Positions 1-56,862 are shown, numbered from the whole stretch's first letter. The stretch: DNA of 56,862 nt, filler included, from Candidatus Coatesbacteria bacterium (GCA_016927185.1; 3 parts of 3 records of this genome joined end to end with filler, not necessarily neighbours in it), one strand, 5' to 3'. Program-made: numbers and translations. The notes: generated from the letters alone by a model not told the origin.

Positions 1-1200
1 CAAGATGTATCAGCTGTAATCTCTGCAGATAGTACGTTATATACTTTTAGTTCAGTAAATGATTGCCTGATGGCAATAAAGGATGATCAGGTGTTATGGA
101 CAGAAGAATTTAATAGTCAATATGATATGAATATAGTAATAGACAGTGAAGGGATATTATATTTGCCAGTAATTTTTGATGGATACCATAGATTAGTTTC
201 TTTTGATCCAAAGGCTAGAATAATCTTGTGGTATTCAGAACAGGGATGGGGAACAGGAACCAGGAATGTTATTTTAGCACCAGATAGCATACTTTATGTA
301 ACATTCTATGATACAAGTTTCAGGGCAATAAATAAAACAGATGGAAAGACACTATGGACCTACGATTTACCTGAAGGAAAAGTAGGTAGAACTTCATATG
401 GTTCAGATGGTTGGTTATATTTTATTTCATATCAAAATACTTATTATGGAAAACTAACAAAATCTGATAGCAAATCATCCCAAAGCATAGGAAATTATTA
501 CGAACCATCTCGAGAATTAGCAATAGATAAAGAAGGAACAATATATTTTGCTTCAGTTGGAACATCTTCTGATACGTTGTTTGCTTATAACCCAAATTTA
601 TCATTAAAATGGAAAGAAGCATTGGATGATACAACCTGGATAAAGTGTCCTCCTGCCATCTGTCCAGATGGGAGCATAGTAGTAGGTTCAGAAGGTGGTT
701 ATGTTCACAAAGTATCTAAGGAAGGTCAATATCAATGGAAAAGTGAGAAATTAGGAACAGGACTTTACTTACCAACAGTAGATGCAGAAGGGAAAATATT
801 CATAAGCAGTGAGACTGATACAATTTATTGTTTAAACTCTTCAGGTCAAAGACAATATTCACTTTATACTTTATATTGGGGTCAATGTCTGATAGGTCCT
901 GGAAGAAGACTGTTTGTTGTTAGCCAAACAGCTATAACTTGTTATAACGATAAAAACAGTTATAAAGAATCTAAGATAATTAAAGAATCAATCCCATGCA
1001 AATTAAATGTATCTCCCAATCCATTCAGGGACAAGCTTAATATCAAGAGTAATATGTCAGTAATTATATATTCCTTAACAGGACAGTTAATAAGAGAAAT
1101 AGAAAAGGGCGATAATATAATAAATACTAGAAACTGGAAGGAGGGAGTTTATATTATCAAATCAGGGAAAGAATGTAAGAAGGTTGTGAAAATAAATTAA
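1..1200 (+). CDS. Secreted PQQ-like beta-propeller protein with T9SS type A-like C-terminal sorting domain (5' truncated by window edge)
   Basis: Frame is open from base 1. Propeller blades such as AIDKEGTIYF..LFAYNPNLSLKW. C-terminus SPNPF...IYSLTGQLI...GVYIIK...KKVVK. Confidence 0.8.
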   Translation, partial: QDVSAVISADSTLYTFSSVNDCLMAIKDDQVLWTEEFNSQYDMNIVIDSEGILYLPVIFDGYHRLVSFDPKARIILWYSEQGWGTGTRNVILAPDSILYVTFYDTSFRAINKTDGKTLWTYDLPEGKVGRTSYGSDGWLYFISYQNTYYGKLTKSDSKSSQSIGNYYEPSRELAIDKEGTIYFASVGTSSDTLFAYNPNLSLKWKEALDDTTWIKCPPAICPDGSIVVGSEGGYVHKVSKEGQYQWKSEKLGTGLYLPTVDAEGKIFISSETDTIYCLNSSGQRQYSLYTLYWGQCLIGPGRRLFVVSQTAITCYNDKNSYKESKIIKESIPCKLNVSPNPFRDKLNIKSNMSVIIYSLTGQLIREIEKGDNIINTRNWKEGVYIIKSGKECKKVVKIN

Positions 1201-1201
1201 T

Positions 1202-1290
1202 ATATTGTGTCAGACACATTAATCAAGTTCAGGATGACAATTTCAATATCACTTGTAACTCAATCCATAAGTCTTTAAGGATGGATTATG
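1202..1290. repeat. Dispersed REP-like repeat, copy A
   Basis: 1202-1240 matches 14391-14429 at 36/39 nt. Contains the TTCAGGATGAC half-palindrome and a TCCATAAGTCTTT tail shared with the other copies. Confidence 0.75.
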
Positions 1291-1366
1291 TTTCAATAAT
1301 CTTTCTGTTGACAAAAACCATGTCTGTTTCTGCCTGAAGACAAGACAAGGATTCAAGGAGGTTAAT

Positions 1367-2554
1367 ATGCATACTGAAGAACATATAGAATTGGCTGAAA
1401 AGCATGGTGCCCATAATTATCATCCTCTTCCCATAGTCATTTCAAAGGCGGAAAGAGTATGGGTGGAAGATCCAGAGGGCAACAAGTATATGGACATGCT
1501 TTCTGCTTACAGCGCTGTCAATCAGGGACACAGGCATCCAAGGATAATAAACGCTCTTGTTGAACAGGCAGGAAAAGTAACTCTTACTTCCCGAGCATTT
1601 CATAATGACAAGATGGGAATATTCCTCAAGAAAGTTAATGAATTGTGCGAAATGGAGAAAACCCTTCCAATGAATACTGGAGCTGAGGCTGTAGAAACCG
1701 CAATCAAGACTGCAAGAAAATGGGGCTACAAGAAGAAGGGAGTTCCTGAAGGCAAGGCAGAGATAATTTGCATGCACAACAATTTTCATGGAAGGACAAC
1801 CACTATAGTTGGCTTCTCCAGTGAAGAGCAGTACAAGGATGGTTTCGGTCCTTTCACTCCTGGCTTCAAGCTTGTTAAATACGGAGATATCTTGGAACTT
1901 GAGGAAGCAATAACTGAAAATACTGTTGCAATAATGGCTGAACCTATACAGGGTGAGGCAGGAATAATAATCCCACCTGAAGGATTTCTGAAAAAGATCA
2001 GGGATTTATGTGATAAGAACAATATGTTGATGATTCTTGATGAAGTTCAGACAGGGCTTTGCAGGACAGGCAAACTTTTTGCATATCAGCATGAAGGAGT
2101 GAAGCCTGACATGCTTATCCTTGGAAAAGCACTTGGGGGAGGAGTTTTCCCTGTAAGCGCAGTTGTAAGTTCCAATGAAATAATGGGAGTTTATAGACCA
2201 GGGGATCATGGCAGCACATTCGGAGGGAATCCACTTGCATGTGCAGTAGGAATTGCCTCTATTGATGTGCTTCTGGACGAGAAACTTGCAGACAGATCCA
2301 ATGAACTGGGTGAATGGTTCATGGCAAAACTGAGGACAATAGAATCTCCCTATATCAAGGAAGTAAGGGGAAAAGGTTTGTTGATAGGAGTTGAGCTTAA
2401 TACAAAAGCAAGACCTTTCTGCGAAAAACTTATGGAAAAGGGAATTCTGGCAAAAGAAACCCATGACAAGGTTATCCGCTTTGCCCCGCCTCTAATTATA
2501 ACAAAAGAAGAGCTTGACTGGGCTTTCGAGAGGATAAAAGAAGTATTGAAATAA
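1367..2554 (+). CDS. rocD: Ornithine--oxo-acid aminotransferase
   Basis: [44 protein letters not shown] lysine in [18 protein letters not shown]. Confidence 0.95.
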
Positions 2555-2618
2555 TGCAGGAACGCTTCTTTACATTAAGAAGCGTTTCATTGTGAATTAC
2601 TGTTCAAGGCAGGATTAT

Positions 2619-3929
2619 ATGCCAACAGCAATTCTTATAAATCCATATATTTATGATTTCGCGGCATGCGATTTGTTTGCGAAACCGTTAAGCCTTATCA
2701 AGCTTGCCGACTGGCTTGCAAGGAGAGGCTATGATGTAATTTTCTGGGATTTACTCAATCCTCTTGATAAGGAAATTACAAGCTTCATGAAAAGCAATCC
2801 CAGAATAAAAATAGGCAAAAGACAGAAATATTCAAGAGGAACTTTTCATTCCGAGATATGTATGAAACCAGATGTATTGAAAAATGTACCAAGGCATTTC
2901 AGAAGATACGGTGCAAACAGGGAATATCTTGAAAAACTTCTGAAGAATGTCTCATTCAAGCCCGATATCGTATGTATATGCATTACAATGACTTACTGGT
3001 ATCTTTCTGCAGGTGAGATTGTTGAGCTTGTAAGGGGATATTTCGCAGATGCAGCTTTCATACTGGGAGGTAATTACATCAGGTTGTGTAATGATCATGC
3101 AAGAAAAATGTTTCCTGACTGCATATTATATAATGAACAGGATTTTGATAACCTTAAGAATTATATTCATTTAAGAGAACCTGACATGAACATGAAAAGA
3201 CTGAGGTTGTATGAAAATCTTGTCTATATGCCGCTTCAGACTTCGACTGGATGCTTCAACAAGTGTCCATATTGTGCATCTTCAATACTTTATCCTGAAA
3301 TGAGGCAGTTTGAAATAGCTGAAGTCATGGATGATTTCAGGTTCTATCAGGAGAATTACGGGAACCTGGATATCGCTTTTTATGACGATGTTCTGCTGCA
3401 CGATTTCAATACTCATCTGAAAATAATTCTTGAAGAGATTCTGAAAACTGGTTACAATGCAATGATGCATACTCCTAATGGCTTGCAGGTCAATCTGATA
3501 GATGATAATGTAGCAGAATGGCTTAAAAGAGCGAATTTTGGATATATTAGACTCAGCCTTGAAAGTTCTGTTCCCTACTGGCAGAAGGAAAGCGATTCCA
3601 AGGTAGATAATACCCATTTCATTGATGCAGTAAAAGCTTTGCATAAAGCAGGTTATGAAAAGGATGACATAGGAGTTTATCTTCTTATTGGACTTCCAGG
3701 ACAGAAAGCAAAGGATGTGACTGAGGCAGTATCGTTTGTGAAAGAGAATGGTGCAACTGCAAGATTTAGTGAATATTCTCCTGTTCCAGGTACTCCTTAT
3801 TTCAGATATGAAGCAGAAGCATTCCCGCAGATTGTTGATGAGCCTCTGTTCCAGAACTGCAGTTTGATGGCATACAGGAACAGGGAATTCGATTATGAAA
3901 CACTTGAGGATCTTAAAAGATTGCTTTGA
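2619..3929 (+). CDS. Cobalamin-binding-domain radical SAM protein
   Basis: CxxxCxxC (GCFNKCPYC), N-terminal INPYIYDFAA and LGGNY B12-type domain, FYDD, TPNG, LIGLPGQ. ATG at 2619 preferred over GTG 2592. Confidence 0.85.
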   Translation: MPTAILINPYIYDFAACDLFAKPLSLIKLADWLARRGYDVIFWDLLNPLDKEITSFMKSNPRIKIGKRQKYSRGTFHSEICMKPDVLKNVPRHFRRYGANREYLEKLLKNVSFKPDIVCICITMTYWYLSAGEIVELVRGYFADAAFILGGNYIRLCNDHARKMFPDCILYNEQDFDNLKNYIHLREPDMNMKRLRLYENLVYMPLQTSTGCFNKCPYCASSILYPEMRQFEIAEVMDDFRFYQENYGNLDIAFYDDVLLHDFNTHLKIILEEILKTGYNAMMHTPNGLQVNLIDDNVAEWLKRANFGYIRLSLESSVPYWQKESDSKVDNTHFIDAVKALHKAGYEKDDIGVYLLIGLPGQKAKDVTEAVSFVKENGATARFSEYSPVPGTPYFRYEAEAFPQIVDEPLFQNCSLMAYRNREFDYETLEDLKRLL

Positions 3930-4056
3930 TACGTCATATAATAATATCAATATTAATCCTGTTAATGAAGGATGGATGATTTATTAATTAACTCACTTGA
4001 CAAAAGCTTGAATATTTAACCTAGGGTTGAACTGGAAATTAAGGAAGGATATTCAT

Positions 4057-4809
4057 ATGAAGCGGTTTTGTACCACATTCATGATAGTTATTGCAATTCT
4101 GACAGTATTTTCATGCGCTGGAGACAGACCACCAGTAATTCTTGAGCCTGAGCAGGAATGGCTAGTTGCTGAAGTCGAGTTCAAGAAGAAAAAGTATGCA
4201 AAAGCAGTAGAGCTTTACAAGACTTTCCTCAACCATCACAGAGGTCATGCAAATGCGAGCGAAGCTGCTTTCAAGATAGGTGAATGCTATTACAAGCAGG
4301 AAGATTATGTCCTTGCAATATCAAGATTTGAATATTTCCTGAAAACCTTCCCTTTCTCAAAACTTGCAGATGAAGCTCAGTACAAGATTGGATTAAGTCA
4401 CTGGGAACAGAAGCATGCACAGGATTATGATCAGACAGATATAGAAAAAGCATTGCAGGCATTCGAACAGCTTGTTAATACGTATCCATCTTCAAGATGG
4501 AAAGCAGACTCGATACTCAAGATTAGTTATTGCAGGGAAATTCTGGCAAGAAAGCTTTACAAGGCAGGAATGTTTTATCAGAGATATGATAAATATGATT
4601 CTGCTATCAAGTATTTCGATAATCTTATAGACAACTATAAGGATACGAATATTGGCTGGGTAAACTGGGCAAGATACAGGAAAGGTCAATGTCTTTATTT
4701 CCTTGGAAACAAGAACAAGGGTGATGAACAATTGAAACTGGCTTATTCCATATCAAATGATGCAAAGCTGAAGAGAGAGATAATGGGATTCATAAAGGAA
4801 ATGGAATGA
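4057..4809 (+). CDS. bamD: Outer membrane protein assembly factor BamD
   Basis: Lipobox VFSC, TPR repeats, YDQTDIEKALQAFEQLVNTYPSS, LARKLYKAGMFY. Confidence 0.85.
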   Translation: MKRFCTTFMIVIAILTVFSCAGDRPPVILEPEQEWLVAEVEFKKKKYAKAVELYKTFLNHHRGHANASEAAFKIGECYYKQEDYVLAISRFEYFLKTFPFSKLADEAQYKIGLSHWEQKHAQDYDQTDIEKALQAFEQLVNTYPSSRWKADSILKISYCREILARKLYKAGMFYQRYDKYDSAIKYFDNLIDNYKDTNIGWVNWARYRKGQCLYFLGNKNKGDEQLKLAYSISNDAKLKREIMGFIKEME

Positions 4810-5318
4810 AGGCAAGGGACATAATGATTGTTACCTTGTTACTACTTTCATGCAACCGTGTTCCCGGAAACAAGAAACCTGCAAGCGAGATTCTTCATCC
4901 AACAGTAAGTCAGATAATGGAAGCATCAGGCATTCCAAGAGGTATATATTTCAATATGCAGTTCAAGGATTTCTCTAAACTTATAAAATCTGTTGAAGTA
5001 AAGCTCAAGCTCAGTAATCAGGAAAAATACAGTACTCTCTGGAGATATTATTATACAAAGGAAGACGAGGAAGGAAAATTCAAGTATGAATTCATTTTTT
5101 TCAAAGAGACTTTGTATAAAATAAGAGTCAAGTATAACTGGGATTATTCCGATATTCTTGCCAGCAAGATTTTTGATATATGGGGAGAGAACACAGAGAA
5201 AGGCAAAAGGGAACTTATATGGTATAGTGATCTGTTTGCTCTTTCAGTAAGAAAGAATAACCCGGTAAGTGACTGGCCTGCAGAAATGGAATTTGAATGG
5301 CGAGGAATGGTTAAATGA
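4806..5318 (+). CDS. Hypothetical lipoprotein
   Basis: Lipobox LLSC. ATGA overlaps with both neighbours. Confidence 0.65.
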   Translation: MKARDIMIVTLLLLSCNRVPGNKKPASEILHPTVSQIMEASGIPRGIYFNMQFKDFSKLIKSVEVKLKLSNQEKYSTLWRYYYTKEDEEGKFKYEFIFFKETLYKIRVKYNWDYSDILASKIFDIWGENTEKGKRELIWYSDLFALSVRKNNPVSDWPAEMEFEWRGMVK

Positions 5319-6253
5319 AATTGAAATACAAGAGCATAATCTCAATCAATGATTTTTCAAAGGATGATATCGTCTATATTCTCAAGCAAGCTTACAGAAT
5401 GGAAAGACACGGCAATGAACCAATTCTCCAGGGCAAGATAATGGCAAGTCTTTTCTTCGAACCTTCGACGAGAACAAGGCTTTCCTTCGAGACCGCCATG
5501 CTAAGGCTGGGAGGAACAATCATAGGCTTTGCTGAGGGAGACTCCACTTCCACGAAAAAGGGAGAAAGCCTTTATGATACTATAAAAATGGTTTCAAGAT
5601 ATGCTGATGTGATTGTAATAAGGCATCCACTGGAAGGAGCTGCAAGACTTGCTTCAGAATCATCATCTCTTCCAGTCATAAATGCTGGAGATGGAACAAA
5701 CCAGCATCCAACGCAGACCTTTCTTGATCTGTATTCCATTTTCAAGACGCATCCTCATCTGGTAAAGCAGAAGAACAGACCACTTGATATAGCATTCATG
5801 GGGGATCTGAAATACGGAAGGACTGTTCATTCGCTTCTTACTGCACTCTCCTTTTTCAATTGCAGAATGTGGTTTGTATCTCATCCTACACTTACTATAC
5901 CAGATTCATATCTGCAGATACTGACAAAAAGAAACATTGAATTTTATCAGGTAGAGGCAATGGAGGATGTAATAAGAAAGGTGGATGTGCTTTACGCAAC
6001 CCGCATACAGGCGGAACGCTTTCCTGATCCTATTGAATATGAACAGGTCAAGGACTTGTACAGACTGAGGAGGGAGAATTTGCTTAATACGAGGGAAGGA
6101 TTCAAGATAATGCATCCTCTTCCAAGGGTAACTGAAATAGAAGCTGAGATAGACAAGACTGAAGCAGCTTATTATTTCGAGCAGGCGGCAAATGGTATTC
6201 CAGTAAGAAAAGCTCTTCTGTATCTTGTTCTGAAGGGAGGTTTACGTGACTGA
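5315..6253 (+). CDS. pyrB: Aspartate carbamoyltransferase catalytic subunit
   Basis: FFEPSTRTRLSFE, KGESLYDT, NAGDGTNQHPTQ, GDLKYGRTVHSL, MHPLPR. Confidence 0.97.
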   Translation: MKLKYKSIISINDFSKDDIVYILKQAYRMERHGNEPILQGKIMASLFFEPSTRTRLSFETAMLRLGGTIIGFAEGDSTSTKKGESLYDTIKMVSRYADVIVIRHPLEGAARLASESSSLPVINAGDGTNQHPTQTFLDLYSIFKTHPHLVKQKNRPLDIAFMGDLKYGRTVHSLLTALSFFNCRMWFVSHPTLTIPDSYLQILTKRNIEFYQVEAMEDVIRKVDVLYATRIQAERFPDPIEYEQVKDLYRLRRENLLNTREGFKIMHPLPRVTEIEAEIDKTEAAYYFEQAANGIPVRKALLYLVLKGGLRD

Positions 6254-6707
6254 TTCAGTTGACAAACCGACTTATGAAGTTCAGGGAATAGAATATGGAA
6301 CAGTCATTGATCATATTCCATCAGCATATACATTGAAAGTAGTAGAATTGCTGTCCGGTCTTGAAGACAAAGTGCTTATTGGAATTAACTTCGACAGCAA
6401 GAGAATGGGAAGAAAAGGTGTAGTGAAAATAGCTAACAGGATATTCACGGAAGATGAAGTTAACATGATAGCCCTTTTTGCTCCCCAGGCAACCATAAAT
6501 GTGATAGAAGACGGCAAGGTTGTCCAGAAAATACAGGTGAAGATCCCGAAATCAATGCATGGTTCATTCAGATGCCCTAATCCTCAATGTATTACAAATC
6601 ATCAGGATGTAGTAACCCATTTCCTCATAGATCAGGATCAGCCATTCTTCATTCGTTGTTACTATTGCGAAAGGCAATTCGTTTCTGATGAGTTGAAACT
6701 TATCTGA
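6246..6707 (+). CDS. pyrI: Aspartate carbamoyltransferase regulatory subunit
   Basis: GTVIDHIP, Zn ligands CPNPQC and CYYCE. Directly follows pyrB. Confidence 0.96.
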   Translation: MTDSVDKPTYEVQGIEYGTVIDHIPSAYTLKVVELLSGLEDKVLIGINFDSKRMGRKGVVKIANRIFTEDEVNMIALFAPQATINVIEDGKVVQKIQVKIPKSMHGSFRCPNPQCITNHQDVVTHFLIDQDQPFFIRCYYCERQFVSDELKLI

Positions 6708-6709
6708 TA

Positions 6710-8164
6710 ATGAGATCGGTAATTATCTTGTTGTTCTTGTTATTCAGTTCCTTGTTTGCTGGTAATTCCTATTTCAAGATAAGGGGCATAGTTGAGGGAT
6801 TTTATGGTCCCTATTATACTCATGAACAGAGAAGGGAATTCATAAAATTCATAGGAGAACTTGGCTTTAATTGCTATATTTATGCACCTAAAAGCGATCC
6901 GAAGCACAGGAAAAGATGGAGAGAGGGTTATTCAGCTGAAGAAATGGAGGAATTCGAGGAGACAATAAAACTTTGCAGGCAACTCGGAATTCATTTCGTT
7001 ATAGCATTGTCACCAGGATTGAATCCAGGAAAGGGTGATATAAGAACCGCTCTATTGGAGAAATTCCTTGATTTCGGAAGCAAGGGCTGCAAGGATTTCG
7101 CCATTTTTTATGATGACATAAAACTGAAAAATCCTGGTCGGGATGCAGCTGAACAGAAGAGAACAGTGAATTATCTTCTCTCAAAGCTGAAGGAAAATTA
7201 CTCAGGATGCAATCTTTTCTTCTGTCCAACGGTTTATGCGGGAGTGTATGGAAAGAAAAGGGCAAAAGCAAGAGCTTATCTCCATGGCTTGAGGGGAATG
7301 GATTCAAGGGTAATCTCTTTCTGGACTGGAGATAATGGTTCAGCTTTTTCACCAAAGATAACAAGACATGCAGCTGCACAGATGAAACGCATACTCGGCT
7401 GTCATATCGCAATCTGGGATAATTATCCAGTTAACGACAATGCACGGAATTATACATATTTTGGTGCATATTCTGGAAGGGAAAAATATCTGTACAGAAC
7501 AGTTTCTGGTGTATTCTTGAATCCGATGCTTGATCCCAATCTGTCAAGATTCCCTGTATACACTGCCTCACTTTATTTTGATAATCCTCTGTCCTATTCA
7601 TCTTCTGATGCCTACATAAAGGCATTAGAGCATTTCTCTGAAGTGGAAGCCAGAAAAACATTCAGATTATTTGCAGATGGTCTTCAATACAACAGATACG
7701 TGTTCATAAACAGGAAGAATAATCCTGAACTTAAGGAATTGATAGAAAACTTCGTAGAGACACCTTCTTCGCAGAAAGCGGTGGTTCTGAAGGAATACTT
7801 TGATTTGATGGAACAAGCACCTGAGGTTTTCAAGTCAGGGATAAAAGACAGACTTCTTTATGAAGGAATGATTCCCCTTATAAAAAAGACAAGAAATATT
7901 GGAATTGCAGCCAGAATTGCATGTAATATAATAGTCAAGGAAGGTGGAGGGAATGATCTTGAGCCAGAGAAAGCAAGACTGCAGGAGCTATTGAATGCCA
8001 TAACAGCCGAGAAAAAGGTTATATACAAGGATGTATTTGAGCCTCTCTGGGAAGCAGCTTCCATTTCCCCTTCTTCAGATTATGTTAATGATACTTCGAA
8101 GACCTACAAAATTGACAAGGACAGTCCCATTCCTGATCCAATAGAGCATTTATCAGAGGATTAG
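6710..8164 (+). CDS. Secreted GH84 beta-N-acetylglucosaminidase/hyaluronidase-like protein
   Basis: RGIVEGFYG, YIYAPKSDPKHR, catalytic DD in FYDDI, FCPTVY, WTG, IWDNYPVND. Signal peptide. Confidence 0.9.
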   Translation: MRSVIILLFLLFSSLFAGNSYFKIRGIVEGFYGPYYTHEQRREFIKFIGELGFNCYIYAPKSDPKHRKRWREGYSAEEMEEFEETIKLCRQLGIHFVIALSPGLNPGKGDIRTALLEKFLDFGSKGCKDFAIFYDDIKLKNPGRDAAEQKRTVNYLLSKLKENYSGCNLFFCPTVYAGVYGKKRAKARAYLHGLRGMDSRVISFWTGDNGSAFSPKITRHAAAQMKRILGCHIAIWDNYPVNDNARNYTYFGAYSGREKYLYRTVSGVFLNPMLDPNLSRFPVYTASLYFDNPLSYSSSDAYIKALEHFSEVEARKTFRLFADGLQYNRYVFINRKNNPELKELIENFVETPSSQKAVVLKEYFDLMEQAPEVFKSGIKDRLLYEGMIPLIKKTRNIGIAARIACNIIVKEGGGNDLEPEKARLQELLNAITAEKKVIYKDVFEPLWEAASISPSSDYVNDTSKTYKIDKDSPIPDPIEHLSED

Positions 8165-8199
8165 TGAAAATAATTACTGGATTATATCCTCATTGATTT

Positions 8200-9000
8200 C
8201 TAGTATTCTTCTATGTTAAGATATTGCATATCAAGTTCTCCCAGATTGAGTGCTTTTATTGCAATCTCAGAAAAACTGTAATCAACATCCGAAAGATAGA
8301 ATTCGTGCATGCCTTTTTCAGAATTGTCCTTGCCTGAAAGCCTTATTTCATTTGCAATCAGAGAAACTTCTCTTGCTGTTTCTATTGCGCTGTCAACAAT
8401 AAGCACTTGATTTCCAAGCACTTCAGTTATCACTGGTTTCAGCAGGGGATAATGTGTGCATGCAAGAACTAATGTGTCTATCTTTGCGCGCTTGAAAACA
8501 TCAAGATATTCCCTGGCAACAAGCTTTGTTACTGGATGGTTCAAGAATCCTTCCTCAACAAGAGGGACGAAAAGAGGACATGGTTTTACAACTATTGTTG
8601 CTCTTGGCTTCAGTCTTGTCAATGCTTCCTGATAGGCACCTGATTTTATTGTTCCTATTGTCCCGATTATTCCAATTATTGCATCCTTGCTTACTCCAAG
8701 AGCGGATTTTACTCCGGGAGCAATAACATCAATTATTGGTATAGAGAAACTTGATTTCAGAAGTGACAATGCGTATGCAGATGCAGTATTGCATGCAATG
8801 ACAAGCATATCAATATTCTTTGAAATTAGAAATCTGGTGTTCTGTTCAGCAAATTTCTGAATGGTCTTTTGGGATTTCGGTCCATAAGGAACTCTTGCGG
8901 TATCTCCAAAATAGATAAGCTGGGCATCTGGAAGCTCATTAATAATTGCAGCAGCAACAGTCAAGCCTCCCAGTCCTGAATCAAAGATGCCGATTCGCAC
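8200..9000 (-). CDS. murI: Glutamate racemase
   Basis: IGIFDSGLGGLTV, GDTARVPYG, IACNTASA, LACTHYP. Confidence 0.97.
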   Translation of the reverse strand: MRIGIFDSGLGGLTVAAAIINELPDAQLIYFGDTARVPYGPKSQKTIQKFAEQNTRFLISKNIDMLVIACNTASAYALSLLKSSFSIPIIDVIAPGVKSALGVSKDAIIGIIGTIGTIKSGAYQEALTRLKPRATIVVKPCPLFVPLVEEGFLNHPVTKLVAREYLDVFKRAKIDTLVLACTHYPLLKPVITEVLGNQVLIVDSAIETAREVSLIANEIRLSGKDNSEKGMHEFYLSDVDYSFSEIAIKALNLGELDMQYLNIEEY

Positions 9001-9006
9001 TGGTAT

Positions 9007-9198
9007 TTATATTGCTTTAGTTATCTTGCCAGAACGGATGCACTTTGTACAGACATTTGCTCTAACTTTTTGACCTTCAATCAAGATGCGGATTTTTTGA
9101 AGGTTTGGCATCCACAAGCGTTTTGTTTTGTTATCAGCATGAGAAATCCTGTTTCCCTGCACCGGTCTCTTTCCGCAGATATCACACACTCTAGACAT
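9007..9198 (-). CDS. rpmB: 50S ribosomal protein L28
   Basis: MSRVCDICGK..GNRISHA..KTKR.W.PNLQ..VCTKC. The true start is 9198; the longer ORF-track start runs into tRNA-Cys. Confidence 0.95.
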   Translation of the reverse strand: MSRVCDICGKRPVQGNRISHADNKTKRLWMPNLQKIRILIEGQKVRANVCTKCIRSGKITKAI

Positions 9199-9217
9199 TA
9201 AAATCACCTTATCCTTT

Positions 9218-9289
9218 AGGCGCCATCCAGATTCGAACTGGAGAATAAAGGATTTGCAGTCCTTCGCCTTACCACTTGGCCATGGCGCC
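9218..9289 (-). tRNA. tRNA-Cys(GCA)
   Basis: Reverse complement GGCGCCATGGCCAAGTGGTAAGGC-GAAGGACTGCAAATCCTTT...CCAGTTCGAATCTGGATGGCGCCT forms a cloverleaf with anticodon GCA. Confidence 0.95.
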
Positions 9290-9303
9290 ATAACAAAAAA
9301 GCA

Positions 9304-9375
9304 AGCGGGAGACGGGATTTGAACCCGCGACAGCTACCTTGGCAAGGTAGAGCTCTACCACTGAGCTACTCCCGC
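9304..9375 (-). tRNA. tRNA-Gly(GCC)
   Basis: Reverse complement GCGGGAGTAGCTCAGTGGTAGAGC-TCTACCTTGCCAAGGTAG...GGGTTCAAATCCCGTCTCCCGCT, anticodon GCC. Confidence 0.95.
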
Positions 9376-9584
9376 AGAATCAATAAAAACCAGAGATATC
9401 AAGATGCATGTTTGTGTCAATAAAAAAACTCAGATATTGCATAGGTTATGTTCTGGCAACAGTTTGAAGAAAGAGGATAAAGGGGATTTTTCATGAGTTA
9501 TCTTTCAAGATATCAAGAAATCACTTGACTCCCAGCTGGTTTTTTATTGAGAGAACTGGCGATTTTTATTGGACTGGATATATC

Positions 9585-11399
9585 ATGAAGTTATTTTATT
9601 GTCTTATTAGTGTCTTGATTATCTCTTCCCTGCTTTCTGCAAGAAGCTACTCTGATTTTGTTGGATATTCGCTTGGTACGCATGGACATACGTCAAGAAG
9701 CAAGGAAGATAATGCATGGAAGGATAAAAGGGGAGGCAATATATTCAATCAGAAGGATCAGAATGTAGAATGGGCAAAAAGCATGGGAATGAACTGGCAG
9801 AGAGTATTGATAAGGACTTCATATTATTTTGACGAAAACGGGAATCCTGCTGAAGGAGAATGGAAAATTCTTTTTGACTGGCTTAATAAATACAAAACAA
9901 GGAATCTCCTCTGGATAATTGAAAAGAACAAGAATTTCATGGACAGGGTATTCTCTAAACCTGGCTTCCCTGGCAACTGGGAAAAAGGTGTATACAATCT
10001 TCTCTGCAAGTTTGCTGCTGATTCTTCTACAAATCAATATGGTATTGAATTCATAGAACTTGAAAATGAACTTAATGGCATGGGTTCTTTTTACAGGAAC
10101 AGGAAACTGGAAGGAGATGAGCATTATCTCAAGAAGTATTCACAGTTACTGATTGCCTTTCATAATGCCATAAAAAGATATAACAGCGATTTCCCACAAA
10201 AAAAGAGAATAGGCATATCTCCTTTTGCAACGATGTGGTGCGAGGCAGATTATCTGAGAAATTTTCTCAGGCAGACTGTAAAATGGGGAGATAATTATGC
10301 ATTGATAACAAATCAGGAAAGAAGATTTGATTTTCTGTCAGTGCATTTATACAGGGAATCATGTTTTCATGATGCAGATTTCAGTACAAAATGGATTCAT
10401 TCGAATACAAGATCTTATGCTCCTGATGAATATCACGTATGCAGGAGTCCAGGGAATTTCTATTACAGATTGCATCATGGAACAATCATAGATGATGTGA
10501 AGGAAATGCTGCTTGCAGTAAAACAGGTAGAGGATGATCAGGGCTGCAAACTTGAACCATTGAAAGTAATGATAACTGAGATTGGCTGGATTTCTCCATG
10601 GTACAAGGATAAGGAGGAATTTATCAATTCCCCAAAGAATTTCGAAGTACAGCCGGGTTCCTCCAGATTGTTCATACCTAATTATTTACAGGCAATGTAT
10701 CTTGCAAAATCAATTGAAATGCTTTATTATGAAAGACATCCTTATGACAGCAGTCAGTTCATGGTAGACAGGATATTCTTGTTTCCATTCATGGATTCCC
10801 ATGGTACTATCTGGAAATCCCAGGGAGTTGCAAGCAACACTCCATGGATAGGGACGCAATCGTTTTTCGCAATAAACAGGAGTCCATGGCACAGAGAGGA
10901 TGATCCAAGACATGATAAGAATTTTGCTCCTGCCCCTTTCAAGGGACCTGTTCATAAAAACGCTTTCTATACTATTGCAAATTCAGGGGAAATTACATTT
11001 GACTGTTCAAAAGGAAGCTTTCATAAGGAAGGACTTTCTACAGGTTTGTATCTTGGTCAAAGCAATGCGGATCAGAGATTTACAGCCATCCTGAAAACAT
11101 CAGGGAAGCCATACAGGATTTTCATGACTATCGAATGTCACAGGGTAGTGCATTTCCAGGAAGGAAAGACTGATGATTTCATAGATATGGAGGAACCTGA
11201 GATAAGGAATGACAGACCAGTTATATCTGTGGAGCTTTTCAATGAGAAAAAGGAAATTGTACTTTCTGAGTTCTGCAATAAGAGAAAAGGACTGACTTTT
11301 GAAATAAAAGGTGATTCTGAAATAGTAATGAAATCAGAACTTGGTAATCTGAGGGGTATTGGATTTGATATAAGTATTTCAGCAATAGAGGAAAAATGA
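9585..11399 (+). CDS. Secreted putative clan GH-A glycoside hydrolase (family unassigned)
   Basis: Signal peptide from ATG 9585. IELENELN (acid/base-like), FDFLSVHLY, VMITEIGW (nucleophile-like). Confidence 0.6.
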   Translation: MKLFYCLISVLIISSLLSARSYSDFVGYSLGTHGHTSRSKEDNAWKDKRGGNIFNQKDQNVEWAKSMGMNWQRVLIRTSYYFDENGNPAEGEWKILFDWLNKYKTRNLLWIIEKNKNFMDRVFSKPGFPGNWEKGVYNLLCKFAADSSTNQYGIEFIELENELNGMGSFYRNRKLEGDEHYLKKYSQLLIAFHNAIKRYNSDFPQKKRIGISPFATMWCEADYLRNFLRQTVKWGDNYALITNQERRFDFLSVHLYRESCFHDADFSTKWIHSNTRSYAPDEYHVCRSPGNFYYRLHHGTIIDDVKEMLLAVKQVEDDQGCKLEPLKVMITEIGWISPWYKDKEEFINSPKNFEVQPGSSRLFIPNYLQAMYLAKSIEMLYYERHPYDSSQFMVDRIFLFPFMDSHGTIWKSQGVASNTPWIGTQSFFAINRSPWHREDDPRHDKNFAPAPFKGPVHKNAFYTIANSGEITFDCSKGSFHKEGLSTGLYLGQSNADQRFTAILKTSGKPYRIFMTIECHRVVHFQEGKTDDFIDMEEPEIRNDRPVISVELFNEKKEIVLSEFCNKRKGLTFEIKGDSEIVMKSELGNLRGIGFDISISAIEEK

Positions 11400-11860
11400 A
11401 GAGATTTCTGATATTTTTCCTGCTTCTGTTATCCTGCAACAAGGAAATCCTGCCAAAGGAAGAAAAGACAATGCTTCATTCTGTAAAGGAATTCAAATTC
11501 AGGGAAGTGGAATCCTGTATGTCAGATATATCAGATATTGAAATGTTGAAAAGTGCAAGTATTGAATTCAAGAGAGACAGGCAGATGCTAACTGTGCTTG
11601 TGAAAGATGAAAAGGATGGAAAAATGCTTATCTGGGGGCAGATAATATTGAAAGCAGACAGTCCAGAGTACTGGAAAAAGAATTATGCAGATGGCAACTA
11701 TTTCAATGATTTCCCAGCATCCATTGAGAAGAACAGGATATGGATACTAGCTGGAAATTATGAGCTCAGATTTCACAGCATGCTTTCAGATAGCCTGTCA
11801 GTAAACTGTCTTAATGATTTATTGAGAAAAATTGATTTGAAAAAAATATCGAGATTATAA
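11396..11860 (+). CDS. Hypothetical lipoprotein
   Basis: Lipobox LLSC. ATGA overlap with upstream gene. Resembles 56073-56642. Confidence 0.65.
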   Translation: MKRFLIFFLLLLSCNKEILPKEEKTMLHSVKEFKFREVESCMSDISDIEMLKSASIEFKRDRQMLTVLVKDEKDGKMLIWGQIILKADSPEYWKKNYADGNYFNDFPASIEKNRIWILAGNYELRFHSMLSDSLSVNCLNDLLRKIDLKKISRL

Positions 11861-11918
11861 AAAGTTCTTTTCAAAAACGCTTCATGTTGAGTCTTTAGTC
11901 CATATAATATTTGAAAGG

Positions 11919-12470
11919 TTGCGGATGCCAACAATTGATCTGAAGCAGTATTTCTTTCATAATCTAGTACTCGAATGGTTCTATCTTATTATGATACATT
12001 CATTTATCTTATTCCTGATCTCGCTTCACAGGGGCAAGTCAGGGAAATTCATAATTTCAATGCTGCTTGCAAGTGAGTTCTGTCTTGTTCTGTCTAACAG
12101 TTTCAGCATCTTTTTCAATTTCATGAAATATATTCCCATACCATTTCTCGTATTATCAGCAGTTTACTTTTTCAAATTCATTAGTCATAAAACAGATGAA
12201 AGAAAGGAAGCGCTGGATCCAGCTTATCTGATATTGATAATGCTTTTTCCGATTTCCTATTTATTACCTGTCTGGTCAAAGACAATAGGTCATACAACAC
12301 TGTATTTGAGGATAATATTCATAATACCATTCCTTGCTTTTCTGTTGACAATGATGAATGTACTGTTCATTTATTCTGGCAGGTTTATTGGCAGATTAGC
12401 TTATCCATGGGGCAGCATTTTCACAAGTTCTGTTTTCATTGTCATTACCATACTTATATTGTTCAGATAA
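11919..12470 (+). CDS. Hypothetical multi-pass membrane protein
   Basis: About six hydrophobic segments. Start uncertain (11919 or 11925). Confidence 0.55.
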   Translation: MRMPTIDLKQYFFHNLVLEWFYLIMIHSFILFLISLHRGKSGKFIISMLLASEFCLVLSNSFSIFFNFMKYIPIPFLVLSAVYFFKFISHKTDERKEALDPAYLILIMLFPISYLLPVWSKTIGHTTLYLRIIFIIPFLAFLLTMMNVLFIYSGRFIGRLAYPWGSIFTSSVFIVITILILFR

Positions 12471-12591
12471 TCATTCCTGACCATGGTTTAGAGCCATGCA
12501 GGAAGAGACAGATACTGAAATTAGCTCAGTATGAAAATTCTGATAACACTTCCCTATAACTCATTCTATAAGTCTTTGGCGCTATATTAAT
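12471..12591. repeat. Dispersed REP-like repeat, copy B (degenerate)
   Basis: 12510-12591 aligns in direct orientation with 14487-14567 (AGAT.CTGAAAT....TCAG.ATGA...TCATTC.AT.AGTCTTTGG.GCTA.ATTAAT). Confidence 0.7.
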
Positions 12592-12685
12592 AAAACCTCT
12601 GAAACTTCTTGACATTAAATATTACCATATTAAGACTGCAAATAATAAAGAACGGAAAACCATAATTATAGCCTGGGGGGTAATT

Positions 12686-14389
12686 ATGAGAAAACTAATA
12701 CTAGTCATACTTCTGATATCATTATCAAGTCTGCTTAATTCAGCTCCAGGAGATTTGATATGGAAATATAAGACAGGTTATTGGGTTTGCTCGTCCCCTT
12801 GTGTATCGGATGGAGTTGTTTATGTTGGAAGTGATGATTATTATCTTTATGCAGTAAACAAATCAACCGGAACTCTTAAATGGAGATATAAGACGGGTAG
12901 TTATGTTGATACTTCACCTTGTGTCTCAGAAGGAGTTGTTTATGTTGGAAGTTTTGATGGTTATCTTTATGCACTAAATATCTCAGATGGTAACTTAAAG
13001 TGGAGATATTTTTTTATAGTTAAACATTATGAAACGGTTGGACAAATGTCAGACCCTTCTATATCAGATGGAACTATTTATGTTGGACACTGGAATAATG
13101 CTCTCTATGCTATAAACAGTTCTAATGGTAATATTAGATGGAGATTTGCTATTATAGATACATCTAATATAGCTCAAAGAATGAACCGCCCTTGTGTTTC
13201 AGATGGAATTGTTTATGTTGGAAGTTGGGATAATTATCTTTATGCAATAAACTGCTCAGACGGGACTCTTAAGTGGAAGTTTAAGACAGGTAATGATGTT
13301 GGCGGACCTTGTATTTCAGATGGAGTTGTCTATATTGGAAGTGGTGATCATTATCTTTATGCAATAAACTGCTCAGATGGAACTCTTAAGTGGAGATATG
13401 GGACAGGTAGTTATGTTTATTCCTCACCTTGTGTTTCAGATGGAGTTGTTTATATTGGAAGTATGGATAATTATCTTTATGCAATAAATTGTTCAGATGG
13501 AATACTTAAATGGAAATATGAGACAGATTATGATATTGTATCCTCTCCTTGTGTCTCAGATAGAGTTGTTTATATTGGAGATGGTATTGGTGGAGAAGGA
13601 TATCTTTATGCAATAAACTGCTCTGATAGTGCCTTGAAATGGAAGTCAAGTACTGGATTTATCTACCATTCTACACCTTTTATTTCAGAAAATCTTGTTT
13701 TTATTTGTACAGGAAATGACTTGTTTCTTTACGCATTTGAAATTAATCAAGGAACACTGGAATGGAAATATAAAGCAGATGATACTATCTGGTCATCTCC
13801 TTTTGAATCCGATGGAGTTGTTTATTTTGGTTCCAGGGATTCCTATCTTTATGCAATAGAAGTTTTTGAAAGATTATCAGTAATTTCTCCAAATGGAGGA
13901 GAAGAATGGTGTATAGGTTCAACTTATGATATAATATGGGGATCAATGAATGTTGATTCTGTTTCAGTAAAATTCACCTCAGATGGTGGAAGTTTATGGA
14001 CAGAGATTGCGAGGAAGTCAGCTAATGAAGGCAAATATTCATGGACTATTCCAGATACCCCTTCAGAAGATTGTCTTGTAAGAATAGATGACATAAAAGG
14101 TAATGCAACTGATACAAGTGACAGTACATTCACTATAAAGAGAGTTGGTTTCAAAGACAACAAATCAGTTTCTTACATTCCAGCCAAATCCTTCTCAATC
14201 TCCCCAAATCCATTCACTGACAGACTTACGATTTCACTTCCTTCATCCGGAGCAGTCTATTCCCTGACCGGTCAACTGATAATGAAACTAGACAAAGGCA
14301 AGCATTCTCTTGATACAAGCAACTGGAAACAGGGAGTTTATATAGTGAAGAGCGGGAAGGAATGCAAGAGGGTTGTGAAGGTGAAATAA
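12686..14389 (+). CDS. Secreted PQQ-like (BamB-type) beta-propeller repeat protein with Ig-like domain and T9SS type A-like CTD
   Basis: Signal peptide. About nine 40-aa repeats SSPCVSDGVVYVGS.D.YLYAIN.SDG.LKW. SPNGGEEW..G..YDI.W module. SPNPF...GVYIVK CTD. Confidence 0.88.
   Translation: MRKLILVILLISLSSLLNSAPGDLIWKYKTGYWVCSSPCVSDGVVYVGSDDYYLYAVNKSTGTLKWRYKTGSYVDTSPCVSEGVVYVGSFDGYLYALNISDGNLKWRYFFIVKHYETVGQMSDPSISDGTIYVGHWNNALYAINSSNGNIRWRFAIIDTSNIAQRMNRPCVSDGIVYVGSWDNYLYAINCSDGTLKWKFKTGNDVGGPCISDGVVYIGSGDHYLYAINCSDGTLKWRYGTGSYVYSSPCVSDGVVYIGSMDNYLYAINCSDGILKWKYETDYDIVSSPCVSDRVVYIGDGIGGEGYLYAINCSDSALKWKSSTGFIYHSTPFISENLVFICTGNDLFLYAFEINQGTLEWKYKADDTIWSSPFESDGVVYFGSRDSYLYAIEVFERLSVISPNGGEEWCIGSTYDIIWGSMNVDSVSVKFTSDGGSLWTEIARKSANEGKYSWTIPDTPSEDCLVRIDDIKGNATDTSDSTFTIKRVGFKDNKSVSYIPAKSFSISPNPFTDRLTISLPSSGAVYSLTGQLIMKLDKGKHSLDTSNWKQGVYIVKSGKECKRVVKVK
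12760..13860 (+). repeat. Intragenic tandem repeat, about 120-nt units encoding propeller blades
   Basis: Recurrent CCTTGTGTTTCAGATGGAGTTGTTTATATTGGAAGT...TATCTTTATGCAATAAACTGCTCAGATGG at about 120-nt spacing. Confidence 0.85.
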
Positions 14390-14390
14390 A

Positions 14391-14567
14391 ATATTGTATC
14401 AGACACATTAATCAAATTCAGGATTACAAACACCCAATTCCTGTCATGCTGAACTTGTTTAAGCATCTCAATAGAAGTAAGGAAATAGATCCTGAAATGA
14501 ATTCAGGATGACAATTTGATTTAACTTCCTCATAAATCATTCCATTAGTCTTTGGGGCTAGATTAAT
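14391..14567. repeat. Dispersed REP-like repeat, copy C (most complete, inverted pair)
   Basis: GTCATGCTGAACTTGTTTAAGCATCT (14443-14468) and AGATCCTGAAATGAATTCAGGATGAC (14487-14512) are each self-palindromic and are inverted copies of each other. Confidence 0.8.
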
Positions 14568-14642
14568 CAAATGCTTTTTTTCACTTGACAAGAATATGTA
14601 TTATTAGTTAGCTCAAACCACATTATAAGGAGTATCAGAGTA

Positions 14643-17618
14643 ATGCGTTTAATATTCTTGATTTTTTTGGCAGCGTCTTTTCTTTCTGCAAATATACATC
14701 CTCCCTTGAGAAAGTTGAGAAGCATGAATCCAAGCCCATTAATGAAGGATTCGTATAAGATGATTGCTCTCAGGGTGCAATTCGAGAAAGACAGTGATGA
14801 CAAGACCGAGGGCGATGGAACTTTCAATATGAGTAAATCAGAACCTGAGAATGTCCCTCATGACAAGGCTTATTTCGAAAGATACCTTTTTCATACAGCA
14901 ACATTCATAAAATCAGCTTCATATGGAAAGCATGTGCTGGATTATGAAGTATCAGAAAAAATATATACCCTCAAGCATCAGATGAGCTATTATGGTGACA
15001 ATACGGATCAGGCAAAAGGTCTTGCTTATCTTGTCAGGGATGCAATAAGTGAGGTTGATTCGGATATTGATTTCTCTGAATACGATGGAGTAATTATTTT
15101 CCATGCAGGAATTGGTGAGGAAACTGATGGCAACTTCTCTGTTCCCAGAGATTCACCTTCTGATATAGCAAGCAGCATTGTCGATATAGAACTGCTTCGG
15201 GAATATCTTGGAAACAGAAGTTCTTCATATAAAGGCATAAAGGTTGATGGCATATATATAAACAGAGCTATAGTAGCACCTGAAAACGAGACTCAGGATT
15301 ATGACAAGTCAAGGGACTATGATGCACCTTTCGGAATGGTTGGCATTCTCAGTTATCTGTATCTGAGGTTTATTGGTGTTCCTGATTTAATAACTTATGA
15401 AACAACAGAAGGGGGATCTCCCACCTGGGCTGGAACTGGATTATGGGATATAATGGGTCTTGGATTGTGGTGCGGTTCGAAGGACAAGAAAACCTTTTCA
15501 CCATATCAGGGTTATGGTTTTGTTCCTGCATCTCCATGTGCATGGGTCAGGAAATATATGGGATGGGCTGAAATAGACACTCTCAATGCAAAGACATTTG
15601 TCTCCCTTTTCAGATCAAGCATACCAGGAAATGTTGGACAGGCAGGAAAACTGGTGCTTATTCCCATAAAGAACAGGGAGTATTTCCTTATAGAGAACAG
15701 GATTCAGGATATAAATAATAATGGGAGATTTGACTGGGATGACACTAATAATGACGGCAGTTTTGATTTCATGACAGATTCTTTCGAAAATGCTGAATGG
15801 GATTTCTTCACACCAGGATATGGAAGGGGAAGTGGCTTGATTGTCTGGCATATAAATGAGGATGGCATCGAAGAGGCTATAAGAGAAGGTAGTGTCAACA
15901 AGGACAGGAATTTCCCTAATGTTTATCTTGTTCCTGCTGACGGAAATGAGACTTCATTCTATCTTGACAATCCCAATGACTTCACAGACTTGTTCAACAA
16001 GACAAACAATCCTTCACTTCCTGCAACTGGATGGCCTTCTTCAATAGCTTTTGATGGAGGCTATACACATATATGGTTGAGGAGTATTTCAGAAGCAAAA
16101 GATACAATGACTTTCTCTTTTCTTTATGACTGGACTAAGAGAGGATGGCCTTTGAATGAAGCAAGCAAGTCATATCTTCCTGGTGTAGTTTTGAAGTCAG
16201 GAAACGAGAATATTGTATTCCAGGGTGATACTGAACATAATATTCATGCTTATGACAAGTATGCACAGCCATATATTTCATCACCATGGAGGAAGGATAT
16301 AGGCATACAGCAATCTCCATTATTCATAATGAATTACAGGGGGGGCAGTGCAGTAGCATGCATTACGAAAAGAGATGCTGATTTGCTTGCTGAATGGGCT
16401 TATCCAGAAAGACCTGAAAGAGTATATTCATTCAAATACGGTGATGTAGAATATGGAGGTATTGTATCCCTGACTGATCAGATAATACTAAGTGGAACAG
16501 AGAAAAACGGAGCTTTGCTTGTATCTTATTCACAGGACAATGAAAAAGAGGTTTTCAGGAAATTTCATGCAGGTTTTTCAGGTGGTGCAATTTGCAAGTC
16601 ATACTTCAATAACAAATGGGGTATTTTCTGGTGCACATATGCAAATAATGAAGTTGTTATCAGGTTTGTTTCAAGTGATGCGCAAGAGCAAGTGATTGGC
16701 AGATATAAAGATACAAGATTGCCAGTCTCGGTTTATTCTGCAAAATCATCAGAAAACGACATGTGCATAATTTCTGCATCAAGCAAGATAATAATAATTG
16801 ATTCAAACCAGCAATTATATGAAACACAAGAGTTTAAGGATTTCAGGGGAGTTGCTATTCCTGCTGACATAAACAGGGACGGAAGAATAGAGATCATAAG
16901 AAGCGGGTATGGCAGGATTTATGTATTTAATTACAATGGAACGATTTATGAAGAATATCCATTTGATTCATCAAAGTATCCGAACAAGACTGGCTATTCC
17001 TTAAGTCCCATGGTTTACTGCGCACAGGAAATCGACAAACCGTATATGTTCTTTCCTTTTATGGGATTAAACTGTTTTTCTATTGACAGCAGCAGAAAAT
17101 CTTTGTTCGGTTTTCCAGTGGAGCTTCCTGAGGGTTGTGATTATCCGTATATCGTTGATATAGATGAAGATAATTATATGGATATGTTCTGTCCTGGTGA
17201 AAAAACATGGACTTTCTATTCATTCCCTTACAAGGCAGATGCTGAAAGAATATTCTGGCAAGGCTTCTCCCATGATTTCATGCTGACTGGAAGATATACA
17301 AAAGAATACGAGGAACAGAATGCAGGTAACAATGGTATAATGGATTATAAGAAAACATATTTATATCCAAATCCTGCAAGGGATTACACAATAATCAGGG
17401 TGCAGGTATCCAGAAATTCTGATATTGACCTGCAGATGTTCAATGTTGCTGGAAAAAAAGTTGGAAATGGCAGTATAAAAGGAGTTCAGGGCTTACCTGC
17501 AGAGTTTGTATGGAAAGTTGACAAAATTCCCACAGGCATATATATTATCAGAGTTAAGGTTGTCTCTCAAGGTATTGAAGAAACAAAACTTATGAAACTG
17601 GCAATACAGAGGCGGTAA
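14643..17618 (+). CDS. Secreted M6 (immune inhibitor A-like) peptidase homolog with FG-GAP-like region and T9SS-like CTD; zinc motif degenerate
   Basis: IIFHAGIGEE, GVPDL, WDIMGLGLW (Met-turn), PCAWVRKYMGW, EYFLIENR, GLIVWHINE, DINRDGRIEII, YPNPARD...GIYIIRV. Confidence 0.8.
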   Translation: MRLIFLIFLAASFLSANIHPPLRKLRSMNPSPLMKDSYKMIALRVQFEKDSDDKTEGDGTFNMSKSEPENVPHDKAYFERYLFHTATFIKSASYGKHVLDYEVSEKIYTLKHQMSYYGDNTDQAKGLAYLVRDAISEVDSDIDFSEYDGVIIFHAGIGEETDGNFSVPRDSPSDIASSIVDIELLREYLGNRSSSYKGIKVDGIYINRAIVAPENETQDYDKSRDYDAPFGMVGILSYLYLRFIGVPDLITYETTEGGSPTWAGTGLWDIMGLGLWCGSKDKKTFSPYQGYGFVPASPCAWVRKYMGWAEIDTLNAKTFVSLFRSSIPGNVGQAGKLVLIPIKNREYFLIENRIQDINNNGRFDWDDTNNDGSFDFMTDSFENAEWDFFTPGYGRGSGLIVWHINEDGIEEAIREGSVNKDRNFPNVYLVPADGNETSFYLDNPNDFTDLFNKTNNPSLPATGWPSSIAFDGGYTHIWLRSISEAKDTMTFSFLYDWTKRGWPLNEASKSYLPGVVLKSGNENIVFQGDTEHNIHAYDKYAQPYISSPWRKDIGIQQSPLFIMNYRGGSAVACITKRDADLLAEWAYPERPERVYSFKYGDVEYGGIVSLTDQIILSGTEKNGALLVSYSQDNEKEVFRKFHAGFSGGAICKSYFNNKWGIFWCTYANNEVVIRFVSSDAQEQVIGRYKDTRLPVSVYSAKSSENDMCIISASSKIIIIDSNQQLYETQEFKDFRGVAIPADINRDGRIEIIRSGYGRIYVFNYNGTIYEEYPFDSSKYPNKTGYSLSPMVYCAQEIDKPYMFFPFMGLNCFSIDSSRKSLFGFPVELPEGCDYPYIVDIDEDNYMDMFCPGEKTWTFYSFPYKADAERIFWQGFSHDFMLTGRYTKEYEEQNAGNNGIMDYKKTYLYPNPARDYTIIRVQVSRNSDIDLQMFNVAGKKVGNGSIKGVQGLPAEFVWKVDKIPTGIYIIRVKVVSQGIEETKLMKLAIQRR

Positions 17619-17624
17619 TCTGAA

Positions 17625-19328
17625 ATGGAAAACAAACCATTAATTGTTCAATCTGATATGACAATGCTGCTTGAAACAAAGCATCCTGACTATGAGGACG
17701 CAAGACAGGACCTTGCTTTCTTTGCAGAATTACTGAAATCACCAGAGTATTTTCATACATACAGGATTACCCCGATATCATTGTGGAATGCTGCATCAAG
17801 CGGATTGACTGCAGAGAACATATTAATGGCATTGAAAAGGTATTCCAGATATGAACTTCCCCAGGCTGTAGAATATGAAATAAAAAGGCAGATAAGCAGA
17901 TACGGGAAAATAAAACTTGTAAAGAAAGGGAAAAATCTCCTGCTTACTTCTGATGAAAAGGAATTCCTTGATGAAATCTGGAATCAGCCCAGGATAAGAA
18001 AATTGCTTGCTCCTGAAAAATCTGAAAAAGGGCTTATTGTTCTTCCTGAAAACAGGGGTGAAATAAAACAGGCTCTCATCAAGATTGGTTTCCCTATCAA
18101 GGATCTGGCAGGATATGACGAGGGAACTTCATATCCAATGGCTACTGTTCCACTTACAAAGCAGGGATACAGATTCAAGATAAGATTTTATCAGGCAAAA
18201 GCAGTTGACATGTTTCTGGGATATTACAATAAATATGATGGAGGAAGCGGGGTAATTGTATTGCCATGTGGAGCTGGCAAGACCATTGTGGGAATTGCTG
18301 CAATGACAAAACTAAAAACTTACACTTTGATATTATCTACAAATATAGTTGCTTTAAGACAGTGGAAGGATGAAATACTGGACAAAACCAATATTATAGA
18401 AACCGACATCGGTGAATATTCTGGAGAAAAGAAGGAGATTAAGCCTATTACCCTTGTTACATATCAGATATTGACTTACAGGGGAAATGACCAGAAAATT
18501 TATCCGCATTTCAAGCTGTTCAATAAGGAAAACTGGGGCTTGATAATTTATGATGAAGTACATCTGCTTCCTGCACCAGTTTTCAGGATCACTGCAAGCA
18601 TCCAGGCAAAAAGACGTCTGGGATTGACTGCAACGCTGGTCAGGGAAGATGGTCATGAAGATGATGTTTTCAGTCTTATAGGTCCTAAGAGATTTGACAT
18701 GTCATGGAAGGAACTTGAAAAGAAAGGTTACATTGCTGAAGCAACATGTGTTGAAGTCAGGATTCCTTTGCCACAGGAGCTGAGGATTGAATACAGCGTT
18801 ACTGAAAGCAGGCATGACAGATTCAGGATGGCAGCTGAGAATGTTGATAAGATAACAGTATTAGAGGAGTTGCTTGATTTTCATGCTCATGACCAGGTTC
18901 TCATAATCGGGCAGTTCCTTGGTCAGCTTAATGAGATAGCAGAAAGATTCTCACTTGAAATACTTACAGGGAAAACACCGACTTCAGAAAGAGAGGAATT
19001 ATACAGACAGTTCAGGGAGGGAGAGATCAATCATTTGGTTGTGTCAAAGGTCGCCAATTTCGCGGTAGATCTTCCTGATGCAAATGTTGCAATACAGATT
19101 TCCGGGACATTCGGTTCAAGGCAGGAAGAAGCACAGAGACTTGGAAGAATACTGAGACCCAAACGTAATGGAGGGAAAGCGATATTTTATACACTTGTAA
19201 GCAGTGATACTTCTGAAGAGACTTTCTCTGCAAAAAGACAGACCTTCCTTACTGAGCAGGGATATCAGTATATAATAAGAGAGGCAGGAGATTTGAGGCT
19301 GGAGGAACTGGAGGATTTAACCTGTTGA
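17625..19328 (+). CDS. Bacterial XPB/Ssl2-like DNA repair helicase
   Basis: PLIVQSDMTMLLE, LPCGAGKT (Walker A), DEVH, GLTATLVREDG, QISGTFGSRQEEAQRLGRILRPK. Confidence 0.93.
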   Translation: MENKPLIVQSDMTMLLETKHPDYEDARQDLAFFAELLKSPEYFHTYRITPISLWNAASSGLTAENILMALKRYSRYELPQAVEYEIKRQISRYGKIKLVKKGKNLLLTSDEKEFLDEIWNQPRIRKLLAPEKSEKGLIVLPENRGEIKQALIKIGFPIKDLAGYDEGTSYPMATVPLTKQGYRFKIRFYQAKAVDMFLGYYNKYDGGSGVIVLPCGAGKTIVGIAAMTKLKTYTLILSTNIVALRQWKDEILDKTNIIETDIGEYSGEKKEIKPITLVTYQILTYRGNDQKIYPHFKLFNKENWGLIIYDEVHLLPAPVFRITASIQAKRRLGLTATLVREDGHEDDVFSLIGPKRFDMSWKELEKKGYIAEATCVEVRIPLPQELRIEYSVTESRHDRFRMAAENVDKITVLEELLDFHAHDQVLIIGQFLGQLNEIAERFSLEILTGKTPTSEREELYRQFREGEINHLVVSKVANFAVDLPDANVAIQISGTFGSRQEEAQRLGRILRPKRNGGKAIFYTLVSSDTSEETFSAKRQTFLTEQGYQYIIREAGDLRLEELEDLTC

Positions 19329-19332
19329 TATA

Positions 19333-19569
19333 ATGATAGTTATATATATACTTTTATCTGTAATTTTTGGGATACTGATTTTAATATCAGCTCTTTTATT
19401 GCTTCCATTAAAAGTGAAAGGTTTTCACAAATATGATGGCAAGATAAATTCTTACAATGCAAGGGCTTATCTTCTCTTTGGAATTTTGGAGGTTTATATA
19501 GAACCATCTTCAGGAAACGATATTTCCTATGAGGTATTTCTTTTTAAGATAAGGATTTACAAGGGTATC
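19333..19569 (+). CDS. Hypothetical membrane-anchored protein, 3' truncated at contig end
   Basis: ATG 4 nt after XPB stop, hydrophobic N-terminus, runs into Ns. Confidence 0.55.
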
Positions 19570-19669
19570 NNNNNNNNNNNNNNNNNNNNNNNNNNNNNNN
19601 NNNNNNNNNNNNNTTAATTAATTAANNNNNNNNNNNNNNNNNNNNNNNNNNNNNNNNNNNNNNNNNNNN
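19570..19669. other. Artificial contig linker
   Basis: N-run with central TTAATTAATTAA (stops in all six frames). Confidence 0.98.
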
Positions 19670-19736
19670 ATAGTGTGAGCAGAAAATGCACAAAAATGCC
19701 CTCAAATTCTCTTTTTAGTGTGAGCAGAAGGTGTCA
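19670..19736. mobile_element. Possible terminal fragment of an insertion sequence
   Basis: 14-mer TAGTGTGAGCAGAA occurs twice (19671, 19716) and the segment ends in ...GGTGTCA, at a contig start. Confidence 0.35.
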
Positions 19737-19968
19737 GTTTTTAACGAGCAACAACAACAATCCTAACAAGAAGCTACTAGAACCATATTTTAGAGCAGGT
19801 ATTTATTTGATTCTTCCTCATCAGAAATATGGAAAAATTGTCTATTCGTCTTATTACCATGAACAGTATAATACAATGCCTTTGGATAAGTTTATCCAAA
19901 CAGTCAAGAAAGTTATTGAACATGGTAACAAAATAAGAGTTGAAGAAGGTTTGAAACCGATAGACTAA
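19737..19968 (+). pseudogene. 3' remnant of an unknown CDS
   Basis: Open frame ending ...KKVIEHGNKIRVEEGLKPID with no convincing start or RBS. Confidence 0.35.
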
Positions 19969-20015
19969 AATTATGGAATCTGGAGAGAATTGAATCTGGG
20001 GAAACTGAAAAGACC

Positions 20016-20088
20016 TGCACCCGGCAGGAATTGAACCTGCATACTTCGGAACCGGAATCCGACGCTCTATCCTTTAAGCTACGGGTGC
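20016..20088 (-). tRNA. tRNA-Arg(CCG)
   Basis: Reverse complement GCACCCGTAGCTTAAAGGATAGAGC-GTCGGATTCCGGTTCCGAA...GCAGGTTCAATTCCTGCCGGGTGCA, anticodon CCG. Confidence 0.93.
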
Positions 20089-20094
20089 TATTAT

Positions 20095-20625
20095 CTAGAA
20101 AGGAAGATCATCGTCCGCATTGCCGGGAACATCAGGAATGTCTGAAAAACCTTCCTTTGAATCATCAGAAGAAGCATAATCAGAGTAATCATTTGTTTCA
20201 TCAGGTACTGTCTGGCTTTCCTGCTTCTTGTTACTTGATGAGGCAAGCTGCTCATAATCCTGATAGATGTTGGAAGACGATTCTCCCTTTGAAGTCAATA
20301 TTTGTACATTCATTATCCTGATTTCAGTAGAATATCTCTTCTTTCCTTCCCTGTCTTGCCATTCCCTTGTATGTAATTTTCCCTCTACATACAGTTTAAT
20401 TCCTTTTTTCAGAAAAGGCATTAGATTTTCAGCCATTTTACCTGCAAGAACACATCTATGCCATTCCGTTCTGTCCGATGATTCATTGGTCTTATCGTTT
20501 CTCACTCTTTCAGTAGTTGCAAGGCTGAATGTACATATAGGAAACTTGTTTTGTGTATAATTCATTTCTGCATCTTTGCCAATGTTGCCTAGTAGTATTA
20601 CCTTGTTGACACTTCTGTAATCCAT
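20095..20625 (-). CDS. ssb: Single-stranded DNA-binding protein
   Basis: SVNKVILLGNIGKD, TEWHR, VEGKLHTREW, acidic tail DDDLPF. Start at ATG 20625. Confidence 0.96.
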   Translation of the reverse strand: MDYRSVNKVILLGNIGKDAEMNYTQNKFPICTFSLATTERVRNDKTNESSDRTEWHRCVLAGKMAENLMPFLKKGIKLYVEGKLHTREWQDREGKKRYSTEIRIMNVQILTSKGESSSNIYQDYEQLASSSNKKQESQTVPDETNDYSDYASSDDSKEGFSDIPDVPGNADDDLPF

Positions 20626-20645
20626 AATTCTCTCCCTTGAAATTG

Positions 20646-21629
20646 TTACTTTTGCATTGAAATAGCATCCTTTGGGCATTTTTCTGCACAAATTCCGCAA
20701 GAAATACATTTCTTTGCATCAATGACATGTTTCTGCTTGGTTTCACCTGATATTGCTTCCACAGGACAATTTTTTTTGCAAATGGTGCACCCAATACATT
20801 TTTCTTCATCAATAATATATGTTTTTCTTGGTGCTTTTCTATCAATAATAAGTTTTACTGGACATACAGTTGCACAATATCCACATGAAATGCATTTTTC
20901 TTCATTTATTACAGGATAATTGTTAACCATTTCAATTGCATTTACAGGGCACTTTTTTGCGCATAATCCGCATGCAATACAACCGAGTGAACATATTTTT
21001 TTTACTACTGCACCTTGCTGCTTGTTCACGCATGGAATGAAAACTATTTTGGATCTCGGAACGAGAGTAATTATGGATCTGGGACATGCAGAAACACATT
21101 TGCCGCATCCCGTGCATTTTTCTTCGTTCACAACTGGCAGCCTATTGTCATTCATTTTTATCGCATCAAATGGACATACTTCCGTACATGTTCCAAATCC
21201 AAGACATCCATAAATGCAGCCTTTTCCTCCCTCAGCTATTGCGAAAACAGCCCTGCAATCATAATAACCATCATAGTTTGCAAAACTGATTGCCTCTTCC
21301 TTGCCTCCCTGACAGCGTACAAAAGCAATCTGGGCAATCTTTTCTTCAGCAACTGTTCCCATTATTTTAGCAATTTTCTCTGCAACTGCAGGTCCTCCGG
21401 GGATGCAGGCATTCACAGGTAGTCCATCCTTTACAATTCCCGAGGCATAGCCACTGCAACCAGGATAACCACAAGCTCCACAATTAGCTCCTGGAAGAGC
21501 TTCAATTATTTGCTCCTCTCTTGGGTCTTTTTCAAGATAGAAATACTTTGAAGCAATAGCCAGACCTGCCCCGAATACCAAACCCATGATTGCCATACTT
21601 ACAAAGGACTGTATAATTATTGTTTCCAT
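20646..21629 (-). CDS. rnfB: Rnf complex subunit B (polyferredoxin type)
   Basis: LPGANCGACGYPGC FeS domain plus six CxxCxxCxxxCP-type motifs. Confidence 0.93.
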   Translation of the reverse strand: METIIIQSFVSMAIMGLVFGAGLAIASKYFYLEKDPREEQIIEALPGANCGACGYPGCSGYASGIVKDGLPVNACIPGGPAVAEKIAKIMGTVAEEKIAQIAFVRCQGGKEEAISFANYDGYYDCRAVFAIAEGGKGCIYGCLGFGTCTEVCPFDAIKMNDNRLPVVNEEKCTGCGKCVSACPRSIITLVPRSKIVFIPCVNKQQGAVVKKICSLGCIACGLCAKKCPVNAIEMVNNYPVINEEKCISCGYCATVCPVKLIIDRKAPRKTYIIDEEKCIGCTICKKNCPVEAISGETKQKHVIDAKKCISCGICAEKCPKDAISMQK

Positions 21630-21638
21630 AAAATCTCC

Positions 21639-22223
21639 TTAAAAGGATAAACCTGCAAAGCCCATGAATGCAAGACCCATTGAAGCAGCAGTAACGAATG
21701 TTATTGGAAAACCCTGGAATGGTTTGGGTATATCAGCAGTTTCATATCTTTCCCTAAGTCCTGACATGAGAAGCAGTGCCATCGTAAATCCAATCCCACC
21801 CATGAAACCATTAACAAGACTTTCAATGAAGGTGAATTTTTCATTTACGTTCAGTACTGCAACACCAAGAACTGCACAGTTTGTTGTTATCAAAGGCAGA
21901 TATATTCCTAATGCAGTATAAAGCGATGGGCTTATCTTTGCAATAACCATCTCCACGAATTGAACCAGAGCAGCAATGACAAGAATAAAGAGCAATGTCT
22001 GCAGAAATTCAAGTTTCAATGGTACTAGCAAATACGTATTTAATGCATAACATACAGCTGATGCCAGTGACATAACAAATATGACAGCAAATCCCATCCC
22101 GGTAGCGCTATCAAGTTTCTTGCTTACTCCAACAAATGGACATATTCCCAGAAATCTGCTGAAAATATAGTTGTTTATGAAAACTGCACCAATACTGATA
22201 ACAATAAGTTTTCCAAAATCCAT
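21639..22223 (-). CDS. rnfA: Rnf complex subunit A
   Basis: FLGICPFVGVS, LGIYLPLITTNCAVLG. Confidence 0.95.
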   Translation of the reverse strand: MDFGKLIVISIGAVFINNYIFSRFLGICPFVGVSKKLDSATGMGFAVIFVMSLASAVCYALNTYLLVPLKLEFLQTLLFILVIAALVQFVEMVIAKISPSLYTALGIYLPLITTNCAVLGVAVLNVNEKFTFIESLVNGFMGGIGFTMALLLMSGLRERYETADIPKPFQGFPITFVTAASMGLAFMGFAGLSF

Positions 22224-22825
22224 TATGCTTTCTCCTTCCTTAATCTAAGCCAGGCGAATAAAGCCATGAGACTCCCCAGAACCAAAAAAGCTCCTGGAGG
22301 AAGTATCATGATCAAGGCTGGATTGAAATAGTTTTCAGGCAAGATGACTATATTGAAGAGCTTTCCTGTGCCAGTTAACTCTCTTATGAAGGCGAGTAAC
22401 AGTAATGCCATTGTAAATCCTATTCCCATTCCTATTCCATCTAGAGTACTTGCTATTATCCCGTTCTTGCCTGCAAAAGCCTCAGCTCTTCCCAGTATTA
22501 TGCAGTTAACTACTATAAGAGGTATGAATATTCCCAGACTTTTACTTAATTCAGGAAACCATGCCTTCATGCTTAAGTCTACAATTGTTACAAAAGCTGC
22601 AATCACTACAATATAGCACGGTATTCTGATTGTGTTTGGTATAATCTTTCTCAGAATTGAAATCAGGATGTTACTGCAGACTAAAACAAATGTTGCAGCA
22701 ATACCCATACCCACTGCATTAGACATGGAAGTAGAAGTTGCTAACGTAGGACACATCCCCAGCATTATGACAAAAATCGGATTTTCCTTGAAAAATCCTT
22801 TTGTTAACTCTCCCATCATTTTCAT
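22223..22825 (-). CDS. rnfE: Rnf complex subunit E
   Basis: ENPIFVIMLGMCPTLA, FIPLIVVNCIILGRAEAFA, LPPGAF. Confidence 0.95.
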   Translation of the reverse strand: MKMMGELTKGFFKENPIFVIMLGMCPTLATSTSMSNAVGMGIAATFVLVCSNILISILRKIIPNTIRIPCYIVVIAAFVTIVDLSMKAWFPELSKSLGIFIPLIVVNCIILGRAEAFAGKNGIIASTLDGIGMGIGFTMALLLLAFIRELTGTGKLFNIVILPENYFNPALIMILPPGAFLVLGSLMALFAWLRLRKEKA

Positions 22826-23508
22826 TGTCTTACCCCCTGTCTAGGTGGTTTGCTTTCTCTTGTTAATTCAGTATTTCTTTTATGATCTTTTCTGTGATTT
22901 TCACAAGGTTCAGTACATGGAGTTCCATCTGAACAATCACATTTCTTCTCGTCTCCTTTTTTCAGGGAAATATTTCCAATAATCTTGCTTATTTTTTCCC
23001 ATGTTTCACTTATTGAACTGCAGACAGCTCTTGGTGTGATCGTTGCACCCGTAATAGGCTTAATATCTCCACCATCTGGTTCAACCTTCACAGCATTTGC
23101 TTTCTTTTTCTTGAATTTATCAAGATGCTTGTCTTCTGCTATCAATGCTCCAAGACCTGGTGTTTCGGATTGCGTGATAACCTTTACTCCTATTATTTCT
23201 CCGTTGCAATTTACTCCTACTATGCTTATAATGTTTGATGAATAACCTCTTCCTTCTGCAGTAAAGCAATATCCCACTACTTTCCCGCTTTCGTCTTTTC
23301 CCTCGAAATAGGATAATTTATCATCTATCTTCTTCTCTTCAAAGGTTTTTGCTGAAGGTAAAACGAATTTTCTGGCTTCCTCCTTTGATTTTTTAGCCTG
23401 ATTCTCTATTTCAGGTTTTGTTATCGCGTATATAGCTCCTAGAATTCCTGCAGCAATTCCTGAAATGAGAAGCAAGGTTATACCAAGATGGAGTATGTTC
23501 TTAAGCAT
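22822..23508 (-). CDS. rnfG: Rnf complex subunit G
   Basis: N-terminal TM, GYSS, ETPGLG, FMN attachment ITGATIT. Start ATG 23508 after GAGG. Confidence 0.92.
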   Translation of the reverse strand: MLKNILHLGITLLLISGIAAGILGAIYAITKPEIENQAKKSKEEARKFVLPSAKTFEEKKIDDKLSYFEGKDESGKVVGYCFTAEGRGYSSNIISIVGVNCNGEIIGVKVITQSETPGLGALIAEDKHLDKFKKKKANAVKVEPDGGDIKPITGATITPRAVCSSISETWEKISKIIGNISLKKGDEKKCDCSDGTPCTEPCENHRKDHKRNTELTRESKPPRQGVRQ

Positions 23509-24580
23509 TCTTGACCTCCTCTTTCTTGGGTGGAATAAAACCATAGATTTTGGGTCTTGTATATCTGTCTATCAACGGAACTGTTACATTCATAATCAGA
23601 ATTGAATAGCAGCACCCTTCAGGATATCCTCCCCAAAAACGGATTATGATGACAATCAATCCTCCACCAATTCCATATATTATTCTGCCCAGGGGAGTAA
23701 CAGGGGAGGTTACCATATCAGTCAGCATGAAAATACCCCCAAGCATTACCCCACCTGCAAAGAGATGGAATAAACCTGTCCTGATGCAGAACTTTCCTTC
23801 TATGCCCCCCAGAAGAATGCTTAAAACAAAAATGGTTCCGAAATAGGTAGCTGGTATTTTCCAGTCTATTATCTTCTTTGCCAGCAGGTAAATCCCTCCT
23901 ATTATCAATAACAAAGCTGAAGTTTCACCTATACATCCTCCAACCCTGCCAACAAGCAAATTGATAAGATTAGGGGCATCAATCAGTGCATTGTAATTAT
24001 CTATAAGGCTTTGCTCAAGATTTCCTCCAGCTGGTAATGCATGTTTCGCTTTAGATATAGTTTTCATGACAGTTAACGGAGTAGCTGATGTAATAAGATT
24101 TCCAGCCTTCAGCAATCCTGAAAGAGTTCCTCCGGATGGTGCCATGTTTTCATACCATTTGGTCATAGTGACAGGCCAGGATGCAAGCAGGAATGCTCTT
24201 CCGATAAGTGCAGGATTAAGTGGATTATTTCCCAATCCACCGAAAAATTGCTTTCCGACTATTATTCCAATTGCTGCTCCAAGGAAAGGCATCCATAAGG
24301 GTGTATGTGGAGGTAAATTGAATGCAAGCAAAATACCTGTTATCAATGCGCTGCCATCTTTGATAGTATTTGGAACACCTCTTATTTTTGTTGACAGATA
24401 TTCTGCAAGGAGTGCTCCTGCAATTGCTGATACAATAGTATATATTGCAGTCAACCCAAAAAAGTAAATGGAGCCAATCAAGGCAGGGATTAATGCAATA
24501 TTAACATCCCACATAATCCGGGAAACCGTCCCTTTGTCCCTGATATGAGGGGACATACTGATTAATAATTGATTACTCAT
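23501..24580 (-). CDS. rnfD: Rnf complex subunit D
   Basis: SPHIR, FGGLGNNPLNPALIGRAFL, FMN site TSATPL, GGCIGETS, TDMVTSP, GGYPEG. Confidence 0.95.
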   Translation of the reverse strand: MSNQLLISMSPHIRDKGTVSRIMWDVNIALIPALIGSIYFFGLTAIYTIVSAIAGALLAEYLSTKIRGVPNTIKDGSALITGILLAFNLPPHTPLWMPFLGAAIGIIVGKQFFGGLGNNPLNPALIGRAFLLASWPVTMTKWYENMAPSGGTLSGLLKAGNLITSATPLTVMKTISKAKHALPAGGNLEQSLIDNYNALIDAPNLINLLVGRVGGCIGETSALLLIIGGIYLLAKKIIDWKIPATYFGTIFVLSILLGGIEGKFCIRTGLFHLFAGGVMLGGIFMLTDMVTSPVTPLGRIIYGIGGGLIVIIIRFWGGYPEGCCYSILIMNVTVPLIDRYTRPKIYGFIPPKKEEVKNA

Positions 24581-25911
24581 GCTTTTTTCTTCCTCATTAA
24601 TGCTCTTATTTCAAATTCCCCCAGCTTCATTGCCTGGACTAATCGCCGCTTTGCTGGACAAACATAACTACAAGTTCCACATTTTATGCAATCCAGAATA
24701 TTGTATTTTTGAGCTTCTTCCCACATCTTTTTTTCAACGAATGCAGCAATGAGACAAGGCATTAAATGAATTGGACAATGATCAACGCATCTTGCACATC
24801 TAATGCAAGGTTCTGGTTCCCATGACTCTGCCTCCTTTCTGGAAAGACAGAGAAGCCCTGATGAACCTTTTGTTATATATGTATCAATAGTTTTCTGGGC
24901 AAGTCCCATCATTGGACCACCAGATATCAGTTTCCCTATATTATTAGTATCAACTTTGCAATAGTCGAGTATTTCTTTTACAGACGTTCCTATTCTTACA
25001 TTCAGGTTTTTTCTTCCATTTTCAGGAACAGCAGCTCCTGTGATTGTACAAATTCTTTCTATCAAAGGTTTTCCTTCAACCACTGCCTGATAAGCAGCAT
25101 AAGTTGTTCCTACATTCTGTACAATACAACCTGCTGCCATTGGAAGACCACCAGAAGGAACCTGCCTATCTGTGCATGCTTCTATCAGTTGTTTTTCTGC
25201 TCCCTGAGGATATTTAACCTTCAAAGCTATTACTTCTATTCCCTGAGAAGATGCAGTTTTCTCCTTCATTATGGCAATTGCATCTGGTTTGTTGTTTTCT
25301 ATGGCAATTATGCATTTTGTCAGATCAAGTATTCTCATTAAAATTCTTGCACCCTTTATAATACTCTCCGTCTTTTCTAACATCAACCTGTAATCAGCTG
25401 TCAAATAAGGTTCACATTCCACTCCATTTATTATAAGAGTATCTATCTTGAAATCCTTGGGTGGTGAAAGCTTTACATGCATAGGAAAAGTAGCTCCTCC
25501 CATCCCAACTAAACCGCATTCTTGAACTCTTTTCTTTAAAACATCAATCTCTGTTTTCTCTATATCAAGTTGCTGGAAACCATCAAACCATATATCATCC
25601 TGGGTTCTTTCTATCTCTATTGCCTGGGATATAGTACCAAGAGGGGTAAAAGCTTCTGTAATCTTTTTTACCTTGCCAGTTATACTGCTATGTTGCGGAA
25701 TACTCACAAATCCCGTTGATTCAGCAATAGGTTCTCCAGTTTTAACTTCCTGACCTGCCTTGACAATAGGTTTTGAGGGTGAACCAAGTTGCTGGGACAT
25801 TAAAATCACTACACTCGAAGGCAAAGGATAGTCTTCAATCCTCTTCTCCCGGGAAAGTTCCTTGTAATCATGGGGATGAACACCACCTTTGAAAGTCTTC
25901 AAATCACTCAT
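24577..25911 (-). CDS. rnfC: Rnf complex subunit C
   Basis: TFKGGVHP, GMGGATFP, NGVECEPYLTAD, KYPQGAEKQL, GGPMMG, two 4Fe-4S motifs. Confidence 0.95.
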   Translation of the reverse strand: MSDLKTFKGGVHPHDYKELSREKRIEDYPLPSSVVILMSQQLGSPSKPIVKAGQEVKTGEPIAESTGFVSIPQHSSITGKVKKITEAFTPLGTISQAIEIERTQDDIWFDGFQQLDIEKTEIDVLKKRVQECGLVGMGGATFPMHVKLSPPKDFKIDTLIINGVECEPYLTADYRLMLEKTESIIKGARILMRILDLTKCIIAIENNKPDAIAIMKEKTASSQGIEVIALKVKYPQGAEKQLIEACTDRQVPSGGLPMAAGCIVQNVGTTYAAYQAVVEGKPLIERICTITGAAVPENGRKNLNVRIGTSVKEILDYCKVDTNNIGKLISGGPMMGLAQKTIDTYITKGSSGLLCLSRKEAESWEPEPCIRCARCVDHCPIHLMPCLIAAFVEKKMWEEAQKYNILDCIKCGTCSYVCPAKRRLVQAMKLGEFEIRALMRKKKA

Positions 25912-26239
25912 AAACACCTCTTAATCTCTAATGAGTTTGCTTTCATGCCTAAGGAAAAACTGACTATAGTTGTGTCAAGAAAATTACAGATAAACTATAT
26001 TTTGCGAAAATTTACCTTGTTTTTTTGAATAATCATAAGCCAGATTATGGAAACTTATAACAATACTCATGTATGTCCATAATTTATTATAATCCAACAT
26101 ATTAAAAAATATGCATTCTAAAAAAAACTGAGTATTCACAAGCAAACTAATCCTTCAAATATATTTTGCTTGACTGAATATGTTAATATAGACCAGATAA
26201 CACCGTTATTAAATCACTACTTATGTAGGGAGGGAGATA

Positions 26240-27667
26240 ATGCAGAGCAAAGTTTTATACTTGCCTTTTCTTGTTTTATTGTTTTTTTTCAGTCCTGCCC
26301 TGGCAACTCTGCCATTTGATATTTGCGCAGTTGATAACCCTAATGATGCAGGTACAACCTTGCTGGTTAGCTGGAAGTGCAAAGATCCTGAGTTTGCCAA
26401 GATTTATCCCGAGATAATGATTCAGAGAAAAGAGGTTGGATATAAAAAGGCAATCATCATGGGTTGTATTGAGGGATCTGAACAAATGCAGCCTGTAGCT
26501 ATTGTAAAGTGCAAAGAAGGACCAGCCAGGTTTAAGGCAATAGACGTCGGACCTGAAGGCAAATTCATAGTGCTTCAGGGAGACAACAAGACTATAGAGA
26601 AAATTGAGGGCAATAATTTAACAAGTATTATTGAAAAACTAAGCAAAAACAAGGATCTTGAAGTCACTCTTGTAAACAGGAATTTAAGGCTGAGCCAGAA
26701 TACTTTTGCTTTCAATGATTATGAAACTATTCACAAAGCACCATCTGCAGAACCTGGAGGCAAAGAAGACAAGGAATTAATAAGTGGCAGGAATTATACC
26801 TACAGGATAATTGCCTTGAACGCAAGCAATGTTGAGACTGTTGATTATGTCGAGAGCCTTCCTGCTCAACCAGTTGCTCAATGGTTCAACACTGGAAGAA
26901 TAAATATACTGGTTGGTGTTTTATTATTCGCCTCTCTCATTATCCTGTTTATCCAGGTTGCCAAGAGGGGAAAAGATCTTTATATAAGAAAGATCGCTGG
27001 CTTATCAGCAGTTGATGAAGCAATTGGAAGAGCTACCGAAATGGGAAAACCTATTCTCTTTGTACCAGGGATAAGCGGAATAGCTGATATAGAAACAATG
27101 GCTTCGATGGTTATCCTGGCAAGAGTATCAAACAAAGTAGCTGAATATGATACTCCTATTTTCGTACCATGCTGTGATCCAATAGTTATGACAACAGCAC
27201 AGGAAATAGTTAAAGAAGGCTTCTTGCGTGCAGGAAGACCTGATGCATATAATCCTGATTATGTTAACTTCATTACCCAGGATCAGTTTGGTTACACTGC
27301 AGGTGTAAATGGTCTTATGATGAGAGAAAGACCTGGTTCAATATTCCTGCTTGGTTATTTTGCAGCAGAAAGCCTTTTGCTTGCAGAAACAGGTCACGAG
27401 ACAGGAGCGATACAAATTGCAGGAACTGCTCAAGCATCCCAGCTTCCATTTTTCGTAACTGCATGCGATTATACATTGATAGGTGAGGAATTTTTTGCTG
27501 CAAGCGCATATTTATCAAGGGAACCAGTACTTATGGGTACTCTCATTGGGCAGGATATGGGGAAAATTGTTATTATTGGCTTGATAGTGATTTTTGCAAT
27601 TCTGAGTCTGTTAAGTCATTTTGGTGTTTTAGGTTTCAATCCTTCAGTAGTTTTTACTATAGAATAG
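26240..27667 (+). CDS. Membrane protein with extracytoplasmic FN3-like domain and C-terminal DUF6754-like domain
   Basis: Signal peptide, DNPNDAG..L.VSW and YTYRIIA (FN3-like), IRKIAGLSAVDEAIGRATEMGKP, AESLLLAETG, CDYTLIGEEFFAASAYLS. Confidence 0.7.
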   Translation: MQSKVLYLPFLVLLFFFSPALATLPFDICAVDNPNDAGTTLLVSWKCKDPEFAKIYPEIMIQRKEVGYKKAIIMGCIEGSEQMQPVAIVKCKEGPARFKAIDVGPEGKFIVLQGDNKTIEKIEGNNLTSIIEKLSKNKDLEVTLVNRNLRLSQNTFAFNDYETIHKAPSAEPGGKEDKELISGRNYTYRIIALNASNVETVDYVESLPAQPVAQWFNTGRINILVGVLLFASLIILFIQVAKRGKDLYIRKIAGLSAVDEAIGRATEMGKPILFVPGISGIADIETMASMVILARVSNKVAEYDTPIFVPCCDPIVMTTAQEIVKEGFLRAGRPDAYNPDYVNFITQDQFGYTAGVNGLMMRERPGSIFLLGYFAAESLLLAETGHETGAIQIAGTAQASQLPFFVTACDYTLIGEEFFAASAYLSREPVLMGTLIGQDMGKIVIIGLIVIFAILSLLSHFGVLGFNPSVVFTIE

Positions 27668-27679
27668 AAAGGAGCAGAT

Positions 27680-28318
27680 TTGAAAACGACATTACCTGTA
27701 ATTCTTACCTTTCTAGCTGGATTTCTTATGCTTTTTGGATTTTTCATCCCTCATTATCCATTTAATGAACTTCAAAGCACAACACTTAATTGGGGAATGA
27801 TTATAAGCGGATTCACAATGATTCTGGGAATAGCATCCTTGATTATTCACCACTACTTTAAAATCGCAAGAAAGGTTCGAGACTGGCAATTCTCGATAAT
27901 AGTATATGTATCTTACCTTGCAGTTTTCATAGTTGGTATGGTATTTGGAATAAATAATGGTTTGGCACTAGATCCTACACCAACAGGCTTCGTCTATTTC
28001 TATGTTTTTGAACCTCTGCAAGCAACCATGTTCAGTTTGCTTGCCTTTTATATTGCTAGTGCTTCTTACAGGGCATTCAGGGCAAGAAATTTCGAAGCAA
28101 CATTATTGTTGATTGCTGCAATAATAGTAATGATAGGAAGGGTTCCTATTGGAAAAGCTATCTGGATATATTTTCCAGATATTGCAAACTGGATAATGAC
28201 TGTTCCAAATGCTGCTGCTCAGAGAGGCATAATACTGGGAATAGCTCTTGGTGCAATCAGTATGAGTCTCAGGATATTGTTTGGTATTGAAAAACCATAT
28301 ATGGGAAGCAGCAAATAG
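27680..28318 (+). CDS. Conserved hypothetical multi-pass membrane protein
   Basis: About six TM segments, ATMFSLLAFYIASASYRAFRAR, PNAAAQRGI. AAAGGAG RBS with TTG start. Confidence 0.75.
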   Translation: MKTTLPVILTFLAGFLMLFGFFIPHYPFNELQSTTLNWGMIISGFTMILGIASLIIHHYFKIARKVRDWQFSIIVYVSYLAVFIVGMVFGINNGLALDPTPTGFVYFYVFEPLQATMFSLLAFYIASASYRAFRARNFEATLLLIAAIIVMIGRVPIGKAIWIYFPDIANWIMTVPNAAAQRGIILGIALGAISMSLRILFGIEKPYMGSSK

Positions 28319-28326
28319 GGGGAGAG

Positions 28327-29211
28327 ATGGATATTGTAAAATTAATGAAAATAGACAGAAGGATTTTGTTTGTATTCATATTTCTTTCTGTTCTCATTCC
28401 TTTCTTTCTGAAATGTAATATTCCTGTGGGAGAATCTCCTGAGACTGAAGCTCTTTTCAGGTACATAGACAATCTACCAGAGGGTAGTATTATTCTAATA
28501 TCAACTGATTATGATATGGCATCCAGACCGGAATTATATCCCATGGCTAAAGCAATTATAAGGCATGCCTTCATGAAAGGACATAAGATAGTATCTATCT
28601 GTTTATGGCCTAATGGAGTTGGTCTTGCAGAAAATTCTGTAACTGAAGTAGCAGCAAAACTTAATGAAAAAAGACCGGAAGATAAGAAATTAAGGCATGG
28701 CAAGGATTATCTTATAACTGGTTATCGTGCTGGAGTAGCAATAGTAATAATGAGTATAGGGGATTCATTTTCCAGGACATTTGGTACATGTGCATCCATA
28801 ACGGAGAATATAGATGGAAAAAAGACAACTATCCCATCTATTTCTCTGGATGATCATCACAGGCTTCCGATAATGAAGAATATAAAGAATTATGATTCTT
28901 TTAAATTAACAATTCCCTTTGCTGCAGGAGCATCAGTTGATGCATGGATAGAGTTTGCAGGAGCTCGATATCATCAACCTGTTGCACTGGGTGTAACTGC
29001 AGTAAGTGCACCTAGATATTATCCCTTCTTTCCAAATCAAATAGTTGGATTGGTAGGAGGATTGAAAGGCGCAGCAGAATATGAGAATCTTATAAAGAAT
29101 CCTGACTGGGCAACAAAAGGAATGGATGCGCAATCAGCTGCTCATATTCTTATTATTCTTTTCATTATAATAGGAAATATCGCTTATTTTATTTCAATAA
29201 AGAAGAAATAG
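28327..29211 (+). CDS. Conserved hypothetical membrane protein (two TM anchors around a soluble alpha/beta domain)
   Basis: IDRRILF, GKDYL..GY.AG, GLVGGLKGAAEYE, MDAQSAAH. GGGGAG RBS. Confidence 0.75.
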   Translation: MDIVKLMKIDRRILFVFIFLSVLIPFFLKCNIPVGESPETEALFRYIDNLPEGSIILISTDYDMASRPELYPMAKAIIRHAFMKGHKIVSICLWPNGVGLAENSVTEVAAKLNEKRPEDKKLRHGKDYLITGYRAGVAIVIMSIGDSFSRTFGTCASITENIDGKKTTIPSISLDDHHRLPIMKNIKNYDSFKLTIPFAAGASVDAWIEFAGARYHQPVALGVTAVSAPRYYPFFPNQIVGLVGGLKGAAEYENLIKNPDWATKGMDAQSAAHILIILFIIIGNIAYFISIKKK

Positions 29212-29217
29212 GGGGAG

Positions 29218-30168
29218 ATGATGTCACCAGTAGTTATTATAGGAATTTGGTTTGCTGCAGGATTAACACTCTGTATCTACTCCTTTTTATATAAAGACAA
29301 TGTCTTTTACAAAATAGCAGAACATGTTTATGTAGGAAGTTCAGCGGCTTACATTACTGTTGTAGCATGGTATAATATAATGGTTCCACAGGTAATCAGA
29401 CCATTGTTTTATGGAGATGTTAATACGGGACAGCATAGTTTCATCTTGATTATCCCTACCATTCTTGGAATACTTATGCTTACAAGATTCTCATCAAAAT
29501 ATAGCTGGCTTTCCAGAATACCCATGTCAATAGTATTTGGAATGGGTGCAGGAATGGCGATTACAGGTGTAGTTCAGGCTTTCATTATTCCTCAAATAAA
29601 AGATACTATTGCAAATTCACCAGTGATAAAGATAGGAGCTATGAAAATAAGCACTGACAGGAAAGATTTATTGATACTGCTTGATAACAAGGACATCACA
29701 CCAAAGGGAAATGAGATTACAGTAGGAAATCTGACTGCCACTCAGCATATGCTTATTGTAAAGGAATCAGCTGGTAAGTTGATTTTTGCAAAGCCAATAC
29801 TTGTTGCTTCAGGACAGACAAGCGAAGTAGCAATAGAAAAGGATGAAGTCAAAGTAATCAAGCAGGCAGACCCTAAGGATATGGCTAAGTTTCCTGGAAG
29901 GAAGAATAATTTTGGTTTTGCACTAAGTAACAGCCTGTTTCTTAATCTTGATTTCATACTTGTTTTTATAGGAGTTTTGACAACCCTGTTTTATTTCTAC
30001 TTTTCAACTCCACACACAGGGGTGGTGGGAAAACTAGCCAAGGTAGGTATTGGTTTCATTATGGTAAGTTTTGGAGCTTCTTTCGGATTTACAGTAATGG
30101 CTCGTATATCGCTTCTTATTGGAAGGGTACAATTCCTGCTTGTGGACTGGCTGCACCTTATTAAATAA
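29218..30168 (+). CDS. Conserved hypothetical multi-pass membrane protein with inserted PEGA-like soluble segment
   Basis: LTLCIYSFLYKDNVFYKIAEHVYVG, FGASFGFTVMARISLLIGR. Hydrophilic beta-rich insert in the middle. Confidence 0.75.
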   Translation: MMSPVVIIGIWFAAGLTLCIYSFLYKDNVFYKIAEHVYVGSSAAYITVVAWYNIMVPQVIRPLFYGDVNTGQHSFILIIPTILGILMLTRFSSKYSWLSRIPMSIVFGMGAGMAITGVVQAFIIPQIKDTIANSPVIKIGAMKISTDRKDLLILLDNKDITPKGNEITVGNLTATQHMLIVKESAGKLIFAKPILVASGQTSEVAIEKDEVKVIKQADPKDMAKFPGRKNNFGFALSNSLFLNLDFILVFIGVLTTLFYFYFSTPHTGVVGKLAKVGIGFIMVSFGASFGFTVMARISLLIGRVQFLLVDWLHLIK

Positions 30169-30194
30169 AACAGAATTACTGGCAGCAACAGCTG

Positions 30195-31517
30195 ATGGAA
30201 TTATTTGTATCAGAAGATGAATTACAGGCTTTCTTGCTTGTTTCTGAAGATGAAGCTGATTCAATCACCTTCAAAGGCATAATCAACTTTCTTGCAGAAA
30301 AGAAGATAATAGCTGGTATCCTTTACAACAATATAAAAAAAATAATTGATGATAAGCATTTCAACAAGAAGATATTAGTTGCCCAGGGTTCAAGAATGAT
30401 ACCTCTTGATAATACCTCCATAAGATTACTTGTATTTGAAGAGGAAACCTATAGTGATGGAAAAGCGGTTTGTGAAGGACATCCAGGAGTAAATGTAGTA
30501 AAAGGCCAGATTCTGGCAGTGAAAACAGGAAAAGGACAACAGGGCTTCAATATTCATGGTGAAATAGAACACATGCAAATAAAAAACGATATTCCTTTCC
30601 CTGCAGGTGATGGAACAGAAGTTCTTAAAACTGATAGCAGGATATTAGTTGCTTCATGGAATGGATTTGCAGTTTTCAAGGAGAACAAGATATTCGTGGA
30701 GAAGCAGCTTATAATTCACGGTAATGCAGATAAAAGCACAGGAAACATCTTTTTTGTTGGCAATGCAATTATTGATGGAGATGTTTCACAGGGAATATCA
30801 ATTGAAATATGGGGGAATACAAGAATTAATGGAAGAATTGATGATTCCATTCTAAAATCGTGTGGTGATTTGTTTGTATCAGGAGATATTCTGGAAAGTG
30901 AAATAGAAGTTAACAGTAATATAAACTGCAAATCGATAATTAATTCATCAGTAAAATCGAGAGGAAAAGTAGAAGTATCAAATAAAGTGAAAGATTCTGA
31001 GATTGTTACTTCAGACTGGATTGAAATAAAAGGAGAATTGATAAAATCAAGTGTTTCAGCAACAAAAGGGATAAAGGTATTCAAGGTGAAAGGAGAATCT
31101 AGCCTTGAAATCGGTTTGAATCCAATAATTGAAGCAGAAATTACTGATAAAGTCAGATTGCTCGAAGAAATTTCTACAAATAGAATGCTGATAAAAAAGA
31201 ATATAGAGATTTTAAAGAGGATTTTAAAATCAAATTATCAATATGATGAAGATGCATTAGCGAATTGCATAAATTTGATATCAAATCCACCACTTGATAT
31301 TGACCTGGGAAATAAGCTATCACTTAATCTATTTAATCTATATATGCTTGAGAAGAGAGAAGAGGAAGTAAGGAATGATTTGAAAGTGGAGCATGGAATA
31401 TATCCTGATGCCAGAATAGAGATTGAAGATTCAATAGAACCTCCCGTAGAAATTCTTCTTGGCAAGAAAAGAATGACTATTCTTGAAGACACGGGAAACT
31501 GCATTTTCACTATCTGA
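30195..31517 (+). CDS. FapA/DUF342 family protein
   Basis: V.KGQILAVK, G.NIHGE, AGDGT, GNADKSTGNIFFVGN..IDGDV beta-helix, C-terminal coiled coil. Confidence 0.8.
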   Translation: MELFVSEDELQAFLLVSEDEADSITFKGIINFLAEKKIIAGILYNNIKKIIDDKHFNKKILVAQGSRMIPLDNTSIRLLVFEEETYSDGKAVCEGHPGVNVVKGQILAVKTGKGQQGFNIHGEIEHMQIKNDIPFPAGDGTEVLKTDSRILVASWNGFAVFKENKIFVEKQLIIHGNADKSTGNIFFVGNAIIDGDVSQGISIEIWGNTRINGRIDDSILKSCGDLFVSGDILESEIEVNSNINCKSIINSSVKSRGKVEVSNKVKDSEIVTSDWIEIKGELIKSSVSATKGIKVFKVKGESSLEIGLNPIIEAEITDKVRLLEEISTNRMLIKKNIEILKRILKSNYQYDEDALANCINLISNPPLDIDLGNKLSLNLFNLYMLEKREEEVRNDLKVEHGIYPDARIEIEDSIEPPVEILLGKKRMTILEDTGNCIFTI

Positions 31518-31518
31518 T

Positions 31519-32388
31519 ATGCTTCCAGTAACTTTATATGTACCTTTTTATAATGCAAGCAGAACAATAGAGAAAGTAATCAAGGGAATTCTGGAACTTG
31601 AACCAAAACCTGAAAGAGTTATTTTAATAAACGATGGTAGCAAGGAAGAACTTCCTTTCAGAAATGATAAATATCCAATAGAAATAATAAGACATCCTGT
31701 TAATCAAGGGCTTGCAAGAGCAAGAAACACTGCATTAAATAATTGCTTGAGTGAATATATTGCCTCTCTGGATTCAGATGTGATACCAGAAAAAAACTGG
31801 TTGGGAATACTGTTTTCAAAAATAGACAAATCAGACAAGATTGCAGGTTCTGGTGGATACTTGAAGGAAGTTAACCTGGAAAGTATGGCTGACAGATGGA
31901 GAGCTAAACATAGAATGCAGCACTGGGGTAATTGTGAAATTCTAAATCCTGGTTTTCTTGCTGGTGCCAATACTTTATTCAAAACCAGTGTTTTGAAAAA
32001 GATTGGCGGATATAATGAAGAGTTGAGAACTAACAGCGAGGATGTAGATATTTCAAGAAGAATCATGAAAGAAGGCTTCGATTTGATTTATACTCCTGAT
32101 GCTGAAGCATTACATCTAAGGAAAGACAATATTATTAGTATTCTCAGAATGGACTTTGCCTGGTCACTTTTGTCATACAAAGAAGATGGTAAATATAGAT
32201 CAATCAAGGATTTATTAAGGCTGAACTATTTGAAAACAAGGCATTTAATGCATCTGGATTACATTGACAAAGACTATTCTTTCTTAATTATAGACATAAT
32301 CTTAGGTATTTATACTTTTTACAAAGATATAGGGGTTTATTCTTCCAATTCTGACAATTCTGAAAGTGCCGGATATTCAGTCAGATAG
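31519..32388 (+). CDS. Glycosyltransferase family 2
   Basis: VPFYNA, INDGS, NQGLARARN, LDSD, GGYNEE..SEDVD. Confidence 0.9.
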   Translation: MLPVTLYVPFYNASRTIEKVIKGILELEPKPERVILINDGSKEELPFRNDKYPIEIIRHPVNQGLARARNTALNNCLSEYIASLDSDVIPEKNWLGILFSKIDKSDKIAGSGGYLKEVNLESMADRWRAKHRMQHWGNCEILNPGFLAGANTLFKTSVLKKIGGYNEELRTNSEDVDISRRIMKEGFDLIYTPDAEALHLRKDNIISILRMDFAWSLLSYKEDGKYRSIKDLLRLNYLKTRHLMHLDYIDKDYSFLIIDIILGIYTFYKDIGVYSSNSDNSESAGYSVR

Positions 32389-33914
32389 TTCTTTTTTTCC
32401 TTTTCGGCAATTTCACATTCCTTTTCTAAACCATCAATTATCTTATCTCTGGTCCTGAATTCAGCTTCTCTTGTTTTCAGATTCTGATTGAGGGTTCTCA
32501 GCTCAGCTTTTATTTTTGCAAGTTCCTCAAGTTCATTAATAACCTCTTCCTTGATATAATTCCTCAATACATCTTGTTCATTTGTTTCCCATGCAACAAG
32601 CAAATGATCAATAATCTCCTTGATTTCAGCTCTTATGTCATTTTCCAGTTTTTTTATTTCCTGATTCTTGAATATTGATGTGATATGGCTTGAAAGTCTA
32701 TCCCAGAGTTCAGGGCTTTTCTCAGATTTCTCTATTTCTTCCTTGAGAAGAGTAATATTCGAGGAAATCGCTGTTATCCTTCCAACCTCGTTTTCAAAAC
32801 CAAGACTTGCTAATGCATCTCTCTCTTCAATTTGATTAAAAAAATACTCAAAAATTTCAACCTGCGTTTCCCATTTATCCTTCTCTATTTCCTTAATCTT
32901 ATTTCTTGTTTCTTCAATATCCATTTTTGTGGAGTTTTGCTGGGCTTCAATTTCTGAGAGTATTTTTCTTGATATTCTTAAGGATTCGCTTATGTCAGTA
33001 TATTGCCTTTCTAAATTTGAATAGAAAGATAATGCCTGTGTAATTGTTGAGGTTTTTCTATCCTTTAGATAGGTAATTGGTGATAAAGTTATTTGAGTCA
33101 GAACCAGAGGCATTATTTTCCTCTTTATATTCTGTGATGACCAATTGATAATTGCCTGTTGTCCAACAGCTACAGTTACAAATCCAGTGTTCAAAAGCAT
33201 TGCAATCCCAGGATTAAGATGATATTTGTCGTCTATTCCAATAGTATAACCCCAGAGATTATTGAATTTTCCCAGAGCAATCATGAAATCGGTGTATGCA
33301 GTCGTTCCTGAATAGTCAATCAATCTATAGAAATAGGATCCCAGTCTTTCATCAAGAAAGCTTTCCATCATAAGCTCTGGGCTGTAATTTTTTGCCGATG
33401 CTGCACCTGCAAGAAATGCAATCTGCTCCTGAGGTCTATCCTTGAAATAGTCTTTTATTGTATCAAGCATATAATCCCTGCTAGTATCTTTTATTCCCAT
33501 TATCCTGTTTTTAAGATTGACGAAAAATTTGTTAAGCTCCCATTCTACTAATTTATCAGTAGATGTCTCATCTTTCATTAATGAATCTGATTCAGATATT
33601 ATTTTCATAGTTTCTTTTACAATGGTTTTGGCATTTGATTGAAGATCAGCTTCTGCTCTGTAAACTGTATTGGGAATATTCAGTATTTGATTCCATTCAA
33701 AAAAGAGTTTTAAAATAAGTTCACCTTTGTCTTTGTTCAAATATTTATTCAAAGACGAAAATATGTCTTTCTGAAAAGATTCAGTATCTTCCCTGTTTAT
33801 GAAATCGAAAACTTTTCTTGTCCATATCCTTGTTGGTTCAAAATTTCTGAAAAAAACATAAATGGCTATTAGTTCTTCTATATCTCTTGCGATTAGTGAA
33901 TCAAAGAAATCCAT
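32337..33914 (-). CDS. Hypothetical protein with long C-terminal coiled coil
   Basis: 526-codon ORF, E/K/L heptad-rich C-terminal half. ATG 33914 after GAAAGGA. Confidence 0.65.
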   Translation of the reverse strand: MDFFDSLIARDIEELIAIYVFFRNFEPTRIWTRKVFDFINREDTESFQKDIFSSLNKYLNKDKGELILKLFFEWNQILNIPNTVYRAEADLQSNAKTIVKETMKIISESDSLMKDETSTDKLVEWELNKFFVNLKNRIMGIKDTSRDYMLDTIKDYFKDRPQEQIAFLAGAASAKNYSPELMMESFLDERLGSYFYRLIDYSGTTAYTDFMIALGKFNNLWGYTIGIDDKYHLNPGIAMLLNTGFVTVAVGQQAIINWSSQNIKRKIMPLVLTQITLSPITYLKDRKTSTITQALSFYSNLERQYTDISESLRISRKILSEIEAQQNSTKMDIEETRNKIKEIEKDKWETQVEIFEYFFNQIEERDALASLGFENEVGRITAISSNITLLKEEIEKSEKSPELWDRLSSHITSIFKNQEIKKLENDIRAEIKEIIDHLLVAWETNEQDVLRNYIKEEVINELEELAKIKAELRTLNQNLKTREAEFRTRDKIIDGLEKECEIAEKEKKNYLTEYPALSELSELEE

Positions 33915-34082
33915 ATCATTCCTTTCATTGTCTTCTGGCAAATAGCAATTTTCAAAGTGTTTTGTCAAGCAAAGATATTTGATTTAGTAATTATTCGACA
34001 ATATCAGGATATAGAATGCTTGACAAATTTGTTTGTAAATAGGCTTTAAACAGCTGGTTTTCATTGCTATCTGGAGGAATGT

Positions 34083-34337
34083 ATGTATTTAGCTTTAGCA
34101 AAATTTCTTTTTAGCAAGAAGCATTTCATGAAGTCAAAGAAAGTGCTAATGACATTTTTTAATCATTTAGGAAGAATTCCCATCTTTTTGGCAATTATAC
34201 CTGGAATCCTTATAGTTGTAGTTGCGATAGCTTTCTTTGTAATAAAGAAAATCAGACCTTCTTCTGAAAATCTTGAAGACAAATATCATAATCCTGAAGC
34301 TGCTCCAGATATTATTACTCCTGAAGATTCAGAATAA
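34083..34337 (+). CDS. Small single-pass membrane protein
   Basis: GGAGGA RBS, one TM helix, acidic tail. Start uncertain. Confidence 0.5.
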   Translation: MYLALAKFLFSKKHFMKSKKVLMTFFNHLGRIPIFLAIIPGILIVVVAIAFFVIKKIRPSSENLEDKYHNPEAAPDIITPEDSE

Positions 34338-34364
34338 CAAGATTAGATATTTTAAAGGACTAAG

Positions 34365-34493
34365 ATGACGAAATATTTAGTTCCCGGAATAATAATTTTA
34401 GCTGTTTTTGGATTTATAGGATTTATACTGTTCTGGTTCTGGAATGAAGAATATGCGGATAAAATCAAGTCATGCCTGGGAGCAGCACGGTGA
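34365..34493 (+). CDS. Small membrane protein (42 aa), absent from ORF track
   Basis: MTKYLVPGIIILAVFGFIGFILFWFWNEEYADKIKSCLGAAR, with AAGGA RBS. Confidence 0.5.
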   Translation: MTKYLVPGIIILAVFGFIGFILFWFWNEEYADKIKSCLGAAR

Positions 34494-34591
34494 TTTTCTT
34501 TGAACAGCTAAATGAGTGGTTATCTGATTATCTTAGTATTAGAGGGAACAAGCTTTTTATAAAGGAAGACATTGTAATAAAAGGCTGATGA

Positions 34592-34828
34592 ATGGCATAT
34601 AAAGCACCGTTAGGTTTAACGGAGCAAGCAGGTATTGAAGGAGAGTTTGTTGCAGCTAAATCAGACCTGGTAGAAATTTTCATAGAAAAAAGTCTTTACC
34701 TTAAAGTTCCCGATTTTACCAGCGAAATAAAATTTCACATTCAGGGATATGGCATGTTCAGAATAAAATTCAAGCCTTCACCTAAATCAAGGCAATTTGA
34801 TAATGTGGAGTTTGTTCTATTCAACTAA
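34592..34828 (+). CDS. Small hypothetical protein
   Basis: 78-aa ORF with plausible composition, convergent with the next gene. Confidence 0.45.
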   Translation: MAYKAPLGLTEQAGIEGEFVAAKSDLVEIFIEKSLYLKVPDFTSEIKFHIQGYGMFRIKFKPSPKSRQFDNVEFVLFN

Positions 34829-36334
34829 TTCCATTCTGCAGTTTTTCAGTTCATAAGGAGATGAAGTCATTTCATGTCCCTCTTTTCCAATTCTTAAAGG
34901 TTTCATGATAGTGAATTTACTCGCTGGAAGCAGGTAGAAAAACGTTTCGGGTTTATTTCTATCTGTTGATCTTTCATAGAATTTCAAATATATGAGATCA
35001 GAATCTCTCAGTTTTCCCCCACCTGCATAATACGAATTATCTAAAATATCGTATTCATTAAATATGTAAATTTTATCATTCAAATTCTTGCTTAAAAACA
35101 GCCTGTTTTCTTCAATGTGAATTAAAACATAGTTTCCCTGCCCAAGCGGAATTATTTCCTTTTCATCATACAGTCTATTCATCTGTATCCTCTTTACGAT
35201 TTTTCCTCTGTCATCAAGGATTTCCAATATCCTGCCATTCAAAGCATATCCACCATTTAGATAATCCAATGATTCATATAACATTATAATCATGCATAGA
35301 AACAAGGTTACTAACATGCTTATACATAATCTCTTTATTAAAAGGTTATTTTTCCCTTCCCTTTTAATTATCATATTTAAAGGTTTTAAGCTTAATATCT
35401 CATCGTTCAGGTCTTTGATTATTAATAAGCTATTTCTTCTGAGATTCTTTATGTTTGTTTTCTGATGAGATGGTAATGTATGGTATCTCAATCCTTCATC
35501 AGTAACAATCTGGCTTAATTCAGCTAAAGGAATATCTTCTATTTCCACTTTTTCATTTATTTCTCCATAAACAAGAGTGTCCTGGGATATTTCAAGCCTG
35601 AACACAGATTGTGATTTGTTTGCTATATGGCATAAATACAGAAAAAGGATAGGCAAATCAAGCTGAGACTGAACGGTAAGAGGCAGGTTTTCGAAAACAA
35701 GATGCTCTTCTTCGTTAACCTCAGTTACTTTATCATTCAGGATATTTCTAGCTATTTTCTTGAGATCATTCAATCTAGAACTCCATATCTTTGGATTCTT
35801 GTCTTCAAGATCAGGTTTTGCATGAAGCCTGAATGCAAATCCCTTTTCAAATAAGGTATTATACTGCAATGCAAAACATTTCAAACTACTGCTTGTGGAA
35901 ATTATGTTATGCCATTCATATTCCTTGTTTCTTATCCAGTCTTGGTATCCGTCTTTTATTATGCTTTGCTGAATCTCATGCACGCTTTTGGGGGAAACAA
36001 TACTATTATTGTTTAATAGTTCTCTTGCTTTTTCAAAATCACTGGACCTTACTTTTGCATAAGCAATAGTATTGTAAAATTTCCTTGTAAAATCACTTCT
36101 AAAACTATAACTTTCTTCTATCACCTTTCTGCATTTCTCAAGTATTCTTATTGATATGAAGTCTGAATTCAGATACTTGTTAAGCTCAAAAATAAGGCTT
36201 TGAAAAAGGAATTCTGTTTCAATGAAATCCTTTGTTTTCTCATATTCTTCAAGAATCATCAAAATTCTATTTATGTTATCATTTGTTTCAGCCAGAAGAG
36301 ACTTAAGATTATAAATACTAATCATAAAAAGCAT
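34817..36334 (-). CDS. Membrane-anchored protein with degenerate Lon-like (S16) domain
   Basis: Aligns with upstream paralog (QSQLDLP...TLVYGEINE). One TM helix followed by an extracytoplasmic domain. Confidence 0.5.
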   Translation of the reverse strand: MLFMISIYNLKSLLAETNDNINRILMILEEYEKTKDFIETEFLFQSLIFELNKYLNSDFISIRILEKCRKVIEESYSFRSDFTRKFYNTIAYAKVRSSDFEKARELLNNNSIVSPKSVHEIQQSIIKDGYQDWIRNKEYEWHNIISTSSSLKCFALQYNTLFEKGFAFRLHAKPDLEDKNPKIWSSRLNDLKKIARNILNDKVTEVNEEEHLVFENLPLTVQSQLDLPILFLYLCHIANKSQSVFRLEISQDTLVYGEINEKVEIEDIPLAELSQIVTDEGLRYHTLPSHQKTNIKNLRRNSLLIIKDLNDEILSLKPLNMIIKREGKNNLLIKRLCISMLVTLFLCMIIMLYESLDYLNGGYALNGRILEILDDRGKIVKRIQMNRLYDEKEIIPLGQGNYVLIHIEENRLFLSKNLNDKIYIFNEYDILDNSYYAGGGKLRDSDLIYLKFYERSTDRNKPETFFYLLPASKFTIMKPLRIGKEGHEMTSSPYELKNCRMELVE

Positions 36335-38441
36335 TCCTTGTTATTAAAACGCTTTTCTGGAATTTGAAACCTCTTATATCTATTGAAACACTCATTTTTT
36401 TCAGGTTTTCTGGGAATGTCTTTCTGTATCTGTCTGTGGGGGGGGTTAAGTTTACTTCAAAGCTCATCAATGGTTTATTCTTATGAAGAACACTTGCGTG
36501 AATAATTTCTGGAAGACAATTCCTGTCATAAGGCATAAGTCCTGTTTCTATAATGAAATCATCCAAATTATTGTAATCTTTCAAATCAAGATAAATTACC
36601 AGTCTTCCGTTAAGATAAAGGAATTTGAAGAAATCCTGATCAGACCACTTCAGGTTATCAAGATAGAGTATCTGAGTTGTGTTTGTCATGGGAGGAATTT
36701 GTATGGAAGTGATTATCAATTCATCTAATGCATCCTTTCTATCACGTCTTTTTATTTGAAGCATGACTAATCTGTCATAAATATTCTGGTCAAAGTTTGA
36801 TTTAAGATACCGGTATGAAATGATTTTGTAGCTGCTTTCTACGCAAAACGGATTGGAAAGAGCTACTGAATAACATGAAATGGTGTTAATGTCTTCATTT
36901 CTGCTGTTTATTAAAAAATAAGAACGATTATCAGATGTTTGTAAATCGCAGTCAATAATGAAAGGATATTTCCCAGGCTTCAAATCATAATCACTAAGTG
37001 AGTGCTCTTTGATATTCCATATTCTTATTTTGTTATTTTCAATAAAAAGTATGGAAGGCTTTCTACTCCAGTTTTCGGGTATTGTCATGAATTTTTTTAT
37101 GTTAAGATTATCAGAAAGTATCTCCAGTCTATATAAAGATCCATCTCTTAATGTTGTGCTAAGGATATTTTCATTATAGAAAGAATTATCTATTCTTTCA
37201 TTCCATGTAATCAGTTGCTTTGAGTAAATGAAAGCAAGATATGCAGATAAGCCAATAAGAACTCCCAAAGCATATTGAGATATAACAGACTTAATCTTGT
37301 TCCTTTTCTTGTATCTTCTTGCTGATCTCTCGAAAATATTCTCATCTGAAATCAATTGCCATACTCCATCAATATAATAGATGCTAATTTTGTCAGCAAG
37401 ATTGGGAAATTCAGTATTCAGCTTCTTGAATATTTCATCCTCTTCTTTCCTTGCAATCGAGGGGAAATAGATATTTGTTATTCCATTTTCAATGGCAGCA
37501 ACTATTTTATCATAATAGTCTGCAACAGAACTGAATGAACCATCTTCATTCAAAGCTGCACTTCCTGCTATATCCATGCTGTTTCTCAGTATAAATTCAT
37601 TTTCCCCAAATTGTGATAAATATGAGATGAATGAAGTAGTCAAACCGAAGCCAAGAGAGTTTCCATGAATACTTGGAAGGACATCCCTCATTGTGATTCT
37701 ATATTTTCTTGAATCAAAGTCATCATTACGGAAATTATAATTGTTTTCAGAAAGAGTCTTTTTAGCAATACTTTCAGCTCTTTCCGTAAACCGTATCATT
37801 TCTGGCTTGTCACTATGCAGGATATTATCAAAAAGGAAACAGTCTGGATGATATGAATCCTCGCCAGAAATTATTTTTAGAGGCAGACAAAAAGAGGCAC
37901 CTTCAACACCAGAATCAACCAGCAAGATATTTGCATAACCGATACTTGTTTGATAAACATTGTTTGTTTTCTCTATCAACTCCTTCAGTCTTCTCAGAAG
38001 AGCATCTGGGAAATCATGCATGGAAACAAATCTATAAAAAGCTTCTCTTTGCAAATCTTTTTCCAGATCCCTTTCCTCTGTAAAATCTGAAATTTCTGGT
38101 TTATAGCCAGTCAATTCCATAGCTCTTATGTAGAAAAAGTACGAGTTTTTAAGGTTCAGACACATAAACTCGCTATCTGCAAGCTTGAGCAAGTAAAATG
38201 ACAGTATTGCATTCAAGTTATCATCAAAGTCCTTTTCATTTATCTGCTCTAATCTGTAGATGATCCTCTTCAGGACAGCTCTTGGTATCTGGGTTGTTGA
38301 ATCAGTCTGCTTTATGTAAATCAGAAGTTGCAGTTTTTCTTCTTCAGACAGGTTCTTTCCTGTTTTCAAGAATCTTTCCAGCTCAACAGTAGTCAAGTAC
38401 AGATTCTTCTGCAGGATGTTAATGGAACTTCTTTCTTTCAC
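36318..38441 (-). CDS. Membrane-anchored protein with Lon-like (S16) Ser-Lys protease domain
   Basis: IHGNSLG...IAGSAALNEDGSFSSVADYYDKIVAAIENGITNIYFP matches the Lon P-domain pattern. One TM helix. Start uncertain (GTG 38441). Confidence 0.65.
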   Translation of the reverse strand: MKERSSINILQKNLYLTTVELERFLKTGKNLSEEEKLQLLIYIKQTDSTTQIPRAVLKRIIYRLEQINEKDFDDNLNAILSFYLLKLADSEFMCLNLKNSYFFYIRAMELTGYKPEISDFTEERDLEKDLQREAFYRFVSMHDFPDALLRRLKELIEKTNNVYQTSIGYANILLVDSGVEGASFCLPLKIISGEDSYHPDCFLFDNILHSDKPEMIRFTERAESIAKKTLSENNYNFRNDDFDSRKYRITMRDVLPSIHGNSLGFGLTTSFISYLSQFGENEFILRNSMDIAGSAALNEDGSFSSVADYYDKIVAAIENGITNIYFPSIARKEEDEIFKKLNTEFPNLADKISIYYIDGVWQLISDENIFERSARRYKKRNKIKSVISQYALGVLIGLSAYLAFIYSKQLITWNERIDNSFYNENILSTTLRDGSLYRLEILSDNLNIKKFMTIPENWSRKPSILFIENNKIRIWNIKEHSLSDYDLKPGKYPFIIDCDLQTSDNRSYFLINSRNEDINTISCYSVALSNPFCVESSYKIISYRYLKSNFDQNIYDRLVMLQIKRRDRKDALDELIITSIQIPPMTNTTQILYLDNLKWSDQDFFKFLYLNGRLVIYLDLKDYNNLDDFIIETGLMPYDRNCLPEIIHASVLHKNKPLMSFEVNLTPPTDRYRKTFPENLKKMSVSIDIRGFKFQKSVLITRNAFYD

Positions 38442-38503
38442 TAGTTTAAGCAGATTGATATTCAATGGTTTTGTCAAGGATAATGTAAAAACATTTTTAA
38501 GAC

Positions 38504-38535
38504 AAAAAAAAGGGGTGCCTGAAACACCCCCCTTT
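38504..38535 (-). terminator. Rho-independent terminator
   Basis: Minus strand GGGGTG-TTTCAGG-CACCCC followed by T8, just after the 38554 stop. Confidence 0.8.
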
Positions 38536-38553
38536 AGACGTCTTAACAGAGAT

Positions 38554-39126
38554 TTATTTCTTCTCTGGAGCTTTCTTTGGTTCTTCTTTCTTTGGCTCTT
38601 CCTTCTTGCCTTCGTCCTTTGTTTCTGGAATATCAACCTTTTTCAAATCAGGTTGATCAGGTTGATTCTTCATCTGCTCTGACATCTGTTTCAGCTGCTT
38701 GACAGCTGCAACTGCCTGATCAAGCTTCATATTGATAACCCATTTGCCATCTTCTTTTACAAGCTCTATCTTGTCTTTCTTGTCTGCGCCTTTTTCATCT
38801 TTTGCAGTAATTTCAACTGTAGCTTTATCGCCTTCAACTGTTTCGTTGCCTAAGGAAACATTAGCTGTCTGTTTTTTTAATGCCTCACCAAGATCAAAAT
38901 CCTTTGCAGCTCCTGAATCTTTTTTCTTAAGTTCATCCATCATAGTCTTGATTTCCTTGAATGCTTCCTGGTCTGCTTTGCGGCAAAGCTGCATTGCAGA
39001 ATCAACATTCCCTGATTTTGCTTTGTCTATGAATTCTTGAACCGTTGCTTTTGGACTTCCCCCTCCGCATGATATTAATGCAAAAACAAAAGCCAAGGCT
39101 AAAACAACTACTACTAACCGCTTCAT
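38554..39126 (-). CDS. Lipoprotein, DUF4878/NTF2-like
   Basis: Lipobox LISC, SPKATVQEF, ETVEGDKATV, LVKEDGKWVI. AGGAGG RBS. Confidence 0.75.
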   Translation of the reverse strand: MKRLVVVVLALAFVFALISCGGGSPKATVQEFIDKAKSGNVDSAMQLCRKADQEAFKEIKTMMDELKKKDSGAAKDFDLGEALKKQTANVSLGNETVEGDKATVEITAKDEKGADKKDKIELVKEDGKWVINMKLDQAVAAVKQLKQMSEQMKNQPDQPDLKKVDIPETKDEGKKEEPKKEEPKKAPEKK

Positions 39127-39342
39127 TAAACTACCTCCTGAAAAGCTTTTATGATTCAGCAATCTATATATCTGCTAAATCATCGTTCTGTAACAAATTT
39201 TAGTACTTTTAATATTAAAACTATAGCTGCTGCAATAGTTAAATATAGGTTTTTAAGTCAAGATATTATATTTCTGAAACCAGAAAACCTTTCTAAATAA
39301 TAATCAAAAAGAATCTCACACCAAATTTCAGTCTTAAATAAT

Positions 39343-41301
39343 TCACCTTAAACACAAAATCCTCTTCGAAATAGTCTTTTTATCTGATTTCAACCTCAGT
39401 ATATAGATACCTGTACTCAGAAAAGAAGTATTCAAATCAATTGCCTTGTGATTTCCCTTGATTATTCCCTTGAAAACCTCATTCAGTTTTCTTCCATCTA
39501 TGCTGAAAACAGACAACTCAACTTCTTTTCCTTTATTATTGCATGATAAGGCAATTTTAAGTCTGTCTTTGAAGGGATTTGGGCATGCAGAAATATAGAG
39601 GTTATCTGGTATCTTTTTAGCTGTCATAGCATAATTGTCAAAACCAAATTCCTTTCCCTGATGAGTCTCCAGCAACCATTCATACGGATCTATCTGCATT
39701 CTAAGTGGTGTGAATCCGAGCGAGAAAGTATCAACCTTGCTTATCTCATTCAACCTGAAAACAATCAATGTATCTTTTTCGGAATTGGAGAACTTGAGTT
39801 CTATGGGAATGTCATAAACAGGAGCATTGGCATGTGTCTGAGTTTGTGTCTGTTCTATTTTTACATAAGTTCCAGAACCGAAATCATGCCATTCAAAAAC
39901 CAAAGTAGGATAACCGGGTTTATATACCCACTGATCAAAAAAGGTTGTCAAATTTTTACCTGAAGTTGCTTCCATTGAAGCCTTGAACTCATCGGTTACT
40001 GCATTGGTGTATAAGAACTTGTTATAATAATCCCTCATACCTTTGAAGAAAAGGCTGTCTCCAAGCTCATGTCTCAACATATGAAGAACCCAGGCACCTT
40101 TTTTGTAGTTTATATAATTATATGTTTCTGAATACCAGCCATATACAGCCCAATCCCATGCATGGGAGTAATTTACAATATATCTTGTGAAATCCTTCAT
40201 ATAGTTTCTGAAAGCTGTTGTATCGTTGGTATCCCAGAAAAGGTATAGAGGTTCACAATATGATGCAAAACCTTCATTCAGCCATACATCCTTGAATGTC
40301 CCGCATGTCACTGCATCTCCGAACCACATATGAGATACTTCGTGAGCCAGCAATTGAACATCCCAGTTGTTTCTTCCATTAATGAATGCCTTATGTATGA
40401 ATACAAGGGTCTGATTTTCCATACCACCCTGGAACTGGAGCATCTCAGCGAACCCGAATTTTTCATTCGGAAATGGATATGGTGCAAAAAGCTCCTCGTA
40501 ACATTGCAGCATATTGTTGGTATTCTGGAAACTTACTCTTGCATTCGCAGAATCCTCGGGAAAGACATAATGTTTTATGGGCATTCCTTTATAAGTATCA
40601 TTCAGTTCTACCAGATCTCCTGCTACAAAAGCAATAAGATAATTAGCAATTGGATAACTCACTTCCCAGTGATATGTCTTGAGAGTGTCTTCCTGGATTA
40701 TTTCCTTAAGAACGCCGTTTGATGCAGCAAAATAACCTGAGTTAACCTTTATATACAAATCAACCAGAACTTTGTCATCCGGGACATCATGACATGGATA
40801 CCAGTGTCTGTTAAGCTCAGGAGCTCCAAATGTGTCTACGAAATTGGGAATGCTGCTTCCATTTCTTTTATGAAAGTACATTCCCTCCTTAGGGGTGCAT
40901 TTGAAGGTTATTGATAGATTTATGGTGTCTCCTTGATTATAAGAATGTGGTAAATCCATGGCAAGCTTGCCATTTATCTCATCAAGGTGGAAATTGCATG
41001 TAGTATCATTACATGTAACTTCCTGAATTTCTGAATCAAAGGTGTCAAAAACAACCTGATTAAGTCCATTCTGTTCAATCAAGGTTTTTGCTGTTATTTG
41101 CCCATCATGCGAGGAATTATCGAAATTCACTTTTGTATTAAGATCATAATGTATTACATTGAAAGGATAATCACCTTCATGCTGAATCATCTTTTTCCTT
41201 GCTTTCGAATTCAGGAAATCTTTACCCTTTAAACTTATCAAATCGGTTTTCATGCTTAATGAGGATGACAGGAAAAGAATGATGATTAACGATCTAAGCA
41301 T
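39343..41301 (-). CDS. Secreted M1 family aminopeptidase with T9SS-like CTD
   Basis: GGMEN, HEVSH-x18-E (WLNEGFASY), YKKGAWVLHMLR, PNPF...GIYILRL. Confidence 0.93.
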   Translation of the reverse strand: MLRSLIIILFLSSSLSMKTDLISLKGKDFLNSKARKKMIQHEGDYPFNVIHYDLNTKVNFDNSSHDGQITAKTLIEQNGLNQVVFDTFDSEIQEVTCNDTTCNFHLDEINGKLAMDLPHSYNQGDTINLSITFKCTPKEGMYFHKRNGSSIPNFVDTFGAPELNRHWYPCHDVPDDKVLVDLYIKVNSGYFAASNGVLKEIIQEDTLKTYHWEVSYPIANYLIAFVAGDLVELNDTYKGMPIKHYVFPEDSANARVSFQNTNNMLQCYEELFAPYPFPNEKFGFAEMLQFQGGMENQTLVFIHKAFINGRNNWDVQLLAHEVSHMWFGDAVTCGTFKDVWLNEGFASYCEPLYLFWDTNDTTAFRNYMKDFTRYIVNYSHAWDWAVYGWYSETYNYINYKKGAWVLHMLRHELGDSLFFKGMRDYYNKFLYTNAVTDEFKASMEATSGKNLTTFFDQWVYKPGYPTLVFEWHDFGSGTYVKIEQTQTQTHANAPVYDIPIELKFSNSEKDTLIVFRLNEISKVDTFSLGFTPLRMQIDPYEWLLETHQGKEFGFDNYAMTAKKIPDNLYISACPNPFKDRLKIALSCNNKGKEVELSVFSIDGRKLNEVFKGIIKGNHKAIDLNTSFLSTGIYILRLKSDKKTISKRILCLR

Positions 41302-41362
41302 TGCAACTCCTTTTGAATTTCACGATTCAAGAAAAAAAAGCATGGAAAAAAGCAAGGTATTT

Positions 41363-42211
41363 CTATGGTCCATAGAACAAGAGATAGAATTTAGTATCGG
41401 GATAGATTTTAACGGCAGGCATCGGGAAATGCCATCCATTGAAAAGCGATTTTGTTCTTTTCAAGAATTTCGATTTCCCTGGAAGAGCTTCAAGATTTAA
41501 ATCAAGCCCAACATATAATTCCCTGTGCTCCATTGCATCCCTTATCTCAGAATGTCTTGTAGTTCCATACCCAAAAGCTAGATTCAACCATTCAGGCCAC
41601 GGATTCTCGAAAGGCAATACTTTGGCAAGATCAGCTGATAACCAGTAAGTCATTCCTCCATAATCCCATACGAAATCAATATTTTTTTCATCTTTTTCAT
41701 CAGATTTCCAGTAATTGTATTTCAGATTATAATGTTTCAATTGAGGAATTTTCTTTTGCATGAATGGATACCAAGCTCCCAGAGTATTAGACAGGATATC
41801 AACCTTGCTGAAACCATGTTCTGGCGTATATGCATCTTTCATCTCTATGCCAAACAAGAATAATGTTGAAATTGACGGCCCTATATACTCTGGATAAGGT
41901 TTTGGCAAATTCCAGAACTCGGTTGTAGTAGTAAATAACTTGCTAATCTCCATTCCTACATAAATATGACCCAGGTGATCTATATTCTTATATCTCATTT
42001 CTCTATTAGTGGTTTCCCAGTGGAAAGAGCCGGTTTGTTTCCACCATGATTTTTGCAGACCTGGCCAGAGATAAATCAAGGTACCTCCCAAAACCAATGT
42101 TGTGCCTCCTACTGCAATCCAGTTAAGTCCTTTATTATCAAGGGAATCTGCATCTGAGGCTATCAGATTTGAATTGAGAAAAAACAGGCAAAATAATATT
42201 TTTAAATTCAT
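41363..42211 (-). CDS. DUF2279/YfiM-like protein
   Basis: DHLGH, IEMKDA, GFSKVDILSNTLG, DYGGMTYWLS, WPEWLNLAFGYG, RELYVGLD. Confidence 0.75.
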   Translation of the reverse strand: MNLKILFCLFFLNSNLIASDADSLDNKGLNWIAVGGTTLVLGGTLIYLWPGLQKSWWKQTGSFHWETTNREMRYKNIDHLGHIYVGMEISKLFTTTTEFWNLPKPYPEYIGPSISTLFLFGIEMKDAYTPEHGFSKVDILSNTLGAWYPFMQKKIPQLKHYNLKYNYWKSDEKDEKNIDFVWDYGGMTYWLSADLAKVLPFENPWPEWLNLAFGYGTTRHSEIRDAMEHRELYVGLDLNLEALPGKSKFLKRTKSLFNGWHFPMPAVKIYPDTKFYLLFYGP

Positions 42212-42217
42212 ATTAAC

Positions 42218-42250
42218 AATAAAGCCTATCTTAACATGATAGGCTTTATT
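42218..42250. terminator. Perfect hairpin, probable terminator
   Basis: AATAAAGCCTATC-TTAACAT-GATAGGCTTTATT just downstream of the OmpA/MotB gene. Confidence 0.6.
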
Positions 42251-42273
42251 CAAGTTCATGGGAGTTCTTCTAT

Positions 42274-43101
42274 TTAATTATTCCCGAAATCATCATCGTC
42301 ATCATTCTTGTCTTTATTTTTGTCTTTATTCTTGTCCTTCTTGTTCTTGTCTTTCTTGTTAGTATCCCTGACAACAACTTTTCCACTATCAGGTTCATAA
42401 GGCGGTGGAACAACTCTTGGAATCATATCACCATATAATCCCTCAAGGTTTGGCAATAGCATAATCTCAATTCTTCTGTTTTTTGCCCTGCCTTCAAGAT
42501 CATCATTTCTGGCAATTGGATAGTATTCACTGAAACCGGAAGCTGATAATCTTAGTGGAGACATGCCATGTTCAATCAAGTACTTGCATACAACAAGGGC
42601 TCTTGAAGAACTCAAATCCCAGTTGGATGGGAATTTGGCTGTCCTGATAGGTTTGTTATCTGTATGTCCTGCTACCTGCCAATCCCTGTCAGTTTCTACA
42701 AGTATTTTTGCAGTTCTTTCAAGAACATCTCTTCCTTCCTTTTTCAATTCGGTTTTTCCGGGATCAAACAATATATCCTCTGCAAGTTTTACAACAACTC
42801 TGCCCCTGATAAGGATAAGCTCCACCTTTTTTGCCCTTATCAAATCTCTGAAACTTTCCTGCAATTTCTTCAGTTCTGCAGAAGATATTGAATCCCTTCT
42901 TGCCAGCAATCTGTTTTGCTCCCTTAGTTCATTAATTTCATTTTTCATGCTTTCGCTTTGTTGCCTGCATTCATCTCTTTCACGCATGTATTGGTCGCGC
43001 TCTTCTTTCAGTTTGTCATAATCACTTTGTCTTATACATGAAGTAAGGTTTAATGCAAGCAATAGCATAACTGTTAGAATCAATGTTTTTCGCATACCCA
43101 C
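42274..43101 (-). CDS. OmpA/MotB-family peptidoglycan-binding lipoprotein
   Basis: Lipobox LTSC, coiled coil, ILFDPGK, AGHTDNKP, SNWDLSSSRA, NRRIEI. K/D/N low-complexity tail. Confidence 0.88.
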   Translation of the reverse strand: MGMRKTLILTVMLLLALNLTSCIRQSDYDKLKEERDQYMRERDECRQQSESMKNEINELREQNRLLARRDSISSAELKKLQESFRDLIRAKKVELILIRGRVVVKLAEDILFDPGKTELKKEGRDVLERTAKILVETDRDWQVAGHTDNKPIRTAKFPSNWDLSSSRALVVCKYLIEHGMSPLRLSASGFSEYYPIARNDDLEGRAKNRRIEIMLLPNLEGLYGDMIPRVVPPPYEPDSGKVVVRDTNKKDKNKKDKNKDKNKDKNDDDDDFGNN

Positions 43102-43376
43102 CTCTCAAATTAAATATTCTTATTTTAATTAAGTATAGTTCAAGCAATAATACTGCATTTCTTTGTCAATTAAAAAAAAACCTCATGCTCATAACATTAT
43201 AAATAGATATCATTTTGGCATTGAAGTTAAAAAGAAGATGACAAGTCTGTCTTTTCAGTAAGATTTACAAAGTTGACTTTAAATAAATCTTTTTCAATAA
43301 GGTAGAGAAAATTTGATTTTAACTCACTTATCAATTCAATAAAAAGAAGCCTTGACCGTAATTAATATAATTTTAA

Positions 43377-43859
43377 ATGCCTATCTCAGTCATGATAAAA
43401 AAGTTATCCACATTTATTTTAATGTTTTGTATTTCTTCAATTTCAGGGGCTTCTGTCCCCAAACTACCTTCTCACGACTATATTATTGACAAGGATGGAA
43501 ATCTTGTAATGTGGGTTTATATATGGGGTGAAGTAGAGAGACCTGGAGGAGTACAAGTTTTCGATAGTTCCACCTTGATTCAGGCAATTTCTCTGACTGG
43601 AGGACCAACAGATAATGCTGATCTCCAGCATGTTAGATTGACAAGAAAAAACTCCAGCAAGGAGAGGATTCTTGATCTGGAAGAATATCTGAAGACAGGT
43701 TCTGACAAGGTGAACATAATCCTTAAACCTGGGGATGTTATATATATTCCCAAGAACAAGGGATATGAATGGAAAAGGATTATTGGTTATATTGCTGACG
43801 TTGCAACAATTGTAACCTTATTTCTCCTTATAAGAGATGAAGCAGTCAAGGGACAATGA
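43377..43859 (+). CDS. SLBB-domain polysaccharide export protein (Wza-like)
   Basis: VYIWGEVERPG, AISLTGG, LKPGDVIYIP. Coupled to wzc. Confidence 0.8.
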   Translation: MPISVMIKKLSTFILMFCISSISGASVPKLPSHDYIIDKDGNLVMWVYIWGEVERPGGVQVFDSSTLIQAISLTGGPTDNADLQHVRLTRKNSSKERILDLEEYLKTGSDKVNIILKPGDVIYIPKNKGYEWKRIIGYIADVATIVTLFLLIRDEAVKGQ

Positions 43860-46114
43860 ACCAGCCTGTTCAACAGAATATTTCACAACCTTTTGAACAA
43901 CCAAATATCTGGCAATATCTGGCAATTATTTACAGGCATCTATGGGTAGTCATTCTGGTTTTCATCTCAGTTCTTTCCCTCACTTTGTACAGAAATTATA
44001 AGGCTATTCCCATTTATGAAGCTGAATCAACAGTACTTCTCGAAGCCTCATCACCTAATTTATTTAACAGCCAGTTTACTACCTCTTATTATACGATGTA
44101 TTTGAGTCAGAGATATCTGCTCCAGAATCAGATGCTTTTTTTGAGAAGCTATCAAATGGCTCAGCTTGTTGCAAAGGAATTCGGGAAAAACGAGCTGGCA
44201 ATTGCCTTGAAACCGTACAAGGGAATGAATCTTACAGAAGAAGAGAGATTGAAGATATTATCAATAATGGTTAAAAGCTCACTCGTTGTTTCACAAGATC
44301 CTCAATCAGATTTCCTTCACATTACAATAAGATTCACTGATCCCAAAATTGCGACTTTCATTGCCAATACCTATGCAGAAGTTTTCCAGAGAGAGGATCT
44401 TTCATATAAAAGAAGCACTATGAAAGCCATGAAGGAATTTGTGGCAGAGCAGCTGAACTTCACGAAGAAACAGCTTGATGATGCTGAGGATCAGTTGAAA
44501 GCATACAAGATGAGCAACAATGTTGTATATCTTGATGCAGAAGGCCAGAGAATAATTTCGAATATCGGTGATCTTGAAAAAATGTACTTCGATGCAAACA
44601 GCCAGTATCAAGGTGTAATAAAACAGATTGGTTATTATGAATCTGAGATAAGGAAAGAAAAACTTGGATTTGTTCCGAAACTTGAGAATATTTCTTCCCC
44701 AATGATCACGCAGCTCAGAAACAAGATGGTTGAGCTTGAAATGGCAAAAACAGGGCTTGAAGAAAAGGGATACAAAGATAATCATCCAAAACTCAAGGAA
44801 ATAAATTTACGTATAGGCAAGACTTCCAGGCAGCTTGTTGATGCACTTGAAGAAGTACTGACGAAGGAGCATTTTACTGACCCCCAGTCCACGCTAAGTG
44901 AATACATCAAGACATTGATTCCTCTTGAAGTCCAGAGAAGCGGTCTTGATGCAAGGAAAAAAGTCCTGAAAAACGCTGTAAATAACTATAATAGCAAGCT
45001 TCTGGGATTTCCACAGAAAGAGATAAACCTTGCAAGACTTGTCCGGGACAGAGCAATAGCTGAGAAGATTTATATCATGCTCAAGGAACAGTATCAGACT
45101 ATAAGAATTACTGAGGCAGGAGAGCTAAGCAGGGTAAGAATAATAGATTTTGCCAAGGAACCAACAGCACCTATTCTTCCACAAAAAAGAAGAGATCTTT
45201 TTATCGGGATAATAATGGGACTGGTTCTGGGATTTGTTATGTCCTTCTTCCTTGAATATCTTGATGACAGGATAAGAAGTCCAGAGGAGCTTCAACGATT
45301 CACGGGACTCTCTATCCTGGGAGTCATACCATTGATATCAAGCGACAGGAAAGTCCAGAGAGGGAGCAAGCACGAGCTCAGCTCTATTGAAGAAAGACTT
45401 GTCACTCATTATGATCCAAAGAGCCCTACTGCTGAAGCATACAGATCTCTCAGGACAAGCATTATGTTTTCAAGAGCAGGCAAGACAATAAAGACTATTC
45501 TTATAACAAGTAGCGGCCCGCGCGAAGGAAAATCAACAACTGCAGCAAATCTTGCAATCACGATGTCTCAGATGGGCTCAAAAACGCTGCTTATAGACAG
45601 TGATCTAAGAAGACCGATTTTGCATTCACTTTTCGGGATGAACAAGGAACCAGGGCTTACCAATCATATTCTAGGAGGGATACCACTTGAGGAATCTGCA
45701 AGGAAAACCTCTATTGATAACCTGTTTGTAATGCCTGCTGGTACTATGCCACCTAATCCCTCAGAAATATTGAGTTCCCAAATCATAGATGATTTCATAG
45801 ATAAGTCTACAAAGTATTTTGATGTTCTTGTTTTTGATTCTCCTCCTATTATTGCGGTTACAGATCCTATTGTTCTTGGCTTGAAGGTTGATGGTGTCTG
45901 TCTTGTTGTTGATGGGTATAGTGTGAAGAGAGCAATAGTGAAAAGGGCAATCGACAATATAATGAAGATGAATCTTCCAATTCTTGGAGCAATTTTCAAC
46001 AAACTGGATTTCCAGAAAAGATATGGTTATTACGGTTATTACAATTATTACTATTATTATTATTCTGGAGAAGGCAAGCGCAGCCAATCGAAAAGAAAAC
46101 GGACTAAAAGTTGA
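43856..46114 (+). CDS. wzc: Polysaccharide co-polymerase / tyrosine autokinase (Wzc family)
   Basis: Two TMs, AEAYRSLRT, Walker A GPREGKST, IDSDLRRP, FDSPP, C-terminal Tyr cluster YGYYGYYNYYYYYY. Confidence 0.92.
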   Translation: MNQPVQQNISQPFEQPNIWQYLAIIYRHLWVVILVFISVLSLTLYRNYKAIPIYEAESTVLLEASSPNLFNSQFTTSYYTMYLSQRYLLQNQMLFLRSYQMAQLVAKEFGKNELAIALKPYKGMNLTEEERLKILSIMVKSSLVVSQDPQSDFLHITIRFTDPKIATFIANTYAEVFQREDLSYKRSTMKAMKEFVAEQLNFTKKQLDDAEDQLKAYKMSNNVVYLDAEGQRIISNIGDLEKMYFDANSQYQGVIKQIGYYESEIRKEKLGFVPKLENISSPMITQLRNKMVELEMAKTGLEEKGYKDNHPKLKEINLRIGKTSRQLVDALEEVLTKEHFTDPQSTLSEYIKTLIPLEVQRSGLDARKKVLKNAVNNYNSKLLGFPQKEINLARLVRDRAIAEKIYIMLKEQYQTIRITEAGELSRVRIIDFAKEPTAPILPQKRRDLFIGIIMGLVLGFVMSFFLEYLDDRIRSPEELQRFTGLSILGVIPLISSDRKVQRGSKHELSSIEERLVTHYDPKSPTAEAYRSLRTSIMFSRAGKTIKTILITSSGPREGKSTTAANLAITMSQMGSKTLLIDSDLRRPILHSLFGMNKEPGLTNHILGGIPLEESARKTSIDNLFVMPAGTMPPNPSEILSSQIIDDFIDKSTKYFDVLVFDSPPIIAVTDPIVLGLKVDGVCLVVDGYSVKRAIVKRAIDNIMKMNLPILGAIFNKLDFQKRYGYYGYYNYYYYYYSGEGKRSQSKRKRTKS

Positions 46115-47151
46115 GAATACAATTAATAGTCGGTTTAATTATCAGCATTCTATTTCTTTACATCTCATTAAATGGAGTTCAGCTTGACAAACTGCTTATT
46201 CTTATCAAGAGCTCACATTGGGAATATATTCCGATATTAGTTATTGTTGTTTTGTTGGGATTCCTTATAAGATCCGTAAGGTGGTTTTACCTGCTTCGTT
46301 CAATAAAGGAAATAAGGATAAGGAAACTTCTGTCTTTTGAGCTTATAGGTTATGCAGTAAGTAATATTTATCCTGCAAGACTGGGTGAATTCGTAAGAGC
46401 TTATCTTCTTGGAAAACATGAAGGTATATCCGGCTCAAGCGCTCTTGCATCAATTGTAATTGAGAGAGTTCTTGATGGAATAATGGTCTTGTTTTTGTTT
46501 ACGCTGATATTGACATTTTTCAAGCTTCCCAGTGGAGTAGATAGAATAAACATAAAATTCCTGGGACATATTTCACTTCCTCAATTAGGAATACTGGCTT
46601 TATCATTTTATATTCTTGTTATTTCATTTCTGGTTCTTGCATATATAAACAAACCAAAAGCACTGAAAATAATAGAATTTTCATCCAGATTCCTGCCCCA
46701 GAAGATATACCAGAAGGTATCTGATTTCATGGGCAAGTTCATTGATGGGCTTTCAGTGATAAAAGAACCCTTTAATATTCTTAAGGCACTGTTCTATACT
46801 CTATTATTATGGATTGTTGTTATCTATTCTGCAGAACTGACATTTTATCTCATGCCGGGTGATTTTTCTTCGGGATTGCCATTTTATGCATCAGCTCTTG
46901 TTACCATTCTTGTTGCATTGATACTCATGGTTCCAGCAGCACCGGGTAATATAGGAACACTTCAATATGGCTGCATAATTTCTCTTGCAATATTCAGGAT
47001 AGACAAGACAGAGGCATTCGGATTTTCAATATTATTTCACGGTCTTCAATATTTTATTGTCACAATTTCAGGTTTATTCTATCTCTGGCAATATGGTTTG
47101 TCTTTGAAGAGACTGATAAAAGAAAGAAAGGAAAAAGACGGGAGTGAATAG
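46111..47151 (+). CDS. Lysylphosphatidylglycerol synthase TM-domain / flippase-like membrane protein
   Basis: IRSVRW, PARLGEFVRAY, IERVLD, PAAPGNIG. Confidence 0.85.
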   Translation: MRIQLIVGLIISILFLYISLNGVQLDKLLILIKSSHWEYIPILVIVVLLGFLIRSVRWFYLLRSIKEIRIRKLLSFELIGYAVSNIYPARLGEFVRAYLLGKHEGISGSSALASIVIERVLDGIMVLFLFTLILTFFKLPSGVDRINIKFLGHISLPQLGILALSFYILVISFLVLAYINKPKALKIIEFSSRFLPQKIYQKVSDFMGKFIDGLSVIKEPFNILKALFYTLLLWIVVIYSAELTFYLMPGDFSSGLPFYASALVTILVALILMVPAAPGNIGTLQYGCIISLAIFRIDKTEAFGFSILFHGLQYFIVTISGLFYLWQYGLSLKRLIKERKEKDGSE

Positions 47152-47237
47152 GTCCTGGTGGGTCTCCTGGGCTTCAAACTCAGTGCTGGATATGTTTTCA
47201 TATTCAGGGTGGGTTCAATTCCCACACGCTCCCGCCA
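47140..47237 (+). tRNA. selC: tRNA-Sec(TCA)
   Basis: 98 nt. Extended acceptor stem GGGAGTG/CGCTCCC, 6-bp D stem AGGTCC-TGGT-GGGTCT, anticodon loop CT-TCA-AA, long variable arm CTGGATATG-TTTT-CATATTCAG, T arm GTGGG-TTCAATT-CCCAC, G73-CCA. Confidence 0.93.
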
Positions 47238-47244
47238 AATAGAC

Positions 47245-47391
47245 ATGAAGAAAAGTATATTGATATTAGTCCAGATCCTTGTCTTGGTCGTTTCGCTAGC
47301 AGGAATTATAGTTGGATATAGAATGGATGAGGCAGTAAAAGTCCTTAATAATGCAATAATGCTCTGACTTACCTGCATAGGAATCGGTTGA
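47245..47391 (+). CDS. Putative 48-aa membrane selenoprotein (UxxC variant of the small CD1871A-like CxxC proteins)
   Basis: MKKSILILVQILVLVVSLAGIIVGYRMDEAVKVLNNAIML-UGA(47365-47367)-LTCIGIG-stop. Hairpin 12 nt after the UGA. Directly behind selC. Confidence 0.8.
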
Positions 47392-47403
47392 TTCCATTTT
47401 TTT
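47380..47403 (+). promoter_or_regulatory. Candidate bacterial SECIS hairpin overlapping an intrinsic terminator
   Basis: GGAATC-GGTT-GATTCC starting 12 nt after the in-frame UGA, followed by A and a T7 run. Confidence 0.6.
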
Positions 47404-47535
47404 GTTGACAAAAAATCAGGGTCTAATAAGTTAGCAATAAATCTTTAAAATGATTTAAGGGGAGGTGAACAAAAGCAAATTCTGGCATTTCCAATATAAA
47501 TCTGGATTTTTTTAACATATAAAAAAGGAGGCATA

Positions 47536-48615
47536 ATGAAAGTTTTGTTGTTTTTAATTCTCTTAGTCGGCACAGCTGGACTAATAGCAGAAGAAGTTGG
47601 TGACCGCGTAGCATCATATCCCTTACCAGCTGGATATATGGAAGAACAGCAGATATCAGGTTTAGCTGTTGTCAAAGGCAAGATATATGTTACTAACCTG
47701 ACAACACATTATATTGTTATGGGTGATGTTAACACAGGAACATGGGAAAAATCATGGCTTTTCACCCAGGATATATATACCTATGGAATGAGTGTAAGTA
47801 ATAGTGCAGATACTATGGCATTGGTTGGAAATGAAACCAAGCAGTTATTTCTTCTTGATCTGAATAGTGATGATCTTGATATCCTTGGTTCAGTATTGCT
47901 GGATGAAAGTGTAGTCCAGGAAACAAATCCACCATATCTCACAGGCGTTCTTTATATAACATATAATAGCAATTACAGAGTACTTGTTGTTGACAGAGAT
48001 AACCTAAAACTTTATGAGGTTGATCCAATAGCTCTTGAATATAAAGGCAAGACTAATGCACCTGCAGATATCGCATATGCATACTGGTTGCGTGGACTTG
48101 GCTATGATAAAGATGTAAATTGTATTCTCTTTGCAATTTCCTGTTTTAATGAAGAACTGCTTCTAGACAGTTCAATGGTATCAGCTTATGATCCCGCAAC
48201 ATGGGCAAGAAAAACTGAACTTGCCGGGGACGGACATTTTCTGCCATTCTGCTCAATTGATACACTTGGACAAGGAAACTGGTTTGATGGCGTATACACA
48301 TATATGAATATCAGAGGTATTGCTTATATCAATGATTTCACAAGCAGTCAGACAGAATGGAAAAAAGTCTATCCTGCAGCTGGAATGGAAAATCCAGGAG
48401 TATGTCCACAAGCAGTTTGGATGTATCTTTCATTTGGATTTGACAGCATCAAAAAGACAACCTGGGGTGGCATCAAGAAGATGTATGGAGAAGGTGTCAG
48501 TTTCAGCAGGAAACCAGGCTCTGCTAAATTAGGCAAAACAGCTATCAGAGATATCAAGGCAAGCAAAGTTGGAAAATCAAGATTGATACTTCCAAAACGT
48601 TCTAACCTGAGATAA
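47536..48615 (+). CDS. Secreted hypothetical beta-propeller-like protein with TWGxIK motif
   Basis: AAGGAGG RBS, signal peptide, beta-rich body, KTTWGGIKKMY then a basic tail. Confidence 0.7.
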   Translation: MKVLLFLILLVGTAGLIAEEVGDRVASYPLPAGYMEEQQISGLAVVKGKIYVTNLTTHYIVMGDVNTGTWEKSWLFTQDIYTYGMSVSNSADTMALVGNETKQLFLLDLNSDDLDILGSVLLDESVVQETNPPYLTGVLYITYNSNYRVLVVDRDNLKLYEVDPIALEYKGKTNAPADIAYAYWLRGLGYDKDVNCILFAISCFNEELLLDSSMVSAYDPATWARKTELAGDGHFLPFCSIDTLGQGNWFDGVYTYMNIRGIAYINDFTSSQTEWKKVYPAAGMENPGVCPQAVWMYLSFGFDSIKKTTWGGIKKMYGEGVSFSRKPGSAKLGKTAIRDIKASKVGKSRLILPKRSNLR

Positions 48616-48636
48616 TTTTATCATTAAAGTCAGTAT

Positions 48637-48666
48637 AAAAGGGAAGCAATCGCTTCCCTTTTTTTT
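48637..48666 (+). terminator. Rho-independent terminator (bidirectional shape)
   Basis: AAAAGGGAAGC-AATC-GCTTCCCTTTTTTTT. Confidence 0.88.
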
Positions 48667-48857
48667 CTTATTTCTTTTGAATTTTACTAATGTTTGATTG
48701 CAGGTTCCTTTCAATCTTTCCATATTGATCTGACGAAGTAGATTCGTCTCTCTTCTTAACCAATCTCTCTTCTCATGCAGCTTTGCATGAGAAACTGGAG
48801 TATTGAGGGGGGGGGAGAGAGATAAGGATATTTATATAATTATTCCTTGAAAATAAT

Positions 48858-48957
48858 NNNNNNNNNNNNNNNNNNNNNNNNNNNNNNNNNNNNNNNNNNN
48901 NTTAATTAATTAANNNNNNNNNNNNNNNNNNNNNNNNNNNNNNNNNNNNNNNNNNNN
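48858..48957. other. Artificial contig linker
   Basis: N-run with central TTAATTAATTAA. Confidence 0.98.
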
Positions 48958-49042
48958 TATTTTTATAAAAAGACATAATAATTACAGCAACAAATAGCAC
49001 CAACAAGAAAAGAACAAGGAAATAATATTTCCTGTTTTCCAT
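48958..49042 (-). CDS. N-terminal fragment of a membrane or secreted protein, truncated by contig end
   Basis: MENRKYYFLVLFLLVLFVAVIMSFYKN running into Ns. Confidence 0.45.
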
Positions 49043-49087
49043 AATTTATATAATGTTAATTTTTAAAAGTTAGTAAATTGATGCTCC

Positions 49088-49945
49088 TTAGTCTTTCACC
49101 AACCTGAAGCCCAATCCATCACATCTGAAATCTTTTTCTATGCGTGCCTTGCATGATATTCTGAGACAAAAAATATTACTGAACCAGGCTCCTCCTTTAA
49201 TGATATACATTTTTTTCCCACCTATTTCCTCAGATGTTTCAGTAAGTTCCCAGACATTTCCAGACATATCGTAACAACCATAGATGGATTTTCCTGACTT
49301 GTAATGGCCAACTGGAGCAGTTCCAAGATAGCCATCTATCGCATCAGCTGCTGGCTCTTGGGGATATCTTCCTCCATTTGCAAGACCATCCTTCCAGTAA
49401 TTTCCCCAGGGGAATAGCTTGAATACATCTCCGGTTGCAGCTTTTATCCATTCTGGTTCAGTAGGCAATCTTGCAGAAGCCCATTTTGCATAATTCATTG
49501 CATCATCAAATGTTACCTGAACGACCGGGTGATCAAGACTTTTATTTATGCTACTTGCCGGTCCCTGGGGAGATTTCCAATTTGCACCAAACACTTTTCT
49601 TAACTTGCTGGTTCCCATTACATAACCAAATCCTTCTCTTTCTGCCTGGGTTTTGTATTTTGTCTCATTAACAAATTTCTGAAACATCCTGTTAGTTATT
49701 TCATAAGAATATATCATAAATTTCTTTACTTTTACAGTCCTGTTTGGTCTTTCTCTTTTCAGCCAGGAAAGCTCTGGTTCTGCCTGAACTCCAATCCTGT
49801 AAAGATCAATGACTCTATCTATTTGTGTCTCAGGCAATCCAATCTCTACGCTGCCTCCTTCAATTACTGCAAGCTGTGCTTCATCTTTCGTATTGATATT
49901 GCCAAGAAATGCTGGCAGAATAAATATAAAAATGAATATCAGCAT
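49088..49945 (-). CDS. FGE-sulfatase (SUMF1/EgtB/PvdO fold) domain protein, exported
   Basis: EITNRMF, HPVVQVTFDDA, RLPTEPEW, FPWG, YDMSGNVWE, KGGAW, GFRLV. Confidence 0.88.
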   Translation of the reverse strand: MLIFIFIFILPAFLGNINTKDEAQLAVIEGGSVEIGLPETQIDRVIDLYRIGVQAEPELSWLKRERPNRTVKVKKFMIYSYEITNRMFQKFVNETKYKTQAEREGFGYVMGTSKLRKVFGANWKSPQGPASSINKSLDHPVVQVTFDDAMNYAKWASARLPTEPEWIKAATGDVFKLFPWGNYWKDGLANGGRYPQEPAADAIDGYLGTAPVGHYKSGKSIYGCYDMSGNVWELTETSEEIGGKKMYIIKGGAWFSNIFCLRISCKARIEKDFRCDGLGFRLVKD

Positions 49946-51135
49946 CTTTCCTTATGATTTTTTAAGGCTATGGCAATAGATGAATTAAGAGTTTTCCTTA
50001 GTATGTCTATGGAATAGTTTTTCATTACAAATTCTCTTGCTTTCTGCCCCATTATTTCTCTCTTTTCTTTATTCCTCAGACATGATTTGATGAAATTACC
50101 AAATTCCATGATATTTTCTGCAAGCATTATATTATTTTCATCAAGATTATCAAGTCCTTCAGCACCGATTTTTGTTGAAATAACTGCTTTTTGCATAGAC
50201 ATAGCTTGTAAAATTTTATTCCTTGTCCCTGCGGCAACATTAACAGGAGAAATAACTATTGTAGCCTTGTTAATCTCCTGTCTTAAATCATCAACATAAC
50301 CAGTTACAAAGACATTCCTGTTGTCATGGAGTTTCCTTATCTGGGGAGGAGGTTCTGGTCCAGCAATTCTAAGCTGAGTATCAGGGAATTGTTTTAAAAT
50401 ATCATTCCATACAAGTTTATAAAACTCCAGAATTGCCTCTTGATTGACGAGTGCTTTCATTACACCTGTAAAAAGTATTATGTTATTCTTTTCAAGGCTT
50501 TTATCAGGAGCATAATACTCAGTATCAACTACATTAGGAACAACAACTATTCTTGGTAAAGCCTCCTGGGATATTTTCTCTAAATATTCCTTGTCATTTC
50601 TGCTACAAACTGCTGTCAAATCAAATTTCTTTATTGCCTCAACTTCATATCTTTTTATCTTTGGGAACTCTTCATAATTGATAAGAAACTCTAATCCCCT
50701 ACCCTTTCCTTTCGCTCTTTCATAATGTAATGCTGTTGCATCTGTTAAATCAAGAATATTTGGTATTTTTTCAAGATATATGCCATATTGTGCTAACCTT
50801 TTTCTCTTTACTATTACGCAATCGAAATGCTGGTTCTTAAGCAATTCAAGAAGAAAATGAGTAAAGTCCTGGGAATAATAATAGGCAACTCTCAGGGGAA
50901 TTCTACTGAAAAGCGCAATTGCACAATTAACCCATGATTTCCATGCCGGCAAAAGGAAAGTATATGAATCATAAAGATACTTATGAAGAGGGACAAGTTT
51001 TTCCTTCCTATTTTCATTCTTTATAAATGAAAGAAGTACTATTTCATGATCAGCAGACAAAGCTTTCAAGTGGTTTAATGAGCGTATCCGGCTTAATTCA
51101 TCAGGAACTGAAGGAGTTATGAATAGTATTTTCAC
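49939..51135 (-). CDS. Glycosyltransferase family 4
   Basis: MKILFIT, VVPNVVDTEYY, VTGYVDD, GTRNKILQAM..AVIST.IGAEG. Confidence 0.9.
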   Translation of the reverse strand: MKILFITPSVPDELSRIRSLNHLKALSADHEIVLLSFIKNENRKEKLVPLHKYLYDSYTFLLPAWKSWVNCAIALFSRIPLRVAYYYSQDFTHFLLELLKNQHFDCVIVKRKRLAQYGIYLEKIPNILDLTDATALHYERAKGKGRGLEFLINYEEFPKIKRYEVEAIKKFDLTAVCSRNDKEYLEKISQEALPRIVVVPNVVDTEYYAPDKSLEKNNIILFTGVMKALVNQEAILEFYKLVWNDILKQFPDTQLRIAGPEPPPQIRKLHDNRNVFVTGYVDDLRQEINKATIVISPVNVAAGTRNKILQAMSMQKAVISTKIGAEGLDNLDENNIMLAENIMEFGNFIKSCLRNKEKREIMGQKAREFVMKNYSIDILRKTLNSSIAIALKNHKERC

Positions 51136-51325
51136 TATGCTCTCTATTTTCTTTTTATCTTTATATTGTCAAGCATTGATTCATAAATAAAAGAATATCA
51201 ATAAAGTATAACTATTTTAGTCTTGACAATAATACCTCACAAATAAAGTCAGTCAATCGGGTCACTAAGGTAAAACATTATAACAATACAAGTTAGGGAA
51301 ATTGTCTTATGGAAGGAGATTGAAG

Positions 51326-51610
51326 ATGACAAAAGCCGGAATAGTTGACAAGATTAACAAAACAACTGGTTTTACAAAGAAAGACATTGCAATCATTATT
51401 GACCATTTTCTGGATTTCATTCAGGATTCTCTTGTTGAAAAAGGCAGGGTTGATCTGAGGAAATTCGGAAACTTTGTAATAAAGGAAAGAAAAAGCAGAA
51501 TAGCAAGAAATCCAAGAACCAATCAAGAAGTCAAAATCCCTGGAAGGGAAGTTCCTATTTTCAAGCCTTCTCGTGTTTTCAAGGAAAAAGTTAATAATCG
51601 CAAGAAATAA
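51326..51610 (+). CDS. HU/IHF family DNA-binding protein
   Basis: MTKA.IV, LRKFGNF, R..RIARNPRT...V.IP...P.FKPS. Confidence 0.93.
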   Translation: MTKAGIVDKINKTTGFTKKDIAIIIDHFLDFIQDSLVEKGRVDLRKFGNFVIKERKSRIARNPRTNQEVKIPGREVPIFKPSRVFKEKVNNRKK

Positions 51611-51628
51611 TTGATTGGAAGGAAAAAA

Positions 51629-51724
51629 ATGCCAAGCGGAAAAAAAAGAAAAAGACAGAAAATTGCTACTCATAAGCGTAAAAAAAGACTAAGGAAAAAC
51701 CGTCATAAGAAGAAGCTGCGTTGA
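51629..51724 (+). CDS. 31-aa basic protein, bS22/AURKAIP1-COX24-like ribosomal protein (absent from ORF track)
   Basis: MPSGKKRKRQKIATHKRKKRLRKNRHKKKLR. GAAGGA RBS. Stop overlaps next TTG start. Confidence 0.8.
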   Translation: MPSGKKRKRQKIATHKRKKRLRKNRHKKKLR

Positions 51725-52215
51725 AAAAACTGGCGGTAATATCAGATACTCATCTAACATATATTGACAAACTCCCTGAAAAACTTAAAGAAGCACTTCA
51801 GGGAGTTGATTTTATTTGTCATGCAGGAGATATCATAAGCGAAGAAATCCTGAACCAGTTTTCGATGATTGCACCAGTGAAAGCTGTCAAAGGCAATATG
51901 GACAATGACAAAATCAGAATGCTTTTAAAAGACAGTCTTTCTTTTATAGTAGAAAACAGGAAAATTATTCTTTTTCATGGTTTCGGAGCACCTGATGGTC
52001 TTGGAATGAGGGTATATACTCAATTCGCTAATGAAAATCCTGACGTCATTATTTTTGGACATAGCCATATACCAACAATTTACTGGCATAAAGGAGTACT
52101 TCTTTTAAATCCAGGCAGCATTAGCAGGCCTAGATCAGGATTGCCAACCATTTCATTCCTAACAATAGATGGATGTGAGATAACTCCTGAAATACATATT
52201 CTGAAAGATATTTAA
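51721..52215 (+). CDS. Metallophosphoesterase, YfcE/MJ0936 family
   Basis: ISDTH, HAGD, KGNMD, FHG, FGHSH.P, NPGS. Confidence 0.92.
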   Translation: MKKLAVISDTHLTYIDKLPEKLKEALQGVDFICHAGDIISEEILNQFSMIAPVKAVKGNMDNDKIRMLLKDSLSFIVENRKIILFHGFGAPDGLGMRVYTQFANENPDVIIFGHSHIPTIYWHKGVLLLNPGSISRPRSGLPTISFLTIDGCEITPEIHILKDI

Positions 52216-53687
52216 TGTCCTTGAATATTTTTCTGACTTCACTTTTGTTGTTGCTAGGAAATCATAAAACAAGGATAATTTATTTCTATTCACAGGATTG
52301 CGTGAAATGCAAGTATCTTGAAGAAGTCTTCTTTCCTGTACTGAGGAAAGAGATAGACTTTGACATAGAAAGTCATAACATAAATCTGAAAAAAGAATAT
52401 CTACTACTTCTGAAATATGAGAAAGAGCTAAAACAGGAAGGAAATGAAGTTCCCATCGTAGTTGTGGGAGATGAAATACTTGGAGGCAAGGAAAAAATAA
52501 TGCAGCAGTTATCAAAATCACTGCTTAAGAAAAAAAACACAGTAGAAATCAACTATAGTGAAATAGATACACTATCTGCAAAGAAAATTTTCAGAACAAA
52601 ACCTATACATATTTACCTAATATCCAAAACTGACTGCAAGGAATGCATGAGGGTTCTTAGGGATCTTTCATTCTTGAAAGAAAAGTATCCTGATATAGTG
52701 TTGCATGAATATGATATCTTAAAAAAATCTGATGTTGCTGATATAGAATACTTCGGAAAACAGCTTGATATTCAACCGTCAAAAAGACTGATAGCACCAT
52801 CCTTGTATATTGGGAAAAATATAATTCAGAATGATAATGAAATGTCACTTGCTGCTATTGAGGAAATCATAAAAAAATCAAGCGAGACAGGAGCAGAAGA
52901 ACTTAAACTAGTTGGTGAGGATGATAAAAAAGAAATAAAGGAAGATTTGAAAAAAAGATTCAGGACATTCAAGTCTGGTGCAATATTACTTGCAGGGCTT
53001 ATTGATGGAGTTAATCCATGCGCATTTGCAACAATAATTTTTTTCATATCGTACTTGAGTTTTCTGGGAAAAGGATCCAGGCAAATCCTGATAGCTGGAA
53101 TATTGTTTACTCTTGGTGTTTTTCTTACTTATATAATCATAGGATTAGGTCTATTCGAAATCGTTAAAAAATTGACAATACTCGAATTGATAAGCAGAAT
53201 AGTTTATTATGGAATGTCAATATTTCTGCTAGTCCTATCTATTTTATCATTCAAAGATGCTTATATTGCAAGAAAAGAGAATTTTGAATCTGATGATCTA
53301 TCATTGGTTTTACCTTCTGCGTTAAAAAAATTGAACAAGAGGATAATCAGATGGGCGAATAATACTACATCAATATATCTAACAAGCATGTTGATAGGTT
53401 CTTTAATCTCTATGGTATCATTTGTTTGTACAGGTCAAATCTATCTTCCAACTATCATGTATGTTTTGGGGGAAAAAGATTTAAAAGTTCAAGCTCATTT
53501 TTTTCTCGTATTGTATAATATTGCATTCATATTACCTCTTGTAGCAGTTTTTATAATTGTTTTTGCAGGTGTAAGAAGTGAACAACTCGGTTCATGGATG
53601 AACAGAAATCTCAGCCTTGTAAAAATCTTGACAGGAATCGTATTTCTTGCTCTGGGTTTACTGTTATTTTGGATTACTTATAAATAG
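52215..53687 (+). CDS. Two thioredoxin/glutaredoxin-like domains fused to a CcdA/DsbD-type membrane domain
   Basis: CVKC and CKEC motifs, AGLIDGVNPCAF, VCTGQIYLP, LYNIAFILPL. Confidence 0.85.
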   Translation: MSLNIFLTSLLLLLGNHKTRIIYFYSQDCVKCKYLEEVFFPVLRKEIDFDIESHNINLKKEYLLLLKYEKELKQEGNEVPIVVVGDEILGGKEKIMQQLSKSLLKKKNTVEINYSEIDTLSAKKIFRTKPIHIYLISKTDCKECMRVLRDLSFLKEKYPDIVLHEYDILKKSDVADIEYFGKQLDIQPSKRLIAPSLYIGKNIIQNDNEMSLAAIEEIIKKSSETGAEELKLVGEDDKKEIKEDLKKRFRTFKSGAILLAGLIDGVNPCAFATIIFFISYLSFLGKGSRQILIAGILFTLGVFLTYIIIGLGLFEIVKKLTILELISRIVYYGMSIFLLVLSILSFKDAYIARKENFESDDLSLVLPSALKKLNKRIIRWANNTTSIYLTSMLIGSLISMVSFVCTGQIYLPTIMYVLGEKDLKVQAHFFLVLYNIAFILPLVAVFIIVFAGVRSEQLGSWMNRNLSLVKILTGIVFLALGLLLFWITYK

Positions 53688-53690
53688 CTG

Positions 53691-54239
53691 ATGCAAGAAA
53701 CAATGCGTCTTTTTATTTCTCTTGACTTCAATGATGAAGCAATAGATTATTTATCTGAGTATGCGAAGAAAATTCAGAAGATTGACAGGTACATAAGATT
53801 TACAAAATCACAGAATCTTCATATAACTCTTAAGTTTATCGGGGAAAAGAAATCCAATATTCTTGATGATCTTACAAAAAGCCTTGATACTATTTCTTTC
53901 AGGGAAAGAGTGAAAATAGAAATCAATGGTTATGGTTTTTTTCCAAATCATTGGAAACCAAGAATTTTCTGGGCTGCCATAGTAAAACCTGTAGATATCT
54001 TGACAGGCATTTCAAAAGAAATAGACAGTCTTTTATTTAAGAGAATGCAAATTCCCATGGAGAAAAGGGATTTTGTTCCACATTTGACTTTGGGAAGATT
54101 GAAAGACATTAAATATAAGACTATACCAGAATTTCCGAATCCAGAACTGTCAACAGAACTTTATCCGATAAGATTGAAAAAATCCATATTAACATCTGAA
54201 GGTCCAGTATATGAGACTTTGTGGGAAATTCAGCCCTGA
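53691..54239 (+). CDS. thpR: RNA 2',3'-cyclic phosphodiesterase
   Basis: MRLFIS, NLHITLKFIG and PHLTLGR (two HxT motifs), S.LTSEGPVY. Confidence 0.92.
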   Translation: MQETMRLFISLDFNDEAIDYLSEYAKKIQKIDRYIRFTKSQNLHITLKFIGEKKSNILDDLTKSLDTISFRERVKIEINGYGFFPNHWKPRIFWAAIVKPVDILTGISKEIDSLLFKRMQIPMEKRDFVPHLTLGRLKDIKYKTIPEFPNPELSTELYPIRLKKSILTSEGPVYETLWEIQP

Positions 54240-56070
54240 ACTGCTGTTATTCTGTTTGTTCCTGTGGTTTTCTGTCTCAAGCGCAGATGATACGGGAGGA
54301 TATGAAAGCAGCAGTACTGGAACTGGAACAGGCACAAGTTCAGGTACAGGAGAACCTCCCAAGACAGGTGTTTACTTCTCGTTTTCAAATAATGACGATA
54401 CAAGCAGCTTAAGCCAGAATGCCTATTATATAGAAAACCTCACTCAAAATATTTCTGTATCAAGTTCTAACATAGCAACTGCAAGGGATGAACTGAATAT
54501 AGATGAAGAATCAAGAAGATTCAGCACTAAAAACGATATTGGTTATGATTTCATGAATTTTGCAAAGCTCTCCATGTCATATAATCATTCAAAAAGCCAG
54601 GATTATGAATCTGGTGAAGAAAGATTATTGACTTTGTCAGATGATATATCTGCCGGGCTTCTGGTAAAACCTTATCAAGATATAATCCTGTCTGGAAGAT
54701 ATGGTCATTCGGGTGAGAAAACTTATTCTTACGAAAGCTCTGAAGAAAAGGATTATGGAAGAACGGGCAGCTGGGCTGGTAGTTATAATAATGATCTAAC
54801 CAGAACACTGAAAGTAGGTCTTGACTACAGCCATAATTTCTATTTCAGAGAATTGACAGAATCCAATATTCATAGATTGAGTGGTTCCATAGCTAAAAGA
54901 ATATTTGAAGATGGTGTAATCAATTACGGAGCAGAGCAATCATATAGTAAGGAAACAAATAAAAACAGTTATAGAGATAGCGAAGAAAAAAAATATTCAG
55001 CTTCTTTTTCATATAAACTTCCATATGAAATAAAAAGCATGCTTGGATACAACTATGGAGTTACAAATGATACCACTTCAACAGATTCTACTTCAAGCAG
55101 TTCTTTCAGTAAGGGTTTTACTCAGGGATTAGCTGCAAATTTATCTGCGGATATCTTCAATAACCTGAGCTTGACTGGTTCTTTGTCTAAGACCTATTTC
55201 AAGAAGAACTATACTGCATCAATTAATGACTACTATTCGAATTCAAATAGTCTTTCATCGCAGATGTCTTACAAAATGCCTCCATGGGGAAGTATAGATT
55301 TCACAAGGAGCTTTAAACTGGACCAGTTTTTTCTGGAAAATGAAAGAAACGAAAATGACAGAGACAATTATTCCTCTACGACATCACTAAGATTTGATAT
55401 AATTCCCACTAGTTTTCTTACTCTATTCCTTACAGTAGGAGGAGAAGAGAATGCTATCAAGTATATAAAATCATCTCATAGTGCTGACAACAAGACAACA
55501 ACAGCATATCAATTCCTTCCTGGAATGACTTTTGTCCCTGCCCAAAAGCTTTCAGTAACACAAACATTTAATATAAAGGCTACTTATACAAGATATGATT
55601 TTCAAGACTATGCCCCTACTGATGATTATTTATACAGACAATGGGGTGTCGTATATTATGCAGTTTATAACTTCACACAAATATGGTCACTGTCATCAGC
55701 ATATAGTCATAATCAAATGGATGAAGGAGTATATTCATATAGTCAGAGTAAGAAAAAGGAGATATTTTATCCAAGTAATAAGCGTATAGAAGACGGAATT
55801 AGCCTTGCCATACAATTTAATCCTTCACAAAAATGGAAAAACAGCCTTGGCGGAGATTTAGACTGGACAGATTACTACACTAATGTTAATGGTGAATGGA
55901 AAGAATCTGTTACCGGAATTCTTTTGCAAAAAACGTTATCAACAAGCATTGAATATACATATAGTAAATATTCAAGATTAAAAATGAACGCAAGTCGTAT
56001 TTTTCCAGAGGATGAACCAGCATATTGGCAATTCAGCCTTGGATTGAGTTATTCTCCATACTTGCAATAA
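54211..56070 (+). CDS. Putative outer-membrane beta-barrel protein
   Basis: Signal peptide, S/T/G linker, alternating aromatic strands rich in Y/S/N/D, terminal strand WQFSLGLSY. Confidence 0.65.
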   Translation: MRLCGKFSPELLLFCLFLWFSVSSADDTGGYESSSTGTGTGTSSGTGEPPKTGVYFSFSNNDDTSSLSQNAYYIENLTQNISVSSSNIATARDELNIDEESRRFSTKNDIGYDFMNFAKLSMSYNHSKSQDYESGEERLLTLSDDISAGLLVKPYQDIILSGRYGHSGEKTYSYESSEEKDYGRTGSWAGSYNNDLTRTLKVGLDYSHNFYFRELTESNIHRLSGSIAKRIFEDGVINYGAEQSYSKETNKNSYRDSEEKKYSASFSYKLPYEIKSMLGYNYGVTNDTTSTDSTSSSSFSKGFTQGLAANLSADIFNNLSLTGSLSKTYFKKNYTASINDYYSNSNSLSSQMSYKMPPWGSIDFTRSFKLDQFFLENERNENDRDNYSSTTSLRFDIIPTSFLTLFLTVGGEENAIKYIKSSHSADNKTTTAYQFLPGMTFVPAQKLSVTQTFNIKATYTRYDFQDYAPTDDYLYRQWGVVYYAVYNFTQIWSLSSAYSHNQMDEGVYSYSQSKKKEIFYPSNKRIEDGISLAIQFNPSQKWKNSLGGDLDWTDYYTNVNGEWKESVTGILLQKTLSTSIEYTYSKYSRLKMNASRIFPEDEPAYWQFSLGLSYSPYLQ

Positions 56071-56072
56071 AA

Positions 56073-56642
56073 TTACAAATTCTTTATTCTTTCTAAATCT
56101 ATATTCTTTATGAATTCGATGAACACCTTGTCATTGGAAAATTTCAAAGATTCTGAAGATGAAGTATTAAGACCAGGTCCATTAATCCCTATTCTGATTC
56201 TTCCAACTTTAATCTGCATGAAGCTATTCTGAACAAAGACAGCAGGATAATCCATGATTTTGTTTGTGAATGCCTTGAAATTCTCAGGACAATATTTGAA
56301 ATCATCTATTGTAATTTCAAGTACAGCGGATTGAGGATCCTTCTCATCATTTCTTATCGGAAAAAGTAGCCAGGTAATCTGACTGGTTTTATTTACAAGG
56401 TTTACTGTAGCTGATTCTTCAACTAGTTTATAATCTCTTGAAAACCTTTCAGGTATTTTAGGGCGTAGAGATCTTAATTGTTCAAGTGATAAAATGTCTG
56501 CTTCCTCATTTTCCTTAGTCTCTTTCTTGCTTTCTTCTTCTTTTGAATCAACTTCCTTGCTATCCTTTGTTTCCTTTACAACAGGTTTTGAGCATCCTGC
56601 TATTAATAGAATTAGCAATATATAGTAGACTATTTTTTTCAT
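56073..56642 (-). CDS. Hypothetical lipoprotein
   Basis: MKKIVYYILLILLIAGC lipobox from ATG 56642. Confidence 0.7.
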   Translation of the reverse strand: MKKIVYYILLILLIAGCSKPVVKETKDSKEVDSKEEESKKETKENEEADILSLEQLRSLRPKIPERFSRDYKLVEESATVNLVNKTSQITWLLFPIRNDEKDPQSAVLEITIDDFKYCPENFKAFTNKIMDYPAVFVQNSFMQIKVGRIRIGINGPGLNTSSSESLKFSNDKVFIEFIKNIDLERIKNL

Positions 56643-56723
56643 ATGCTGATCACTGAAATCAAGTTGCTCTGAGTCAAGAAAAACATGGTTGACTATAAAC
56701 ATCATGGTAAGGAACTTGTTATT

Positions 56724-56862
56724 ATGAAGATTATGCATTTAGTTACAATTGGAACTGGTGAAGCAGGTGGAAAAGAGACTTTTTTGATTGACTTATTAAA
56801 TGCAATTTTCAATATGAATTCAGCAACAATAAAGCTTGTTTCTTTTGAGGAGAACATAACAA
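56724..56862 (+). CDS. Glycosyltransferase family 4 N-terminus (3' truncated by window edge)
   Basis: MKIMHLVTIGTGEAGGKETFLIDLLNA matches the GT4 N-terminal pattern. Frame open to the end. Confidence 0.6.
   Translation, partial: MKIMHLVTIGTGEAGGKETFLIDLLNAIFNMNSATIKLVSFEENIT

Follow-up and report, generated by a model that had tools for sequence, protein, structure and literature searches.

The described systems closest to the locus reported here are the catalogued bacterial UxxC selenoproteins, the transmembrane thiol-disulfide reductant transporters of the DsbD/CcdA type and the modular electron conduits built on NapH-like proteins. DsbD/CcdA passes electrons, in other bacteria, from a cytoplasmic or membrane donor to extracytoplasmic thioredoxins of the TlpA/ResA type. 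The minimal SECIS of Escherichia coli fdhF, a selenocysteine (Sec) insertion element, is a 17-nt hairpin 11 nt past the UGA with the loop GGUC. According to PMC13188914, the bacterial SECIS model specifies a loop of 3-9 nt with a G in the first two loop positions, a UGA-to-loop distance of 16-37 nt and a minimum free energy (MFE) of -7.5 kcal/mol or lower; Table 1 of the same work (2026) gives model accessions for 119 selenoprotein families and subfamilies. In PMC8238504, NapH-like proteins (PF12801) are presented as conduits for electrons that are modular in build and work together with flavinylated modules.

The family that concerns us here, CD1871A (NF040920), is absent from that Table 1, by way of which alone the families of Haft and Tolstoy 2025 enter our comparison. 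The name CD1871A is without mention in the roughly 8.4 million full texts searched, and the papers listed for CD1871/CD1872 are unrelated. The accessible text of Haft and Gwadz 2022 (bioRxiv) contains neither '1871' nor NF040920, and the main text of BSepDB makes no mention of the microprotein family.

The window, by which we mean the whole stretch of 56,862 nt analyzed, consists of joined pieces of different contigs and includes 176 N; only positions 19670-48857 correspond to contig C102, on which the window features described below are located. The genome of the window comprises 109 contigs, is 93% complete and alone represents its phylum among the species representatives covered. Within C102, a gene encoding a flippase-like/LPG_synthase_TM membrane protein (46111..47151, + strand; PF03706, 158.6 bits; TIGR00374, 96.3 bits) overlaps, with its last 12 bases, the 5' end of the tRNA-Sec gene selC (47140..47237, +). 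This tRNA, with anticodon TCA and an encoded CCA end, was located by ARAGORN and scores 68.3 bits against Rfam RF01852 (gathering score 47). Its CCA is followed after 7 nt by the ATG (47245-47247) of a microprotein gene of 48 codons plus stop (47245..47391, +), delimited by translation, NF040920, the family consensus and relatives. Forty codons precede an in-frame TGA at 47365..47367 (+), beyond which the frame continues with LTCIGIG and reaches a second TGA, the true stop, at 47389..47391 (+). With Sec at the first TGA, the product reads MKKSILILVQILVLVVSLAGIIVGYRMDEAVKVLNNAIMLULTCIGIG, an N-terminal transmembrane (TM) helix joined to a C-terminal U-x-x-C-I-G-I-G. Residues 4-24 are strongly hydrophobic, 19-residue Kyte-Doolittle windows rising to 3.14 (residues 5-23).

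The gene is single-copy in its genome. The next gene (47536-48615, +; 359 aa) is an ORF whose product begins like a signal peptide; it is preceded by a strong Shine-Dalgarno sequence, AAGGAGG, and is without Pfam or NCBIfam match. Within it, positions 47600-47708 are replaced in an 88% identical relative by a diverged sequence of the same length. On the opposite strand, an antisense 110-codon TTG ORF (47079-47411, -) spans the tRNA-Sec and the microprotein gene; the substitutions seen in relatives fit the + strand frame.

Tools of gene annotation pass over this gene. The public record holds a 69-aa ORF that begins inside the tRNA and ends at the TGA, and the homologue of the cultured Johnsonella ignava is filed, by NCBI and other sources, as a 43-aa 'hypothetical protein.' A first-pass annotation of the window, made from its sequence, had described the ATG 7 nt past the CCA, the 40-codon TM ORF, the TGA at 47365 and the LTCIGIG behind it, all of which ARAGORN, translation and hydropathy reproduce, and it had foreseen that gene callers would truncate or miss the gene. 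It had also taken TGA to be an ordinary stop elsewhere in the window, and the count agrees: TGA closes 10 of the 32 window ORFs of at least 250 aa. Code reassignment was accordingly discarded, given this count, a microprotein that itself stops at TGA, at the stop position of its family, and the presence of the Sec machinery.

With Cys written for Sec, the microprotein matches NF040920 over the entire profile (positions 1-38 of 38) at 34.6 bits (E 1.2e-8; cut-off 32), and no other NCBIfam model at E up to 10; a six-frame search with the stop read through reaches 26.2 bits, under the cut-off. A Pfam scan yields only a chance-level EpuA match and no DsbD_TM, and a word-based protein search with the 48-aa product returns nothing except the window's own mis-called 69-aa ORF. 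TsoA (LULAXC, NF045695) was weighed for its L-U-L and rejected, there being no NCBIfam match to it and the spacing being U-x-x-C rather than U-x-x-x-C.

A search with NF040920 of 60 comparison genomes, kin to the genome of the window at domain level only, gave four Cys homologues together with many chance matches. A profile made from the window protein and these four homologues was then run against 1.84 billion representatives and returned 1097 proteins at E up to 0.001, of which the best 149, the window's own ORF excluded, define the family consensus used here. In every one of these best 149 representatives a C-x-x-C is followed by [IMVT]-G-[ILVM]-x, and in 141 of them the stop comes one residue later, the position it holds in the window. 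Cys occupies the position of the window's TGA in 149/149. All eight positions past the TGA in the window, stop included, match this consensus; the window carries the commonest or second commonest residue at -8, -7, -5, -4, -1, +1, +4, +5, +6 and +7, with the stop at +8. A single N-terminal TM helix with a positive N-terminus is a further feature of the family that the window microprotein shares. The family and its C-terminal motif had been named in the first-pass annotation, which had placed the UGA at the first Cys of the CxxC and expected the residues behind it to be conserved; on each of these points it was right.

Set beside NF040920, then, the microprotein has the same length class, the N-terminal TM helix, the V-x-x-[KN]-A-x-x-[ILV] motif and the C-terminal x-x-C-I-G-I-G-stop, and it differs in that its first Cys is encoded by TGA as Sec. 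Compared with the catalogued UxxC selenoproteins, TsoA among them, it has in common the substitution of Sec for the first Cys of a redox pair, the existence of Cys homologues and a SECIS after the UGA, and its local L-U-L resembles the name of the TsoA motif; in contrast to them, it is a 48-aa membrane peptide and not a thioredoxin fold.

The Sec form recurs well outside the genome of the window. A degenerate DNA pattern, V/I..[KN]A..x-TGA-[LF]x-C-I-G-x, was applied to one genome per species (185,579 species) and gave 37 matches against about 7 estimated by chance; 32 of the 37 are clear members of the family, each having a TM helix, a TGA where the family has Cys and the family's stop position. 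The other five (L040, L050, L059, L068 and L072) were dismissed as not belonging to it. The same pattern in metagenome contigs gave 109 matches, 5 of them clearly not family (so that about 104 are). Judged by record titles, carriers of the Sec form include Cloacimonadota, Poribacteria, many 'Deltaproteobacteria' metagenome-assembled genomes (MAGs), Clostridium tepidiprofundi, Johnsonella ignava and a Lachnospiraceae MAG. It is nonetheless a minority form: TGA occurs in 0 of 400 other genomes from the phylum of C. tepidiprofundi (63 carriers) and in 7 of the 14 carriers in the sample around a Cloacimonadota MAG, and one Poribacteria genome carries both a Cys copy and a Sec copy. Among the Sec forms, the amino acids of the tail are conserved and its codons differ from lineage to lineage.

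The first-pass annotation had asked for selA, selB and selD elsewhere in the genome, and all are found in addition to the tRNA-Sec. Profile matches reach 342 bits for selA, 334.6 bits for selB and 327 bits for selD, the last containing one in-frame TGA. The selA match (L002, on contig C83 of the same genome) covers model positions 55-451 only, with 2 TGA and 1 TAG flagged within it; as the intact ORF has 383 aa, the N-terminal part is missing, diverged or frameshifted.

A candidate SECIS hairpin, GGAAUC-GGUU-GAUUCC (47380..47395, +), lies across the end of the gene and was evaluated by folding, a terminator scan, a comparative test and the bacterial SECIS rules in the available portion of PMC13188914. 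It begins 12 nt past the TGA. The codons for G-I form its 5' arm, the last Gly codon and the initial U of the stop make up the loop, and what remains of the stop pairs, together with four UTR bases, as the 3' arm. With a GGUU loop, a 6-bp stem, a TGA-to-loop spacing of 18 nt and -7.5 kcal/mol in a 48-nt context, it passes the SECIS model at the border; by itself it amounts to -6.0 kcal/mol, and a 71-nt fold of the window is no better than its shuffles (z -0.89). The window hairpin being weak alone, its standing depends on comparison with relatives.

For that comparison, we applied the loop and spacing rules to all family loci collected, which comprise 94 distinct Sec forms (141 loci) and 39 Cys forms. 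A qualifying SECIS-type hairpin is present in 94/94 Sec forms, 17-23 nt past the TGA, with a median of -7.4 kcal/mol and 87% at or below -5 kcal/mol. The Cys forms have a qualifying hairpin in 17 of 39 cases and none in 22; the best of them is -4.7 kcal/mol, so that 0/39 lie at or below -5, and hairpins of that stability are confined to the TGA forms. The check for a SECIS that the first-pass annotation had recommended thus comes out in its favor, if only narrowly for the window hairpin taken by itself.

The Sec forms use 41 different hairpin sequences, with compensatory pairs, on a common plan in which G-[IVL] codons supply the 5' arm, the last Gly codon and the first stop base the loop, and the remaining stop bases and UTR bases the 3' arm. 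In the window's register, 3 of the 6 pairs have changes on both sides, and covariation links the last position of the Ile/Val codon to the middle base of the stop (C-G with UGA, U-A with UAA). When a single register is imposed on 85 distinct, unselected 40-mers, 74.5% of cells are paired as compared to 65.6% after shuffling, a level that 0 of 500 shuffles reach; the figure is lowered because other lineages use shifted registers. A C-terminal Gly ends 79 of 85 distinct Sec-form sequences, as expected if the Gly codon gives the G-G of the loop. In L041-L070 and many metagenome loci ('Deltaproteobacteria' MAGs), the 3' arm covers the stop and the four bases before the start of the gene that follows, a NapH-like partner treated below; SelB binding or melting of the hairpin could therefore affect translation of the NapH-like protein.

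Relative to the E. coli fdhF element, the window hairpin is similarly short, lies at a near-equal distance (12 nt) and shares the G-G-U of the loop. It departs from that element in straddling the stop codon and the 3' UTR, a consequence of Sec standing only eight codons from the end, and in being followed by a U-run like that of an intrinsic terminator. This tail, a run of seven T (47397..47403, +) separated from the hairpin by one A, is evident in the sequence and was picked up by a consensus terminator scan (6 pairs, 3 G-C, tail ATTTTTTTGT), which reports one site where 0.5 are expected. From its sequence, it is plausible that the hairpin and U-run of the window also act as an intrinsic terminator. 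Within 47397-47416, the U-run can in addition fold onto an A-run that follows it (UUUUUUU-GUUG-ACAAAAAA), which gives another weak hairpin straight after the first, and relatives in three sequencing runs carry one extra T in the U-run.

These observations bear on whether the TGA at 47365 is simply a stop, in a decayed copy or a 40-residue protein, with the conservation downstream of it owed to the terminator hairpin only. One base change turns TGC or TGT into TGA, gene callers do read a stop, and the window hairpin looks terminator-like. Yet the tail is kept as amino acids with varied codons and always ends at the family's stop position, a SECIS-type hairpin accompanies every one of the 94 distinct TGA forms and, at -5 kcal/mol or better, no Cys form, the Sec machinery is present, and relatives keep both the TGA and the tail. 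Moreover, in most lineages the partner gene and not a U-run comes straight after the hairpin, which is therefore no terminator there. We consider a plain stop exceedingly improbable. A Sec-containing microprotein of the CD1871A family that gene callers have missed is, by contrast, very probably what the sequence encodes. The hidden 48-aa selenoprotein that the first-pass annotation placed behind the tRNA-Sec accordingly draws its support, at the level of sequence, from the Cys alignment, the tail, the SECIS-type hairpin and the presence of selA, selB and selD. With the function proposed below included, we still think it likely that the locus specifies a real selenoprotein, a 48-residue single-pass membrane protein of this family with a UxxC tail.

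The placement of the gene directly behind selC suggests how it may be expressed. Because the upstream gene overlaps the tRNA-Sec by 12 bases, a promoter of its own for the tRNA would have no space between the two; the sole promoter-like match near the ATG overlaps the microprotein start codon, there is no promoter space between the tRNA and the ATG, and the microprotein ORF is without a Shine-Dalgarno sequence. From the 7-nt gap and this want of a promoter or Shine-Dalgarno sequence of its own, we infer that the microprotein message would be made as a 3' trailer of the selC transcript. SelB carrying Sec-tRNA would then bind the hairpin and insert Sec at UGA 47365, and the same SECIS hairpin, with its U7 tail, would also end the selC transcript.

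Contigs of relatives, drawn from four public runs, are consistent with this arrangement. X2, a DNA contig about 95% identical to the window, spans the end of the upstream gene, the tRNA-Sec, the microprotein ORF and the next gene. X7 and X11, contigs about 88% identical from RNA libraries, span the tRNA-Sec and the microprotein ORF, and in one run the next gene as well. One RNA contig of the 88% relative starts within a base of the tRNA 5' end and another ends about 35 nt past the U-run, though contigs establish neither transcript ends nor a single transcript. From the 7-nt gap and the RNA-library contigs that span both genes in a relative, co-transcription of the microprotein with selC is inferred.

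The relatives at about 95% and about 88% identity keep selC, the ORF, the TGA and the tail. When the listed differences are laid on the window, the 88% relative has lost the ATG and gained a new one at codon 4, and the window microprotein may likewise start three codons further in. Seven of its changed codons are synonymous, and the remaining replacements are of conservative types such as V/I, R/K, D/E and A/T. No difference is listed between codon 34 and the end of the hairpin, a stretch that takes in the TGA and the tail, the list holding the best-supported differences, with 54 less-supported ones left out and up to six from X7 and 27 from X2 unplaceable.

Proximity to selC also invites a regulatory reading, in which the ORF would act chiefly as a leader or trailer and translation through its UGA would sense the supply of Sec-tRNA and tune selC or its neighbors. 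The microprotein indeed sits immediately behind selC, and 15 loci of the Cloacimonadota type, a count that includes some genomes twice, have selC directly upstream of the Sec-form operon, as compared with 0 of 39 Cys-form loci. In those 15 loci, the tRNA-Sec lies 565-630 nt upstream of the TGA and a DsbD_N-like ORF starts about 16 nt past it. Elsewhere the association fails: 123 of the 138 Sec-form loci outside the genome of the window have no tRNA-Sec within their flanks (1.5-2 kb). A Cys form of the protein, moreover, exists with the same partner, the sequence is conserved as a membrane protein and not as a leader, and, if the hairpin terminates, nothing downstream on the window transcript is left to regulate. 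The selenium sensor entertained by the first-pass annotation thus finds no support, most members, Sec or Cys, lying away from selC and beside a NapH-like partner, and we judge a mainly regulatory role very unlikely.

For the selenoprotein reading, which we prefer, it is this partner that suggests a function. In family loci with at least 300 nt of flank, counted without dereplication, a gene for a NapH-like membrane protein with Fer4_5 (PF12801), about 290 aa long, immediately follows the microprotein gene at 100 of the 109 Sec loci and 36 of the 39 Cys loci (136 of 148 in all). Its start is often 4 nt after the microprotein stop or overlaps it, which suggests translational coupling and a complex. 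The partner resembles NapH/MauN while scoring far under their cut-offs; invariant Cys motifs are numerous in it, and two motifs for ferredoxin-type clusters are present. The window belongs to the 9 exceptions among the 109 Sec loci. As the first-pass annotation had remarked, no gene for a 4Fe-4S membrane protein is adjacent to the microprotein gene: the next gene has no domain match, and the partner orthologue of this genome (304 aa, 40-42% identical) is on contig C3, between a glycogen-synthase-like and a nitrilase gene. In three loci from Johnsonella and Lachnospiraceae (L053, L073 and L048), the NapH-like gene is found 1.2-2 kb upstream of the microprotein gene and a gene for an Rce1-like CAAX protease behind it, together with a redoxin gene in L048.

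Other neighbors were surveyed in 40 loci (23 Sec, 17 Cys) taken from 55 representatives at no more than 72% identity plus two close relatives. A TlpA/ResA-like redoxin is encoded next door in 15 of the 40, and ResB, CcsA, a DsbD_N-like protein and a multihaem cytochrome also occur. Across the family, net charge is +2.5 on the N side of the helix (about 8 residues) and -0.24 on the C side; given the positive charge of the N side, the positive-inside rule predicts that the C/U-x-x-C tail is outside the membrane.

The distribution of the family was contrasted with that of DsbD_TM (PF02683) in two phylum samples, both centered on genomes chosen as carriers of the Sec form and both counted without regard to relatedness. 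In the phylum of C. tepidiprofundi (401 genomes), DsbD_TM is found in 19 of 63 carriers versus 256 of 338 non-carriers. In that of the Cloacimonadota MAG (151 genomes), the figures are 5 of 14 and 136 of 137, and 9 of the 10 genomes without DsbD_TM are carriers. That family carriers tend to be without DsbD/CcdA suggests a transmembrane electron relay of thiols or selenols. Both kinds of gene can also meet at one locus: in L087 (G145:C61), from a genome of the Cloacimonadota sample, a Sec-form microprotein gene (10924-11043) is preceded on the same strand, at a distance of about 2 kb, by a DsbD_TM gene (8289-8924, within a 549-aa frame).

In the mechanism we propose, the N-terminus of the window microprotein would lie in the cytoplasm and its U-x-x-C tail on the external side of the membrane, as predicted by the positive-inside rule. 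The tail would serve as a redox-active selenylsulfide/dithiol acceptor of the NapH-like membrane polyferredoxin, and together the two would relay electrons, taken from a donor in the cytoplasm or membrane, to extracytoplasmic thioredoxins of the TlpA/ResA type. Judged from relatives, the microprotein could well be the extracytoplasmic acceptor of the NapH-like Fe-S protein and supply thioredoxin-like proteins, a proposal on which we are evenly divided.

The proposed task, the reduction of extracytoplasmic TlpA/ResA/CcmG-type thioredoxins, is that of DsbD/CcdA (PF02683), with which the family shares like neighbors (redoxins, ResB, CcsA, a DsbD_N-like domain) and to which its distribution is complementary. 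The likeness is one of proposed function and context only, there being no sequence relationship, and the path envisaged runs from NapH-like Fe-S clusters to a separate microprotein instead of through the Cys pair of DsbD_TM. The genome of the window has both systems, its CcdA-like gene scoring 47 bits. Since the partner is not adjacent there and this CcdA-like gene is present, the relay may be redundant in this organism or may serve another end.

The same conserved pair can be read in terms of metals, as a real selenoprotein that, instead of relaying electrons to thioredoxin-like proteins, binds or hands over a soft metal, copper or similar, in the service of a metal reductase resembling CcoG. 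CcoG itself reduces cupric ions, a C-terminal CxxC or UxxC is a common metal site, and the partners weakly match models of the CcoG/FixG type (Fer4_18 at 19.9-21.8 bits, TIGR02745 at 19-27 bits). These matches are, however, far under the cut-offs, and NapH/MauN match better. The recurrent neighbors, furthermore, are TlpA/ResA-like redoxins, ResB, CcsA and DsbD_N-like proteins, not metal transporters or chaperones, and the complementary distribution with DsbD_TM in the two phylum samples points to thiol reduction. A metal-handling role therefore appears unlikely.

Returning to thiol reduction, the NapH-like systems in the accessible part of PMC8238504 have in common with ours a polytopic Fe-S membrane protein and an extracytosolic redox module. 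There the module is a flavinylated FMN-binding domain; here it would be a CxxC/UxxC microprotein, translationally coupled to the NapH-like protein in most lineages, and that part of PMC8238504 contains no mention of such a partner. By this analogy, a thiol/selenol microprotein module would be a further version of the modular NapH-like scheme. Tentatively, and with more doubt than confidence, we put forward that the microprotein and the NapH-like polyferredoxin constitute an undescribed Fe-S-driven transmembrane reductase that replaces DsbD/CcdA in many anaerobes, and that in the window its message is a trailer of the tRNA-Sec and its hairpin at once a SECIS and a terminator.

These results add a small, widespread and mis-annotated family to the bacterial selenoproteome, one whose public records are cut short, the RefSeq-type entry of a cultured species among them. 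They also describe a compact SECIS arrangement, in which the stop joins the last Gly codon in the loop and the UTR provides the 3' arm, and which may explain the C-terminal Gly of the Sec forms. The genomic context offers a testable function for an uncharacterized pair of proteins and may explain the source of extracytoplasmic reducing power in bacteria without DsbD/CcdA. The placement behind selC provides a simple model for coupling the expression of a selenoprotein to its tRNA. If the reductase and trailer reading is true, the window would hold a client protein made only together with the tRNA that decodes it.
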